Virus genome (UHGV): UHGV-0328628
Direction: 5' to 3' (one strand)
DNA from: a virus
Length of the DNA: 42,773 nt
Part shown: positions 1 through 42,773 of the stretch, one piece after another
Layout of the letters: each line of letters begins with the position of its first letter
How positions within the stretch are numbered: position 1 is the first letter of the stretch
Translations under genes and position numbers: made by a program
Notes under the pieces: generated by a model
What the model was told of the DNA's origin: nothing
Seen by the model: the letters and a program-made list of their open reading frames with translations, nothing else
Databases searched by the model: none

Positions 1-54
1 ATTTTTTTTCCATTCTGATGAAATTCTGTTTTTTATGAGTTTGAGTAATTCCAT
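1..54 (-). CDS. 5' end of a tail-fibre-region gene running off the window start (MELLKLIKNRISSEWKKN...)
   Basis: ATG at 54..52 forms TAATG with the stop of the upstream gene; RBS AAGGAG 8 nt upstream; frame stays open to base 1 and is in phase with the partial ORF at the window end. Confidence 0.45.
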   Translation of the reverse strand, partial: MELLKLIKNRISSEWKKN

Positions 55-1109
55 TAAATCACTCCTTTCTTAGCTAAACTGGCTAATATTGATGTCATAG
101 TTTTTTTAGTGTTTGACAATGTGATTTCTGGTGGTTTGTTTGGTAATGCTGGATAGGTTTTGATTCCAACAATTTGAATGTACGTTTTGATATTTAATGG
201 TTCGTAAATAAACGGAACATAATCACCCTTTTGTGGAGTAATACGCCATTTCAACGTCACTGAACCGCTGATTGACGGATAATCCTGTAAGTCTTTTTTT
301 AGCCGTTCTGTCATGTTCACAGCTACTGTATAGCGTTCATCTTCCACAGGATCTTGAATACGGATGCCCCATTTTTCTGATTCTGGGGAGGTGTAGGTGA
401 TTGGAGAAAAGTAATAACTTCCATCATCTTTTTTCTTACCAAACCCTTTAATCTGCGTTTTGAGCGAATACGTATCAATGTCGAACTTTACTGAATCTGT
501 ATTGTACTTATATCGAATCTGCTCCTGAACTTTATCCCCGAACTCTGATCGTGGATAAAATGTTAGATGTTTATTGTCTGGAATGACTACCGCATCATAA
601 TCACTCAGTATTTCTTCAATCAGCTTTAAGTAATTCGCATTACCAAAGTTTTCTTGTTCAACCGTAAGAAACTTTTTATTCGGATCCACAACTTCCCAAG
701 TAAACCCTCGATTTCCTGCGCTAAAGATGTGCGTTAGTAATTGACTGATAGAGCGAGTCCCCGTTAATGTGTCGTATTGCCTTCCATCCTGAATCGTGTA
801 GTAAACATGTGTAGCAGTAATACTCTTAGTTACTTGTGCCCCTTCGCCAGAAGTCGTCATAGATTTAATAATGAACTCTTGACCATTGAATAAAACAGAA
901 TTTTCATAATCAACAAGGTCAAAAGCATAGCTGTTTGCTTCTGTCTTAGTAACATCTAAGCTAACTTCCCACGTTTCATTCTGTTGCCAATTCTCAAAAA
1001 AAGAGTCCTTGTTATAATCAACAAGGATCTCCTTCTTTGTCTTTTCGTAATTCTGAATGATGATATTTGTCACAGTACCACCTACTTGTACAGATAACGG
1101 AAATCCCAA
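54..1109 (-). CDS. Tail-associated protein (Tal-like, prophage tail endopeptidase family N-terminal domain)
   Basis: Sits directly after Dit in the canonical TMP-Dit-Tal order; 351 aa. Confidence 0.55.
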   Translation of the reverse strand: MGFPLSVQVGGTVTNIIIQNYEKTKKEILVDYNKDSFFENWQQNETWEVSLDVTKTEANSYAFDLVDYENSVLFNGQEFIIKSMTTSGEGAQVTKSITATHVYYTIQDGRQYDTLTGTRSISQLLTHIFSAGNRGFTWEVVDPNKKFLTVEQENFGNANYLKLIEEILSDYDAVVIPDNKHLTFYPRSEFGDKVQEQIRYKYNTDSVKFDIDTYSLKTQIKGFGKKKDDGSYYFSPITYTSPESEKWGIRIQDPVEDERYTVAVNMTERLKKDLQDYPSISGSVTLKWRITPQKGDYVPFIYEPLNIKTYIQIVGIKTYPALPNKPPEITLSNTKKTMTSILASLAKKGVI

Positions 1110-1912
1110 GATGATTTCACGTTTGCCACATTCTGGATTTCTATTTCATTGATTCCAGGTGCTAAAGTAATCAATTCTAAATTTGTATCGATTCCGCAAT
1201 GGACACCATTTAGCTTAGGATACACGCGATCGATACTAACTGTTTGACCTAAGTTATTCGAGAAACTAGGATAATAAATAAATCTTTCGCCCGTGGTTCT
1301 ATTAAATATCGTTGCATTTCCTAATGACTCTCCTTGCAATGTAATTCTAAGGTCATTTTCGCGTGGATCAACTGAAAAATCACCGGCATTGAAGACTTGG
1401 AAACGGCTCACTTCGAACTCATATACATAGTCTTCGGCTTCCAGGTTTTGTGAGAACTGCCACTCGTTCGATAAGCTAAATTCTGACAGTGTGGTTGAGA
1501 GAGATTCGGAACAACCTTTGAAAGCATTAAACACTATATTATACGTAGCGTATCTTATGCCTATCTCTTCCAAATCAATGGAACTCGGATGTACCAAGTA
1601 ACGTTTTCCTGGCTCCCTATCTGTCATTATGAAATAGCTATCTTTCTCTGAAAGAAAGGCGTATAACTCGGTCTCTTTTAGCTGATAATCGAACATATTC
1701 TTAAACTCCACGAATAGCTTGACCTCAATAGTAAAAGGTTTAAATGAGCTATTTACCTCCCTTGAACCATTCGAACCAGAAAACTCTTGATATTCAACAT
1801 TCAATTGAGGTGCTTTTCTCTCAAATTCGATACACTTAAAACCTAAATCATCCTTTAGAGAGAGCAATTTATTATTTTTTTGAAATCGTAAGTCAATAAT
1901 ATAACCGTTCAA
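1082..1912 (-). CDS. Distal tail protein (Dit, siphovirus tail component)
   Basis: 276 aa ORF immediately downstream of the tape measure gene; conserved gene order. Confidence 0.6.
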   Translation of the reverse strand: MNGYIIDLRFQKNNKLLSLKDDLGFKCIEFERKAPQLNVEYQEFSGSNGSREVNSSFKPFTIEVKLFVEFKNMFDYQLKETELYAFLSEKDSYFIMTDREPGKRYLVHPSSIDLEEIGIRYATYNIVFNAFKGCSESLSTTLSEFSLSNEWQFSQNLEAEDYVYEFEVSRFQVFNAGDFSVDPRENDLRITLQGESLGNATIFNRTTGERFIYYPSFSNNLGQTVSIDRVYPKLNGVHCGIDTNLELITLAPGINEIEIQNVANVKSSWDFRYLYK

Positions 1913-1923
1913 TCAATCATCTC

Positions 1924-4900
1924 CTAACTCCCAGTATATAAAGCTTGATCAAACTTTTTACCTAACTGATTATTTGTGGTATTAGATATTTTCTCTCCAT
2001 CTAAATTAACAACTGAATCTTTAGCTAATATCTTGGCTAATAAGTTGTTTTGTTTAATCATCAAGGCAACGATCGTTTCCAAAGTTGGGCTTGATTTGCT
2101 ATCAGCAGTAGTTCCAGCAGGCGAAACACCTAATTTATCCATTGCGATCCCTAGTAGTTGCATTGCACGCGATCTTTTAGCAGAATCTAAAGGTATGATT
2201 ATCTCTGGTTTATTTCGTTCGCCCGCTTCAATGATTTGATGCTGATTAATAATTCCTCCATTGGCAAAACCTTTAATCCGACGACCGGAAGGTCCCCATC
2301 CTGAACGTCCGTACGGCAGATCGCGTCGCCAGTTGGAATTATTGAAGAAGGCCATTAACTGATCGAATCCTTTTAAAATATTCCCGTATCCCTTAACCTT
2401 ATATGCATTAAAGGTTGACGGAATATACTGTAAAAGCCCTTGTGCTGGGTTCCCGTTTGCCATATTGATATCCCATACTGCTGAGCTTTGTCTGATTCTT
2501 TCATTACCACCAGATTCACGCTGGATTTGAGCTAAAATACCATTTAATTCGTTTTGAGATAGTGATTGACCCATTAATTTCGCTGCGCGTTTTACTTGCG
2601 CTGCCCAATCTCCGCCTTTTCCAGTGTCAAGACTGCCGCCAGTAAATATATCGCCAGAACCCATAGAACCATTCAAATGAATATGGTCATAGTGATCATT
2701 ATCTGGCCAAGGAACCCATTTTCCTGATTTTCCCTGTCCTGATAGACCCATACGGTCTCTTACCTGACCATTAGTTATGACGTAAGCAATCTCTCGAGGG
2801 AATTTTTCAAACGCGTAATCAGCTACTTTTTTGTTTTCAGGTGATCCATTCATTGAGGACGGATAAGCAATATCTAAAGCTTGATGCTTTCCGTGGTAAT
2901 AAGGATCTCCTTCTCGAAACCCTGATGTAATAGTTAGACCACTGAACTTGGCCATTATTTTCTGTGCAACATCAACTAAATACTGATAAACGTTATTAGC
3001 GTTCATCGCTCCGTCAAAGCTACCCGCGCTCATCGAGTCAAACATTTCTTTAACCTTAGCTGTCAACGCATCTTTAGCTTTTTTCAATATTCCGCCACCG
3101 ACATCTAAAGGCCATTTAGTCAGACCACCGAGTAAGTTCGACCCAAGTAACTTAGAAACCAGCTTGCCCGGATCGTCGATATAATCCATCACATCCCCAA
3201 TGGCATTTTTAACACCATCAAGAATACCTGAGCCAACATCTTTAACATTCGACCACAAGTTAGAGAACAGACCGCCTGTACCTTTTGCATACGCGAAGGT
3301 TGAGCGTTTTTTACCCATCAACATAGCTGTATCGTGTGCAGGAATAACCTGCGTTCCGGGCTCACCATACATGGTAACGTTTTGACCTTTTGGAATGAAC
3401 GCTTGCCCATTCGGTCTTACGACCATTTCAGCGCCAGCGCCATCGTTGACCTTCATTATTCCGCCTGGATGCCCATCTGTTCCCTGAGCATAAGCAGGCG
3501 CCCAATGTTTGATCTTATCTCCGCCAAGTTTTTCTAGTACCCAACTAGCACCATCAATAATCAAATTGATTGGCTTTTTAACAGCATTCATTGCTGCTTT
3601 AAAGATTGATTCAAAAGCATTTTTAACGGCTCCGGCGCCTGCTTTAATCCCATCAGCAATTTTACCAGGTAGAGCTTTCATCCAGTTAACAACTGTCGTG
3701 ATACCATTTGAAAAAGTATTTTTTATTGTAGTCCAAAGTGATTTGATTACATTGACCAATGTATTTTTCAGGTTTGTTACGTGAGAAGTCAAATTAGAAG
3801 CCCAATTTCTTATTGCGCCCCATGTGTTTGATATTCCGTTTGAAAAAGTAGATTTGACACCATTCCAAAGTGACTTAATTAAATTGACGAATGAATTTTT
3901 TAAGCCGCCGACTTTACCAAGAGTAGAGGAAATCCATCCCGTAACCGACGAACCGACACCTTGAATCCCTTGAGTGAAAAGATTTCTAGCACCATCCCAC
4001 AATCCTTTAACGGCACTTTTGAATCCTGTCGCCAATCCTTTAACGCCTTGTAGCAATCGTTTAAAGAACATAATTTGAATGAAATTCCAAATAGCTTCAA
4101 TTGCTCCTGAGAAGAGTTGCTTAATACCTTCCCACATTTTTCCAAGGTCACCAGTAAAGATACCAGTAAAAATTTTAATAGCACCTTGAATCGCATTCAA
4201 TAATCCTTTTACTAGTCCAATCACATTGTCTATAAATCCCATGAAAAGAGTCATTACAATTTTGACGACTGGTTGAATAAATACAAAGAAATTTTTGATT
4301 GCTTCGATGATCTGCTTTCCGTTTTGTTCCCAGAAGAGAGTTAGGGACTTGCCGATATCGCCTAAAGCCTTACCGATTTTTGAAATGATTGGAATAACAT
4401 AAGGAGCTAATGTACTAAACACGCCTTTTGCAATCTCAATGGCAACCTCTAACATTTGCTGGATATTTGTAAATACTGCACCAAAATAAATTTTTATGTC
4501 TTCTACAACTTTTTTAATCTTAGCGATATCATCAGGCTTTAAACCCAATCGTTTTAGCATGCCATCATCAGCTTTTTCATTACCAAAGATTGAACCAATC
4601 ATTTTTTTAATGTCCCCGGTGAAATTTCTGATTTTATCAATCGTTTCATCAGTCATGCCGGTCATTTTCAAAATATTCAGCGACTTTTCTTGTTTTTCTC
4701 CAGTGGCAAATATTCCGTTAAAAATATTTTTAACTTGCATAACACGTTGTTTTGCTTTGGCTAACACTTCCATTGGAATGATCTTATCGAGATCAAATAA
4801 AGCCTTTGAATACTTTTTGGGATCATTGTTCTCAGCAAAAACAGTGAAAAGATTTTTAAATATGCCGATTGCTTTATTGACTACTGGTGCAATTACTCCT

Positions 4901-6501
4901 AAAACTTGCGGGATAATCGTTCCAATTTTTTTGAACACTGCTTCAGCTCGCGCCCCTGCATTACTAATCATGTCGCTGAGAGTAGGCAACTTATTCTTTG
5001 CTAACCCATCATTCAACTTCGTGATCATATCAGCCACACCGCGAGTAATTGCAGTTTTTGCATTTGAAATTGAAGTGCTGATACCTTTCGTTGAGTCTTT
5101 AGCGATTTGGTTTAACGACTTGATACCGCCGCCACCATTTTTATCTAACTCAATCAATCGGTCTTGGAATTCTTTAACACTAATCGAACCATCAGAAAGT
5201 CCAGCCTTCAACTCACCAGTGGTTTTGCCCATCTGTTTAGCCATCGCATTCAAAGTAGGTCCTAAACCACTATTGATCATTGAATTCCACGTTTCAGCAT
5301 CGACTTTTCCGTTCGAGAATGATTGTGATAGCTGAACGATTGCATTATCAACCATTTCAGCGTTACCACCGAAACCTAGAATCCCATCATTCATCGCTTT
5401 GAATATGTCTACTGATTTTCCGACATCATCGGTGGAACCTGCTAAAAGCTGAACACCTTTTACAGCACCATCTAAACCGGTTGGCAATCCCTTAATGGCA
5501 AGTTGCAGGTTATCCATCGCTTTTTTGGTTTCACCTGCTTCAAAACCCATATTTGAGAATGCTCTATCTGAGTTATTTAGCGTATCAATACGACTGATTG
5601 CACCGTCTAGCGAGTCAGAAACCGTATTGACTGCTTTAGAACCAATCGTAGCAAACGCGCCAAACGCAGCACCTTTCGCCATCGTGGCAAAGCCTTTCCC
5701 TAAAGTTGAAACAACGCCAGTCGTTTTAGATACACGATCTTTGAACCCGTCTAGGTTACGGCCAGATTTGTTCGCCTGATCTCCAAAGTCATCAATTTCC
5801 CGTCCAGTATCGTTAGTTGTCTTTTTCAGCCCCTCTAATTGCTTATCAGAGAGCTTGCTTTGACGTTCTAACTTACTAAGTTCTTTTCGAGCATCTTCGG
5901 TTTCCTCAGCAGATTCGCCAAATTCATCCGCCATCAGCGCAACAACTTTACGTTGCTCGTCCATCGCACGTTCAGACAATTCAGCTTGTTTAGTCAATCC
6001 TCTTTGTTTTGCTTCAAACGCGCCAGATTCGTCACCAGCTGCTTTCAAGGCTTTGACTTCTGCATTCATCTGCCGTTCATTGTCTTTGATTTCGTCTGTC
6101 AGGTCATTGACGGCAGTTTGTGAGTAAACAAGTTCCTTTTTTGTGTCATTTAACTGTTTGCCATAGGCATTGTATTTCGCCGTTGCATTATTGATCTGCG
6201 TATTGAGCTTAGCGACCTCTTTTGATTCTTCACCGTATTTTTCAACAGCTTCGTCACGCCGTTTAGTCAGTTCTTTGACTTTAGCATTTTGGCCATCCAT
6301 GACCGTAGACAAGTCCTTCGTCTTCTGACTCAACGCCTCATAGCTACGTCCAGCAGAATCATAGGCTTTCAGATTCGCCTTCATATTCGACTCGGCTTGC
6401 TTAACCTTGGCGTTGATTTCATCAAGGGTATTGCCAAAACTAGTACCATCTAGCGAGATACCCAGTTTGATATTTCCAACAGGTTTTCCTTTTCCAGCCA
6501 T
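1924..6501 (-). CDS. Tail tape measure protein with C-terminal M23-like peptidase and lytic transglycosylase (SLT) domains
   Basis: 1525 aa; coiled-coil N-terminus and Gly/Ala-rich repeats; HxxxD...HxH motif (HQALD / HYDHIH); SLT motif ESGGN...QGLLQY; RBS AAAGGGGG before the ATG. Confidence 0.9.
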   Translation of the reverse strand: MAGKGKPVGNIKLGISLDGTSFGNTLDEINAKVKQAESNMKANLKAYDSAGRSYEALSQKTKDLSTVMDGQNAKVKELTKRRDEAVEKYGEESKEVAKLNTQINNATAKYNAYGKQLNDTKKELVYSQTAVNDLTDEIKDNERQMNAEVKALKAAGDESGAFEAKQRGLTKQAELSERAMDEQRKVVALMADEFGESAEETEDARKELSKLERQSKLSDKQLEGLKKTTNDTGREIDDFGDQANKSGRNLDGFKDRVSKTTGVVSTLGKGFATMAKGAAFGAFATIGSKAVNTVSDSLDGAISRIDTLNNSDRAFSNMGFEAGETKKAMDNLQLAIKGLPTGLDGAVKGVQLLAGSTDDVGKSVDIFKAMNDGILGFGGNAEMVDNAIVQLSQSFSNGKVDAETWNSMINSGLGPTLNAMAKQMGKTTGELKAGLSDGSISVKEFQDRLIELDKNGGGGIKSLNQIAKDSTKGISTSISNAKTAITRGVADMITKLNDGLAKNKLPTLSDMISNAGARAEAVFKKIGTIIPQVLGVIAPVVNKAIGIFKNLFTVFAENNDPKKYSKALFDLDKIIPMEVLAKAKQRVMQVKNIFNGIFATGEKQEKSLNILKMTGMTDETIDKIRNFTGDIKKMIGSIFGNEKADDGMLKRLGLKPDDIAKIKKVVEDIKIYFGAVFTNIQQMLEVAIEIAKGVFSTLAPYVIPIISKIGKALGDIGKSLTLFWEQNGKQIIEAIKNFFVFIQPVVKIVMTLFMGFIDNVIGLVKGLLNAIQGAIKIFTGIFTGDLGKMWEGIKQLFSGAIEAIWNFIQIMFFKRLLQGVKGLATGFKSAVKGLWDGARNLFTQGIQGVGSSVTGWISSTLGKVGGLKNSFVNLIKSLWNGVKSTFSNGISNTWGAIRNWASNLTSHVTNLKNTLVNVIKSLWTTIKNTFSNGITTVVNWMKALPGKIADGIKAGAGAVKNAFESIFKAAMNAVKKPINLIIDGASWVLEKLGGDKIKHWAPAYAQGTDGHPGGIMKVNDGAGAEMVVRPNGQAFIPKGQNVTMYGEPGTQVIPAHDTAMLMGKKRSTFAYAKGTGGLFSNLWSNVKDVGSGILDGVKNAIGDVMDYIDDPGKLVSKLLGSNLLGGLTKWPLDVGGGILKKAKDALTAKVKEMFDSMSAGSFDGAMNANNVYQYLVDVAQKIMAKFSGLTITSGFREGDPYYHGKHQALDIAYPSSMNGSPENKKVADYAFEKFPREIAYVITNGQVRDRMGLSGQGKSGKWVPWPDNDHYDHIHLNGSMGSGDIFTGGSLDTGKGGDWAAQVKRAAKLMGQSLSQNELNGILAQIQRESGGNERIRQSSAVWDINMANGNPAQGLLQYIPSTFNAYKVKGYGNILKGFDQLMAFFNNSNWRRDLPYGRSGWGPSGRRIKGFANGGIINQHQIIEAGERNKPEIIIPLDSAKRSRAMQLLGIAMDKLGVSPAGTTADSKSSPTLETIVALMIKQNNLLAKILAKDSVVNLDGEKISNTTNNQLGKKFDQALYTGS

Positions 6502-6505
6502 AATT

Positions 6506-6744
6506 TACCCCCTTTCTTCGAGGATTTTTAAATCGTCCGCAGAAAGAAATTGTTTAATAAAATCTGCGCCATCCATGTAGTCATCGCCTTTTTCTACTTC
6601 GCTAAAAAGGTGGAGCAGATAGTGATAATCTGAATCGTCTACGTCTTTCATCGTCCAACCAGCTTCAATCAAATCTTTGTAGATCTGATCAATAGCTTTT
6701 CTTGCTTCTGTAAAGCTTATTTCTTTTTCTTTCCCGACTTTTTT
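6506..6744 (-). CDS. -1 frameshift extension of the tail assembly chaperone (gpGT-like product)
   Basis: Slippery heptamer A AAA AAG at 6744..6738 near the end of the chaperone ORF; the -1 frame stays open about 79 codons and stops at TAA 6508..6506, just before the TMP ATG. Confidence 0.65.
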
Positions 6745-7025
6745 TCATCACTGCCCAGATCATTGATTTGTTCAAATATACCTTGCAAGGTAGGACCCAA
6801 CTCATTTGCAGTAAGACCGTCTAGAATTGAGTCAAAGGAAACTGCCGGATCTTGGAAAATATCTGCAACGATGGCGATCATTGAATCAATGGCATCTAAA
6901 TCAGAAAGTTCTTCTTTATCGGCTTTTTCATAAAATTTGATACACTCACGCATCGCACGGGCTGAGATATCTTGCTGTTTAAATATTTTTTTCTTACCTT
7001 CGATTTTTAGTTGTAATTCGATCAT
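6717..7025 (-). CDS. Tail assembly chaperone (gpG-like)
   Basis: 102 aa acidic protein between the major tail and TMP genes; ends in KKSGKKKK over the slippery site. Confidence 0.7.
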   Translation of the reverse strand: MIELQLKIEGKKKIFKQQDISARAMRECIKFYEKADKEELSDLDAIDSMIAIVADIFQDPAVSFDSILDGLTANELGPTLQGIFEQINDLGSDEKKSGKKKK

Positions 7026-7068
7026 TAATAGTTCCTCCTAATTGAAAATGAAAAGGCTAGCCAATCGG

Positions 7069-7341
7069 CTAACCTTCGGTAACGGTCAATGTTGCTTTGG
7101 CGGTTTTCCCACCAGTTTTAGTTGTAACTGTAATGTCTGCTGTACCAGCTTTAAGGGCTGCTACCTTACCAGTTGTGTCAACGGTTGCTACGGCTGTATC
7201 GCTTGATTTCCAAATCACTGTCTTGTCAGACGCATTGGCTGGTAAAACCGTGGATGTCAACGTTTCATTTGCCCCGACCGCAAGTGACAACGTTGTTTTA
7301 TTCAACGAAACACTTGCAGGGCTAACTACTCCCCCGGCGTG
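7069..7341 (-). CDS. Bacterial Ig-like (Big_2) domain ORF, probably expressed as a C-terminal extension of the major tail protein by -1 frameshift
   Basis: Big_2-like sequence (VIWKSSDTAVATVDTTGKVAALKAGTADITV); open frame starts inside the last 16 nt of the major tail gene in the -1 frame; no independent RBS. Confidence 0.5.
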   Translation of the reverse strand, partial: HAGGVVSPASVSLNKTTLSLAVGANETLTSTVLPANASDKTVIWKSSDTAVATVDTTGKVAALKAGTADITVTTKTGGKTAKATLTVTEG

Positions 7342-7886
7342 TTAAACACCAAGGCTTTGAATTTATCTAAGGTCATTGTTTCAGTTTCTACAGCAGCGAT
7401 ATAAACATATCCACGACTATCTGCAATGAAATCACCTTCAATGGAATCCGTTTGTAATTCCACACCTTTATCTTCGGCTGTCTTCAAATCAATGTCCGGA
7501 TGACTAAATTTCCCTTTAGTCATTCCCATGAATAACCGTTCGCCTTCTTTTGTACCTGAGATAAGAACCAACGAAGTGTACGGTGCTTCGGTATTTGTCC
7601 CTATTACATGTGCTCCGTCTACTTCCTCCGCTCCGATTACTTCTTGGTAAATTCCACCATCTAATAAGTCAGCAACATCTAATGTGACTTTAGGTGCAGA
7701 AACACCTTTTGAAGCAATAAAAAATGGCACATTAGAAGCGAAGATGGTATTGGATGTTGAACCCAACCCCGTAATTTTCGCTTCAATTGCACCGCCTGCA
7801 GATTTATCTGCCACTAATTCTTTTAAAGTATCATCTTTCTTTGATTGAACACCAAAGATAACACTATCAAACCCTTGAGTTGCCAT
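7326..7886 (-). CDS. Major tail protein
   Basis: 186 aa; positioned between the tail-completion and chaperone genes; RBS GGGAGAG. Confidence 0.75.
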   Translation of the reverse strand: MATQGFDSVIFGVQSKKDDTLKELVADKSAGGAIEAKITGLGSTSNTIFASNVPFFIASKGVSAPKVTLDVADLLDGGIYQEVIGAEEVDGAHVIGTNTEAPYTSLVLISGTKEGERLFMGMTKGKFSHPDIDLKTAEDKGVELQTDSIEGDFIADSRGYVYIAAVETETMTLDKFKALVFNTPGE

Positions 7887-7902
7887 ATATTAATCTCTCC
7901 CT

Positions 7903-8274
7903 TTAATTTAATGAAATAGTTGCTACATAACGCTTAATGATCCGTTTTGATCCCTCCAAGTCCTCGTCATCGGTTTGTTCGGTATAAGTACATTCCCAAC
8001 CCTCAACTCGCATGACTTCATCGAGAGCAAAATAAAAGGCATCAACCTCTTTTAAGGTCGACACCCATACATCTACTTGTACGTTGAATTGAATTGTTAA
8101 AGGGTTGTTGCTTGCGTAATCGTCATAGTTGCCATAAAGTTCTACAATTCGTCCGATTGGTAAGTTAGGAACGGTTTGAGCTGATTCAGGCACGCCGTTT
8201 GTGTAGAAATCAATAGTTTTTGTTTTTTCAGCGCTATTCAAAATTGAATAAACCTGCGATACAGCAGTTTTCAT
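7903..8274 (-). CDS. Tail completion / neck protein
   Basis: Position in the head-tail joining cluster; 123 aa. Confidence 0.45.
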   Translation of the reverse strand: MKTAVSQVYSILNSAEKTKTIDFYTNGVPESAQTVPNLPIGRIVELYGNYDDYASNNPLTIQFNVQVDVWVSTLKEVDAFYFALDEVMRVEGWECTYTEQTDDEDLEGSKRIIKRYVATISLN

Positions 8275-8666
8275 AGTCCTAACCTCCGTTTCAGCTCGTT
8301 GGCAATTATTTCTGTTACTTGATTTTCAATTTGTTTTTGTGTTTTTTGGACGATTCCTTGAGGTGGCTGATTAATTGTTCCAAACTCGATGAAATGCATC
8401 CGCCAAGCAACGTCATCATCGTACCCAACATCAATATTTCCATCTTTTACCGGCCCGATAACTACATGATCATTGGCGTGTTCAAGCATATAGTCACCAC
8501 GCTTACCTTTTGACTTTTTTTCTTGCCAAACAGGCGTATTTTGCTCAAGTTTCGGTTTAACGTAAGCAGCAGCTTTTCTCAATGCTGGGTTTTCTACGCG
8601 TTTTACGCTAGTTTTCAGCTCTCTAAGAGCTTTGAACACCTCTGATGAGTCTATTTCTACGCTCAT
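8271..8666 (-). CDS. HK97 gp10-like tail component
   Basis: 131 aa; ATGA overlap coupling with neighbours; position. Confidence 0.5.
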   Translation of the reverse strand: MSVEIDSSEVFKALRELKTSVKRVENPALRKAAAYVKPKLEQNTPVWQEKKSKGKRGDYMLEHANDHVVIGPVKDGNIDVGYDDDVAWRMHFIEFGTINQPPQGIVQKTQKQIENQVTEIIANELKRRLGL

Positions 8667-8998
8667 TTTTGAACCTCTTTCGCAATGACAGTGGTGAAAT
8701 CTTTGGCAAACTCTCCTTTGGTGATCGTGATAATCTCAAAAGTTTTGCCTTTCCACTTCACTTTCATGTCGTTTTCGAGTTCTGCTTTTTGCTGATAGCG
8801 GATAATAAACGTTAACGTCCCCTCAAGAACTGTCCCGATTGAAGCTTTGACATCGCTCAAGCGTTGAGTCTGCACGCTAGCCCAACAAGAAAAGACAGTT
8901 ATAGGCGTGACGACTACTTGGCCGTCCTCATCCTTAACCGTCGTATCTCGGACAAACTTGATGCGTTGATTTAAATTTCCTGTTTGAATAAGGGGCAT
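8663..8998 (-). CDS. Head-tail joining / head closure protein
   Basis: 111 aa; position after the connector. Confidence 0.5.
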   Translation of the reverse strand: MPLIQTGNLNQRIKFVRDTTVKDEDGQVVVTPITVFSCWASVQTQRLSDVKASIGTVLEGTLTFIIRYQQKAELENDMKVKWKGKTFEIITITKGEFAKDFTTVIAKEVQK

Positions 8999-9001
8999 AC
9001 G

Positions 9002-9328
9002 CTACTCCCCCTCCACAAAAAGCAAATAACTTGCTTTGAGTTGCAAGATTAGGCTTGTAAAACCTAAATCGTACTCTCGCAAGTTCCCACTCACGGTTGC
9101 TGAACGCGCTTTGTAGTAATGGTCAGCCAATTGCAGGATTGCCAAATTGATTAACTCGACGGTGTCATTGTCTTGCATATAAAAAGAGGGCTTATCAGTA
9201 CCGATAGCCCCCTTGACATATGCAATTGCGGCAATAACAGACCGCTTAACTTCCTGGTCATCATCGTCCGTGTCGATTTTCAACGCGTTTTTGATTTCTT
9301 CTAAATCAGTTTTTGGATCAAGAATCAT
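9002..9328 (-). CDS. Head-tail connector (gp6-like adaptor)
   Basis: 108 aa acidic protein directly after the capsid gene. Confidence 0.5.
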   Translation of the reverse strand: MILDPKTDLEEIKNALKIDTDDDDQEVKRSVIAAIAYVKGAIGTDKPSFYMQDNDTVELINLAILQLADHYYKARSATVSGNLREYDLGFTSLILQLKASYLLFVEGE

Positions 9329-9341
9329 AGAGCATCAGCTC

Positions 9342-10547
9342 CTATCCTGCGACTGGTGGCTCTACTGGTGTTTCGTCGGCAATAGCTGTAAATGTAGCTA
9401 ATACTAACGCTTCATCATCTACCAATTGCACATCGAAACGGTCAATTACCCGAACCTTGGTAGTATCTGTTTCGAACGCTCCGCCACCAATATTAGTAGT
9501 CAACAAGCTCATGTTTTCTCGGTCATACAAAGTGACAGCTTCTTTCATGTCACCGATATAGAGTGGGAATTTAGGAGAAGCAGTAGTCCCTTTGTTTGGC
9601 AAGAAACGGTTAGCGATTTTCTTAATCGGTTTGCCCAAGAAAGTATATCCAGTTGCAGAAGTTACGTCTTTTTGTAACAAGTAAGATCCATCAGAACGTT
9701 TTACTTTATCCAAAACATTGTAGCCATCTTGGTTTGTAATAAACATAGATGTAGCTTCAATAGCTGGGTCAAGTTGAACGTTTACGATATCTTTAATCCC
9801 ATCAACATCAGTAACATCTTTCTTTTGCGCCGCTTTGATTCCATCAATAGCTGCCAAGATTTTTGTATTGCGAGTAACTACTACTTTTTTCGCAATCCAT
9901 TTAGACAACCATGTCAAAATGTTTTCGGCAGTATCTTTTAGCAAGCTGTTAGTTACTGTAGAAATACCTGCGTAGCGTTTGATCAAATATTTGATCAAGT
10001 AAAGTGCAGGATCATCATTTGCCGGGATTTCACCGTCTTCAGTATCCAAAGCGGTCAGTGGTGTAATATCAGACCATTTTTCATAAACCCGAGAACCGCT
10101 AGTAGTGGTCACTTTTTCAACGTTTACGTATTCTTGCAACGAGTCAAATTGGCGGACCAAGGTGTGAATGGTGGTTTGCACGTCCACAGGAATAGTCAAT
10201 CCGATAGCATTACCAGATTCATCCGTATCAGATGTCAAAGTAGCCATAATAGCAGGATCACCATTGACCATCGCTTTAAAGTCTTTGATAAACTTGTTTT
10301 TCAAGTTTTCATCTTTTTTATCTAATGGTTCTTTTTTGACGTTTAAGACTTGTTCGGCTTCCATATTTGCCACTTGCTCTTTCAATCCGTCCCGTTTAGC
10401 CCGTGCTGCTTTTACTTGTGCTTGCAAACTTACTACATCTTCTTCTGTTTTTTCATCGTCAACCAATGCTGCATTGAGTTGTGCATTTAAGTCAGAGACT
10501 TTACTTCCCGCCTCGACCCACGCATTTTTTAATTGTTCTAAATTCAT
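9342..10547 (-). CDS. Major capsid protein, HK97 fold, with N-terminal delta (scaffold-like) coiled coil
   Basis: 401 aa; coiled-coil N-terminus, then capsid-like body; follows the ClpP-type prohead protease. Confidence 0.85.
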   Translation of the reverse strand: MNLEQLKNAWVEAGSKVSDLNAQLNAALVDDEKTEEDVVSLQAQVKAARAKRDGLKEQVANMEAEQVLNVKKEPLDKKDENLKNKFIKDFKAMVNGDPAIMATLTSDTDESGNAIGLTIPVDVQTTIHTLVRQFDSLQEYVNVEKVTTTSGSRVYEKWSDITPLTALDTEDGEIPANDDPALYLIKYLIKRYAGISTVTNSLLKDTAENILTWLSKWIAKKVVVTRNTKILAAIDGIKAAQKKDVTDVDGIKDIVNVQLDPAIEATSMFITNQDGYNVLDKVKRSDGSYLLQKDVTSATGYTFLGKPIKKIANRFLPNKGTTASPKFPLYIGDMKEAVTLYDRENMSLLTTNIGGGAFETDTTKVRVIDRFDVQLVDDEALVLATFTAIADETPVEPPVAG

Positions 10548-11221
10548 TCGTTTTTCCCTCCATTTAAGGCTTTTAGTTTTTTCTGCAAGAGTGTTTCTTC
10601 TTGCGGTGCTTCCGCTTTGAGTATTAAATTTTTCAACTTAGTTACTGCGTTTTTTGGAATAACCGGTTGAGAGGCATTGAGTACCGTTACTGGTGCTTCT
10701 GCAAACATAATTTCATCTGCAAACCCTTCCGCCACTGCTGTTTGTGCGTTTAACCAAGTATCTTTTGCCATTAAATCAGCAAGTTTTTTTCGATCGAGTC
10801 CTGTTTTGATCTCGTAAGCATTAACAATAGACTCATCCACACTGCTTAACATTTCTGCATCGGCTTTTAATTCCTCAGCGTTGCCACTAGTGGTCACCCA
10901 TGCGTTATGAATCATGATGTGTGCTGTTGGCGAGATTCTAAGCGGTTCGCAAGCACAAGCAATTACACTCGCAGCACTTGCCGCAATGCTCACAACATTT
11001 CCGGATACCTTTCCCGGATAGGCGCGGATAGCGGTATATATTTCACTCGCCGCTAGGACATCCCCGCCGTTCGATGAGATATCAAGTTCTACTTCATCCC
11101 CCGCCGCTTCTGTAAGAGCAGCAGAAATTTTCCCTGGCGAGATACAATTGATCCCAAACCAGTCATAAAGCCACGCGGTATCGTTATCTACGACATCGCC
11201 GCTTAACGTCACTTTTTTCAT
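10544..11221 (-). CDS. ClpP-like prohead serine protease
   Basis: ClpP/S14 signature region SNGGDVLAASEIYTAIRAY...HIMIHNAW; position between portal and capsid. Confidence 0.85.
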   Translation of the reverse strand: MKKVTLSGDVVDNDTAWLYDWFGINCISPGKISAALTEAAGDEVELDISSNGGDVLAASEIYTAIRAYPGKVSGNVVSIAASAASVIACACEPLRISPTAHIMIHNAWVTTSGNAEELKADAEMLSSVDESIVNAYEIKTGLDRKKLADLMAKDTWLNAQTAVAEGFADEIMFAEAPVTVLNASQPVIPKNAVTKLKNLILKAEAPQEETLLQKKLKALNGGKNE

Positions 11222-11256
11222 CCTTCCACCCCCCTTCGGTGCAAACTAAAAAAAGC

Positions 11257-12477
11257 CTAACCGTTTTCGGCTACGCTTTTAGACGAGGTTGTTTTTCTTA
11301 ATGTTGGATCCATATCGATTGGATATAGGTCTCCGGAAATATGATAATCATCCATACCGGTTTTATTTATCGGTTGCAAGTCCTCAAATCTTCGGACATC
11401 ATTCGCTGAGTATGCTCCGCCTCGTCGCATGATTTGATAGAATTGTCCCCTTGCCTGAGTGTCAGCTCTTAGCAAACTTGCGACATTAAACTTATATCGA
11501 TAACCTTTTGCTTTTTCGGTTCTCGATAGTGTTTTCTTATTTAGTTCCGCTTCATATTGATTAACGGTCGGTACTAGATTGTACGTCAAAAATTCCATAT
11601 TGAGCTGTTCTTGAGAGGAGTAACTCGACTGGTTATTCCCGATGAAATGCTCCGGCACATTGTAGACCATCGCGATTCTGGAGCGAGATACTTTATCAGT
11701 ATCTAAAAGTTTACTATCGACTAAATCTCGTTTCAGACGCTCAATTTCTACACCGTTTTCTTCCACAAGTAGTCCACCGTTTTGTCGATAAAAATCAGCA
11801 ATGTTTTTAACTGTAGCTTTTTTAGCTTCTTCATCCATATTGCTAGCAAACTTAACTTTTAAACCTTCGTTACTTCCTTTAAGCTGGCTTAAAGAGATTT
11901 TTCGGACCTCTCGATCATATCCGAGGGTGTTCGTTAATACTTTTGTGGGATCTGTACCTTCTAAACCGCCAAACCTCGGCTGCTTAAAATGGAGCATTTC
12001 CATGTAATGTACATAGATAACTTGCTTGTAACTGCCTTTGTCAGTCGCAGTTACTTGGTAGTAAAGCTCCCCGCTATCCATATCAATCACTGGATGGCAA
12101 GCACCAGGTTTTACTAACGCCATATCTGCTACTTCTCCATTGATATTTCGGAAAATCTGCACATACGCATTCCCTTGGTAGTTTCTCAAAACTTCCACGT
12201 CCCGGAAAAAATCAAACTTTGTAAAATATCGAGGGCCTTCGCTCAACAAGTTGTATGCAGGACAGTCGTCCGGTTGGCCAAACTCCACATCTATCATTTT
12301 GAGAGGGAGAGACGCAAAAACGTTTGATACACGGCTAATTACGGAAAAAATCCCTTCTGATATTTCATCTTTTCCGACTAAATACGGTATCAATCCCGGG
12401 TCATTCAAAAAATACTCTTGTTTGCTCGCTTTCGGCTTTGATCTACCAAAAGAACGCAAACGATCTAAAATACTCAT
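11257..12477 (-). CDS. Portal protein (HK97 family)
   Basis: 406 aa; directly downstream of the large terminase. Confidence 0.85.
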   Translation of the reverse strand: MSILDRLRSFGRSKPKASKQEYFLNDPGLIPYLVGKDEISEGIFSVISRVSNVFASLPLKMIDVEFGQPDDCPAYNLLSEGPRYFTKFDFFRDVEVLRNYQGNAYVQIFRNINGEVADMALVKPGACHPVIDMDSGELYYQVTATDKGSYKQVIYVHYMEMLHFKQPRFGGLEGTDPTKVLTNTLGYDREVRKISLSQLKGSNEGLKVKFASNMDEEAKKATVKNIADFYRQNGGLLVEENGVEIERLKRDLVDSKLLDTDKVSRSRIAMVYNVPEHFIGNNQSSYSSQEQLNMEFLTYNLVPTVNQYEAELNKKTLSRTEKAKGYRYKFNVASLLRADTQARGQFYQIMRRGGAYSANDVRRFEDLQPINKTGMDDYHISGDLYPIDMDPTLRKTTSSKSVAENG

Positions 12478-12491
12478 TCCTCCACGCCTTT

Positions 12492-14300
12492 CTACATATT
12501 CATTAAGTCATTTATTGAGTAAAACGTTACTTTCCCAGTTCCGACAGGATTAACTAGCATATCCAACACCTCGGCATGGCTGTTTAGCGTTGCCGCAAAC
12601 CCATCAATTTTCCGGTTCTTGGATTGCTTAGACGGCATCCAGTTTGAGTTACGATCCATCACCAGCTTGACGTTGGATAGATACCATCGGTAAAGCTTGG
12701 AATTGTTGAAAATCACCTTACCGTCCAATAGCATTTCCTTGAAGTTTTGCATTGGCCCGCCGAGAGAAAGAAAACCTTGACGTATTTCTCTAGTCACAAA
12801 TCCGGCGTTTTCCAATTCTTTGTTCAATCGCAAAGCCTTGGCTTTGTCGTAATTAATTTTTACAATGTCATAAATCTTCGAGTTTTCTACAAACCAATCA
12901 AGCACATATTCGTAATTCACATAATCGCCAGGGATAATCGTTAAATCTCCTGCTTTCTCCCACACGTCTATCCGTTCTTGATTGTTATCTCGATCATATC
13001 TAGCTTGTGGGATCCATGTGTGTTGCAAAATGAATACCTCGCCGGTTTCAAGCGGAAATTCTAAAACAGCCGCGGTAAAGTCTTCTGTTTCCGATAAGTC
13101 AAAACCACCGACACATTTTTTCCCGATTAGGGTTTCAGCGTCGAGGGTTTTATTATTTTTCTTAATGGTTGGCATATCAACAAATGAGAGTTCGTCAATA
13201 TCGGAAAACAGATTAAACTGTTTTGTAATCCAATCGGCGTATTCTTTCGGGTCCTTTTTGTCTTTTATATAATCATCAATCATGCCGACAAAATTCATTA
13301 AGCAGATATTCGGATTGGCTTTAATCCACATTCGTGGGTCATCAGCTTCTTCCGGCTTATCTAATTTCGCTAAATAGTAAAACGTCCGCTCGTCTAGATT
13401 GTCATCGAGATGTTCCAAGCAGTCCACACCTTGGTCAAAGTAAGACATTAAGGGACCGTCTAACACGTAGCCAGCAGTCGTGATATACACGATTAACGGT
13501 TGTTTTCGTGTTCCACGTGATTTCTTGATTACATTGATTAGTTTGTAATTCGTAAACTCGTGGATTTCATCAAAAATACCAAAATGTGTATTGAGTCCGT
13601 CAAGCTTTCGGCTATCCGACGCCCGCGGTTCCATTTTGGAAAACGCCGGCGCATAGTTAATGGACGATCGTTTTGGCTTTCCAAATTTTTTGAACAATGC
13701 AGGCGATTGTTTAACCATTTCTGACGCTTTATCAAACAACAAACTTGCTTGGTCTCGTGCGTTAGCCAATACATACACGTTAGCGCCTTGTTCGTCGTCA
13801 TAAGCTACCATGTAAGTGGAGAGTCCACTTATAAGACTCGTTTTTCCGTTTTTCCGAGATACGAATACCAAAGACTCACGAAAACGACGCTCGCCGGTGT
13901 CTTTGTGTATCCATCCATACATCGAGCCGATGATAAAATGTTGCCAGGGTTGCAAGACAAATGCTTCAAAATCGCCTTCTGTCGGTTTGCATTTTTTCTC
14001 AATATAGCGAATTGGTCGATGACCTTTTTCCTCATCGAAAATCCAAGGGAAGTCTTCTGTTCCTTGCCGGTCCAAATCTTTCATGTGGCGTTTGGCAGCC
14101 AGAATATTTTCTTTGCTTGCAGGGATACTCCCATCTATCAATCGTTCCGCATACCACGTTGTTAACAACTCTGGATACGCTTGTTTTAGATAGCCTCCCC
14201 ACGATGCCTGTTCCTCTAAATAGTTCTGCCAATAGTCCACACGTTCGGTGTAGGACATTTCTAAAATATTAGAAGTCGTCATCGTCATCACCGCCGTCAT
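12492..14300 (-). CDS. terL: Terminase large subunit
   Basis: 602 aa; ATPase N-terminus and nuclease C-terminus typical of the Terminase_1 family; the start overlaps the TerS end and its exact position is uncertain. Confidence 0.9.
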   Translation of the reverse strand: MTAVMTMTTSNILEMSYTERVDYWQNYLEEQASWGGYLKQAYPELLTTWYAERLIDGSIPASKENILAAKRHMKDLDRQGTEDFPWIFDEEKGHRPIRYIEKKCKPTEGDFEAFVLQPWQHFIIGSMYGWIHKDTGERRFRESLVFVSRKNGKTSLISGLSTYMVAYDDEQGANVYVLANARDQASLLFDKASEMVKQSPALFKKFGKPKRSSINYAPAFSKMEPRASDSRKLDGLNTHFGIFDEIHEFTNYKLINVIKKSRGTRKQPLIVYITTAGYVLDGPLMSYFDQGVDCLEHLDDNLDERTFYYLAKLDKPEEADDPRMWIKANPNICLMNFVGMIDDYIKDKKDPKEYADWITKQFNLFSDIDELSFVDMPTIKKNNKTLDAETLIGKKCVGGFDLSETEDFTAAVLEFPLETGEVFILQHTWIPQARYDRDNNQERIDVWEKAGDLTIIPGDYVNYEYVLDWFVENSKIYDIVKINYDKAKALRLNKELENAGFVTREIRQGFLSLGGPMQNFKEMLLDGKVIFNNSKLYRWYLSNVKLVMDRNSNWMPSKQSKNRKIDGFAATLNSHAEVLDMLVNPVGTGKVTFYSINDLMNM

Positions 14301-14823
14301 CAGCCATCTTAATAGCTAATTTAGCTCTAGCAGAAGGTGACAGCCCTAAGTCACTACCAAAAGACCGGAGATTTCGGGACGCCGTGTCCATCTGTCGAGA
14401 GAGCGGGTTGCCAATTAGTTCGTTTGGGTCATTGAACGGCTTTCCTTCTGCCTCGGCTTCTTGTTTAGCAATCGCATAATTCAGCTTGTATTCGCGCTGT
14501 AATTTCCGAAGCTGTTTTTCTAACGCGACATATTGGGAGTACCAGTCAGCGTAGAGTGCCATAGCATGTACGTCCGGATTACTAACCAACTCCACAGTTA
14601 GCAATTCTTCTGCAATAAATTCAAACGTCGCTTTTCCTAGCGGGTCGAGCCATGTCGGTGGTTTGATTTTATCGGTCGCCATTTTCATTTTTTCTTCGGC
14701 AGCCGCTCGCTTGCGAAGTTCATCGGTATTTTTTTTATTCGGATTTCCGTTTAACAATTGCAGCTTTGCACTTTTTGCTGGTTGTGGCATATCACATACC
14801 TCCTTTCTTTTGGTAAGTACCAA
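14269..14823 (-). CDS. terS: Terminase small subunit (P27 family)
   Basis: 184 aa; N-terminus MPQPAKSAKLQLLNGNPNKK typical of P27-family TerS; acidic C-terminal tail. Confidence 0.75.
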   Translation of the reverse strand: MVLTKRKEVCDMPQPAKSAKLQLLNGNPNKKNTDELRKRAAAEEKMKMATDKIKPPTWLDPLGKATFEFIAEELLTVELVSNPDVHAMALYADWYSQYVALEKQLRKLQREYKLNYAIAKQEAEAEGKPFNDPNELIGNPLSRQMDTASRNLRSFGSDLGLSPSARAKLAIKMADDGGDDDDDF

Positions 14824-14931
14824 AAAAACTTAAAAAGCGGTGTTAGTGTGAAGGAAGGACAGCACCGTTCTTCTCAAGCCTTACTCTTTAATCTTTTAGA
14901 GTAGGGGGGCTACCTTCATTTCGCTGCAAAC

Positions 14932-15234
14932 TTATCTTTCAGGAGTTGAATACATTTTAACGATATGTGATTTAGGTTTTGGTTTCTTCTTCCCGCCTGA
15001 TCTCTCTGGATGTTCTCTGTTGTGACAAGCTACACAGATACATTCAAGGTTATCTACGGACCAGAACAGTGACAGGTCTTCCCTCGCCTCGACTATGTGA
15101 TGGATGATCGTGCCTCGACGCTTGCACTCTTGGCACATGCCGAAATCTCTAGCTATTACTACTTGCCTTAGGTCTCGCCATCGTTTGGTCTTGTATAGTT
15201 TGTCTATCTCGTCTCTAGGTCTAGCTTCTTTCAT
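14932..15234 (-). CDS. HNH endonuclease (terminase-associated)
   Basis: CQECKRRG...HHIV...CVACHNREH motif; located immediately upstream of terS, as in cos-type phages. Confidence 0.85.
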   Translation of the reverse strand: MKEARPRDEIDKLYKTKRWRDLRQVVIARDFGMCQECKRRGTIIHHIVEAREDLSLFWSVDNLECICVACHNREHPERSGGKKKPKPKSHIVKMYSTPER

Positions 15235-15774
15235 TTACATATCTCTCTTGTGCCCAATGATTTTTCTATCTAAGTACTTGTCATTATGTGAATCATAATA
15301 TTCAATAGTGATGTCGTTCGCTCCTCTATCATCATTAGTAAAATCATCAGTCTTCCAATGATACGAGACATCTATTAATCCTTTAAGCAATTCATCCAAC
15401 CTCTCGCCTTTGTACCAAACCTCTGGTACTGAATCAGTATCCTTCAGTTTGATTTCTAGTAGGTTAGGTTCTTCTTTGTTATTCAGATACTTAAGGCTTT
15501 GTTCAAGCAACTTCATTGATTTAACTCTTGCTTCTGCTCCAACAAAGTCATTAGTGAATTGTTCCACTGCATAAGCTTTCTGAAGTTCCATAGCGTCCTT
15601 AATTTCAGGAAGATAGCTGTAGAAACTATCAACCAGTAATTTTCCACGTGGTATCTTTTCAAAGTCTCCGCCTGTAAACACAAACGTAGCCGGATACGAT
15701 TGTCTAATCGCTCTTCCTAGGCATTCCGATGTTACTATGTTGTATCCTTCTTGAATGTAATCTACTAACCTCAT
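15235..15774 (-). CDS. Hypothetical protein
   Basis: 179 aa ORF; ATGA coupling with the upstream ORF. Confidence 0.5.
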   Translation of the reverse strand: MRLVDYIQEGYNIVTSECLGRAIRQSYPATFVFTGGDFEKIPRGKLLVDSFYSYLPEIKDAMELQKAYAVEQFTNDFVGAEARVKSMKLLEQSLKYLNNKEEPNLLEIKLKDTDSVPEVWYKGERLDELLKGLIDVSYHWKTDDFTNDDRGANDITIEYYDSHNDKYLDRKIIGHKRDM

Positions 15775-15971
15775 TACTCTTCCTCCTTAATCCATTTAAA
15801 GAATCTAAACCACGCTAATGTCTGTTCTTTGCTGTCATGCTCTGGACTGCTATGACTCTCTGCTTTCAACACGTGGATAGCAACATCATTCACAGTATAT
15901 GAGTCTGGCAGTTTATCTTTTGCATGATTGAAACATTGCTGCAAGTATTCAAAGTATGTCATCTCAGCCAC
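15774..15971 (-). CDS. Hypothetical small protein
   Basis: 65 aa; overlapping-coupled gene chain. Confidence 0.4.
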   Translation of the reverse strand: MAEMTYFEYLQQCFNHAKDKLPDSYTVNDVAIHVLKAESHSSPEHDSKEQTLAWFRFFKWIKEEE

Positions 15972-16162
15972 CTCTTTATATTCTCTTGAATGTGTTTGTC
16001 ATTAAACCAACCGATACCAACGAGAACCAACTTGTACTGATCAATTTCATTAGGTGTCGCTTCGTCCGTTAGTTCAACAATCGTATAGCGTTTAGCTATC
16101 TGCGCAGACATTGCGCGCTGCGGATAGTTCCCTGCTAATGAAATGTACCAGTGGGTTCTCAT
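15959..16162 (-). CDS. Hypothetical small protein
   Basis: 67 aa; its start forms ATGA with the upstream 58-aa ORF. Confidence 0.4.
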   Translation of the reverse strand: MRTHWYISLAGNYPQRAMSAQIAKRYTIVELTDEATPNEIDQYKLVLVGIGWFNDKHIQENIKRWLR

Positions 16163-16167
16163 TTGGA

Positions 16168-16344
16168 TCAGTCCTTTCTTCGATGTATCTTTCTTCCGTA
16201 TCGCCTAGTGACTTCATTGTTTTCTTTACGTTTATATGTATTACTCTTTATTGGCTTTCGAATTGTTAGGTAAGGTTCTGAATCTGAACTGGCATAAATA
16301 TAAGTTTCTTCATATCGTTGTTCGAGATATTGTGGGCGATACAT
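16168..16344 (-). CDS. Small basic protein (58 aa) missing from the ORF track
   Basis: Strong RBS AAGGAGGG 5 nt before ATG 16344; stop TGA overlaps the next start. Confidence 0.4.
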   Translation of the reverse strand: MYRPQYLEQRYEETYIYASSDSEPYLTIRKPIKSNTYKRKENNEVTRRYGRKIHRRKD

Positions 16345-16493
16345 TTTAGTTCCCTCCTTATATTGTCCTGTAAGCGTTACAATGATATAATCCCTTTAGG
16401 GTGAATCCTTTAAAAGTTTGTTTTTCACTTGGCCATCGTGTAAACGGTGGTCTATTTTTGTATGCAAAATAAAACAGCCTCACGAGGAGACTG

Positions 16494-16676
16494 CTAAATT
16501 CTGTATTTTCCTTCCGGATCCGCCATCAACTCTACTGAGCGATCTAATTTCATTCCCCTGACTTTATTGTTCAATGATTCTTTAGCCTCAACGATTTCTT
16601 CAACAGAGACATCTTTTCTTCGAGTCAAGTTTTTCAAATATGCTGCTTCACCTTTGATAATAGCTTCTTGTAACAT
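16494..16676 (-). CDS. Hypothetical small protein (true start probably MLQEAIIKG)
   Basis: RBS GGAGGAGG 7 nt upstream of the internal ATG; followed by a hairpin plus U-run terminator. Confidence 0.45.
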   Translation of the reverse strand: MLQEAIIKGEAAYLKNLTRRKDVSVEEIVEAKESLNNKVRGMKLDRSVELMADPEGKYRI

Positions 16677-16724
16677 TTCAATTCCTCCTCCAATAATCGG
16701 CCATCGAAAATGTAGGTTTTCGGC

Positions 16725-16750
16725 CAAAATAAAAAGACCGCCGAAGCGAT
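16725..16750 (-). terminator. Rho-independent terminator (GATCGC-UUCG-GCGGUC then UUUUUAUUUU) downstream of the tRNA-like elements
   Basis: 6-bp stem with UUCG tetraloop followed by a U-tract on the minus strand. Confidence 0.6.
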
Positions 16751-16830
16751 CTTGATTATGTATTTGTGCAACCTACATAGCACCGTCATCGTGCTGTTCC
16801 TCCACGTACCACTTATATCCTCGGTTGCTA

Positions 16831-16905
16831 TTGACGCGGCCGGATTCGAACCGACCTCATTTCCAACTCTAACAGTCAGACGCATCACCAATGATGCTAC
16901 ACGTC
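16831..16905 (-). tRNA. tRNA-like element with canonical acceptor stem, D-arm (G18G19) and T-arm (GGTTCGAATCC) but no recognisable anticodon stem; possibly a degenerate or pseudo tRNA
   Basis: 7-bp acceptor pairing TGACGTG/CGCGTCA, U8, D-stem GCAT/ATGC, T-stem GTCGG/CCGGC with TTCGAAT loop; the anticodon region does not fold canonically. Confidence 0.4.
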
Positions 16906-16983
16906 AACTCGGAGGAGCTACCTCCTAGCATATGCTTTCGGGTCAGATACTTAGCGTTGGCCAGTTCACTAAGTCCTCCCTAA

Positions 16984-17087
16984 GTCACTGGCAAGGATTC
17001 GAACCTTGCACTGTTTTGATAGCCATACATCAGGGCAGGTCTATCACCTCTACCCATTTATAGCGTGTACCCTTTCCGCCACAGTGA
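16984..17087 (-). tRNA. Second tRNA-like element (about 104 nt): acceptor stem GTCACTG/CAGTGAC plus T-arm CAAGG-TTCGAAT-CCTTG, with a long non-canonical central region
   Basis: Perfect T-loop consensus and 7-bp acceptor complementarity 100 nt apart; too long for, and not foldable as, a standard tRNA by eye. Confidence 0.3.
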
Positions 17088-17187
17088 CATAAATAACGGC
17101 ATGCTCAATGTAGAAATCATTATTTCATGCCGCCAATTGTTTACCTACTCTGTTTCCGCAAAGTGGCAATGTAGTCAAAAAGAGAAT

Positions 17188-17283
17188 AACCCACCAAGCT
17201 AGACGTTTTTATGTTAAGAGGTATAAGGAGAAACTTCATGCCAATAAAGTTAGTTTGAGTCGTCTGCTTGGTGGATTATCTAC
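17188..17283 (-). terminator. Long imperfect inverted repeat (about 19-bp arms) followed by a U-rich tract downstream of the ArpU gene
   Basis: ATAACCCACCAAGCTAGACG ... CGTCTGCTTGGTGGATTAT; on the minus strand the stem is followed by UUAUUCUCUUUUUG. Confidence 0.4.
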
Positions 17284-17354
17284 TCTATCATTTTATTTCA
17301 TAATTACCCCCGTAAACGGTAGTCTTTTACCCCTGTAAACGGCGCGTTTTACGG

Positions 17355-17819
17355 TCATTTTAGTTTTAACCTGCGCGCGAGCATGGTTACTACTGCCGTA
17401 TCTTTTTTTCTACACGCATCTTCTGATAGGTGAATTTGTTTGCTAACCTTTACCCAATTAGGTAAATCTTTTGGCCGTCTGCATTTACTACCATCGTCAC
17501 TAAGATATCTTGCTTGCAGCAGTTCAACTGCATCATCACTTAAATCCTCAATAAGATTTTTGACAATCTCAACATGTCTTACAGTTGATAAGAATTCTTC
17601 GTTGGTCCATACTCTTTCCGCTTCTGCCTCTTGCGGCGCGATATTAGATGACACATGGGAACCACCGATATTTTCGTCTGCTTCTCGATAAGGATGTCTT
17701 AGACTCTCTTCAATGGATTTAATTTGCTTTGCTTCATAGTTATGACACCGCAATACTTTTCTTGCGTAATTCCTTGCTTCTTCACTGACCCTATAAAATT
17801 TCAATAATTCGACCTCCAA
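17355..17819 (-). CDS. ArpU-family phage late transcriptional regulator
   Basis: 154 aa; position upstream of the packaging genes; ArpU-like sequence features. Confidence 0.65.
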   Translation of the reverse strand: MEVELLKFYRVSEEARNYARKVLRCHNYEAKQIKSIEESLRHPYREADENIGGSHVSSNIAPQEAEAERVWTNEEFLSTVRHVEIVKNLIEDLSDDAVELLQARYLSDDGSKCRRPKDLPNWVKVSKQIHLSEDACRKKDTAVVTMLARRLKLK

Positions 17820-17864
17820 ATATCAACGTTTATTTTTGTTATGCACATATTAACAAGTTTATCC

Positions 17865-17908
17865 ACAATATATCGTAGGAACGTATTTTCGCGTACAATA
17901 TATTGTGT
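17865..17908. promoter_or_regulatory. Palindromic element upstream of the ArpU gene: repeats of ACAATATAT, one forming the perfect palindrome ACAATATATTGT
   Basis: CACAATATAT (17865-17874) and ATATATTGTG (17899-17908) flanking a 24-nt spacer in an AT-rich intergenic region. Confidence 0.45.
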
Positions 17909-17945
17909 TTTTAACTTCTGTATGCTAACTCAACATTTAAGTTCG

Positions 17946-18197
17946 TCAATCATTATTTACAGCCTTACTAACATTTTCTTTTCCAAGAAGTACTTCTCCG
18001 GTTCCTTGGCATCCGTCCAAGACTCCCTTGATGTAGTAATAACGATTGTTATTCTGTTGTTGCTTCTCCATCAGTTCAATGTTAAACACTTTTATCTTTT
18101 CAAAGCTGTTTACCATTAATGAAAATCTATAATTAAATGTTATAGATCGATAAGCAAATCCGATAATTACTCCACTAATCAAGAAAATAAAGTTCAT
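17946..18197 (-). CDS. Hypothetical membrane protein (start MNFIFLISGVIIGF)
   Basis: RBS AGGAGG 6 nt upstream of the internal ATG; N-terminal TM helix. Confidence 0.4.
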   Translation of the reverse strand: MNFIFLISGVIIGFAYRSITFNYRFSLMVNSFEKIKVFNIELMEKQQQNNNRYYYIKGVLDGCQGTGEVLLGKENVSKAVNND

Positions 18198-18239
18198 TTC
18201 ATACCTCCTAACCCTATGCAATAGGCGACGATCCCGGAT

Positions 18240-18461
18240 CTATTCGATGCCATCTTTTTTATTTCTTAGGTAGATTCGATACCATAAAGCGCTAATACTA
18301 ATATGAATATCCCGTAAGCGATCACCAATTAAACAAACCGCGTAGAGTAATACGAACAAAAGTGATCTATTCCAGTCTTCTACGAACACATATATAGTGG
18401 CCATCACCAACAAAAATATTGGATACGCTGCAACTAAAAATTCTTGAATTTTCTTTTTCAT
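18240..18461 (-). CDS. Hypothetical 2-TM membrane protein
   Basis: 73 aa hydrophobic ORF; ATGA coupling with the upstream small ORF. Confidence 0.45.
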   Translation of the reverse strand: MKKKIQEFLVAAYPIFLLVMATIYVFVEDWNRSLLFVLLYAVCLIGDRLRDIHISISALWYRIYLRNKKDGIE

Positions 18462-18631
18462 CCTTCCACCTCCAACAACTCTGGCTTAACTTCTAAAATA
18501 GTCGATTCATGAATTGGTGGATAAGCTAGATTATGATCTGTTATCAAATCATACTTACGTTCTCCACATTCGCAGTGGCCGCATAAAACAACTTTTAGCG
18601 TATGCTGCTCGATTAGTTCTTTTAATTTCAT
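18458..18631 (-). CDS. Small Cys-rich protein (57 aa, CGHCEC) missing from the ORF track
   Basis: ATGA overlaps at both ends (with YopX upstream and the membrane protein downstream). Confidence 0.35.
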   Translation of the reverse strand: MKLKELIEQHTLKVVLCGHCECGERKYDLITDHNLAYPPIHESTILEVKPELLEVEG

Positions 18632-19044
18632 TCTATCGCCTCCAACAGCTCCGGATTTTCGTAGATGTTGCCGATGATTTCATGCCAGTATGCCATATCG
18701 TATGATTCGCCAGTATTTCTATGCCCTAACCTGTAGTCAGTATTTTTTAATACAACTACAAAACCAGTCTCTTGTAGAAGGTATGTCACATAACCAATCT
18801 CTCCGCGGCCATTTTGTACCAAATCCCCTTCGTAAATCTCAACACCGTTTTTATCTTTCAGCCCTGTTGATTGCATGAAATTTAGGTTATCAAAATGGAT
18901 CTCCCATCGATCACCATCTTCCCGTCCTACATAGGCAATTTTTCTTTCAAAATCAATGGATATGATAATAACCATTATCTCGTGATATTTATCCCATGCT
19001 CTAAACTTCGGTATCATTGCCTTCCACCTCCAATTTCCGTCCAC
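18628..19044 (-). CDS. YopX-family protein
   Basis: IPKFRAWDK N-terminus and IGNIYENPELL C-terminal motif. Confidence 0.7.
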   Translation of the reverse strand: MDGNWRWKAMIPKFRAWDKYHEIMVIIISIDFERKIAYVGREDGDRWEIHFDNLNFMQSTGLKDKNGVEIYEGDLVQNGRGEIGYVTYLLQETGFVVVLKNTDYRLGHRNTGESYDMAYWHEIIGNIYENPELLEAIE

Positions 19045-19219
19045 ACATAGGGCAATAATTGATAGATGGAGCTGTCCAATCTGATTCGTACGAATCGTCG
19101 TATTCGACTTCTATACACCCTCCATCTTCGTGTAAATCAATCGTAATTGCGAAATTAGAGTTAGCTGTATCGTTTAACGGTTCTCCATGTTTGCAAAATT
19201 TACATTCTTTATTTCCCAT
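19001..19219 (-). CDS. Zinc-ribbon protein (CxxC...CxxC)
   Basis: CKFCKHG ... CPMCGRK. Confidence 0.45.
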   Translation of the reverse strand: MGNKECKFCKHGEPLNDTANSNFAITIDLHEDGGCIEVEYDDSYESDWTAPSINYCPMCGRKLEVEGNDTEV

Positions 19220-19444
19220 TCATAAACCTCCTCTATGGCTTCGAAATAATCGCTGCCTGTTCAATGAGCTATCGCAATGCTGTTTCCAGCATGCATTTCC
19301 ATGCCATTGACCACAATTATCTTTTAACCACTCTTTTTGCCGCTCTCGCTCATACTCTGAGTAAAACTTAATGTCTTTCCTGCAATAGCCATCAAGCTTA
19401 CAGATTCTACGCCAGCGCCTTTTCCCATTAGTTTTCTTAAACAT
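19220..19444 (-). CDS. Small basic protein, KRRWRR family (paralogue of 23023..23244)
   Basis: MFKKTNGKRRWRRI... shares the N-terminal motif with ORF 23023..23244. Confidence 0.5.
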   Translation of the reverse strand: MFKKTNGKRRWRRICKLDGYCRKDIKFYSEYERERQKEWLKDNCGQWHGNACWKQHCDSSLNRQRLFRSHRGGL

Positions 19445-19478
19445 AAATTCCTCCTTTATTGCTTCGGTTACCGGATCT

Positions 19479-19664
19479 TTAGTGATACAGCATATTTTGG
19501 CTGACTATGTTAATTTCAATTATCCTGAACAAGTTTCCTTCACTAGATAAATGATCTACGTAAAACGCACTTGCTTCTTTTCCCGTAGTAAAAGTTTCAG
19601 GAAATAGTTTCCATGGCTTGCCTACTCCTGCGCATGTCATGATTCCGTAGCAGTCTACATTCAT
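19479..19664 (-). CDS. Hypothetical small protein (start MNVDCYG)
   Basis: RBS AGAGGTGG 4 nt upstream of the internal ATG. Confidence 0.35.
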   Translation of the reverse strand: MNVDCYGIMTCAGVGKPWKLFPETFTTGKEASAFYVDHLSSEGNLFRIIEINIVSQNMLYH

Positions 19665-20047
19665 TCCGCCACCTCTTTCTTTCCCCATTCCGCGAAGGCT
19701 GCAAGGACTTGGAGAAACTCTATTTGTGTTAAACGATCTGAAATAATATCGGGCTCCACATCATCCTCAAAGTACCAATAAATTGCAGATTCAAAAGAGC
19801 ATCGTTCTTCCTTTTCCTCCTTCAACCAATCCAACACAATCTGCTGGTTTTCATTGAGTTCATACGGCAATATGTTTCTAAACATTTCAGTATTTTTTAT
19901 GATCCAATCTCTCAAATATGGATTGTCAATGTAGTAATGTCCGTTGTTAGTAAGCGTATCTGTCAATACAGACTCATACGATTTTCTTGTTAAATGATGC
20001 TTCTCTATCCAATTTCTGACAAACTCAATCGTGATATTCTCTTCCAT
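19661..20047 (-). CDS. Hypothetical protein (start MEENITIEF)
   Basis: RBS AGGTG before the internal ATG. Confidence 0.4.
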   Translation of the reverse strand: MEENITIEFVRNWIEKHHLTRKSYESVLTDTLTNNGHYYIDNPYLRDWIIKNTEMFRNILPYELNENQQIVLDWLKEEKEERCSFESAIYWYFEDDVEPDIISDRLTQIEFLQVLAAFAEWGKKEVAE

Positions 20048-20055
20048 TCTCACAC

Positions 20056-20586
20056 CTACACTTTCTCGACTGTGCCACATTCAATCAATGTAACAATCGC
20101 ATTCGCTTTATCTTCGCTATCAAATCTCATTACTTCGCCGCTTAAACCGTAGACGAGATGAGGCTGTAATTCATCGAAAAAGTCAACAAAGTACGCTGAC
20201 CCATTGTCTTCTATCTTAACCACCCACTTCCGCTCTTCATCGACCTCGTAGCCATCTATCCATGCCTTCATAAATTTTTCTGGATGTTTAACAAGCCAGT
20301 CAATCGCCTCTTCATTCTCGTTGAGTTTGTCTTTCCTAAAGTACCAATCTTTGAAGCAGATGAGCAGCGCCAATAAGTCGACGTCAGTAGAATTACGATA
20401 ATAGTCAAGTAATTCTCCAACGAATTTCGGCACTTTGACTGGAATCACTAATTCATCAATTAAGTCTATAAGTCGATCTGATGGAACAACGTCTACTACT
20501 GCTGTTCTGCCAAACATACTAATTTCTGTCATGTGTTGATTGAGTTCTATATGTTTCGTCAATTTTTTCTTATCTTGTTTATTCAT
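20056..20586 (-). CDS. Hypothetical protein
   Basis: 176 aa ORF in the early-region gene chain. Confidence 0.45.
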   Translation of the reverse strand: MNKQDKKKLTKHIELNQHMTEISMFGRTAVVDVVPSDRLIDLIDELVIPVKVPKFVGELLDYYRNSTDVDLLALLICFKDWYFRKDKLNENEEAIDWLVKHPEKFMKAWIDGYEVDEERKWVVKIEDNGSAYFVDFFDELQPHLVYGLSGEVMRFDSEDKANAIVTLIECGTVEKV

Positions 20587-20661
20587 AAATACCTCCTAAA
20601 TTTCTATTTGATCAAAAAGTTGATTAATGATCACATAGTTTTCTACTTGATAGGCTGATAG

Positions 20662-21420
20662 TTAGCTGCCGTTTTCAATTTCCATGATTGCTTTAAAGAT
20701 CGGATATACTTGTTGTGGTTGGACCGCATTCCCTAAAGCAATCAATCTATTTTTGTCCAATTCTCCGGATACCCCATCATCCACTCGACAAATGCCGGGT
20801 TCGGGTACTTTCCAATGTAGCTCTCGAAATTCTCGCCAAGACTTCCAGGAAGAACTTTGCCATGCTTGCCGTTCGCTTCTGAAGGTGCAAGCGGGCGAAT
20901 CCTCTTGTATGATTGACTGGCTGTCGGTGTTGCAAGCAACGATAAAGAACCTTTGCCTTTTGTGGATGGCCCCGATATCACTAGCTGCAACACTGAAAAC
21001 CCAAACTTCGTAGCCTTCTTTTTCCAAGTCACTAACGGTTGTTTCGAGTCCACGGTTAAGAATTCCTGGTACATTCTCGCCGACAACCCAACGAGGTTGA
21101 ATTTCTTTGACGAGCCTTGCGAACTCATGCCACAAGTAGCGATCGTCGTTTTCAGCCTTTCCTTTTCCTGCAAGTGAGAAAGGCTGACAAGGAAATCCTC
21201 CGTGAATAATTCCAATTGTTCTTGCATCTATCCCACTACTTTCTAACAACTGAATATCTAACTGTTTCACATCTTCAAACTGCGGCACATGCGGCCAATG
21301 CTTTTTCAATACTTTTTTTGGAAAATCTGCGTTCTCACAAAAGGCGACAGTTTTAATTCCTGCCCATTCTGCTGCTAAGTCTAATCCGCCGATCCCCGAA
21401 AAGAGAGACAATGCTTTCAC
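20662..21420 (-). CDS. DNA (cytosine-5) methyltransferase, apparently frame-disrupted (motifs I, IV, VI, VIII and X in this frame; motif IX-like segment in the +1 frame, ORF 20742..21227)
   Basis: FSGIGG (I), PCQ (IV), ENV (VI), HKRQRFFIVA (VIII), LGNAV (X); the overlapping frame encodes FVEWMMGYPENWT resembling motif IX (RECARVMGYPD). Confidence 0.6.
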   Translation of the reverse strand: MKALSLFSGIGGLDLAAEWAGIKTVAFCENADFPKKVLKKHWPHVPQFEDVKQLDIQLLESSGIDARTIGIIHGGFPCQPFSLAGKGKAENDDRYLWHEFARLVKEIQPRWVVGENVPGILNRGLETTVSDLEKEGYEVWVFSVAASDIGAIHKRQRFFIVACNTDSQSIIQEDSPACTFRSERQAWQSSSWKSWREFRELHWKVPEPGICRVDDGVSGELDKNRLIALGNAVQPQQVYPIFKAIMEIENGS

Positions 21421-21462
21421 CGTATCCCTCCTTTTCCTACATGATTGGTGTGGTTACCGGAA

Positions 21463-21897
21463 CTATTTTTCAGTCATAAAACTATCGTGCTCCAACAACT
21501 CAGCATTCTCAAAAATATTCCCGACCACTTCTAATCTCTTTCTGTTACAAAAAGCATCCATTTCGTAAATATGTTTCCCTCGGATACGATATGCACCATT
21601 TTGTTGCTGAAATACTTCTGCATAATCGTTATGGTATACGTCACCGTAATTAATTGATTTTTGTGTGTGGATCACAATATCGCCCACAAATATTTCTGTG
21701 CCATTTTTATCTTTAAAACCTGTTGACTGCATGAGAATGACTTCATCACCTAAAAATTTCTCATGCCAACATCCGTCAGATACCCTGATGCCACCTTGCA
21801 AGAACTCCAATGTGTCAATGTGTGTTATCACTTCATCTTGTATCCACCAAGCTCTAAACTTCGGTATCATTCGCCGTCCTCCTGTTCTTTTGGCCAC
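21463..21897 (-). CDS. YopX-family protein (second paralogue)
   Basis: IPKFRAWW ... VVGNIFENAELL. Confidence 0.7.
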   Translation of the reverse strand: MAKRTGGRRMIPKFRAWWIQDEVITHIDTLEFLQGGIRVSDGCWHEKFLGDEVILMQSTGFKDKNGTEIFVGDIVIHTQKSINYGDVYHNDYAEVFQQQNGAYRIRGKHIYEMDAFCNRKRLEVVGNIFENAELLEHDSFMTEK

Positions 21898-22031
21898 ACA
21901 CGAATAGAAATCAATTGCTTGCAGCCTTGTAGTATCCGTGCAGACTCTTCTACCTCTTCTTGATTATTCGCATGCAGATAACAGGTTTTTATGCGATCAT
22001 TATGTGCAATGTCTTCCACGAGCTATGACTT

Positions 22032-22241
22032 TCATTCGCCGTCCTCCTTGGAATGTGTATTTTGAAAATAATCCACAGCTAGTTGTGTTTGAAGTTCATC
22101 CAAATCCAAATAGACTTTGTTTATAAGTGTCTGTGTGAGATTGTTTTCAACTAAGTATTCGTCTATTTTTTTCAACAACTCGCGAATTTGTTTATATCGC
22201 AAGCGATTCTCACATTGTTTAATAAAACGTTTATCGTCCAA
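22032..22241 (-). CDS. Hypothetical small protein
   Basis: 69 aa ORF. Confidence 0.3.
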   Translation of the reverse strand: MDDKRFIKQCENRLRYKQIRELLKKIDEYLVENNLTQTLINKVYLDLDELQTQLAVDYFQNTHSKEDGE

Positions 22242-22273
22242 GTTAAACCTCCTTGATTGTTGTCGTTAGTGGA

Positions 22274-22726
22274 CTAAATACTACCTGTTTGAAAACCATA
22301 ATGTGCAGTTTCAACGCCGTCATAATCACTTATTTCCCACTCAGCCCCATCGGGTATATCAACGACTTTAAGACTTGCATATGGTCCACTGGCCTCACTT
22401 CCTAGTTTTTCGACAACAGCAACGAGGTCCTTATCACCTCTGTTTGAATCACTTGAAAAACTGGAATCATCAGCAATTCCGTACAGTCGGTCAATTTCGC
22501 TATAAATTCCTGTAACTTTGTCAATTTTCGGGTCTTTTTTGAAATAGTAGATAAAATCCATCGAACCTAGCTTTTGGCCTGTGTGTCTCGTGTATTCATC
22601 ATCTGAGTCATAGCTAAAGTTATTGATGTATGGGAATACTTCAATATTTTTTCTTTTAAAAATTTCCATTTTTGCTTCATGGCTCAACCCAAAGCCACCA
22701 AAACATTTATTTAATACAATCTTCAT
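22274..22726 (-). CDS. Hypothetical protein
   Basis: 150 aa ORF. Confidence 0.4.
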   Translation of the reverse strand: MKIVLNKCFGGFGLSHEAKMEIFKRKNIEVFPYINNFSYDSDDEYTRHTGQKLGSMDFIYYFKKDPKIDKVTGIYSEIDRLYGIADDSSFSSDSNRGDKDLVAVVEKLGSEASGPYASLKVVDIPDGAEWEISDYDGVETAHYGFQTGSI

Positions 22727-22760
22727 TACTTTTCCTCCTTTGTTTCCTCCAATTGCTGAA

Positions 22761-22973
22761 CTATTTTGTCCGATTGATAAACTCTGCTACTGTGTCTCTC
22801 ACTTGCAAATTTGCTAATAGTTCATCTAAATTCCAATCCTCCATGTAACTATTTTCAGACTTTGACATCTTAATATGAGCGATTTCGTAATAACCGTCAT
22901 CGTGATCATAAGAAGCCGGACACCATACAAGAATTCTGATACGATCTCTGTACTTATCTAGTTTAATATCCAT
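22761..22973 (-). CDS. Hypothetical small protein
   Basis: 70 aa ORF. Confidence 0.3.
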   Translation of the reverse strand: MDIKLDKYRDRIRILVWCPASYDHDDGYYEIAHIKMSKSENSYMEDWNLDELLANLQVRDTVAEFINRTK

Positions 22974-23022
22974 TTCTAATCCTCCTTAATCGCTCCAGCT
23001 TCGGTTGTAGAGCTTGCTTTTT

Positions 23023-23244
23023 TTAAATCTTGTCAACGAATAACCGCCAATTGTTCATTTCATTGATACTATTTTGACGCCAATCTGTGTTATGTCTCCA
23101 CACTTGATCTGGATATGTTAGATGGAAATCTTCACGGATTTCCCGATCAAACTCAGCATACCAACGAATGTCTTTACGTTGGTGTTTACCTTCAAGCCAC
23201 AAAATTCGCCGCCATCTCCGTTTACCATTCTGTTTTTTAAACAA
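23023..23244 (-). CDS. Small basic protein, KRRWRR family (paralogue of 19220..19444)
   Basis: MFKKQNGKRRWRRI...RKDI..Y.E..RE shared with the paralogue. Confidence 0.5.
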   Translation of the reverse strand: MFKKQNGKRRWRRILWLEGKHQRKDIRWYAEFDREIREDFHLTYPDQVWRHNTDWRQNSINEMNNWRLFVDKI

Positions 23245-23344
23245 AATATTACCTCCTTATTTCTACGCGATAGCTCCAGTTAACATAGCTTTCTGAGACC
23301 GAAAAATACAAGGTTCACTGCAATCGTTCAAGCAGCAAACCTTG

Positions 23345-23611
23345 CTACTCAATTTCCTGTACTTCACATTTTCTAACAATCACTCGATGGCCTAAATTTC
23401 TCAATATCGCCCCGTCGGCTTCGTGCCAATTCACAATTTCAAAACAAGCAGTATGTTTATACTCGTTAATCAATCTTCCAACGACCGAATAGATGCATTT
23501 GCTGTAATCCAGTTTGTAGTATTTCTTTGGACTTAACTGCGGGCGCCTTGGCGATAACGTGTTGTTCGACGCGAGAAACTTGCCAAATTTTTTATTGTTT
23601 GTTGTATTCAT
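23345..23611 (-). CDS. Hypothetical protein
   Basis: 88 aa ORF. Confidence 0.35.
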   Translation of the reverse strand: MNTTNNKKFGKFLASNNTLSPRRPQLSPKKYYKLDYSKCIYSVVGRLINEYKHTACFEIVNWHEADGAILRNLGHRVIVRKCEVQEIE

Positions 23612-23640
23612 TAGGTTCTCCTATCGCGTTTGAAATATTT

Positions 23641-23991
23641 TTATTTCTTATTTACAATCCGCAAAGCGTCCTCCACAGATCTTGCTACCCCATACAATAC
23701 AGGCTGCTCTTTTAAAAAATCTCCGAATCGTATTTGATCTGGTCGAAGCTTGCCTTTTTCGTTTTTGACTTCGATCAGAAAGAACTTACCTTCTTTTGTC
23801 CAACCGAACAAATCTGGCCAACCATTTGGTAGTCCCGTATCGAACCATCGTCCATCGATTGTTTTGACTTTTCCGACATTGCCGCGATAAACAAAATGTC
23901 CATACTTAGGTAGTTCTCTGCGAATTGCGTTTTGAATATCTATCTCTGCTGTCATGCATGCCTCCTTCAATTTCTGGACAGTTGCCCTCAA
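23641..23991 (-). CDS. VRR-NUC domain nuclease
   Basis: GWPDL ... FFLIEVKNEKGKLRPDQ motif. Confidence 0.65.
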   Translation of the reverse strand: MRATVQKLKEACMTAEIDIQNAIRRELPKYGHFVYRGNVGKVKTIDGRWFDTGLPNGWPDLFGWTKEGKFFLIEVKNEKGKLRPDQIRFGDFLKEQPVLYGVARSVEDALRIVNKK

Positions 23992-24233
23992 AATCTGGAC
24001 AGTTTGATTTCTAAAAACCTTTCTATATCAACGTTTTTTAAACTATCTGGACAGTTGGACAGTTTTTTCAGGTCGCTACTGTATTTATATATATTCTTAT
24101 TTTTTTAAATATTTACTCTTACTATATATAAACTGTCCAACTGTCCAACAACTGTCTAGAAACACTTTCATATCAACGATAATTTGAGTTGGACAGTTTG
24201 GGTTAAACTGTCCATAACTATCCAAACTGTCCA
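23974..24233. repeat. Phage replication origin: at least nine TGGACAGTT iterons in both orientations flanking a 65-bp AT-rich unwinding element, immediately 3' of the primase gene
   Basis: Direct copies at 23974, 23995, 24047 and 24056; AT-rich 24064-24130; inverted copies AACTGTCCA at 24131, 24140, 24205 and 24225, with degenerate copies. Confidence 0.7.
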
Positions 24234-24238
24234 GAATT

Positions 24239-26575
24239 TTATAGACCTGGAACATTAACTGAGAATTCTCGATAAGCTTTTTTGAGTCCGATACCCAAAT
24301 ATCTAACTTTGCCTTTTTTCTCTTTAGTAAATTTATCCGAAACTTTTTTTCCAAACTGTGTTTGAGTAAATCCATGTTCATTCATTTCTTTCGCCCACTT
24401 GTCATAGGCTTTGAACAACTCTGTCGCACCGATTGAATAACCCGGTCCCGTTTCGCAACATTGCTCAATAAAACTTCCGATAACATCCATTTCCTGCCGA
24501 TATTCCATTGTAGCTTTCTGGATGTCAGCCGGAGGATTAAGACCCTCTCTCTGCCATGCAAGACATCCCTCGACCGCCCAGTTCATGATACCGGGTAACT
24601 CACGCATTAGTTTTTCTTTTAACGTTTTGTCAACCTTATCAAGTGGAATCTGTACGGTAAATGGAATTAGAGGCAATCGCCGCCAAATGCCGTCGTCATT
24701 CCCTCGAATGATGGGTTTGTGGTTGGTAGCCAGCCAAATCTTATATTTCGGTTTGTAGTCAAACATGTGACCACCTTTAAAACTGGCTGAAACTTTATCG
24801 CCACCAGTTAGCTGTTTGATCAGTCCCTCATCTAACCGGACACCTTCGTTTGGTTCACTACTGGTGACTAGGCGAGCACCATCTAAGCGGGCAATATCTT
24901 CATTGTGTCCGCTACTGCCGCCCTGCTTTACCATTAAACTCGACGCTTGCATTCCCATTGCGTAGCTTCCCATAATTTCTGCGATAATATCCAAAAAGAC
25001 AGATTTACCATTTCGACCATTTCCAAATAGAATAAACATCACTTGCTCTTTAACTGATGCAGTCATTGAATAGCCGACTGCTTTTTGAATGTAGCGGATT
25101 AACTCTGTATTCCCATCAAATATTTGATTTAGAAATAGTTCCCAACGTGCACAATCTATCTTATCTGTATACTCAGTATTGGAAATTCTTGTAAACATTT
25201 TAGAGATATCGTGATCGTTTAGAATTCCGTTTGACAAATCCAGATATCCGTTTTGAGTATTGAAAAGCATATCATCGCTATCAAACTCTTCAGGCAACGC
25301 TGCCACATTATGTTTAAGTTCTCTCGTCATCGCCTCTTTGCCAGCATTGTTTCGAGATCGCTTAACGTGTTTTGCTTTAGCCTCCATATAAGCTTTCTTT
25401 TCATCTTCTGTGGCATCTTTCGGGACCGATACGGATTCGTTTTTTAAAACTTCAATCGATTGATCAACCCATTTTCGAACAGCTCCAATATTGTCTTGTT
25501 CCCAATTTTTTCCATTGTAGAAATACCAGCACTTATTGACATAACTGTACTTCGTCAACGATCCAAATAGGTCAAGATATCTTTCGGCGTTTCCAGTATC
25601 ATCATAAGAGTAAAATCTTTTTGGACTTTCTCTGTCTTCGGTAGTAATTCCAGGAATTGATAGAAAGTAATCATCAGCCGTTTTTTTGCCAGTATAATGA
25701 TTTGTGTTTTCTGATATTGCTTTATTTAAAATTCCAATGCCATAAGTTGTCTTGCCACGTTTTTGATCATACTTTTCTCGCATCATTGCAGACATACGGA
25801 AAATTTCATCCATCTTTTGGAAATCACCAGCAGTCCAGAACGCAAGATCATTCGCAAAAGCTAAATCTGCTTCCGACTGACTCGAATAAACCTTTTGCCA
25901 TCCGCCATCCATGAACAGCTTGAATCGATGCCCTGTAGATGAACTAAGTGCAGTTTGAACAATTTCATTAACAGACAAATCGTTACCATCATTCCAACTC
26001 GTTTTAGAAAAATCGTGATTAATTACATTATCATTTTCTAAGTACCGCTTATACAAGAAATCCATCTGCGTTTTTGGAATTTCGTTTACTTCATTGTTAT
26101 TCCCAAAGAAGTTACCAGTAATAGCAAAAAAGCGGCCATCCGTGTACATCTCTACATTTCTTTTTCTTCTTCTATTACCGGGAATTTTTGCCTTCCCGAT
26201 AATGTGAATCCCTTTTCCTGACATTGAGATTTCTGAGTATGTCTTAGTAGAATTCATAAAAACATAGACTAAATTGTTTTCAATATCACCTTGTAGGTAT
26301 CTTTCTAAGTCCTCGGGAATATCATCTAAATCAATCCCAATGTACGGAGGTTTGAAATAGAACGCCAATCCGTCTGCTTTAAATTTATCAATAGCAGCAA
26401 GGGCGGTCTGAAAATCAGACCAAGTACCCTCGTTTGTGCTACTGCCAAGTTTTCCATTGAACGGATCATGCGGTTTTTTCTTCCATTTTTGCTTATCCTC
26501 GTCCCACTCACGCTTGTAAATCCCCCACTGATTTAATTCACGGAGTTCTGAGGGAATGCGTTCGTAATTGTTCAT
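24239..26575 (-). CDS. Bifunctional primase-polymerase (PrimPol) / D5-like SF3 helicase replication protein
   Basis: N-terminal prim-pol region (SGKGIHI); central D5_N-like; C-terminal P-loop NTPase GNGRNGKSVF. Confidence 0.85.
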   Translation of the reverse strand: MNNYERIPSELRELNQWGIYKREWDEDKQKWKKKPHDPFNGKLGSSTNEGTWSDFQTALAAIDKFKADGLAFYFKPPYIGIDLDDIPEDLERYLQGDIENNLVYVFMNSTKTYSEISMSGKGIHIIGKAKIPGNRRRKRNVEMYTDGRFFAITGNFFGNNNEVNEIPKTQMDFLYKRYLENDNVINHDFSKTSWNDGNDLSVNEIVQTALSSSTGHRFKLFMDGGWQKVYSSQSEADLAFANDLAFWTAGDFQKMDEIFRMSAMMREKYDQKRGKTTYGIGILNKAISENTNHYTGKKTADDYFLSIPGITTEDRESPKRFYSYDDTGNAERYLDLFGSLTKYSYVNKCWYFYNGKNWEQDNIGAVRKWVDQSIEVLKNESVSVPKDATEDEKKAYMEAKAKHVKRSRNNAGKEAMTRELKHNVAALPEEFDSDDMLFNTQNGYLDLSNGILNDHDISKMFTRISNTEYTDKIDCARWELFLNQIFDGNTELIRYIQKAVGYSMTASVKEQVMFILFGNGRNGKSVFLDIIAEIMGSYAMGMQASSLMVKQGGSSGHNEDIARLDGARLVTSSEPNEGVRLDEGLIKQLTGGDKVSASFKGGHMFDYKPKYKIWLATNHKPIIRGNDDGIWRRLPLIPFTVQIPLDKVDKTLKEKLMRELPGIMNWAVEGCLAWQREGLNPPADIQKATMEYRQEMDVIGSFIEQCCETGPGYSIGATELFKAYDKWAKEMNEHGFTQTQFGKKVSDKFTKEKKGKVRYLGIGLKKAYREFSVNVPGL

Positions 26576-27087
26576 TAGAACGGAAGATCATCCTCAGTGA
26601 CGTTGATTGACGATCCGTTGTCGCGTCCAAAATCTGTTTGTGAGGATTCTTTTTTCTTCCATTGGTGCTGCAGGTCTGGAAAATCGCTAGCTCCGAATTT
26701 TTTAATGTTCGTATTATCATACGTTTTTCCGTTATATTCTGATTGCTCGTTTTTCACTCGAACCTTAGCGGTACGAAGAGCAAAATCTTCTAAAAATTTA
26801 TCAAATGAATCATAGTTTTTTCCATCAGGTAAACCAAAGTTTTTCGCTAGAGCCATTACAGCCCCTCGATTGTATTTACCAGTTTCTTTCGCTTTCCATA
26901 CTTTATGGAAAAGGTGGCTATTCTTATACTTTTGATCAATATCATTACGGATTACCATATCAAAATTAATATTTTCTGCTCCGCTTTTCGTTGCTTCTTC
27001 AGTGACATTGAAAATCACTACTTCATAATCTCCATCTGCTACGTTCCCTAATTCTTGTGCTTCGTTATAATCTACTTTAAATCCCAT
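26575..27087 (-). CDS. SSB-like protein (DUF669 type) with acidic C-terminal tail ...EDDLPF
   Basis: C-terminal DDLPF resembles the SSB protein-interaction tail; position next to the Sak4-like ATPase and helicase. Confidence 0.55.
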   Translation of the reverse strand: MGFKVDYNEAQELGNVADGDYEVVIFNVTEEATKSGAENINFDMVIRNDIDQKYKNSHLFHKVWKAKETGKYNRGAVMALAKNFGLPDGKNYDSFDKFLEDFALRTAKVRVKNEQSEYNGKTYDNTNIKKFGASDFPDLQHQWKKKESSQTDFGRDNGSSINVTEDDLPF

Positions 27088-27103
27088 TTTTTATACCTCT
27101 TTC

Positions 27104-28624
27104 TTAGTAAAATGTGTTTTTCGCCCATTCGGACATTTCTGGTTTTTCTAAAGATTTTTTATAAGCCCAGTCGTAGGCCTTTAAAACTTTTTCCATCGAT
27201 ACGTTACAAAGTAGAGAAAATTCCTCTAATACATCTAATGAATATTCTTTCTTTCGATAAGCGGTCAAAGAACCGAACATTTTAAATAGCGGATTTCCCT
27301 TTCCGGCCATTTCTACTTTCGCTTTTGCGATTGCATAATTGATTTCTAGTGATTGTTTCGTTGAAAATTTCTTGCGTGAAAATCGTGCAATTTTTGCTTT
27401 TTCAGCATTCAGCTCCACCATTTCCACCGTTTCGTCAAAAGTGACAGATGTTTCTTTTTCCTTCATTTCAATTTCTTGAAGGCAAAACGGGCAATGTGGT
27501 TTATCGTTGATTTTCAAAAGACTTTTTAAAAGAAATTGTTGTCCACAAGTTGTACAAATCATTTTCGGCGGTCCGCTGCTACTTGTCGACTTTTTCTTTC
27601 GGCCTTCAATGGACCATTCAAACTCATCGGCCGGTAATCCTAAATTAGCTCCGTTACCCACATGGTCCAAAATGATAGATGTTTTATCAGGACGATACCT
27701 CATACCACGCATAGACTGCTGTAGATGAAGAACGATTGATTGCGTTGGTCGGCATAGAATGATCACTCCTACATCAGGTACATTGAACCCCTCTGAAATC
27801 AAATCAACATTGGATAAAATCGTGATTTTCTTTGCTTTAAAATCAGCCATGATTTGATCACGTTCTTTCGTAGGAGTCTTTCCGTCAGCGTGTACCGCAT
27901 AAATACCTTCTTGATTGAACCATTCAACGATGAGTTTGCTCACTTCAATCGTTGGGGCATAAACAATCGCTTGTTTCCCATTAGCGTATTTTTTGTAGTT
28001 TCCGATGATATCGCCTTGAATCGTAGCGTCTGACTCAAAGAGCTTTGCGGATGATTCCGCCTCTCTCGTCATATTTTTAAAATCGACTTTCGCTCGATCA
28101 ATCAGCGGTATAGAAAACCATCGATAAGGCGCTAAATTGTGATGATCAATCAACCACTGAATAGTTGGGCCTTCGACCATTTCATCATAGATGTCTTTAA
28201 ACCCTTCGCCGTTCATCCTCCAAGGCGTAGCAGTAAATCCGAGACGTGGTACATTAGAAAAATGATCATAGATATCTTTATAAGTTTTTGCTTTTCCGTG
28301 GTGTCCTTCATCTGTAACGATGAGGGAGAGTGGCGGCATTGTATTCAATCTGTTTTTGGCCATTACCGCTGATAGAATTAATACATTGGATAAATCCACT
28401 TCATTTTCTTCAAGGGTTTCTCGAATGTTATCTAACAATTCTCTACGATGAGCCAAAAACAGTACCTTTCCACCTTTATTCGTTGCCAGTCTAACTATTT
28501 CCGCAATCACTACTGACTTGCCGCTTCCTGGCGGCGATTGAATGAGGACACCTTTATTCCCCGTTGCTAGATGGTTTCTCGCTTCTATTACCAGATTGTT
28601 TTGATATGGTCTCAATTGGAACAC
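27104..28624 (-). CDS. SF2 DEAD/DEAH-box DNA helicase with C-terminal zinc ribbon
   Basis: RPYQ, GSGKS (motif I), DEGHH (motif II); C-terminal CTTCG...CPFC. Confidence 0.85.
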   Translation of the reverse strand: MFQLRPYQNNLVIEARNHLATGNKGVLIQSPPGSGKSVVIAEIVRLATNKGGKVLFLAHRRELLDNIRETLEENEVDLSNVLILSAVMAKNRLNTMPPLSLIVTDEGHHGKAKTYKDIYDHFSNVPRLGFTATPWRMNGEGFKDIYDEMVEGPTIQWLIDHHNLAPYRWFSIPLIDRAKVDFKNMTREAESSAKLFESDATIQGDIIGNYKKYANGKQAIVYAPTIEVSKLIVEWFNQEGIYAVHADGKTPTKERDQIMADFKAKKITILSNVDLISEGFNVPDVGVIILCRPTQSIVLHLQQSMRGMRYRPDKTSIILDHVGNGANLGLPADEFEWSIEGRKKKSTSSSGPPKMICTTCGQQFLLKSLLKINDKPHCPFCLQEIEMKEKETSVTFDETVEMVELNAEKAKIARFSRKKFSTKQSLEINYAIAKAKVEMAGKGNPLFKMFGSLTAYRKKEYSLDVLEEFSLLCNVSMEKVLKAYDWAYKKSLEKPEMSEWAKNTFY

Positions 28625-29336
28625 TTACTTCACCGCCAATAACTATAAATTCATCAATTACACAACCTTTTCTGTCGTCCAATCTGTTTTTGGCATAAAC
28701 ACTTTGAGTAGGACTAAGCACTAATCCTCTTTTTTCATTACCATCTTCATCTTTTTTAACTACTAATCTCCCGACAACATCACATAAGCCGAGGAAATTA
28801 TTTAAAATCTTTGTTCTAATATCTGGCATTGATCGAGTGAAGAATTGTCCATTCATTTCCGTATACGTATCAGTTGTTTCCCACGCTGTTAGTACTACTC
28901 GGCATTCCATGCTATTTAATGCTCTGAGACTTCTCAAGTTTATAAAATCAGTTCGTTGATAATCAGCCTGCGAGGGCACACCGTTGTTCTTCCCTTTTTT
29001 TCCTAGATCTTCTAATTGTGCTTTGAATAACTCAGATAAGTTGTCTACACAAATGTTGTCAAATTGTTCTTCATATGCCGATTTGTTTTTTATTAAATCG
29101 GCTATTGTATCAAGCCATTCCTGCCAAATATCGGATGAGTTTAATTTCCATACATCAATATTTTTTTTATTCGGATGGTTTGCTAATGTGGATGATGAAC
29201 CATCGACATCCAAGACTAAAGATTTGCCAGGGAGATAACCTAAAGAATATGTTTTTCCCATACCTGGATTCGCATATATCATGTAGGTACCTTTATCCAC
29301 GGTTAAATTTTCAGCTTTGAATTTTTTTACCATCAT
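28554..29336 (-). CDS. Sak4-like RecA-fold ATPase (AAA_24 family)
   Basis: Walker A IYANPGMGKT; phage replication/recombination module context. Confidence 0.75.
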   Translation of the reverse strand: MMVKKFKAENLTVDKGTYMIYANPGMGKTYSLGYLPGKSLVLDVDGSSSTLANHPNKKNIDVWKLNSSDIWQEWLDTIADLIKNKSAYEEQFDNICVDNLSELFKAQLEDLGKKGKNNGVPSQADYQRTDFINLRSLRALNSMECRVVLTAWETTDTYTEMNGQFFTRSMPDIRTKILNNFLGLCDVVGRLVVKKDEDGNEKRGLVLSPTQSVYAKNRLDDRKGCVIDEFIVIGGEVSVPIETISKQSGNRSEKPSSNGE

Positions 29337-29863
29337 TCATACCTCCATTTGTAACCATATGCCGTCTCTCTGTTCATGATCTGCCTTGCCGCACGACTGA
29401 TGTTTATAGAGTTCCCGTTCACGAATTTGGCAGCATCTTTTAAAAAACTAAATCTCCTAAGCTCTTTTCCATCTAAATCAAGTTGAACAATTTCTTTTCC
29501 TTTCCCCTTTCTTTTAGAAATAGCAACTCTCAACATGTGATTTCCATGATTATTGTTTTCTTTTACCGTTACCCATTCTAAATTTTGCAAATGATTATCA
29601 TTTCTGATTTCATTGATATGATTTACATGAGGTTTATTCTCGTTGTTTGGTATGAATGCTTCGGCAAGTAATCTATGCAGGTAAAATTTTTTCGGTTTTC
29701 CATTTTTGCATAGCCTGACCATCATGTAGCCATTCCCATTGTCTGAAATTTTTAAGTAACCAGTTTTGCAACCTTGTCGGTACTTACTTCGAATATTTCC
29801 AAGATTACTAATTTCATATTCTTTTTCATAACCAATGATTGAAGTCCAGTATTCAAATTCCAT
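29333..29863 (-). CDS. Free-standing HNH homing endonuclease (NUMOD4 / HNH_3 type)
   Basis: YEISNLGNIRS N-terminus, H-N-H region VNHINEIRNDNHLQNLEWVTVKEN; inserted between Gp157 and Sak4. Confidence 0.75.
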   Translation of the reverse strand: MEFEYWTSIIGYEKEYEISNLGNIRSKYRQGCKTGYLKISDNGNGYMMVRLCKNGKPKKFYLHRLLAEAFIPNNENKPHVNHINEIRNDNHLQNLEWVTVKENNNHGNHMLRVAISKRKGKGKEIVQLDLDGKELRRFSFLKDAAKFVNGNSINISRAARQIMNRETAYGYKWRYE

Positions 29864-30345
29864 CAGCGAATCCTCACACTTTCCGTTTGTACTAATTCGA
29901 CGCCCGCTATTTCAAGACCATTTTTAAGCTCATTTTTGAGTTGTGTCTTATCTAGCTTAGATGGTTGAGGAACATAAAAACCTTCAGGAATGTATTGTTC
30001 ACTTTCAATCTTTAAGGAAGGCGCGTTCTTTTGTATTGCTACAGTCAGAAGTTCGCCTTGGACTTTACGTTTTCCAATCACGTCCATTTGTTCTTGGAGA
30101 TAAACCTTCATTGATTTCGCATTGTTTCGCATTGCTTGTTCCCGTTTTGCCAAACGGTCTTTTTCGGCTTTGATCATGTCTGCTTGACCTTCGATTTCTT
30201 TAATTGACTTCGCGATGTTTTCTGCTTTGTCATCAAAAGCTTCTTCAATTGAATCCAACGTATCTTTTAAAGTGCCGTCATCTAATTGGTCAGCCATTTC
30301 AATCACTTGGCTATAACTTTCAGATAGTTTATAAAGTACTGGCAT
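29863..30345 (-). CDS. Siphovirus Gp157-family protein
   Basis: 160 aa coiled-coil protein at the head of the Sak4 replication module. Confidence 0.6.
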   Translation of the reverse strand: MPVLYKLSESYSQVIEMADQLDDGTLKDTLDSIEEAFDDKAENIAKSIKEIEGQADMIKAEKDRLAKREQAMRNNAKSMKVYLQEQMDVIGKRKVQGELLTVAIQKNAPSLKIESEQYIPEGFYVPQPSKLDKTQLKNELKNGLEIAGVELVQTESVRIR

Positions 30346-30670
30346 CGATTAGTTCCTCTCCCCTCTTAGGCTGCAAGTCGAAAAATTTTGCATATCCGTT
30401 ATTAACAATCCAAGTGAGCATGGCTTCTTTAACTACCTCAGAATATTCACTTGGCAGCATAACCTCTCTAAGTTCTTCGTTTGCTTCGCCTGCTGTTAAT
30501 TCGTCCACGTACTCTTTTGAGTAACGTTCCAAATTTTTTTCTAGCACAATGCCTTCAAAATTTAAGTAAACAGTGTCATTTTTATAAACATCATCACCGT
30601 AAACGTCCTTTAAAATTGGTTCGTCATAATCAGGTTCTAGCGGCACACCTAGTGAATCTCTAATGGTCAT
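30329..30670 (-). CDS. Highly acidic early protein (26 D/E of 113 aa)
   Basis: Residue count from the translation; sits near the start of the early operon. Confidence 0.45.
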   Translation of the reverse strand: MTIRDSLGVPLEPDYDEPILKDVYGDDVYKNDTVYLNFEGIVLEKNLERYSKEYVDELTAGEANEELREVMLPSEYSEVVKEAMLTWIVNNGYAKFFDLQPKRGEELIDASTL

Positions 30671-30727
30671 GTGGTATAATTCCTCCTATAAGATATTTGT
30701 TTGACTAGCTTAGTTTGGTAGACGGGG

Positions 30728-30934
30728 CTAGTCTTTTTTTCGTAAATCATCAATTACAAAAGCGTTACCTACATTGTTTTCCAGCAACACCCTAAGTTGC
30801 TCAGCAATATTTTCAGTAAACGGAGCTGCCTCTTCTAATGCTCCAAAACCACAGTATGAGCCTGTAAATTTTTTTACATAGTTTTTATTTTTTCCGTGAT
30901 TGCTTAAAATATAAACTAACTTCATTCTTATCAC
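30728..30934 (-). CDS. Hypothetical small protein
   Basis: RBS AAAGGCGGTGA before the ATG. Confidence 0.4.
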   Translation of the reverse strand: MIRMKLVYILSNHGKNKNYVKKFTGSYCGFGALEEAAPFTENIAEQLRVLLENNVGNAFVIDDLRKKD

Positions 30935-30956
30935 CGCCTTTCAATTTGATATAATG
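30920..30956 (+). promoter_or_regulatory. Plus-strand promoter with extended -10 (TGATATAAT) for the moron 30982..31545
   Basis: TGATATAAT at 30947-30955; weak -35. Confidence 0.45.
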
Positions 30957-30981
30957 GTTTAAAAACTGGTGGTGTCTTTTT

Positions 30982-31545
30982 TTGGATAAAAATTCTTTTT
31001 TTACTTTGGATAATATTTCTAAAGTTGTTGCTATGCTTGTGGCAATTTTTACAGTGTGGAACATTATTATTAACTCTCAACAAATCAAAAAGCTTAATGA
31101 CGAAAAGAACAAAGCTGAAAAATTTGAACAAGCCAAATTCATATCTACTTGGAGCACAGAATTTGGTGGCAATACTCAAAAAGTTAATTTGAATAACGCT
31201 GATAATACGCCTGTTTATAATGTGTTCGTTTTTTTGGCAAGCTCACAAAACCGTAACGGAAAACTGAATGAGTATTTGAAATTTGCAATTGGAAAAGATG
31301 CTCAAAGTTATGCAACCTATATTGACGTCTTGCCTCCAGGAAGTTATCAAATCACAATGGAAAGTCCTGGTGTCGCTGCTGGCGGAACTCACGCAATTCC
31401 TTTTATGTTTTTTACAGACTATAAAAATACACAATGGGTTAGATATCCAAGTGGCAAATTAGCTCCGTATAACGACTATGAGAAAACATTTCAAGAACTT
31501 GGATTTAATCCTCCCTATGGAATAGGCTCACTAGAAGAAAAGTAA
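30982..31545 (+). CDS. N-terminally membrane-anchored protein (187 aa), moron on the lysogeny-direction strand; candidate superinfection-exclusion protein
   Basis: TTG start with GGTGGTG RBS; TM helix VVAMLVAIFTVWNIIINS; own promoter and own terminator; opposite strand to the surrounding lytic genes. Confidence 0.55.
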   Translation: MDKNSFFTLDNISKVVAMLVAIFTVWNIIINSQQIKKLNDEKNKAEKFEQAKFISTWSTEFGGNTQKVNLNNADNTPVYNVFVFLASSQNRNGKLNEYLKFAIGKDAQSYATYIDVLPPGSYQITMESPGVAAGGTHAIPFMFFTDYKNTQWVRYPSGKLAPYNDYEKTFQELGFNPPYGIGSLEEK

Positions 31546-31699
31546 CACTCAAACCTACGGCAATAACTGCTAAAACCATGATCATTACATCTTGCAGCTC
31601 TAATTCTTTTTGTGCCTTTATTATTTGAATCCACGAAATAAGTAACCATAAGCTACTAATAGTAAAGAACGAAGATACTATTACAAATACGGTCCTCAT
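31505..31699 (-). CDS. Small 2-TM membrane peptide (64 aa)
   Basis: Hydrophobic sequence; ATG immediately follows the TAG of the upstream 51-aa ORF (TAGATG). Confidence 0.4.
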   Translation of the reverse strand: MRTVFVIVSSFFTISSLWLLISWIQIIKAQKELELQDVMIMVLAVIAVGLSVTFLLVSLFHRED

Positions 31700-31855
31700 C
31701 TAGTCAGCCCCCTCGGCTGGCTTTTTCTTTTCCCATCCGATCACCAAAAAGAAAAGTAGAATGTAGCCGTATGCCAGCCAAATATTGACTAACGTGAAAA
31801 CTGGAATTGCGATCATCGAAAGCAGGATCGTTTGAAAATTTAGTCGTTTCATCAT
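31700..31855 (-). CDS. Small membrane peptide (51 aa, MMKRLNFQTILLSMIAIPVFTLVNIWLAYGYILLFFLVIGW...) missing from the ORF track
   Basis: AGGAGG RBS 4 nt before ATGATG, overlapping the stop of the upstream gene; hydrophobic core. Confidence 0.4.
   Translation of the reverse strand: MMKRLNFQTILLSMIAIPVFTLVNIWLAYGYILLFFLVIGWEKKKPAEGAD
31703..31731 (+). terminator. Rho-independent terminator (CAGCC-ccctc-GGCTG + CTTTTTCTTTT)
   Basis: Hairpin and T-run on the plus strand. Confidence 0.55.
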
Positions 31856-31863
31856 TAAACCTC

Positions 31864-32325
31864 CTACTGGCCCAACTCGTTTACTTTTTGTTGGCTCAAA
31901 TTTGCTAACTCCGCCATGCGTACGTCTTTTTGTGCTGAATCATTTTGAGCGCTAGATAGTTCGTTACGCAGCTTATCCACCTCTTGCTGTTTCTGCGTGA
32001 CTTCTTGTTGCTTAGATTCGACTTCACGTTGTTTGGCTTCGATTTCAGTCTGCTTCGCATTGACCTCGTTTTGTTTGTTTGCCAATTGCTGTTTCAAATT
32101 GTCTAGTTGATCTTGCAGGTTCTTTTGTTGTCCAGTCGTTTGATCAAGTTTGCTTTGAACGTCTGCTGCCTTCTGTTTGTTCTGCGTAGCAATGTTAGCC
32201 AGTTTGTAGATATTCTGTTCAACAGTTGTTGCGTTATCGAAGAACCCAACGCCTGCCGCGAATCCTACAGTTGATCCTAGAAACAATGCAGCGGTAACTC
32301 CTAGTGCAATTTTTTTATTTTTCAT
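31864..32325 (-). CDS. Signal-peptide or TM-anchored Gln-rich coiled-coil protein (153 aa)
   Basis: N-terminus MKNKKIALGVTAALFLGSTVGFAAG, then heptad Q/K/E-rich coiled coil; RBS AAAGGAAG. Confidence 0.55.
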   Translation of the reverse strand: MKNKKIALGVTAALFLGSTVGFAAGVGFFDNATTVEQNIYKLANIATQNKQKAADVQSKLDQTTGQQKNLQDQLDNLKQQLANKQNEVNAKQTEIEAKQREVESKQQEVTQKQQEVDKLRNELSSAQNDSAQKDVRMAELANLSQQKVNELGQ

Positions 32326-32403
32326 TTTGCTACTTCCTTTCTGTTGTATAATTTCCTTATCAGCAAGTGGTCTGCTGAAATAACTGATAAGGTGGTGAAA
32401 AAA

Positions 32404-32607
32404 ATGGATGAGGATAAAATTAAAAATTTAATTGAATCCGCAAGAAAGGATTCTCTTAAAGAATTAGACATTCAAGGTCAAATAGACAATTTGGGAGAAA
32501 CTAAAAAGATAACTGAAATCATCCCAATTCTTCACAAGTCTAGTCTTGATTACACAGATAAAATGATCGAGAAAGTCATTGTTTCTATTCTCGAAAAGCC
32601 GAATTAA
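32404..32607 (+). CDS. Hypothetical small protein (67 aa) on the lysogeny-direction strand
   Basis: RBS AAGGTGGTG before the ATG; upstream TATAAT at 32347-32352. Confidence 0.4.
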   Translation: MDEDKIKNLIESARKDSLKELDIQGQIDNLGETKKITEIIPILHKSSLDYTDKMIEKVIVSILEKPN

Positions 32608-32750
32608 AAGCTGCAATTTTCTGTAATTTTTTTAACTGACTCACTAGAAACTACAATATTTTCACTTGGTATTCTTTGCTCTGAGCTACTCGCAATAGCT
32701 TGGAGCAATTCTGCTATTTCTTCTGGCGTTCCCTCAATATTCATTTTCAT
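32604..32750 (-). CDS. Small protein (48 aa) missing from the ORF track
   Basis: RBS GAGGAG 7 nt before the ATG. Confidence 0.3.
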   Translation of the reverse strand: MKMNIEGTPEEIAELLQAIASSSEQRIPSENIVVSSESVKKITENCSF

Positions 32751-32762
32751 CGTTATGCTCCT

Positions 32763-33008
32763 CTATTTAAATTTATTTTTGTCCTTCCAATCTAAAAATT
32801 GATCAAATAGATTAATATTTATCAGCACAATTTTGTAAGTCGGTGCTCGATAACCGCTTTTGTAATCTGGATGTACTTTGAACTCTGCTAACAATCTTTG
32901 GAATGTAGATTCATGTCCTTCAAATCCAAAATACTTAATCGCTTCATCCTTTGGCATTGATAGTTGAGGCAATTTGATGGTTTCTGCTAAGGCTATTTTT
33001 TCAGTCAT
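32763..33008 (-). CDS. Hypothetical protein (81 aa); position is compatible with an excisionase/DNA-binding role but this is unproven
   Basis: RBS AGGAGG 5 nt before the ATG. Confidence 0.35.
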   Translation of the reverse strand: MTEKIALAETIKLPQLSMPKDEAIKYFGFEGHESTFQRLLAEFKVHPDYKSGYRAPTYKIVLININLFDQFLDWKDKNKFK

Positions 33009-33060
33009 TATTTATCCTCCTATCATTTGATATAATCGCTTTAGAAAGCGAGGTGAAAAT

Positions 33061-33259
33061 TATGTCATTAACTAATGAACAACGCGCTCATGACTTAGCT
33101 CTATTAGCGGTAGAAGCTGAAGTCAACAGAAAATTAATTTCCCAAATAAATGGCGCTGATTACAACGCAGATGAAAAAGAAGTCGATATTTACGGATTGT
33201 ATTATGACTTGTTCCATCGTAGTTTAGACGCTTTTAATCTAGACTTTCCAAAAGAATAG
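33061..33259 (+). CDS. Hypothetical small protein (65 aa) on the lysogeny-direction strand
   Basis: Extended -10 TGATATAAT at 33027-33035; RBS GAGGTG; followed by a hairpin plus T-run terminator. Confidence 0.4.
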
Positions 33260-33349
33260 TCTATGAAGCCAGCTCATTTTTGAGTTGGTTTTTGTAATTT
33301 TTAGGTCGATGGTTACGCGCCCTTTTGGTCTCTCCATTCATCTCACCTC

Positions 33350-34117
33350 CTACGCTGTTTGTTCACGTTCAATCATCGGTAAGTAATTATTCTTCTTCAA
33401 TGTCTCATATAAGAAGATGTGTCCTTTTTGCGTCCATTTCATCCGTGTTTTTACTTGCCGATTGCCGTTTTTATCTTCATAATCAAATGGTTCGATATGC
33501 GTGTATCCTTTGTCTTGGAACTTACTGTATAGCAGCCATGTGCCACTTTGATTGAATTGAATCCCCAACTCATGTAGTAATTTATTAAACGATACAGCGC
33601 TCATACCGTAGTTTTTGGCGATTGTACTAACGGTTACCAATCCTTTGTTGTTTAAGATTCGGTCGTAATAATCCGCCTTCGGCTGTAATTCATTTACTCG
33701 TTGTTCCGCAATCAGGCGCAGTGTCTTTTCTTCTTTGAGTTTGGTTGCCACTTCGATTAATAAGTCAGGATTGTCTAGCAGTTCGTCTGTGGCGTACATT
33801 CCGTGTTTTCTGATTTGTGGTAGGACTTCTTCCATTACCCAAGCTTCGAATTTTTCTGCACTCGGTAGGTTAGACTTGATAATTAGACGATAAACATCCG
33901 ATTCAGGAATAATCTTGAATTTTTGACGACGACCTAACGAATCGTTACCCCATGTTTCAATCGCTTTTTTGCAATGATCGTTAGTAGCTTTGCTTGGATT
34001 TTTATATCCCAAAGTTTTTGCAACGTCGTTCGCTACAAAATATGGGACGTCATTTTCCAGAAACGTTCGAACTTCGTTTTGTTCAAAGTTAAAAATTTGT
34101 GGTGTGTTCATATTCAT
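33350..34117 (-). CDS. Antirepressor (Bro-N/AntA N-terminal plus KilAC C-terminal domains)
   Basis: 255 aa; domain-typical sequence; downstream of cro. Confidence 0.7.
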   Translation of the reverse strand: MNMNTPQIFNFEQNEVRTFLENDVPYFVANDVAKTLGYKNPSKATNDHCKKAIETWGNDSLGRRQKFKIIPESDVYRLIIKSNLPSAEKFEAWVMEEVLPQIRKHGMYATDELLDNPDLLIEVATKLKEEKTLRLIAEQRVNELQPKADYYDRILNNKGLVTVSTIAKNYGMSAVSFNKLLHELGIQFNQSGTWLLYSKFQDKGYTHIEPFDYEDKNGNRQVKTRMKWTQKGHIFLYETLKKNNYLPMIEREQTA

Positions 34118-34157
34118 TTTCCTTTCTTATTTTTATCTCAAATAGAGATATTTGATT

Positions 34158-34391
34158 TTAAAAAAATAATTCTGATACTTTTTTGTTAAAGCTTTTTGCC
34201 AAAATGTACATTTCATAATCATGGAATGGATACTCGCCTTTTTCTTTTAACTCATATTGACGTCTTTCCAAACCAATCAAATCAGCTACGTAAGATGTAG
34301 TCCATTCATTTGCGAGCCTAGCTTTTTTGAGTTTTAACTTCGGGTTCAAAAACTCAACTCTTAAGTTTTTCTTTTTCTCCATCGTACTCAT
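34158..34391 (-). CDS. cro: Cro-like HTH (XRE family) regulator
   Basis: HTH KKARLANEWTTSYVADLIGLERRQYELKE; RBS AAGGAGG; divergent from cI. Confidence 0.7.
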   Translation of the reverse strand: MSTMEKKKNLRVEFLNPKLKLKKARLANEWTTSYVADLIGLERRQYELKEKGEYPFHDYEMYILAKSFNKKVSELFF

Positions 34392-34532
34392 GTAATCGCC
34401 TCCTTCATTTGACAAATCAATAATATCTCTATGTGAGATATATGTCAATAACTTTTTATCGCTTTTTGAGATATTTTTGTTTACACGTTTACCACAATGT
34501 GATATTATTATCTCATGAAGGAGGTGCCTTTA
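34392..34532. promoter_or_regulatory. Genetic switch region: divergent sigma-70 promoters with GAGATAT-based operators
   Basis: Minus strand: TTGACA (34443-34448) - 17 nt - TATTAT (34420-34425). Plus strand: TTTACA (34480-34485) - 17 nt - TATTAT (34503-34508). Palindrome ATATCTC-N5-GAGATAT at 34423-34441 plus an extra GAGATAT half-site at about 34468. Confidence 0.65.
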
Positions 34533-35294
34533 ATGAAGAAAAATATTTTAGGTTCGGTTATAAAGGACGCAAGAAAAAAGAAAAAACTTACTCAAGAACA
34601 ACTTAGTAAATTAACTGGCTACAGTCAAAACACTATATCTAACCATGAAAACGGAAACCGATCCCTAGATGAAGATAATATCAAAACTTATGCAACGGCT
34701 TTGGGTTTAACTTCGGACGATCTTTTCGAGGCGTTAGATATTAAAAATTCTCTAGAAAACAAAATAATGATTATCGATAAAAAACAAACTAAAATAGATA
34801 ATTTATTAGATGTATATAACCAATTGGAAGGGTCTCGCCAAACAAAAGTCTACAACTTCGCTGAACAGCAACTTGAAGAACAAAATAGTAACGTGGTTCA
34901 ATTCCCTGTTCAAAATAACCATGAAGAGGTGCAGGCGTACTTATCAGCTGGTACTGGGATTTTAAACTACTATGAAGCTGATAAAGATATAGTAGAAGTT
35001 CCAGCAGACGCACCAGAACATGATTGGATATTTAAAATTGTCGGCGATTCTATGAAGCCGTTGTTTGATACTGGTGATATCGTGTATGTGGACGAATTTA
35101 AACAAGGTACAGACACTATACAAAATGGTCGAATTTATGTGGTCGAGGTAGATGGCGAAGCTTATATAAAGAAAGTCTATGTTTATGAAGAAACAAAAAT
35201 ACTTAGATTAGTATCTCTGAACAAAGATTATACAGATTTACTATTTAACTTTGAAAATTCGGATATTAATTTTATCGGTCGTGTGATTATTTAA
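34533..35294 (+). CDS. cI: CI-like repressor (HTH_XRE plus S24 LexA-like peptidase domain)
   Basis: HTH LTQEQLSKLTGYSQNTISNHENG; C-terminal GDSM ... YIKK Ser/Lys dyad; RBS AAGGAGG. Confidence 0.85.
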   Translation: MKKNILGSVIKDARKKKKLTQEQLSKLTGYSQNTISNHENGNRSLDEDNIKTYATALGLTSDDLFEALDIKNSLENKIMIIDKKQTKIDNLLDVYNQLEGSRQTKVYNFAEQQLEEQNSNVVQFPVQNNHEEVQAYLSAGTGILNYYEADKDIVEVPADAPEHDWIFKIVGDSMKPLFDTGDIVYVDEFKQGTDTIQNGRIYVVEVDGEAYIKKVYVYEETKILRLVSLNKDYTDLLFNFENSDINFIGRVII

Positions 35295-35384
35295 AAAATA
35301 CCCCAGTCGAAGTTGGCGCTTCGGCTAGGGTTACTCATTTCTGAGTCGTACAAACATATTATATCAGAAGAGGGGCTATAAAAA

Positions 35385-36116
35385 ATGGGATTTTGGGATT
35401 CTGTAAAATCAGGCGCAAAGGACATCGCCAGACAATCATCATTAGAAAATATGGTTCAAAATAATAAAGAACTGTCTTCAGATGAACTTGAAGAATTTGT
35501 TGGTTTTACCAAAATGACTCCAGGCGAAGCTATTGCAAAGAAACCGGCTCGTTATTTCAAGTCTACTAATAGATACGGCGAAGTTGAAATTGATTCTGTT
35601 AAAAAATTATTTCGAGTTAAACTCAATGTCTATACATTCGATGAATTAAATAGCTATGAGCTTTTGGAAAACGGCAGCTCTGTTATGAGTGGTGGATTAG
35701 GAATTGGACGGGCTGTTGTCGGTGGCGTCCTTGCTGGCGGCGTCGGTGCTGTTTTAGGAGGAGTTACAAAGAAAAAGAAACAAAGAAATCATGTTGATTC
35801 TTTGAAAATCATGGTTACCTTTAAGAACAGAACTCCTCAGTCAGTAACTTTAGACTACATCAAGAAGAAACAAGAGAAAGACAAAAAATACGAAAAAACG
35901 TTAATGAAGGCAAAAGAGACTATGGCAGGATTCGATTACATTGTCTCTGAATTAGAAGTAGATAGACATGATGAATTAGTCAGTTCTACAAATGTGCAAA
36001 AAGAACAACCGACTACATCAGCAGATGAGATTCGTAAATTTAAAGAGTTGCTTGACGAAGGAATTATTTCGCAAGAGGAATTCGATGCTAAGAAAAAAGA
36101 ATTACTAAACCTATAA
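35385..36116 (+). CDS. Membrane-associated protein with glycine-zipper TM segment and C-terminal SHOCT domain; candidate lysogen-expressed exclusion or abortive-infection factor
   Basis: SGGLGIGRAVVGGVLAGGVGAVLGGV then KKKKQR; C-terminus EIRKFKELLDEGIISQEEFDAKKKELL (SHOCT-like); located between cI and int on the same strand. Confidence 0.55.
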   Translation: MGFWDSVKSGAKDIARQSSLENMVQNNKELSSDELEEFVGFTKMTPGEAIAKKPARYFKSTNRYGEVEIDSVKKLFRVKLNVYTFDELNSYELLENGSSVMSGGLGIGRAVVGGVLAGGVGAVLGGVTKKKKQRNHVDSLKIMVTFKNRTPQSVTLDYIKKKQEKDKKYEKTLMKAKETMAGFDYIVSELEVDRHDELVSSTNVQKEQPTTSADEIRKFKELLDEGIISQEEFDAKKKELLNL

Positions 36117-36232
36117 AAAACACATCCCCTCTCCCCGACCAAAGATTGAGTGGATGTGCTTAAATAATTCACCTAATACAATAGGCTTATTTTACTGTGC
36201 CTATTATACCAAAAAATAGGAGTTGAATAAAC

Positions 36233-37363
36233 ATGTGGATTGAAGAATTAACGAACGGGAAATACAAATATTCCGAACGATACACTGACCCATATACAGA
36301 AAAAACTAAAAAGGTATCGGTCACATTATCTAGTAAATCGAACCAAGCGAAGAAAAAAGCAACTACTGAACTACAGGATAAAATAAATCAAAAGATTAAC
36401 GCCCCTAAATTAGAATCAATTACATTTGAAAGAGCTCTGGAATTATTTAAACCCACATACAAGCGCAAAGTAAAAGATTCTTCTTATATCTCATTTGAAT
36501 CAACCGAAAAAACACTGCTAGATACTATCGGAAAAGAAATGCTGATAAAAAATATTGACCTTCCTTTCTTCAAAAAAAGAATAGAAAATTTGTACTATGA
36601 TCAAAAGTACTCGTTAAACTATGTAAAAAAAATCAAGGCATTTACTTTGATGATCTTAACAAACGCAAAAGAAGAAGGATACGTCACAGACATTCCAACT
36701 TTCAAATTGAATCTCGTTCTGAGACAGGAAGAAAAGAAAGAAAAGTATCTTGAAAAATACGAACTGAGGGCATTGATTAACCAACTCAATAAAATGCGAC
36801 CCAACCAAAGAAAAGCAGACATGGTCGAGTTCATGGCTTTGACCGGATTGCGTTATGGTGAGCTGATTGCCCTTAGAGAAGAAGATTTATATGAAGGATA
36901 CATAAGTGTGAATGGAACAATAGATTTCAGAAATGGTTCTTATTCAGAAATAAAACGAACTACTCCAAAGACAAAGGCTTCTAATAGAAACATAGTTTTG
37001 TCTACTCGCGCAATCAACATTCTGATCAAAGTGTTGCAAGAAAACCAGCTGTACAAGTTATCGAAAGATTACGCGGATTCTGGTTATCTTTTTACGAATC
37101 ATACAGGAAATCCTATTGACTACCGAACATTTGCTCCTTGCTTAAAAAATGCTGCAAAGTTTGCTGGTATACAGAAACCTGTAACATCTCACTATCTCAG
37201 ACATACACATATTTCTTTTTTAGCAGAACTAAACGTACCCATTAAAGTGGTAATGGATCGAGTAGGTCATACAGATTCCACTACTACTCTACAGGTCTAT
37301 ACACATGTTACAAACAAAATGAAAAGTAGTTTGAAAGAAAAAATCGAGTCAATCGACTATTAA
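36233..37363 (+). CDS. int: Tyrosine integrase
   Basis: C-terminal catalytic region LRHTHISFLAE ... LQVYTHV (R-H-R-Y); RBS AGGAG. Confidence 0.9.
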   Translation: MWIEELTNGKYKYSERYTDPYTEKTKKVSVTLSSKSNQAKKKATTELQDKINQKINAPKLESITFERALELFKPTYKRKVKDSSYISFESTEKTLLDTIGKEMLIKNIDLPFFKKRIENLYYDQKYSLNYVKKIKAFTLMILTNAKEEGYVTDIPTFKLNLVLRQEEKKEKYLEKYELRALINQLNKMRPNQRKADMVEFMALTGLRYGELIALREEDLYEGYISVNGTIDFRNGSYSEIKRTTPKTKASNRNIVLSTRAINILIKVLQENQLYKLSKDYADSGYLFTNHTGNPIDYRTFAPCLKNAAKFAGIQKPVTSHYLRHTHISFLAELNVPIKVVMDRVGHTDSTTTLQVYTHVTNKMKSSLKEKIESIDY

Positions 37364-37649
37364 TTTTTGCCCCTTGCTTGCCCCTTTTACATTCCCGAGT
37401 AGAACAAAACCGCTAGAAACGTTGATTTCTAGCGGTTACGAGTTAGGATTAGTAAAGTTCTAAGTATTGATTTTGCGGAATAACAGTTATTCTCAAATGC
37501 TATAAAAAGCCGTTTTAACGGCGTTTTATCAGATCAATTAATGATTGTTATTTGCTAACATTGGCAAGCAACTGCCCCTTTTTTGCCCCTTTTTTAATGC
37601 ACAAAAAACACCCTCCACAACCAACTAAGGCTGTAGAGGGTGTTTGAGT
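37364..37649. other. Candidate attP region with four direct TGCCCCTTTT repeats (putative arm sites) and two factor-independent terminator hairpins
   Basis: Repeats at 37366-37390 and 37573-37598; hairpin CCGCTAGAAA-N6-TTTCTAGCGG (37411-37436); the lysin terminator on the minus strand at about 37606-37645. Confidence 0.5.
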
Positions 37650-38759
37650 TTACACGTCTAAATACCAACGTGTTTCGGTTAGATCATTAAATCCGTCTCT
37701 TGTGTCACCTTTCGGATCATTGGTGCTACGAATCATAATAATGATTGAATGACCTGCAACATCCTTTTGATTGAATTCAATCTGGAAGCCTGCAGTATCA
37801 TTGCGGTTATAAACCTTTGCAGCGTCCGCTCGTGGCAAGTCTTTCAGCTTGATACGTTTCAATTCTTTACCCGTTGTACGGTCGAGAATAAAAGCATATT
37901 GATGTTTGTGAGTACGAGTACTCCATCCTTCTGCTTTAATTTTCCCAGCCATTGCGCCGAATCCATCAACGTGACCTTTACCGTTCCCGACTTCCATTAC
38001 CGAATAATTCTGTCCAGCATGGTAGATATCTGTTGCTTCAGATGGATTTGGAGCAGGCAGTGTTGTGTATCCGTTATCGGTAATTCCAGTTAAATCGACA
38101 TTACCATCCAATCCGCCGCCAACATATGTGGAAGTGAATTGATAGATCGCCACGCCATCCATACTTGGAAACACAGACCATACTGGATATGGAGTGACGT
38201 TGTAATTCGGATAAGCGGCCATCCACAAACTATCAGGGAATTCAGCTAAGATTTGCTGATAGTATACGTTTTGCAGAGTAAACGGTTTGTAAGAGTAATA
38301 CATCGGTGTGTAGCCGGCATCTCGAATCCTTCGCATACCATATAGAATTGTGTCTGTATTCGCTTGCTTATTTCCACTGGCTCCATGCTCAAAGTCTAAT
38401 GCCACGATTGAACCACGAGGTGTTTTTACTTTCGGTAGAAAGTAATCCATAGTAGTTTTCGCAATACTCATGTTTCCCCACGTGTCGTACCAAATATACG
38501 TGTGAGCCCGTTTTCCTTGTGCTAAAGCAGAATTAACTTGGCTTTCATATGTCCATTGATTATAAATTCCGCCAGCGTTGTATCCTCCAATTTGAGCGAT
38601 TGCGAACTTATCATGCGCATAACCAAATTGTCCTTGTGCTCCCTGATAGATTGCCCAGTCAACCCCTTGATCACCTTTCGCCGCATCCACATTCCCTGGG
38701 AAAATTGGCAATAAAAAAAGAGCCGTAACCAGGCTCAACAAAGTAATTCTCTTTTTCAT
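37650..38759 (-). CDS. Endolysin: secreted GH25 muramidase with a cleavable N-terminal Sec signal peptide and a C-terminal cell-wall-binding region
   Basis: RBS GGAGG 5 nt before ATG 38759; MKKRITLLSLVTALFLLPIFPGNVDA signal; GH25-like GVDWAIYQGAQG...FAIAQIGG. Confidence 0.75.
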   Translation of the reverse strand: MKKRITLLSLVTALFLLPIFPGNVDAAKGDQGVDWAIYQGAQGQFGYAHDKFAIAQIGGYNAGGIYNQWTYESQVNSALAQGKRAHTYIWYDTWGNMSIAKTTMDYFLPKVKTPRGSIVALDFEHGASGNKQANTDTILYGMRRIRDAGYTPMYYSYKPFTLQNVYYQQILAEFPDSLWMAAYPNYNVTPYPVWSVFPSMDGVAIYQFTSTYVGGGLDGNVDLTGITDNGYTTLPAPNPSEATDIYHAGQNYSVMEVGNGKGHVDGFGAMAGKIKAEGWSTRTHKHQYAFILDRTTGKELKRIKLKDLPRADAAKVYNRNDTAGFQIEFNQKDVAGHSIIIMIRSTNDPKGDTRDGFNDLTETRWYLDV

Positions 38760-38769
38760 GTGATTCCTC

Positions 38770-38967
38770 CTATTTTTTCGAATTGTATGCTGAGACACCT
38801 GTAACTACTCCTAAAAAAGTAGCTACAGCATTAATTGTTAGCACAGTCATATCCGCGCCACCCCAACCGTATGCTTTTCCAAGTGTGCCAACTAAAACAG
38901 ATGCAGCTGGCAACACTGTGAGAACTGCCCATTTAATAATTTGGTAATACTTGTCCGGTAAAATCAT
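38770..38967 (-). CDS. Holin (65 aa, 2 TM; start MILPDKYYQ)
   Basis: RBS AGGGGGG 6 nt before ATG 38967; stop TAG overlaps the lysin RBS. Confidence 0.65.
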   Translation of the reverse strand: MILPDKYYQIIKWAVLTVLPAASVLVGTLGKAYGWGGADMTVLTINAVATFLGVVTGVSAYNSKK

Positions 38968-38978
38968 TTCAAACCCCC

Positions 38979-39239
38979 CTATAATTTCGTTAAGAAATAG
39001 CCTAATATAGTAATACCTAAACCGATCATGTAACCCCATGACCATTTATTGTTTGCTTTAATTTCTTTGATGTCATCAGCATTGTTGAGTGCAATAGAAT
39101 ATGCGTGATCCGCCACATCTTTCGCAGCATCCGCCTTCTCTCTCAATGCCTCGTAATTATCAAGTTTTGTTTCAATGCGCACTAAGCGCTCAATAACATC
39201 TTGTGCAGTATCATCTTTCAAAACTCCCCCGCCTTCCAA
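38979..39239 (-). CDS. XhlA-like protein (coiled coil plus C-terminal TM)
   Basis: Coiled-coil N-terminus and C-terminal TM WSWGYMIGLGITILGYFL; PBSX-like position before the holin; start codon uncertain. Confidence 0.55.
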   Translation of the reverse strand: MEGGGVLKDDTAQDVIERLVRIETKLDNYEALREKADAAKDVADHAYSIALNNADDIKEIKANNKWSWGYMIGLGITILGYFLTKL

Positions 39240-39276
39240 CTAAATAATTAGCCCCGTTAAAAACGAGGCTAAATTG

Positions 39277-39402
39277 TTACTCTGCCAATTCTGGCAAATC
39301 CATATCTACTAGAATCTCTTTCACTTGCTCGCGAATTAGACCTGGTACTTGTTCAATCGTCTTCTTGCCTTTAATAATTAAAGTCGCATATACTACGGCC
39401 AT
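39277..39402 (-). CDS. XkdX-family protein (41 aa), second tandem copy
   Basis: MAVVYATLIIKGKKTIEQVPGLIREQVKEIL; RBS AGGAGGTGG. Confidence 0.6.
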   Translation of the reverse strand: MAVVYATLIIKGKKTIEQVPGLIREQVKEILVDMDLPELAE

Positions 39403-39439
39403 TTCTTCCACCTCCTTTCTGAGCAAATAAAAAGCAATC

Positions 39440-39553
39440 CTAATCCGCAGTTTCTGCATCAAGGATTGCTTGTACTTCATTTCTGATTGTTCTAGGAACT
39501 TCTTCAATAGTCTTCAGGCCTTTCTGGATTAAATTCACGTAAATATTTGCCAT
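39440..39553 (-). CDS. XkdX-family protein (37 aa), first tandem copy, missing from the ORF track
   Basis: MANIYVNLIQKGLKTIEEVPRTIRNEVQAIL; RBS AGGAGG; the ORF-track entry 39277..39507 is an out-of-frame merge of the two copies. Confidence 0.55.
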   Translation of the reverse strand: MANIYVNLIQKGLKTIEEVPRTIRNEVQAILDAETAD

Positions 39554-39901
39554 CTATACTACCTCCTTTGCTGCATCGGCTGGTACCAGCATTTCGTATA
39601 CTTCGGCTAAAGCTAATTGAGTATCTGTTAGTTGGTCGTTAAGAACCTCATTTTGCTTTGTTAAGGTTTTAACATCAGCTGTAGCTTTCGTGTAAAAGTT
39701 CTCTAACAGACTAATCTTCTCAGTGCTTGCCATGTATTCTACTGGACGCCATACGTTCAATTTCACATCGAAGAACTGTAGCATTAGATCTCGATTGGCA
39801 TCAGGTTCTACTTCCGTGTATGGAAACTTTGTTTCAAAATCCTCTGCTACTTCTGTAGTCTTGCATCCAAACGGATACAAAATTTCGTAAATTGTTTTCA
39901 T
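39554..39901 (-). CDS. XkdW-like protein
   Basis: 115 aa; position between the tail-fibre gene and the XkdX genes, as in PBSX. Confidence 0.45.
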   Translation of the reverse strand: MKTIYEILYPFGCKTTEVAEDFETKFPYTEVEPDANRDLMLQFFDVKLNVWRPVEYMASTEKISLLENFYTKATADVKTLTKQNEVLNDQLTDTQLALAEVYEMLVPADAAKEVV

Positions 39902-39912
39902 TTATCTTCCTC

Positions 39913-41772
39913 CTATAATTTGTTTTTAGCTAAGTACGTGACTGTTCCAGCATACCAAGTATCTTTTAGTAGTATAGAGTGCGCGGTTAAAGTGGAACCG
40001 CCCTCAGTAAATTTAACTATGCTTGTTGTTCCGCCTGTACTTGTTATTCCGATATATTGAGGTTCGGAAGTATCTGCCTGAAAATCAGCCGCGATACCCC
40101 AAATAATAGATTGGTCTTTTGCGAAATCATTGCCTATTCGTGTTTTAAAGTTAAACACTGCTTGAACCTCATCACCGTATCTTACAAAGGTAATATAACC
40201 ACTCGCAATTTCAGTTGGAAAATCTGCATTGGAATATTTTATAGTAACTACTCCTTTATGTGCAAGAACATTATTTCCATTTACCATTAAACCGTCTCGA
40301 AAGTTTTTTAGACCACCAATAGTCTCGTTACCAGCAATGCTTACAAATTTATTCTCCACGAACTTTTTAATCGACTGCATTACTCGCAGCGGCGTCATAA
40401 TCTTCTTGTTATCTTCACCCGTTTCAGCCTCTTCTTGAGTCGCCAAGTTTTCTACGCGATTGGCCGCTATCATTAACTTAAGGTGTTCATTCATTGATAA
40501 ACGGATTTTTATCTCAAGATTTGAATAATCCGTATTTACTGTTGATGGCGTCACCCCATCAGACGGCTCTGCATACGAAATTGCATAAAGGAAGCCATCA
40601 TCAGAGATATAATTATTTGCTGCTGTACCAGTTGAACTATACTCTAACTTAGCTAATGTAGAACCGCCATTCACTCTGGTTCCACCCCATGAATTATTGT
40701 TAACCCATACTTTGTAGCTTAATTTGTTTCCCGTAGGAGAAGTTCCGTATCCCCAAGTTGCTGGCTTGATCTCGGTCAAAATATTTTTTATAACCTCAAT
40801 TTTATCGGAAATTTCATGTGCACCACGATCATTGAAAAAATCATCTCCGAGTGTTCGAACCAATACTTCTAATACATTCCATTTGTCACAAATTGCTGAA
40901 CGATTTCCATTCACCTTGACCTGCCATTGTAAGATATTGTTATCTAGTTTAGCGGCTTGATTATAGCCCTGCTGAACCATCTCAGTTAAATAATCACTCG
41001 GCTTCATAACGTCTGAGTATGCTCCTGTTGCCAGGATATTGGGGTTTTCTAGGACGGACCCTTTTACTTTGTCTCGCGTATCGATAGTAATTGTCCACTC
41101 AACAATTTCTTTCCCAATTAACTGATAGATCACGTTTGCGGAGGATTCTGCTTTCGTGAATACGTCATTGTCATCAATCTTCTTATTTATTTCATCGATG
41201 TGAGCATTCAAATTCGTGTTAGCTGTCGTGATACTTTGTTCTAACTGAGTGATCTTACTTTGAGCTGTCGTAACGTCAGCAGTTAGACTATCAATCAATG
41301 CTTTAGCTTCTGATTCAATAGTATTAATCGTTTGATGATACTCATCTATAATCTCGTTGAAACCTTGCCAGTAATAATCCTCTAATTCAGGCGTGTTCAA
41401 ATCAATCGGGCTTCGCTTGATGTCAAAGGTAAAACGTCCAGCGGTATCTAATGAGCGTGAATCAGGTAATTCAATATAAATTGAACCAGTGACACGCCCG
41501 ACATAGCCTAAAATATTGTCTTCTAAAACAATCGACACAATTCCGTTTATCGCATCTTCGATTACCGCATGATAAATGTGGCGGCCGCCAACAAAATCTA
41601 AGCAAATTGGTACGATCGTTCCTTCAGACAACGTTTGATTAACATAATCCTTTTGCAGTTGAAAAATCATCTTAGCGGTACCTTTGTCATGCGACCAGAA
41701 AACCACTCCAGTCGGAATAGGAGTGGTCGCTTTTGCCTGAATGACAATGATTTCTTCATTTGTTTTAAACAT
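39913..41772 (-). CDS. Tail fibre / receptor-binding protein (XkdV-like)
   Basis: 619 aa; central coiled coil; C-terminal beta-rich domain. Confidence 0.6.
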   Translation of the reverse strand: MFKTNEEIIVIQAKATTPIPTGVVFWSHDKGTAKMIFQLQKDYVNQTLSEGTIVPICLDFVGGRHIYHAVIEDAINGIVSIVLEDNILGYVGRVTGSIYIELPDSRSLDTAGRFTFDIKRSPIDLNTPELEDYYWQGFNEIIDEYHQTINTIESEAKALIDSLTADVTTAQSKITQLEQSITTANTNLNAHIDEINKKIDDNDVFTKAESSANVIYQLIGKEIVEWTITIDTRDKVKGSVLENPNILATGAYSDVMKPSDYLTEMVQQGYNQAAKLDNNILQWQVKVNGNRSAICDKWNVLEVLVRTLGDDFFNDRGAHEISDKIEVIKNILTEIKPATWGYGTSPTGNKLSYKVWVNNNSWGGTRVNGGSTLAKLEYSSTGTAANNYISDDGFLYAISYAEPSDGVTPSTVNTDYSNLEIKIRLSMNEHLKLMIAANRVENLATQEEAETGEDNKKIMTPLRVMQSIKKFVENKFVSIAGNETIGGLKNFRDGLMVNGNNVLAHKGVVTIKYSNADFPTEIASGYITFVRYGDEVQAVFNFKTRIGNDFAKDQSIIWGIAADFQADTSEPQYIGITSTGGTTSIVKFTEGGSTLTAHSILLKDTWYAGTVTYLAKNKL

Positions 41773-42773
41773 TAACTAAACACCTGCCCTTTAGTGACAA
41801 CTAATCCTAACTGAACTTTGTATTTAGTTGTCGAACCCGAGGTAGTTGATGATGCATCTGTTACTGTCGCACCTGAATCCGCCGAAATCCCTACTACATT
41901 ACCAGACCCTGTGTTCGTTCCCGAAAATAAGGCGGTTGACATCGCAGAAGCCTTTAATAGAATGGATTGATCCGCGAAGTGAGAGTAATAGACGTTCATC
42001 TTGGAATTTCCATTCACATACAGTGCATTGTAATTCGTGGATGACGATGTATTTTCAGCACACTTAACTTTATTCAAAGCGAGATACCCTCCTTGTTTAC
42101 AAAAGAAAGCACACGTATTACCATCGGTTTGAATGGCATTCGCTGTATCAACGGCTTGCAAGCCATAGATGTGAAAATAGCCTGCTGAGGAGGCGAAACC
42201 TATTGAACGAACTTTTACTGGTAAATCTACTTTGCTCAGGTCAAGACTATCCACATTTTGAATTGTTCTGATTGTTAATGATACACAGAATATACTTGCT
42301 AGGATGACATTTTCCAAATAAACCCCATCATCAACCCAAATCGTTGCACGAGCTGAACTTATCAATGGGATTTGATTAACTGCCATTTGAATAGTCTTAA
42401 ATGGTTTTTCCTCCGTCCCATCGCCATTTTTATCATCGCCTTTTTCTATCGAAACAAATAAGTCGATCGTTGCACCGTAAGTCCCCATTAATTTTCCAAT
42501 TCCGTTGTTCAGTTGCTCCATCTGTTTTTGCTGATTAAGCAACGTACCGTTTGTATTCTCAACATCTTCATCATGTCTATTTTCTGCAGCAAGTAATCTT
42601 GATTCTAAAGTATCGAATGTTTCACCTTTATTATTTACTCGCGCGTCCACTACTTCGTTTGGCGAATCTCCACCACTATGCAAAACCACATTATCAATGC
42701 GCTTATTCGTCACATCGATTTTCTGGTTTTGTCCTCGAATGATTCTATTTAAGATATCCACATTATCATTAAA
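41772..42773 (-). CDS. Tail fibre/baseplate protein with probable beta-helix (pectin-lyase-like) region; 5' partial at the window edge
   Basis: Frame stays open to the window end; GDGTEEKPFKTIQMAVNQI motif typical of beta-helix tail proteins. Confidence 0.55.
   Translation of the reverse strand, partial: FNDNVDILNRIIRGQNQKIDVTNKRIDNVVLHSGGDSPNEVVDARVNNKGETFDTLESRLLAAENRHDEDVENTNGTLLNQQKQMEQLNNGIGKLMGTYGATIDLFVSIEKGDDKNGDGTEEKPFKTIQMAVNQIPLISSARATIWVDDGVYLENVILASIFCVSLTIRTIQNVDSLDLSKVDLPVKVRSIGFASSAGYFHIYGLQAVDTANAIQTDGNTCAFFCKQGGYLALNKVKCAENTSSSTNYNALYVNGNSKMNVYYSHFADQSILLKASAMSTALFSGTNTGSGNVVGISADSGATVTDASSTTSGSTTKYKVQLGLVVTKGQVFS

Follow-up and report, generated by a model that had tools for sequence, protein, structure and literature searches.

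The DNA analysed here, referred to below as the window, is 42,773 nucleotides long and represents the complete, circularly permuted contig of a temperate Enterococcus phage, with lysis and baseplate genes in the interval 37650-42773. An initial annotation had drawn attention to two tRNA-like elements between the late regulator and the packaging genes, and this placement holds. The upstream neighbour of the locus is the gene for a late regulator of the RinA/ArpU type (phrog_36; 17819..17355); downstream lie small ORFs, an HNH gene and the genes for TerS and TerL. Both elements are encoded on the minus strand, as are all late genes, and both have the features of a cloverleaf, namely a 7-bp acceptor, a D arm with GG and a T arm with a loop of the UUCRANY type. 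The T-loop consensus attributed to them is indeed exact: the window contains exactly two copies of GGTTCGAATCC, each read on the minus strand (at 16852..16842 and at 17005..16995), against 0.03 matches expected from shuffled sequences, and none of 100 shuffles gave two. The 7-bp acceptor complementarity was likewise found in both, as GUCACUG/CAGUGAC in the upstream element and as UGACGUG/CGCGUCA, with one U.G pair, in the downstream element.

The region around the two elements is rich in signals. Just past the stop codon of the regulator gene, a repeat search identified two 16-nt direct repeats, CCGTTTAC[G/A]GGGGTAA, with 23-nt spacing (17304..17342, minus strand). Since ArpU, RinA and LtrC bind direct repeats located just downstream of the regulator gene (PMC3753634), these sequences are candidate activator boxes of a late promoter. 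A −10-like motif, TGATAGAGT, can be read on the minus strand at 17282..17290 and is conserved in contigs L014-L017; a sigma-70 promoter scan returned no call at this site. Late transcription would putatively start around position 17275, as judged from the sequence. The next feature on the minus strand (17176..17274) is a leader hairpin, CCACCAAGCAGACG...CGTCTAGCTTGGTGG, with U-rich sequence on its 3′ side; both of its arms are altered together in L017 (TTATCAAGCGGACG...CGTCTCGCTTGATAA). Directly 5′ of the upstream element, the interval 17089..17134 (minus strand) folds into a long hairpin, GGCGGCAUG...CAUGCCGU (17134..17095), trailed by (U)AUUUAU. The base of this stem is kept, with G.U variation, around different interiors in L009, L014 and L007.

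The spacer between the two elements (16907..16983, minus strand) folds into two hairpins. One of these, GGAGG-UAGCU-CCUCC (16925-16911), lies a few bases 5′ of the downstream tRNA; L007, L008 and L014 share it, and L003 has a covarying version (GAAGG...CCUUC). Past the downstream element, a third RNA module at 16768..16828 (minus strand) folds through conserved ends, GCAACC...GGUUGC, around a variable middle; the same ends are present in L005, L009, L014 and L017. The terminator scan placed an intrinsic-terminator-like hairpin, AAGAUCGC-UUCG-GCGGUCUU with a U run, at 16724..16753 on the minus strand; the UUCG-loop hairpin itself spans 16753..16734 and is conserved in L009, L014, L015 and L017. 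Altogether the scan gave four terminator-like sites against 1.2 expected. A second terminator is present after the first late ORF. Thus, the bracketing described in the initial annotation is correct: the long hairpin with AUUUAU precedes the elements, and the UUCG-loop terminator with its U run follows them.

The order of regulator, direct repeats, tRNA-like RNA and tRNA is common to the window and to phages phiFL2A and phiFL3A, which carry three TTGGCGG repeats at the equivalent place after the regulator. In phiFL2A the succession is arpU, repeats, a minimal tRNA-like RNA, tRNA, terminator and terS; here terS comes directly after the terminator, whereas in the window small ORFs and the HNH gene intervene. 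In phiFL2A, as Quiles-Puchalt et al. demonstrated (PMC3753634), repeats of this kind are bound by ArpU, which activates the terS promoter. Because the layout of the window matches that of phiFL2A, where terS expression is ArpU-dependent, both RNAs would probably be part of a leader of about 600 nt in an activator-dependent late operon. The earlier suggestion of a discrete transcribed RNA locus therefore needs qualification: the region does look like a discrete RNA locus, but rather than forming an isolated unit it would belong to the late operon, as part of its leader.

The upstream element is a tRNA-Leu-derived tRNA-like RNA (hereafter TL) delimited through folds and family comparison to 16984..17088 on the minus strand; all its parts are on this strand. 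Its length, 105 nt, is close to the 104 nt or so originally estimated. The acceptor (17088-17082/16990-16984) consists of seven Watson-Crick pairs. U8 and G9 precede a D arm (17079-17063) with the stem GCG/CGC and GGG in the loop. The T arm (17009-16991), GCAAGG-UUCGAAU-CCUUGC, has a 6-bp stem, so that the acceptor/T stack comprises 13 bp rather than 12. A U occupies the discriminator position (16983). The place of the anticodon and variable arms is taken by an insert of 52 nt, made of a first cargo hairpin with 6 bp and an 11-nt loop (17055-17033) and a second one with 5 bp and a 6-nt loop (17032-17017). No 7-nt anticodon loop is found in TL, nor any leucine anticodon (NAG or YAA) in a loop context. 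One of the possibilities raised at the outset, a tRNA carrying an insertion, is in effect what TL represents, with hairpins replacing the anticodon arm.

The downstream element (16831..16906, minus strand) is a tRNA-Lys-derived tRNA with a remodelled anticodon arm, as indicated by ARAGORN, Rfam, folds and sister scaffolds. Besides its acceptor, it displays the U8, the 4-bp D stem (GCAU/AUGC) and the GG of the D loop that had been reported for it (the latter as G18G19), a T arm of sequence GUCGG-UUCGAAU-CCGGC and an A as discriminator; CCA is not encoded. The anticodon stem (16880-16876/16866-16862, minus strand; UCUGA/UUGGA) closes a 9-nt loop, CUGUUAGAG (16875-16867), and the minimum-energy fold of the arm is a 7-bp stem with the pentaloop GUUAG. 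In either conformation, a stem is present but the canonical 7-nt loop with U33 is not. Hence, of the statement that neither element folds a canonical anticodon stem, the part concerning the loops stands, neither being normal, but a 5-bp stem with a 9-nt loop does exist in the downstream element. ARAGORN and Rfam, both among the tools proposed for checking the locus, gave divided answers. ARAGORN labels the downstream element "tRNA-Stop (tta)", and the Rfam tRNA model scores it at 34.9 bits, above the gathering score of 29 and well below the 58-63 bits of canonical sister tRNA-Lys genes; TL drew no call from either program.

The "Stop" label does not denote an ochre suppressor or stop-codon recoding, an identity rejected in view of the 9-nt loop, of ORFs that are intact under the standard code and of the 15 of 37 genes that end in TAA. 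A 6-bp D stem and a UCA variant in L091 brought tRNA-Sec into consideration; this was rejected on account of the 7-bp acceptor and of the missing long variable arm, and also because a canonical Lys sister gene has an identical D arm. Comparison with other temperate phages revealed that the downstream slot has a common acceptor, U-G-R-C-G-U-G/C-A-C-G-Y-C-A followed by A, while anticodon arms differ between phages. Among 23 distinct sequences in this slot, six are canonical tRNA-Lys(UUU) (58-63 bits in Rfam where scanned), four have the loop UGAAUAG, four are of the window type (loop centre UUA or UCA), five are truncated and one has an 8-nt loop; Arg-like and Ile-like forms also occur.

TL is a member of a large, unannotated family of leucine-tRNA-shaped RNAs in Enterococcus phages. 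The first 15 nt of TL are found exactly in at least 120 viral contigs and the last 26 nt in 13. The family was defined by the arrangement 5′ GUCACUG-UG-GCGGAA...ACGC, a 6-bp T stem with a 7-nt loop, and 3′ CAGUGAC, around a variable middle. Among the matches listed, this yielded about 75 distinct members of 53-223 nt, spread over more than 100 contigs of Enterococcus phages or prophages. The listed members all keep the acceptor GUCACUG/CAGUGAC, a D arm of the tRNA-Leu type and a covarying T arm, and in all of them the anticodon and variable arms are replaced by 0 to about 190 nt, folding into hairpins that are unrelated between classes. The minimal form, of 51-53 nt and devoid of any anticodon domain, belongs to phiFL2A and phiFL3A. 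In the window, the family model recognizes a single site, TL, through two half-matches of 25.7 and 17.4 bits.

Several observations point to selection acting on the scaffold. In 49 trimmed members, 97.7% of cells are paired, as compared to 30-44% when the partners are slid, and compensatory double changes affect four of the six T-stem pairs. The 3′ acceptor strand pairs with the 5′ strand, which is fixed by the search pattern, in 98.5% of cells. Single-sided changes in the family stems mostly yield G.U pairs on the minus strand, the strand of the element. Moreover, D-loop and T-loop types are linked, dividing the family into three subfamilies: D loop AGGGUAG with T loop UUCGAUU or UUCGAAU; D loop GUAGAAG with T loop GGCAGUG, UGCGAUU or UGCAAUC; and D loop UAGGUAG with T loop UGCAAAU. 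This linkage is expected if both loops touch at the tRNA elbow. Within the class of the window, cargo hairpin 1 still pairs despite two single-sided changes (GGGUAG/CUGCCC versus GGGCAG/CUGUCC). About two thirds of members have U immediately past the acceptor and about one quarter have A; where this base was tallied, the 3′ flank is U-rich and CCA is never encoded. The combination of a conserved scaffold of the tRNA-Leu type with a hypervariable middle across the family argues for selection over decay. Thus, the view of the locus as a degenerate phage tRNA was right as to tRNA descent but mistaken for TL, which is no one-off and belongs to a large family whose scaffold is conserved.

The pattern was present in 15 contigs of a scan of 185,579 genomes, one per species; 13 of these contigs came from 11 Enterococcus species, and in at least eight of the 13 phage genes adjoin the element. 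A BLASTN search of phage records with the 800-nt region gave no match, and a short-query BLAST detected the family in 39 GenBank records of temperate and virulent Enterococcus phages; none of the 39 has an annotated feature under the element. The matches include the temperate phages phiFL2 and phiFL3 and the 150-kb virulent Schiekviruses EFP01, EFDG1 and EfV12-phi1. In virulent phages, the element occurs in islands with tRNAs, tmRNA and ROOL RNA. That of EFP01 contains eight tRNAs and a ROOL RNA, and here the element begins 2 nt after a weak tRNA; in EFDG1 it begins 2 nt after the phage tmRNA. The element is deleted or interrupted in L014 and L016, and is therefore dispensable. Rfam 15 has no family matching TL, either in the whole window at the gathering score or in the interval 16600-17400 at E<=10; in the latter scan only the downstream tRNA is real, weak hits to MicF, rsmX and snoRNA models being noise. 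Full-text searches of the literature retrieved no description of this RNA family.

Sister loci suggest where the two elements come from. TL has a leucine-type D arm, U8-G9-GCGGAA...ACGC. Contig L099 contains a genuine tRNA-Leu(UAA) of 85 nt whose acceptor (GTCACTG/CAGTGAC) is identical to that of TL; its T stem has the normal 5 bp, and it ends in A73 and CCA. A tRNA-Lys(UUU) lies 90 nt downstream of it, and these two genes are likely to represent the ancestral pair. UUA and AAA are the commonest Leu and Lys codons of this phage. Owing to the L099 pair and to the Lys(UUU) forms found in the downstream slot, the descent of TL from a phage tRNA-Leu(UAA), and of the downstream element from a tRNA-Lys(UUU), is well supported. 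Equally well supported is the conclusion that both elements are tRNA-derived, with the anticodon arm remodelled and the rest kept, and that normal decoding is precluded.

A search for the D-arm pattern HTGGCGGAADDRGWAGACGC, with a different base at position 7, identified 120 viral loci, 58 of which ARAGORN calls tRNA-Leu. The window copy departs from this pattern by one D-loop base (UAC for UAG) and by a G before U8, which the search design excluded. About 40 of the 120 matches form closed tRNA-Leu scaffolds, 97-373 nt long, whose acceptor sequences differ from that of the family. These mostly have A73, some contain extra T-arm-like hairpins, and at least one (373 nt) is a tRNA-Leu with a group I intron. 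Many are the sole tRNA-like gene of their locus, and in L181 and L205 the scaffold lies within the replication module. The Enterococcus family may be one branch of a broader class of leucine scaffolds.

Other identities were considered for TL and rejected. A tRNA-Leu interrupted by a group I intron would require an intron of at least 200 nt; the insert measures 52 nt, and the search for Intron_gpI in the window and in L001-L017 was negative. Introns of any kind are likewise improbable as, with introns allowed, ARAGORN returned scattered and inconsistent identities and no call for the class of the window. TL is neither an attP site nor a fragment of a host tRNA-Leu, and it is not a host tRNA, because the pattern is rare (only 13 Enterococcus contigs in the 185,579 species genomes), the lengths are tRNA-like and phage genes adjoin. 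A tmRNA was dismissed since ARAGORN made no such call in the window and pair 3:70 is C-G instead of G3.U70. A YrlA or Y RNA-like molecule was discarded as well, the interval 16600-17400 containing no RF02553 match at E<=10. As to possible protein partners, no tRNA-related enzyme was found among the window ORFs scanned. In 62 of 105 loci the element is followed by a 67-aa protein (16162..15959 in the window), which lacks any family annotation and whose confident structural model (pLDDT 91.6) has no fold match in the PDB. Its homologues are confined to Enterococcus, especially the avium/raffinosus group, and it is absent from virulent phages.

TL nonetheless resembles a number of known RNAs. With tmRNA (SsrA) it shares a tRNA-like top half and an insert in place of the anticodon arm, and tmRNA undergoes tRNA-like processing. 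Unlike tmRNA, the family lacks both a tag reading frame and the G3.U70 pair of alanine identity; it has an intact, leucine-type D arm, and its inserts, of 0-190 nt, are mutually unrelated. YrlA (Rfam RF02553) is also a non-coding mimic of the D/T-arm elbow of tRNA that occurs in phages, and in L060 an RNA island that includes a family member also contains two sub-threshold YrlA-like hits. In YrlA, however, the RNA ends reportedly close the Ro-binding stem and the "acceptor" is capped (an observation ascribed to Chen et al. 2014), whereas in the family the ends form the acceptor stem. T4 "species 1 and 2" (rnaC and rnaD) are small stable RNAs of the T4 tRNA cluster, matured by tRNA-processing enzymes; as here, small phage RNAs are encoded along with tRNAs, but they are not known to be related in sequence to the family, and the hosts differ. 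Closer in anatomy are the minimal tRNA-Leu substrates of LeuRS (Larkin et al. 2002, reviewed in PMC9976931), reduced to acceptor, D arm and T arm. These are laboratory constructs with A73; the window copy, in contrast, carries U73, its T stem has 6 bp, and it contains two additional hairpins. Finally, counter-defence phage tRNAs (tRNA-Tyr and tRNA-Lys of T5 against Retron-Eco7 and PARIS; tRNA-Tyr of T6 against Septu) are also phage-borne and bear on conflicts with host tRNases, and the downstream slot in sister loci is occupied by tRNA-Lys(UUU), a classic tRNase target. The known examples decode, replacing the cleaved host tRNA, which the RNAs of the window cannot normally do. As TL fails the defining tests of tmRNA, YrlA, minimal tRNA-Leu and decoding tRNAs, it is a member of none of these groups. 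We count it among the tRNA-mimicking phage RNAs, with an anatomy and a distribution that are solid and a mechanism that is putative.

What could such an RNA do? The acceptor, T-arm and elbow half of a tRNA is what RNase P, RNase Z and the CCA-adding enzyme read. The retention of the acceptor, D arm and T arm together with the loss of the anticodon domain suggests that any partner would recognize the upper half of a tRNA and not the anticodon loop. A decoy against anticodon nucleases, one of the roles raised at the outset, is conceivable. We tentatively favour the explanation that the two elements are tRNA-derived RNAs, excised in the manner of tRNAs, that serve as non-decoding mimics of the tRNA upper half; taken as a whole, we hold this explanation to be plausible, at somewhat less than an even chance. 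Transcription from the late promoter, activated by the regulator encoded just upstream, would run through both elements; RNase P, RNase Z and the CCA-adding enzyme would excise and finish both RNAs like tRNAs, and the products would build up as stable, L-shaped molecules. As mimics or decoys, these would engage in trans a host protein able to recognize the upper half of a tRNA, the leading candidate being a tRNA-targeting immune enzyme. The variable lower half would be either irrelevant or selected as uncleavable. Precedents exist: Septu cuts the variable loop of class II tRNA-Tyr; PARIS, Retron-Eco7, PrrC and OLD also target tRNAs; and some tRNA-targeting defences are countered by phage tRNAs (PMC13096335, PMC11555353, PMC10802454). 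Furthermore, a tRNA-Leu without anticodon and variable arms is still charged by LeuRS if A73 and the D/T-loop contacts are intact (PMC9976931). Some points speak against the mimic explanation. An anticodon-nuclease decoy would be expected to retain the bait loop, yet that loop is discarded; late expression is late timing for counter-defence; the element is dispensable, being deleted or interrupted in some phages (L014, L016); recognition by LeuRS is at odds with the U73 of the window copy, as the enzyme needs A73 (PMC9976931); and the invariant acceptor, rather than reflecting a sequence-specific partner, could result from recent spread by recombination. A bolder proposal, that TL belongs to a widespread, undescribed class of anticodon-stripped class II tRNAs kept as sponges for tRNA-targeting immune enzymes or as non-ribosomal aminoacyl carriers, strikes us as possible but doubtful. 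Related leucine-tRNA scaffolds, 97-252 nt long and with different acceptor sequences, are found in many phage contigs that are unrelated.

The mimic explanation was weighed against four others. The locus could exemplify a natural tRNA scaffold, whose tRNA half provides processing and stability while the variable insert is the functional RNA, such as an aptamer, a decoy or a pseudo-antitoxin. The inserts are indeed structured, with pairing kept within a class (as in the GGGUAG/CUGCCC and GGGCAG/CUGUCC variants above, or in the 88-nt class, where L028 and L087 differ by two compensatory pairs); tandem copies carry different inserts; and other small RNA modules, including an abiF-RNA-like hairpin, are found in the same leaders. 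Yet phiFL2A and phiFL3A retain an "empty" scaffold of 51-53 nt, the insert classes have no motif in common, and antisense matches of the insert to the phage are at chance level (longest match 10 nt, versus 10-11 nt for shuffled inserts); we hold a functional insert to be rather unlikely. We regard as improbable, too, that the folds are cis-acting punctuation, serving only as RNase P and RNase Z cleavage signals that detach the leader from the late mRNA or process adjacent RNAs and leave excised fragments devoid of function. The location in the late leader would suit such a role, as would the fact that the conserved parts are those read by processing enzymes and the 2-nt distance separating the element from the tmRNA of EFDG1 and from the weak tRNA of EFP01. 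On the other hand, processing enzymes need neither a fixed acceptor sequence nor three co-varying classes of D and T loops, a real tRNA just behind the element would already suffice, and the tandem copies resemble genes.

A third alternative, that the RNAs are aminoacyl carriers, charged by LeuRS in the members with A73 and excluded from the ribosome so as to feed a non-ribosomal transferase or tie up the synthetase, appears quite improbable. Leucylation of minimal tRNA-Leu with A73 and intact D/T-loop contacts (PMC9976931) makes it conceivable, particularly in the AGGGUAG/UUCGAUU subfamily, which keeps U8, A14, A15, G18G19 and U54-U55-C56-A58, and in the quarter or so of members that have A73; phage Mu Mom offers a parallel in that it modifies DNA using Gly-tRNA (PMC13219725). 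However, the window copy and some two thirds of the family carry U73, the window ORFs that were scanned include no transferase of the GNAT or Fem type, and two subfamilies are devoid of the canonical G18G19 or the canonical U54-U55. Lastly, both elements might be decaying pseudogenes of the tRNA-Leu(UAA)/tRNA-Lys(UUU) pair with no present function, an idea to which we give little credence. The likely ancestral pair of L099, the truncated or interrupted versions in L009, L014, L015 and L016, and the dispensability of the elements in some phages are all compatible with it. Decay, however, should hit all parts of the molecule, and yet the 3′ acceptor strand pairs in 98.5% of cells and the D and T arms persist, through compensatory changes, in some 75 distinct variants among the matches listed. 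Only the anticodon domain is replaced, in temperate and virulent phages alike, and because variation is confined to that domain this alternative fits worst.

The tRNase conflicts described so far involve decoding phage tRNAs; here, only the upper half of a leucine tRNA has been kept. The family is present both in temperate Enterococcus phages and in virulent ones of the type used in therapy, and the minimal 51-nt form is carried by phiFL2A, a genetically tractable phage of E. faecalis. If the RNAs act as decoys or aminoacyl carriers, they would constitute a new kind of phage counter-measure and a natural example of a "tRNA scaffold", and they would give a handle on unknown tRNA-directed defences in enterococci.

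Directly 3' of the late regulator gene, on the minus strand, the window carries two 16-nt direct repeats (17304-17342) and a −10-like sequence, TGATAGAGT (17282-17290, same strand), which are probably the activator boxes and late promoter, respectively. The repeats of the temperate Enterococcus phages phiFL2A and phiFL3A read TTGGCGG, whereas those of the window have another sequence. Two hairpins resembling intrinsic terminators (16734-16753 and 16473-16495, minus strand) stand between the late promoter and the HNH/terS genes. Late transcription must pass both of them, by virtue of either leakiness or antitermination. Conserved hairpins in the leader, the initial segment of the late operon (17274-17191 and 17160-17135, minus strand), could have a role in this read-through. 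A few bases before the 5' end of the downstream, tRNA-Lys-derived tRNA, a further hairpin, GGAGG-UAGCU-CCUCC (16911-16925, minus strand), pairs a Shine-Dalgarno-like sequence with its own complement. It is kept in many loci and shows covariation in contig L003.

A third RNA module is found 3' of the tRNA (16768-16828, minus strand) and recurs in contigs L005, L009, L014 and L017, the ends GCAACC...GGUUGC being conserved and the middle variable; in L005, it directly follows the tRNA-Leu-derived tRNA-like RNA. No known family matched this module. In three contigs (L016, L049 and L094), most of the tRNA-like RNA is replaced, after GTCACTGTGGCGGAA, by an ORF for an HNH homing endonuclease. The replication module of the window itself includes an endonuclease gene of the NUMOD4/HNH_3/NUMOD1 type (29333-29863, minus strand). 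Homing endonucleases adjoining phage tRNA genes have recently been linked to the amplification of anti-defence loci (PMC13096335).

In virulent Enterococcus phages, the tRNA-like RNA shares its island with other structured RNAs: a ROOL RNA in EFP01 (L151 6241-6827; 264.8 bits) and a tmRNA with the tag AKNEELLAVA* in EFDG1 (L272 1151-1498). Across the inspected 30 kb of the EFP01 record, no RNA gene is annotated, which leaves both the ROOL RNA and the tRNAs of this phage without a feature; the EFDG1 record lists tRNAs and leaves out the tmRNA. Two YrlA-like matches in L060 (4026-4325), from a virulent-phage island that also includes the tRNA-like RNA, score 45.6 and 34.3 bits, both below the gathering score of 69.

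The Enterococcus-type pattern of 5' acceptor and D-arm was also matched in assemblies labelled 'Streptomyces sp. P17' (L145) and 'Vibrio olivae' (L141). The former contains a full tRNA-like RNA together with an Enterococcus-type downstream tRNA, and the latter match is a 518-nt contig; both most likely reflect assembly contamination. Outside the Enterococcus family, tRNA-Leu scaffolds that span 97-252 nt and differ in their acceptor stems occur in unrelated phage contigs (L153, L181, L205, L161, L201, L229, L175, L187, L230 and others). Most have A73, some contain additional T-arm-like hairpins in their interior, and in many cases no other tRNA-like gene is nearby. The L229 scaffold contains a perfect leucine anticodon loop, CUUAAAA, shifted to the 3' part of the insert.

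Among neighbouring proteins, a 67-aa product (phrog_1202, MRTHWYISL...; 15959-16162, minus strand) is confined to Enterococcus. In 62 of the 105 loci with enough sequence, its gene follows the tRNA-like RNA at a distance of 0.25-2.7 kb. The structure was modelled with high confidence (pLDDT 91.6), and no fold match was found in the PDB. An ORF matching the Pfam profile of C5 cytosine DNA methylases (20662-21420, minus strand) covers only the first half of that profile (positions 1-172 of 324) and may be truncated or split.

In some leaders, the tRNA slot is occupied by a hairpin similar to the abiF RNA motif (RF03085). The L023 copy (2036-2072, minus strand), whose sequence is identical in L056, scores 26.2 bits (E 0.03), which is below the gathering score of 37. 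A phage-borne copy of an Abi-associated RNA, if genuine, would fit an arsenal of anti-defence RNAs.
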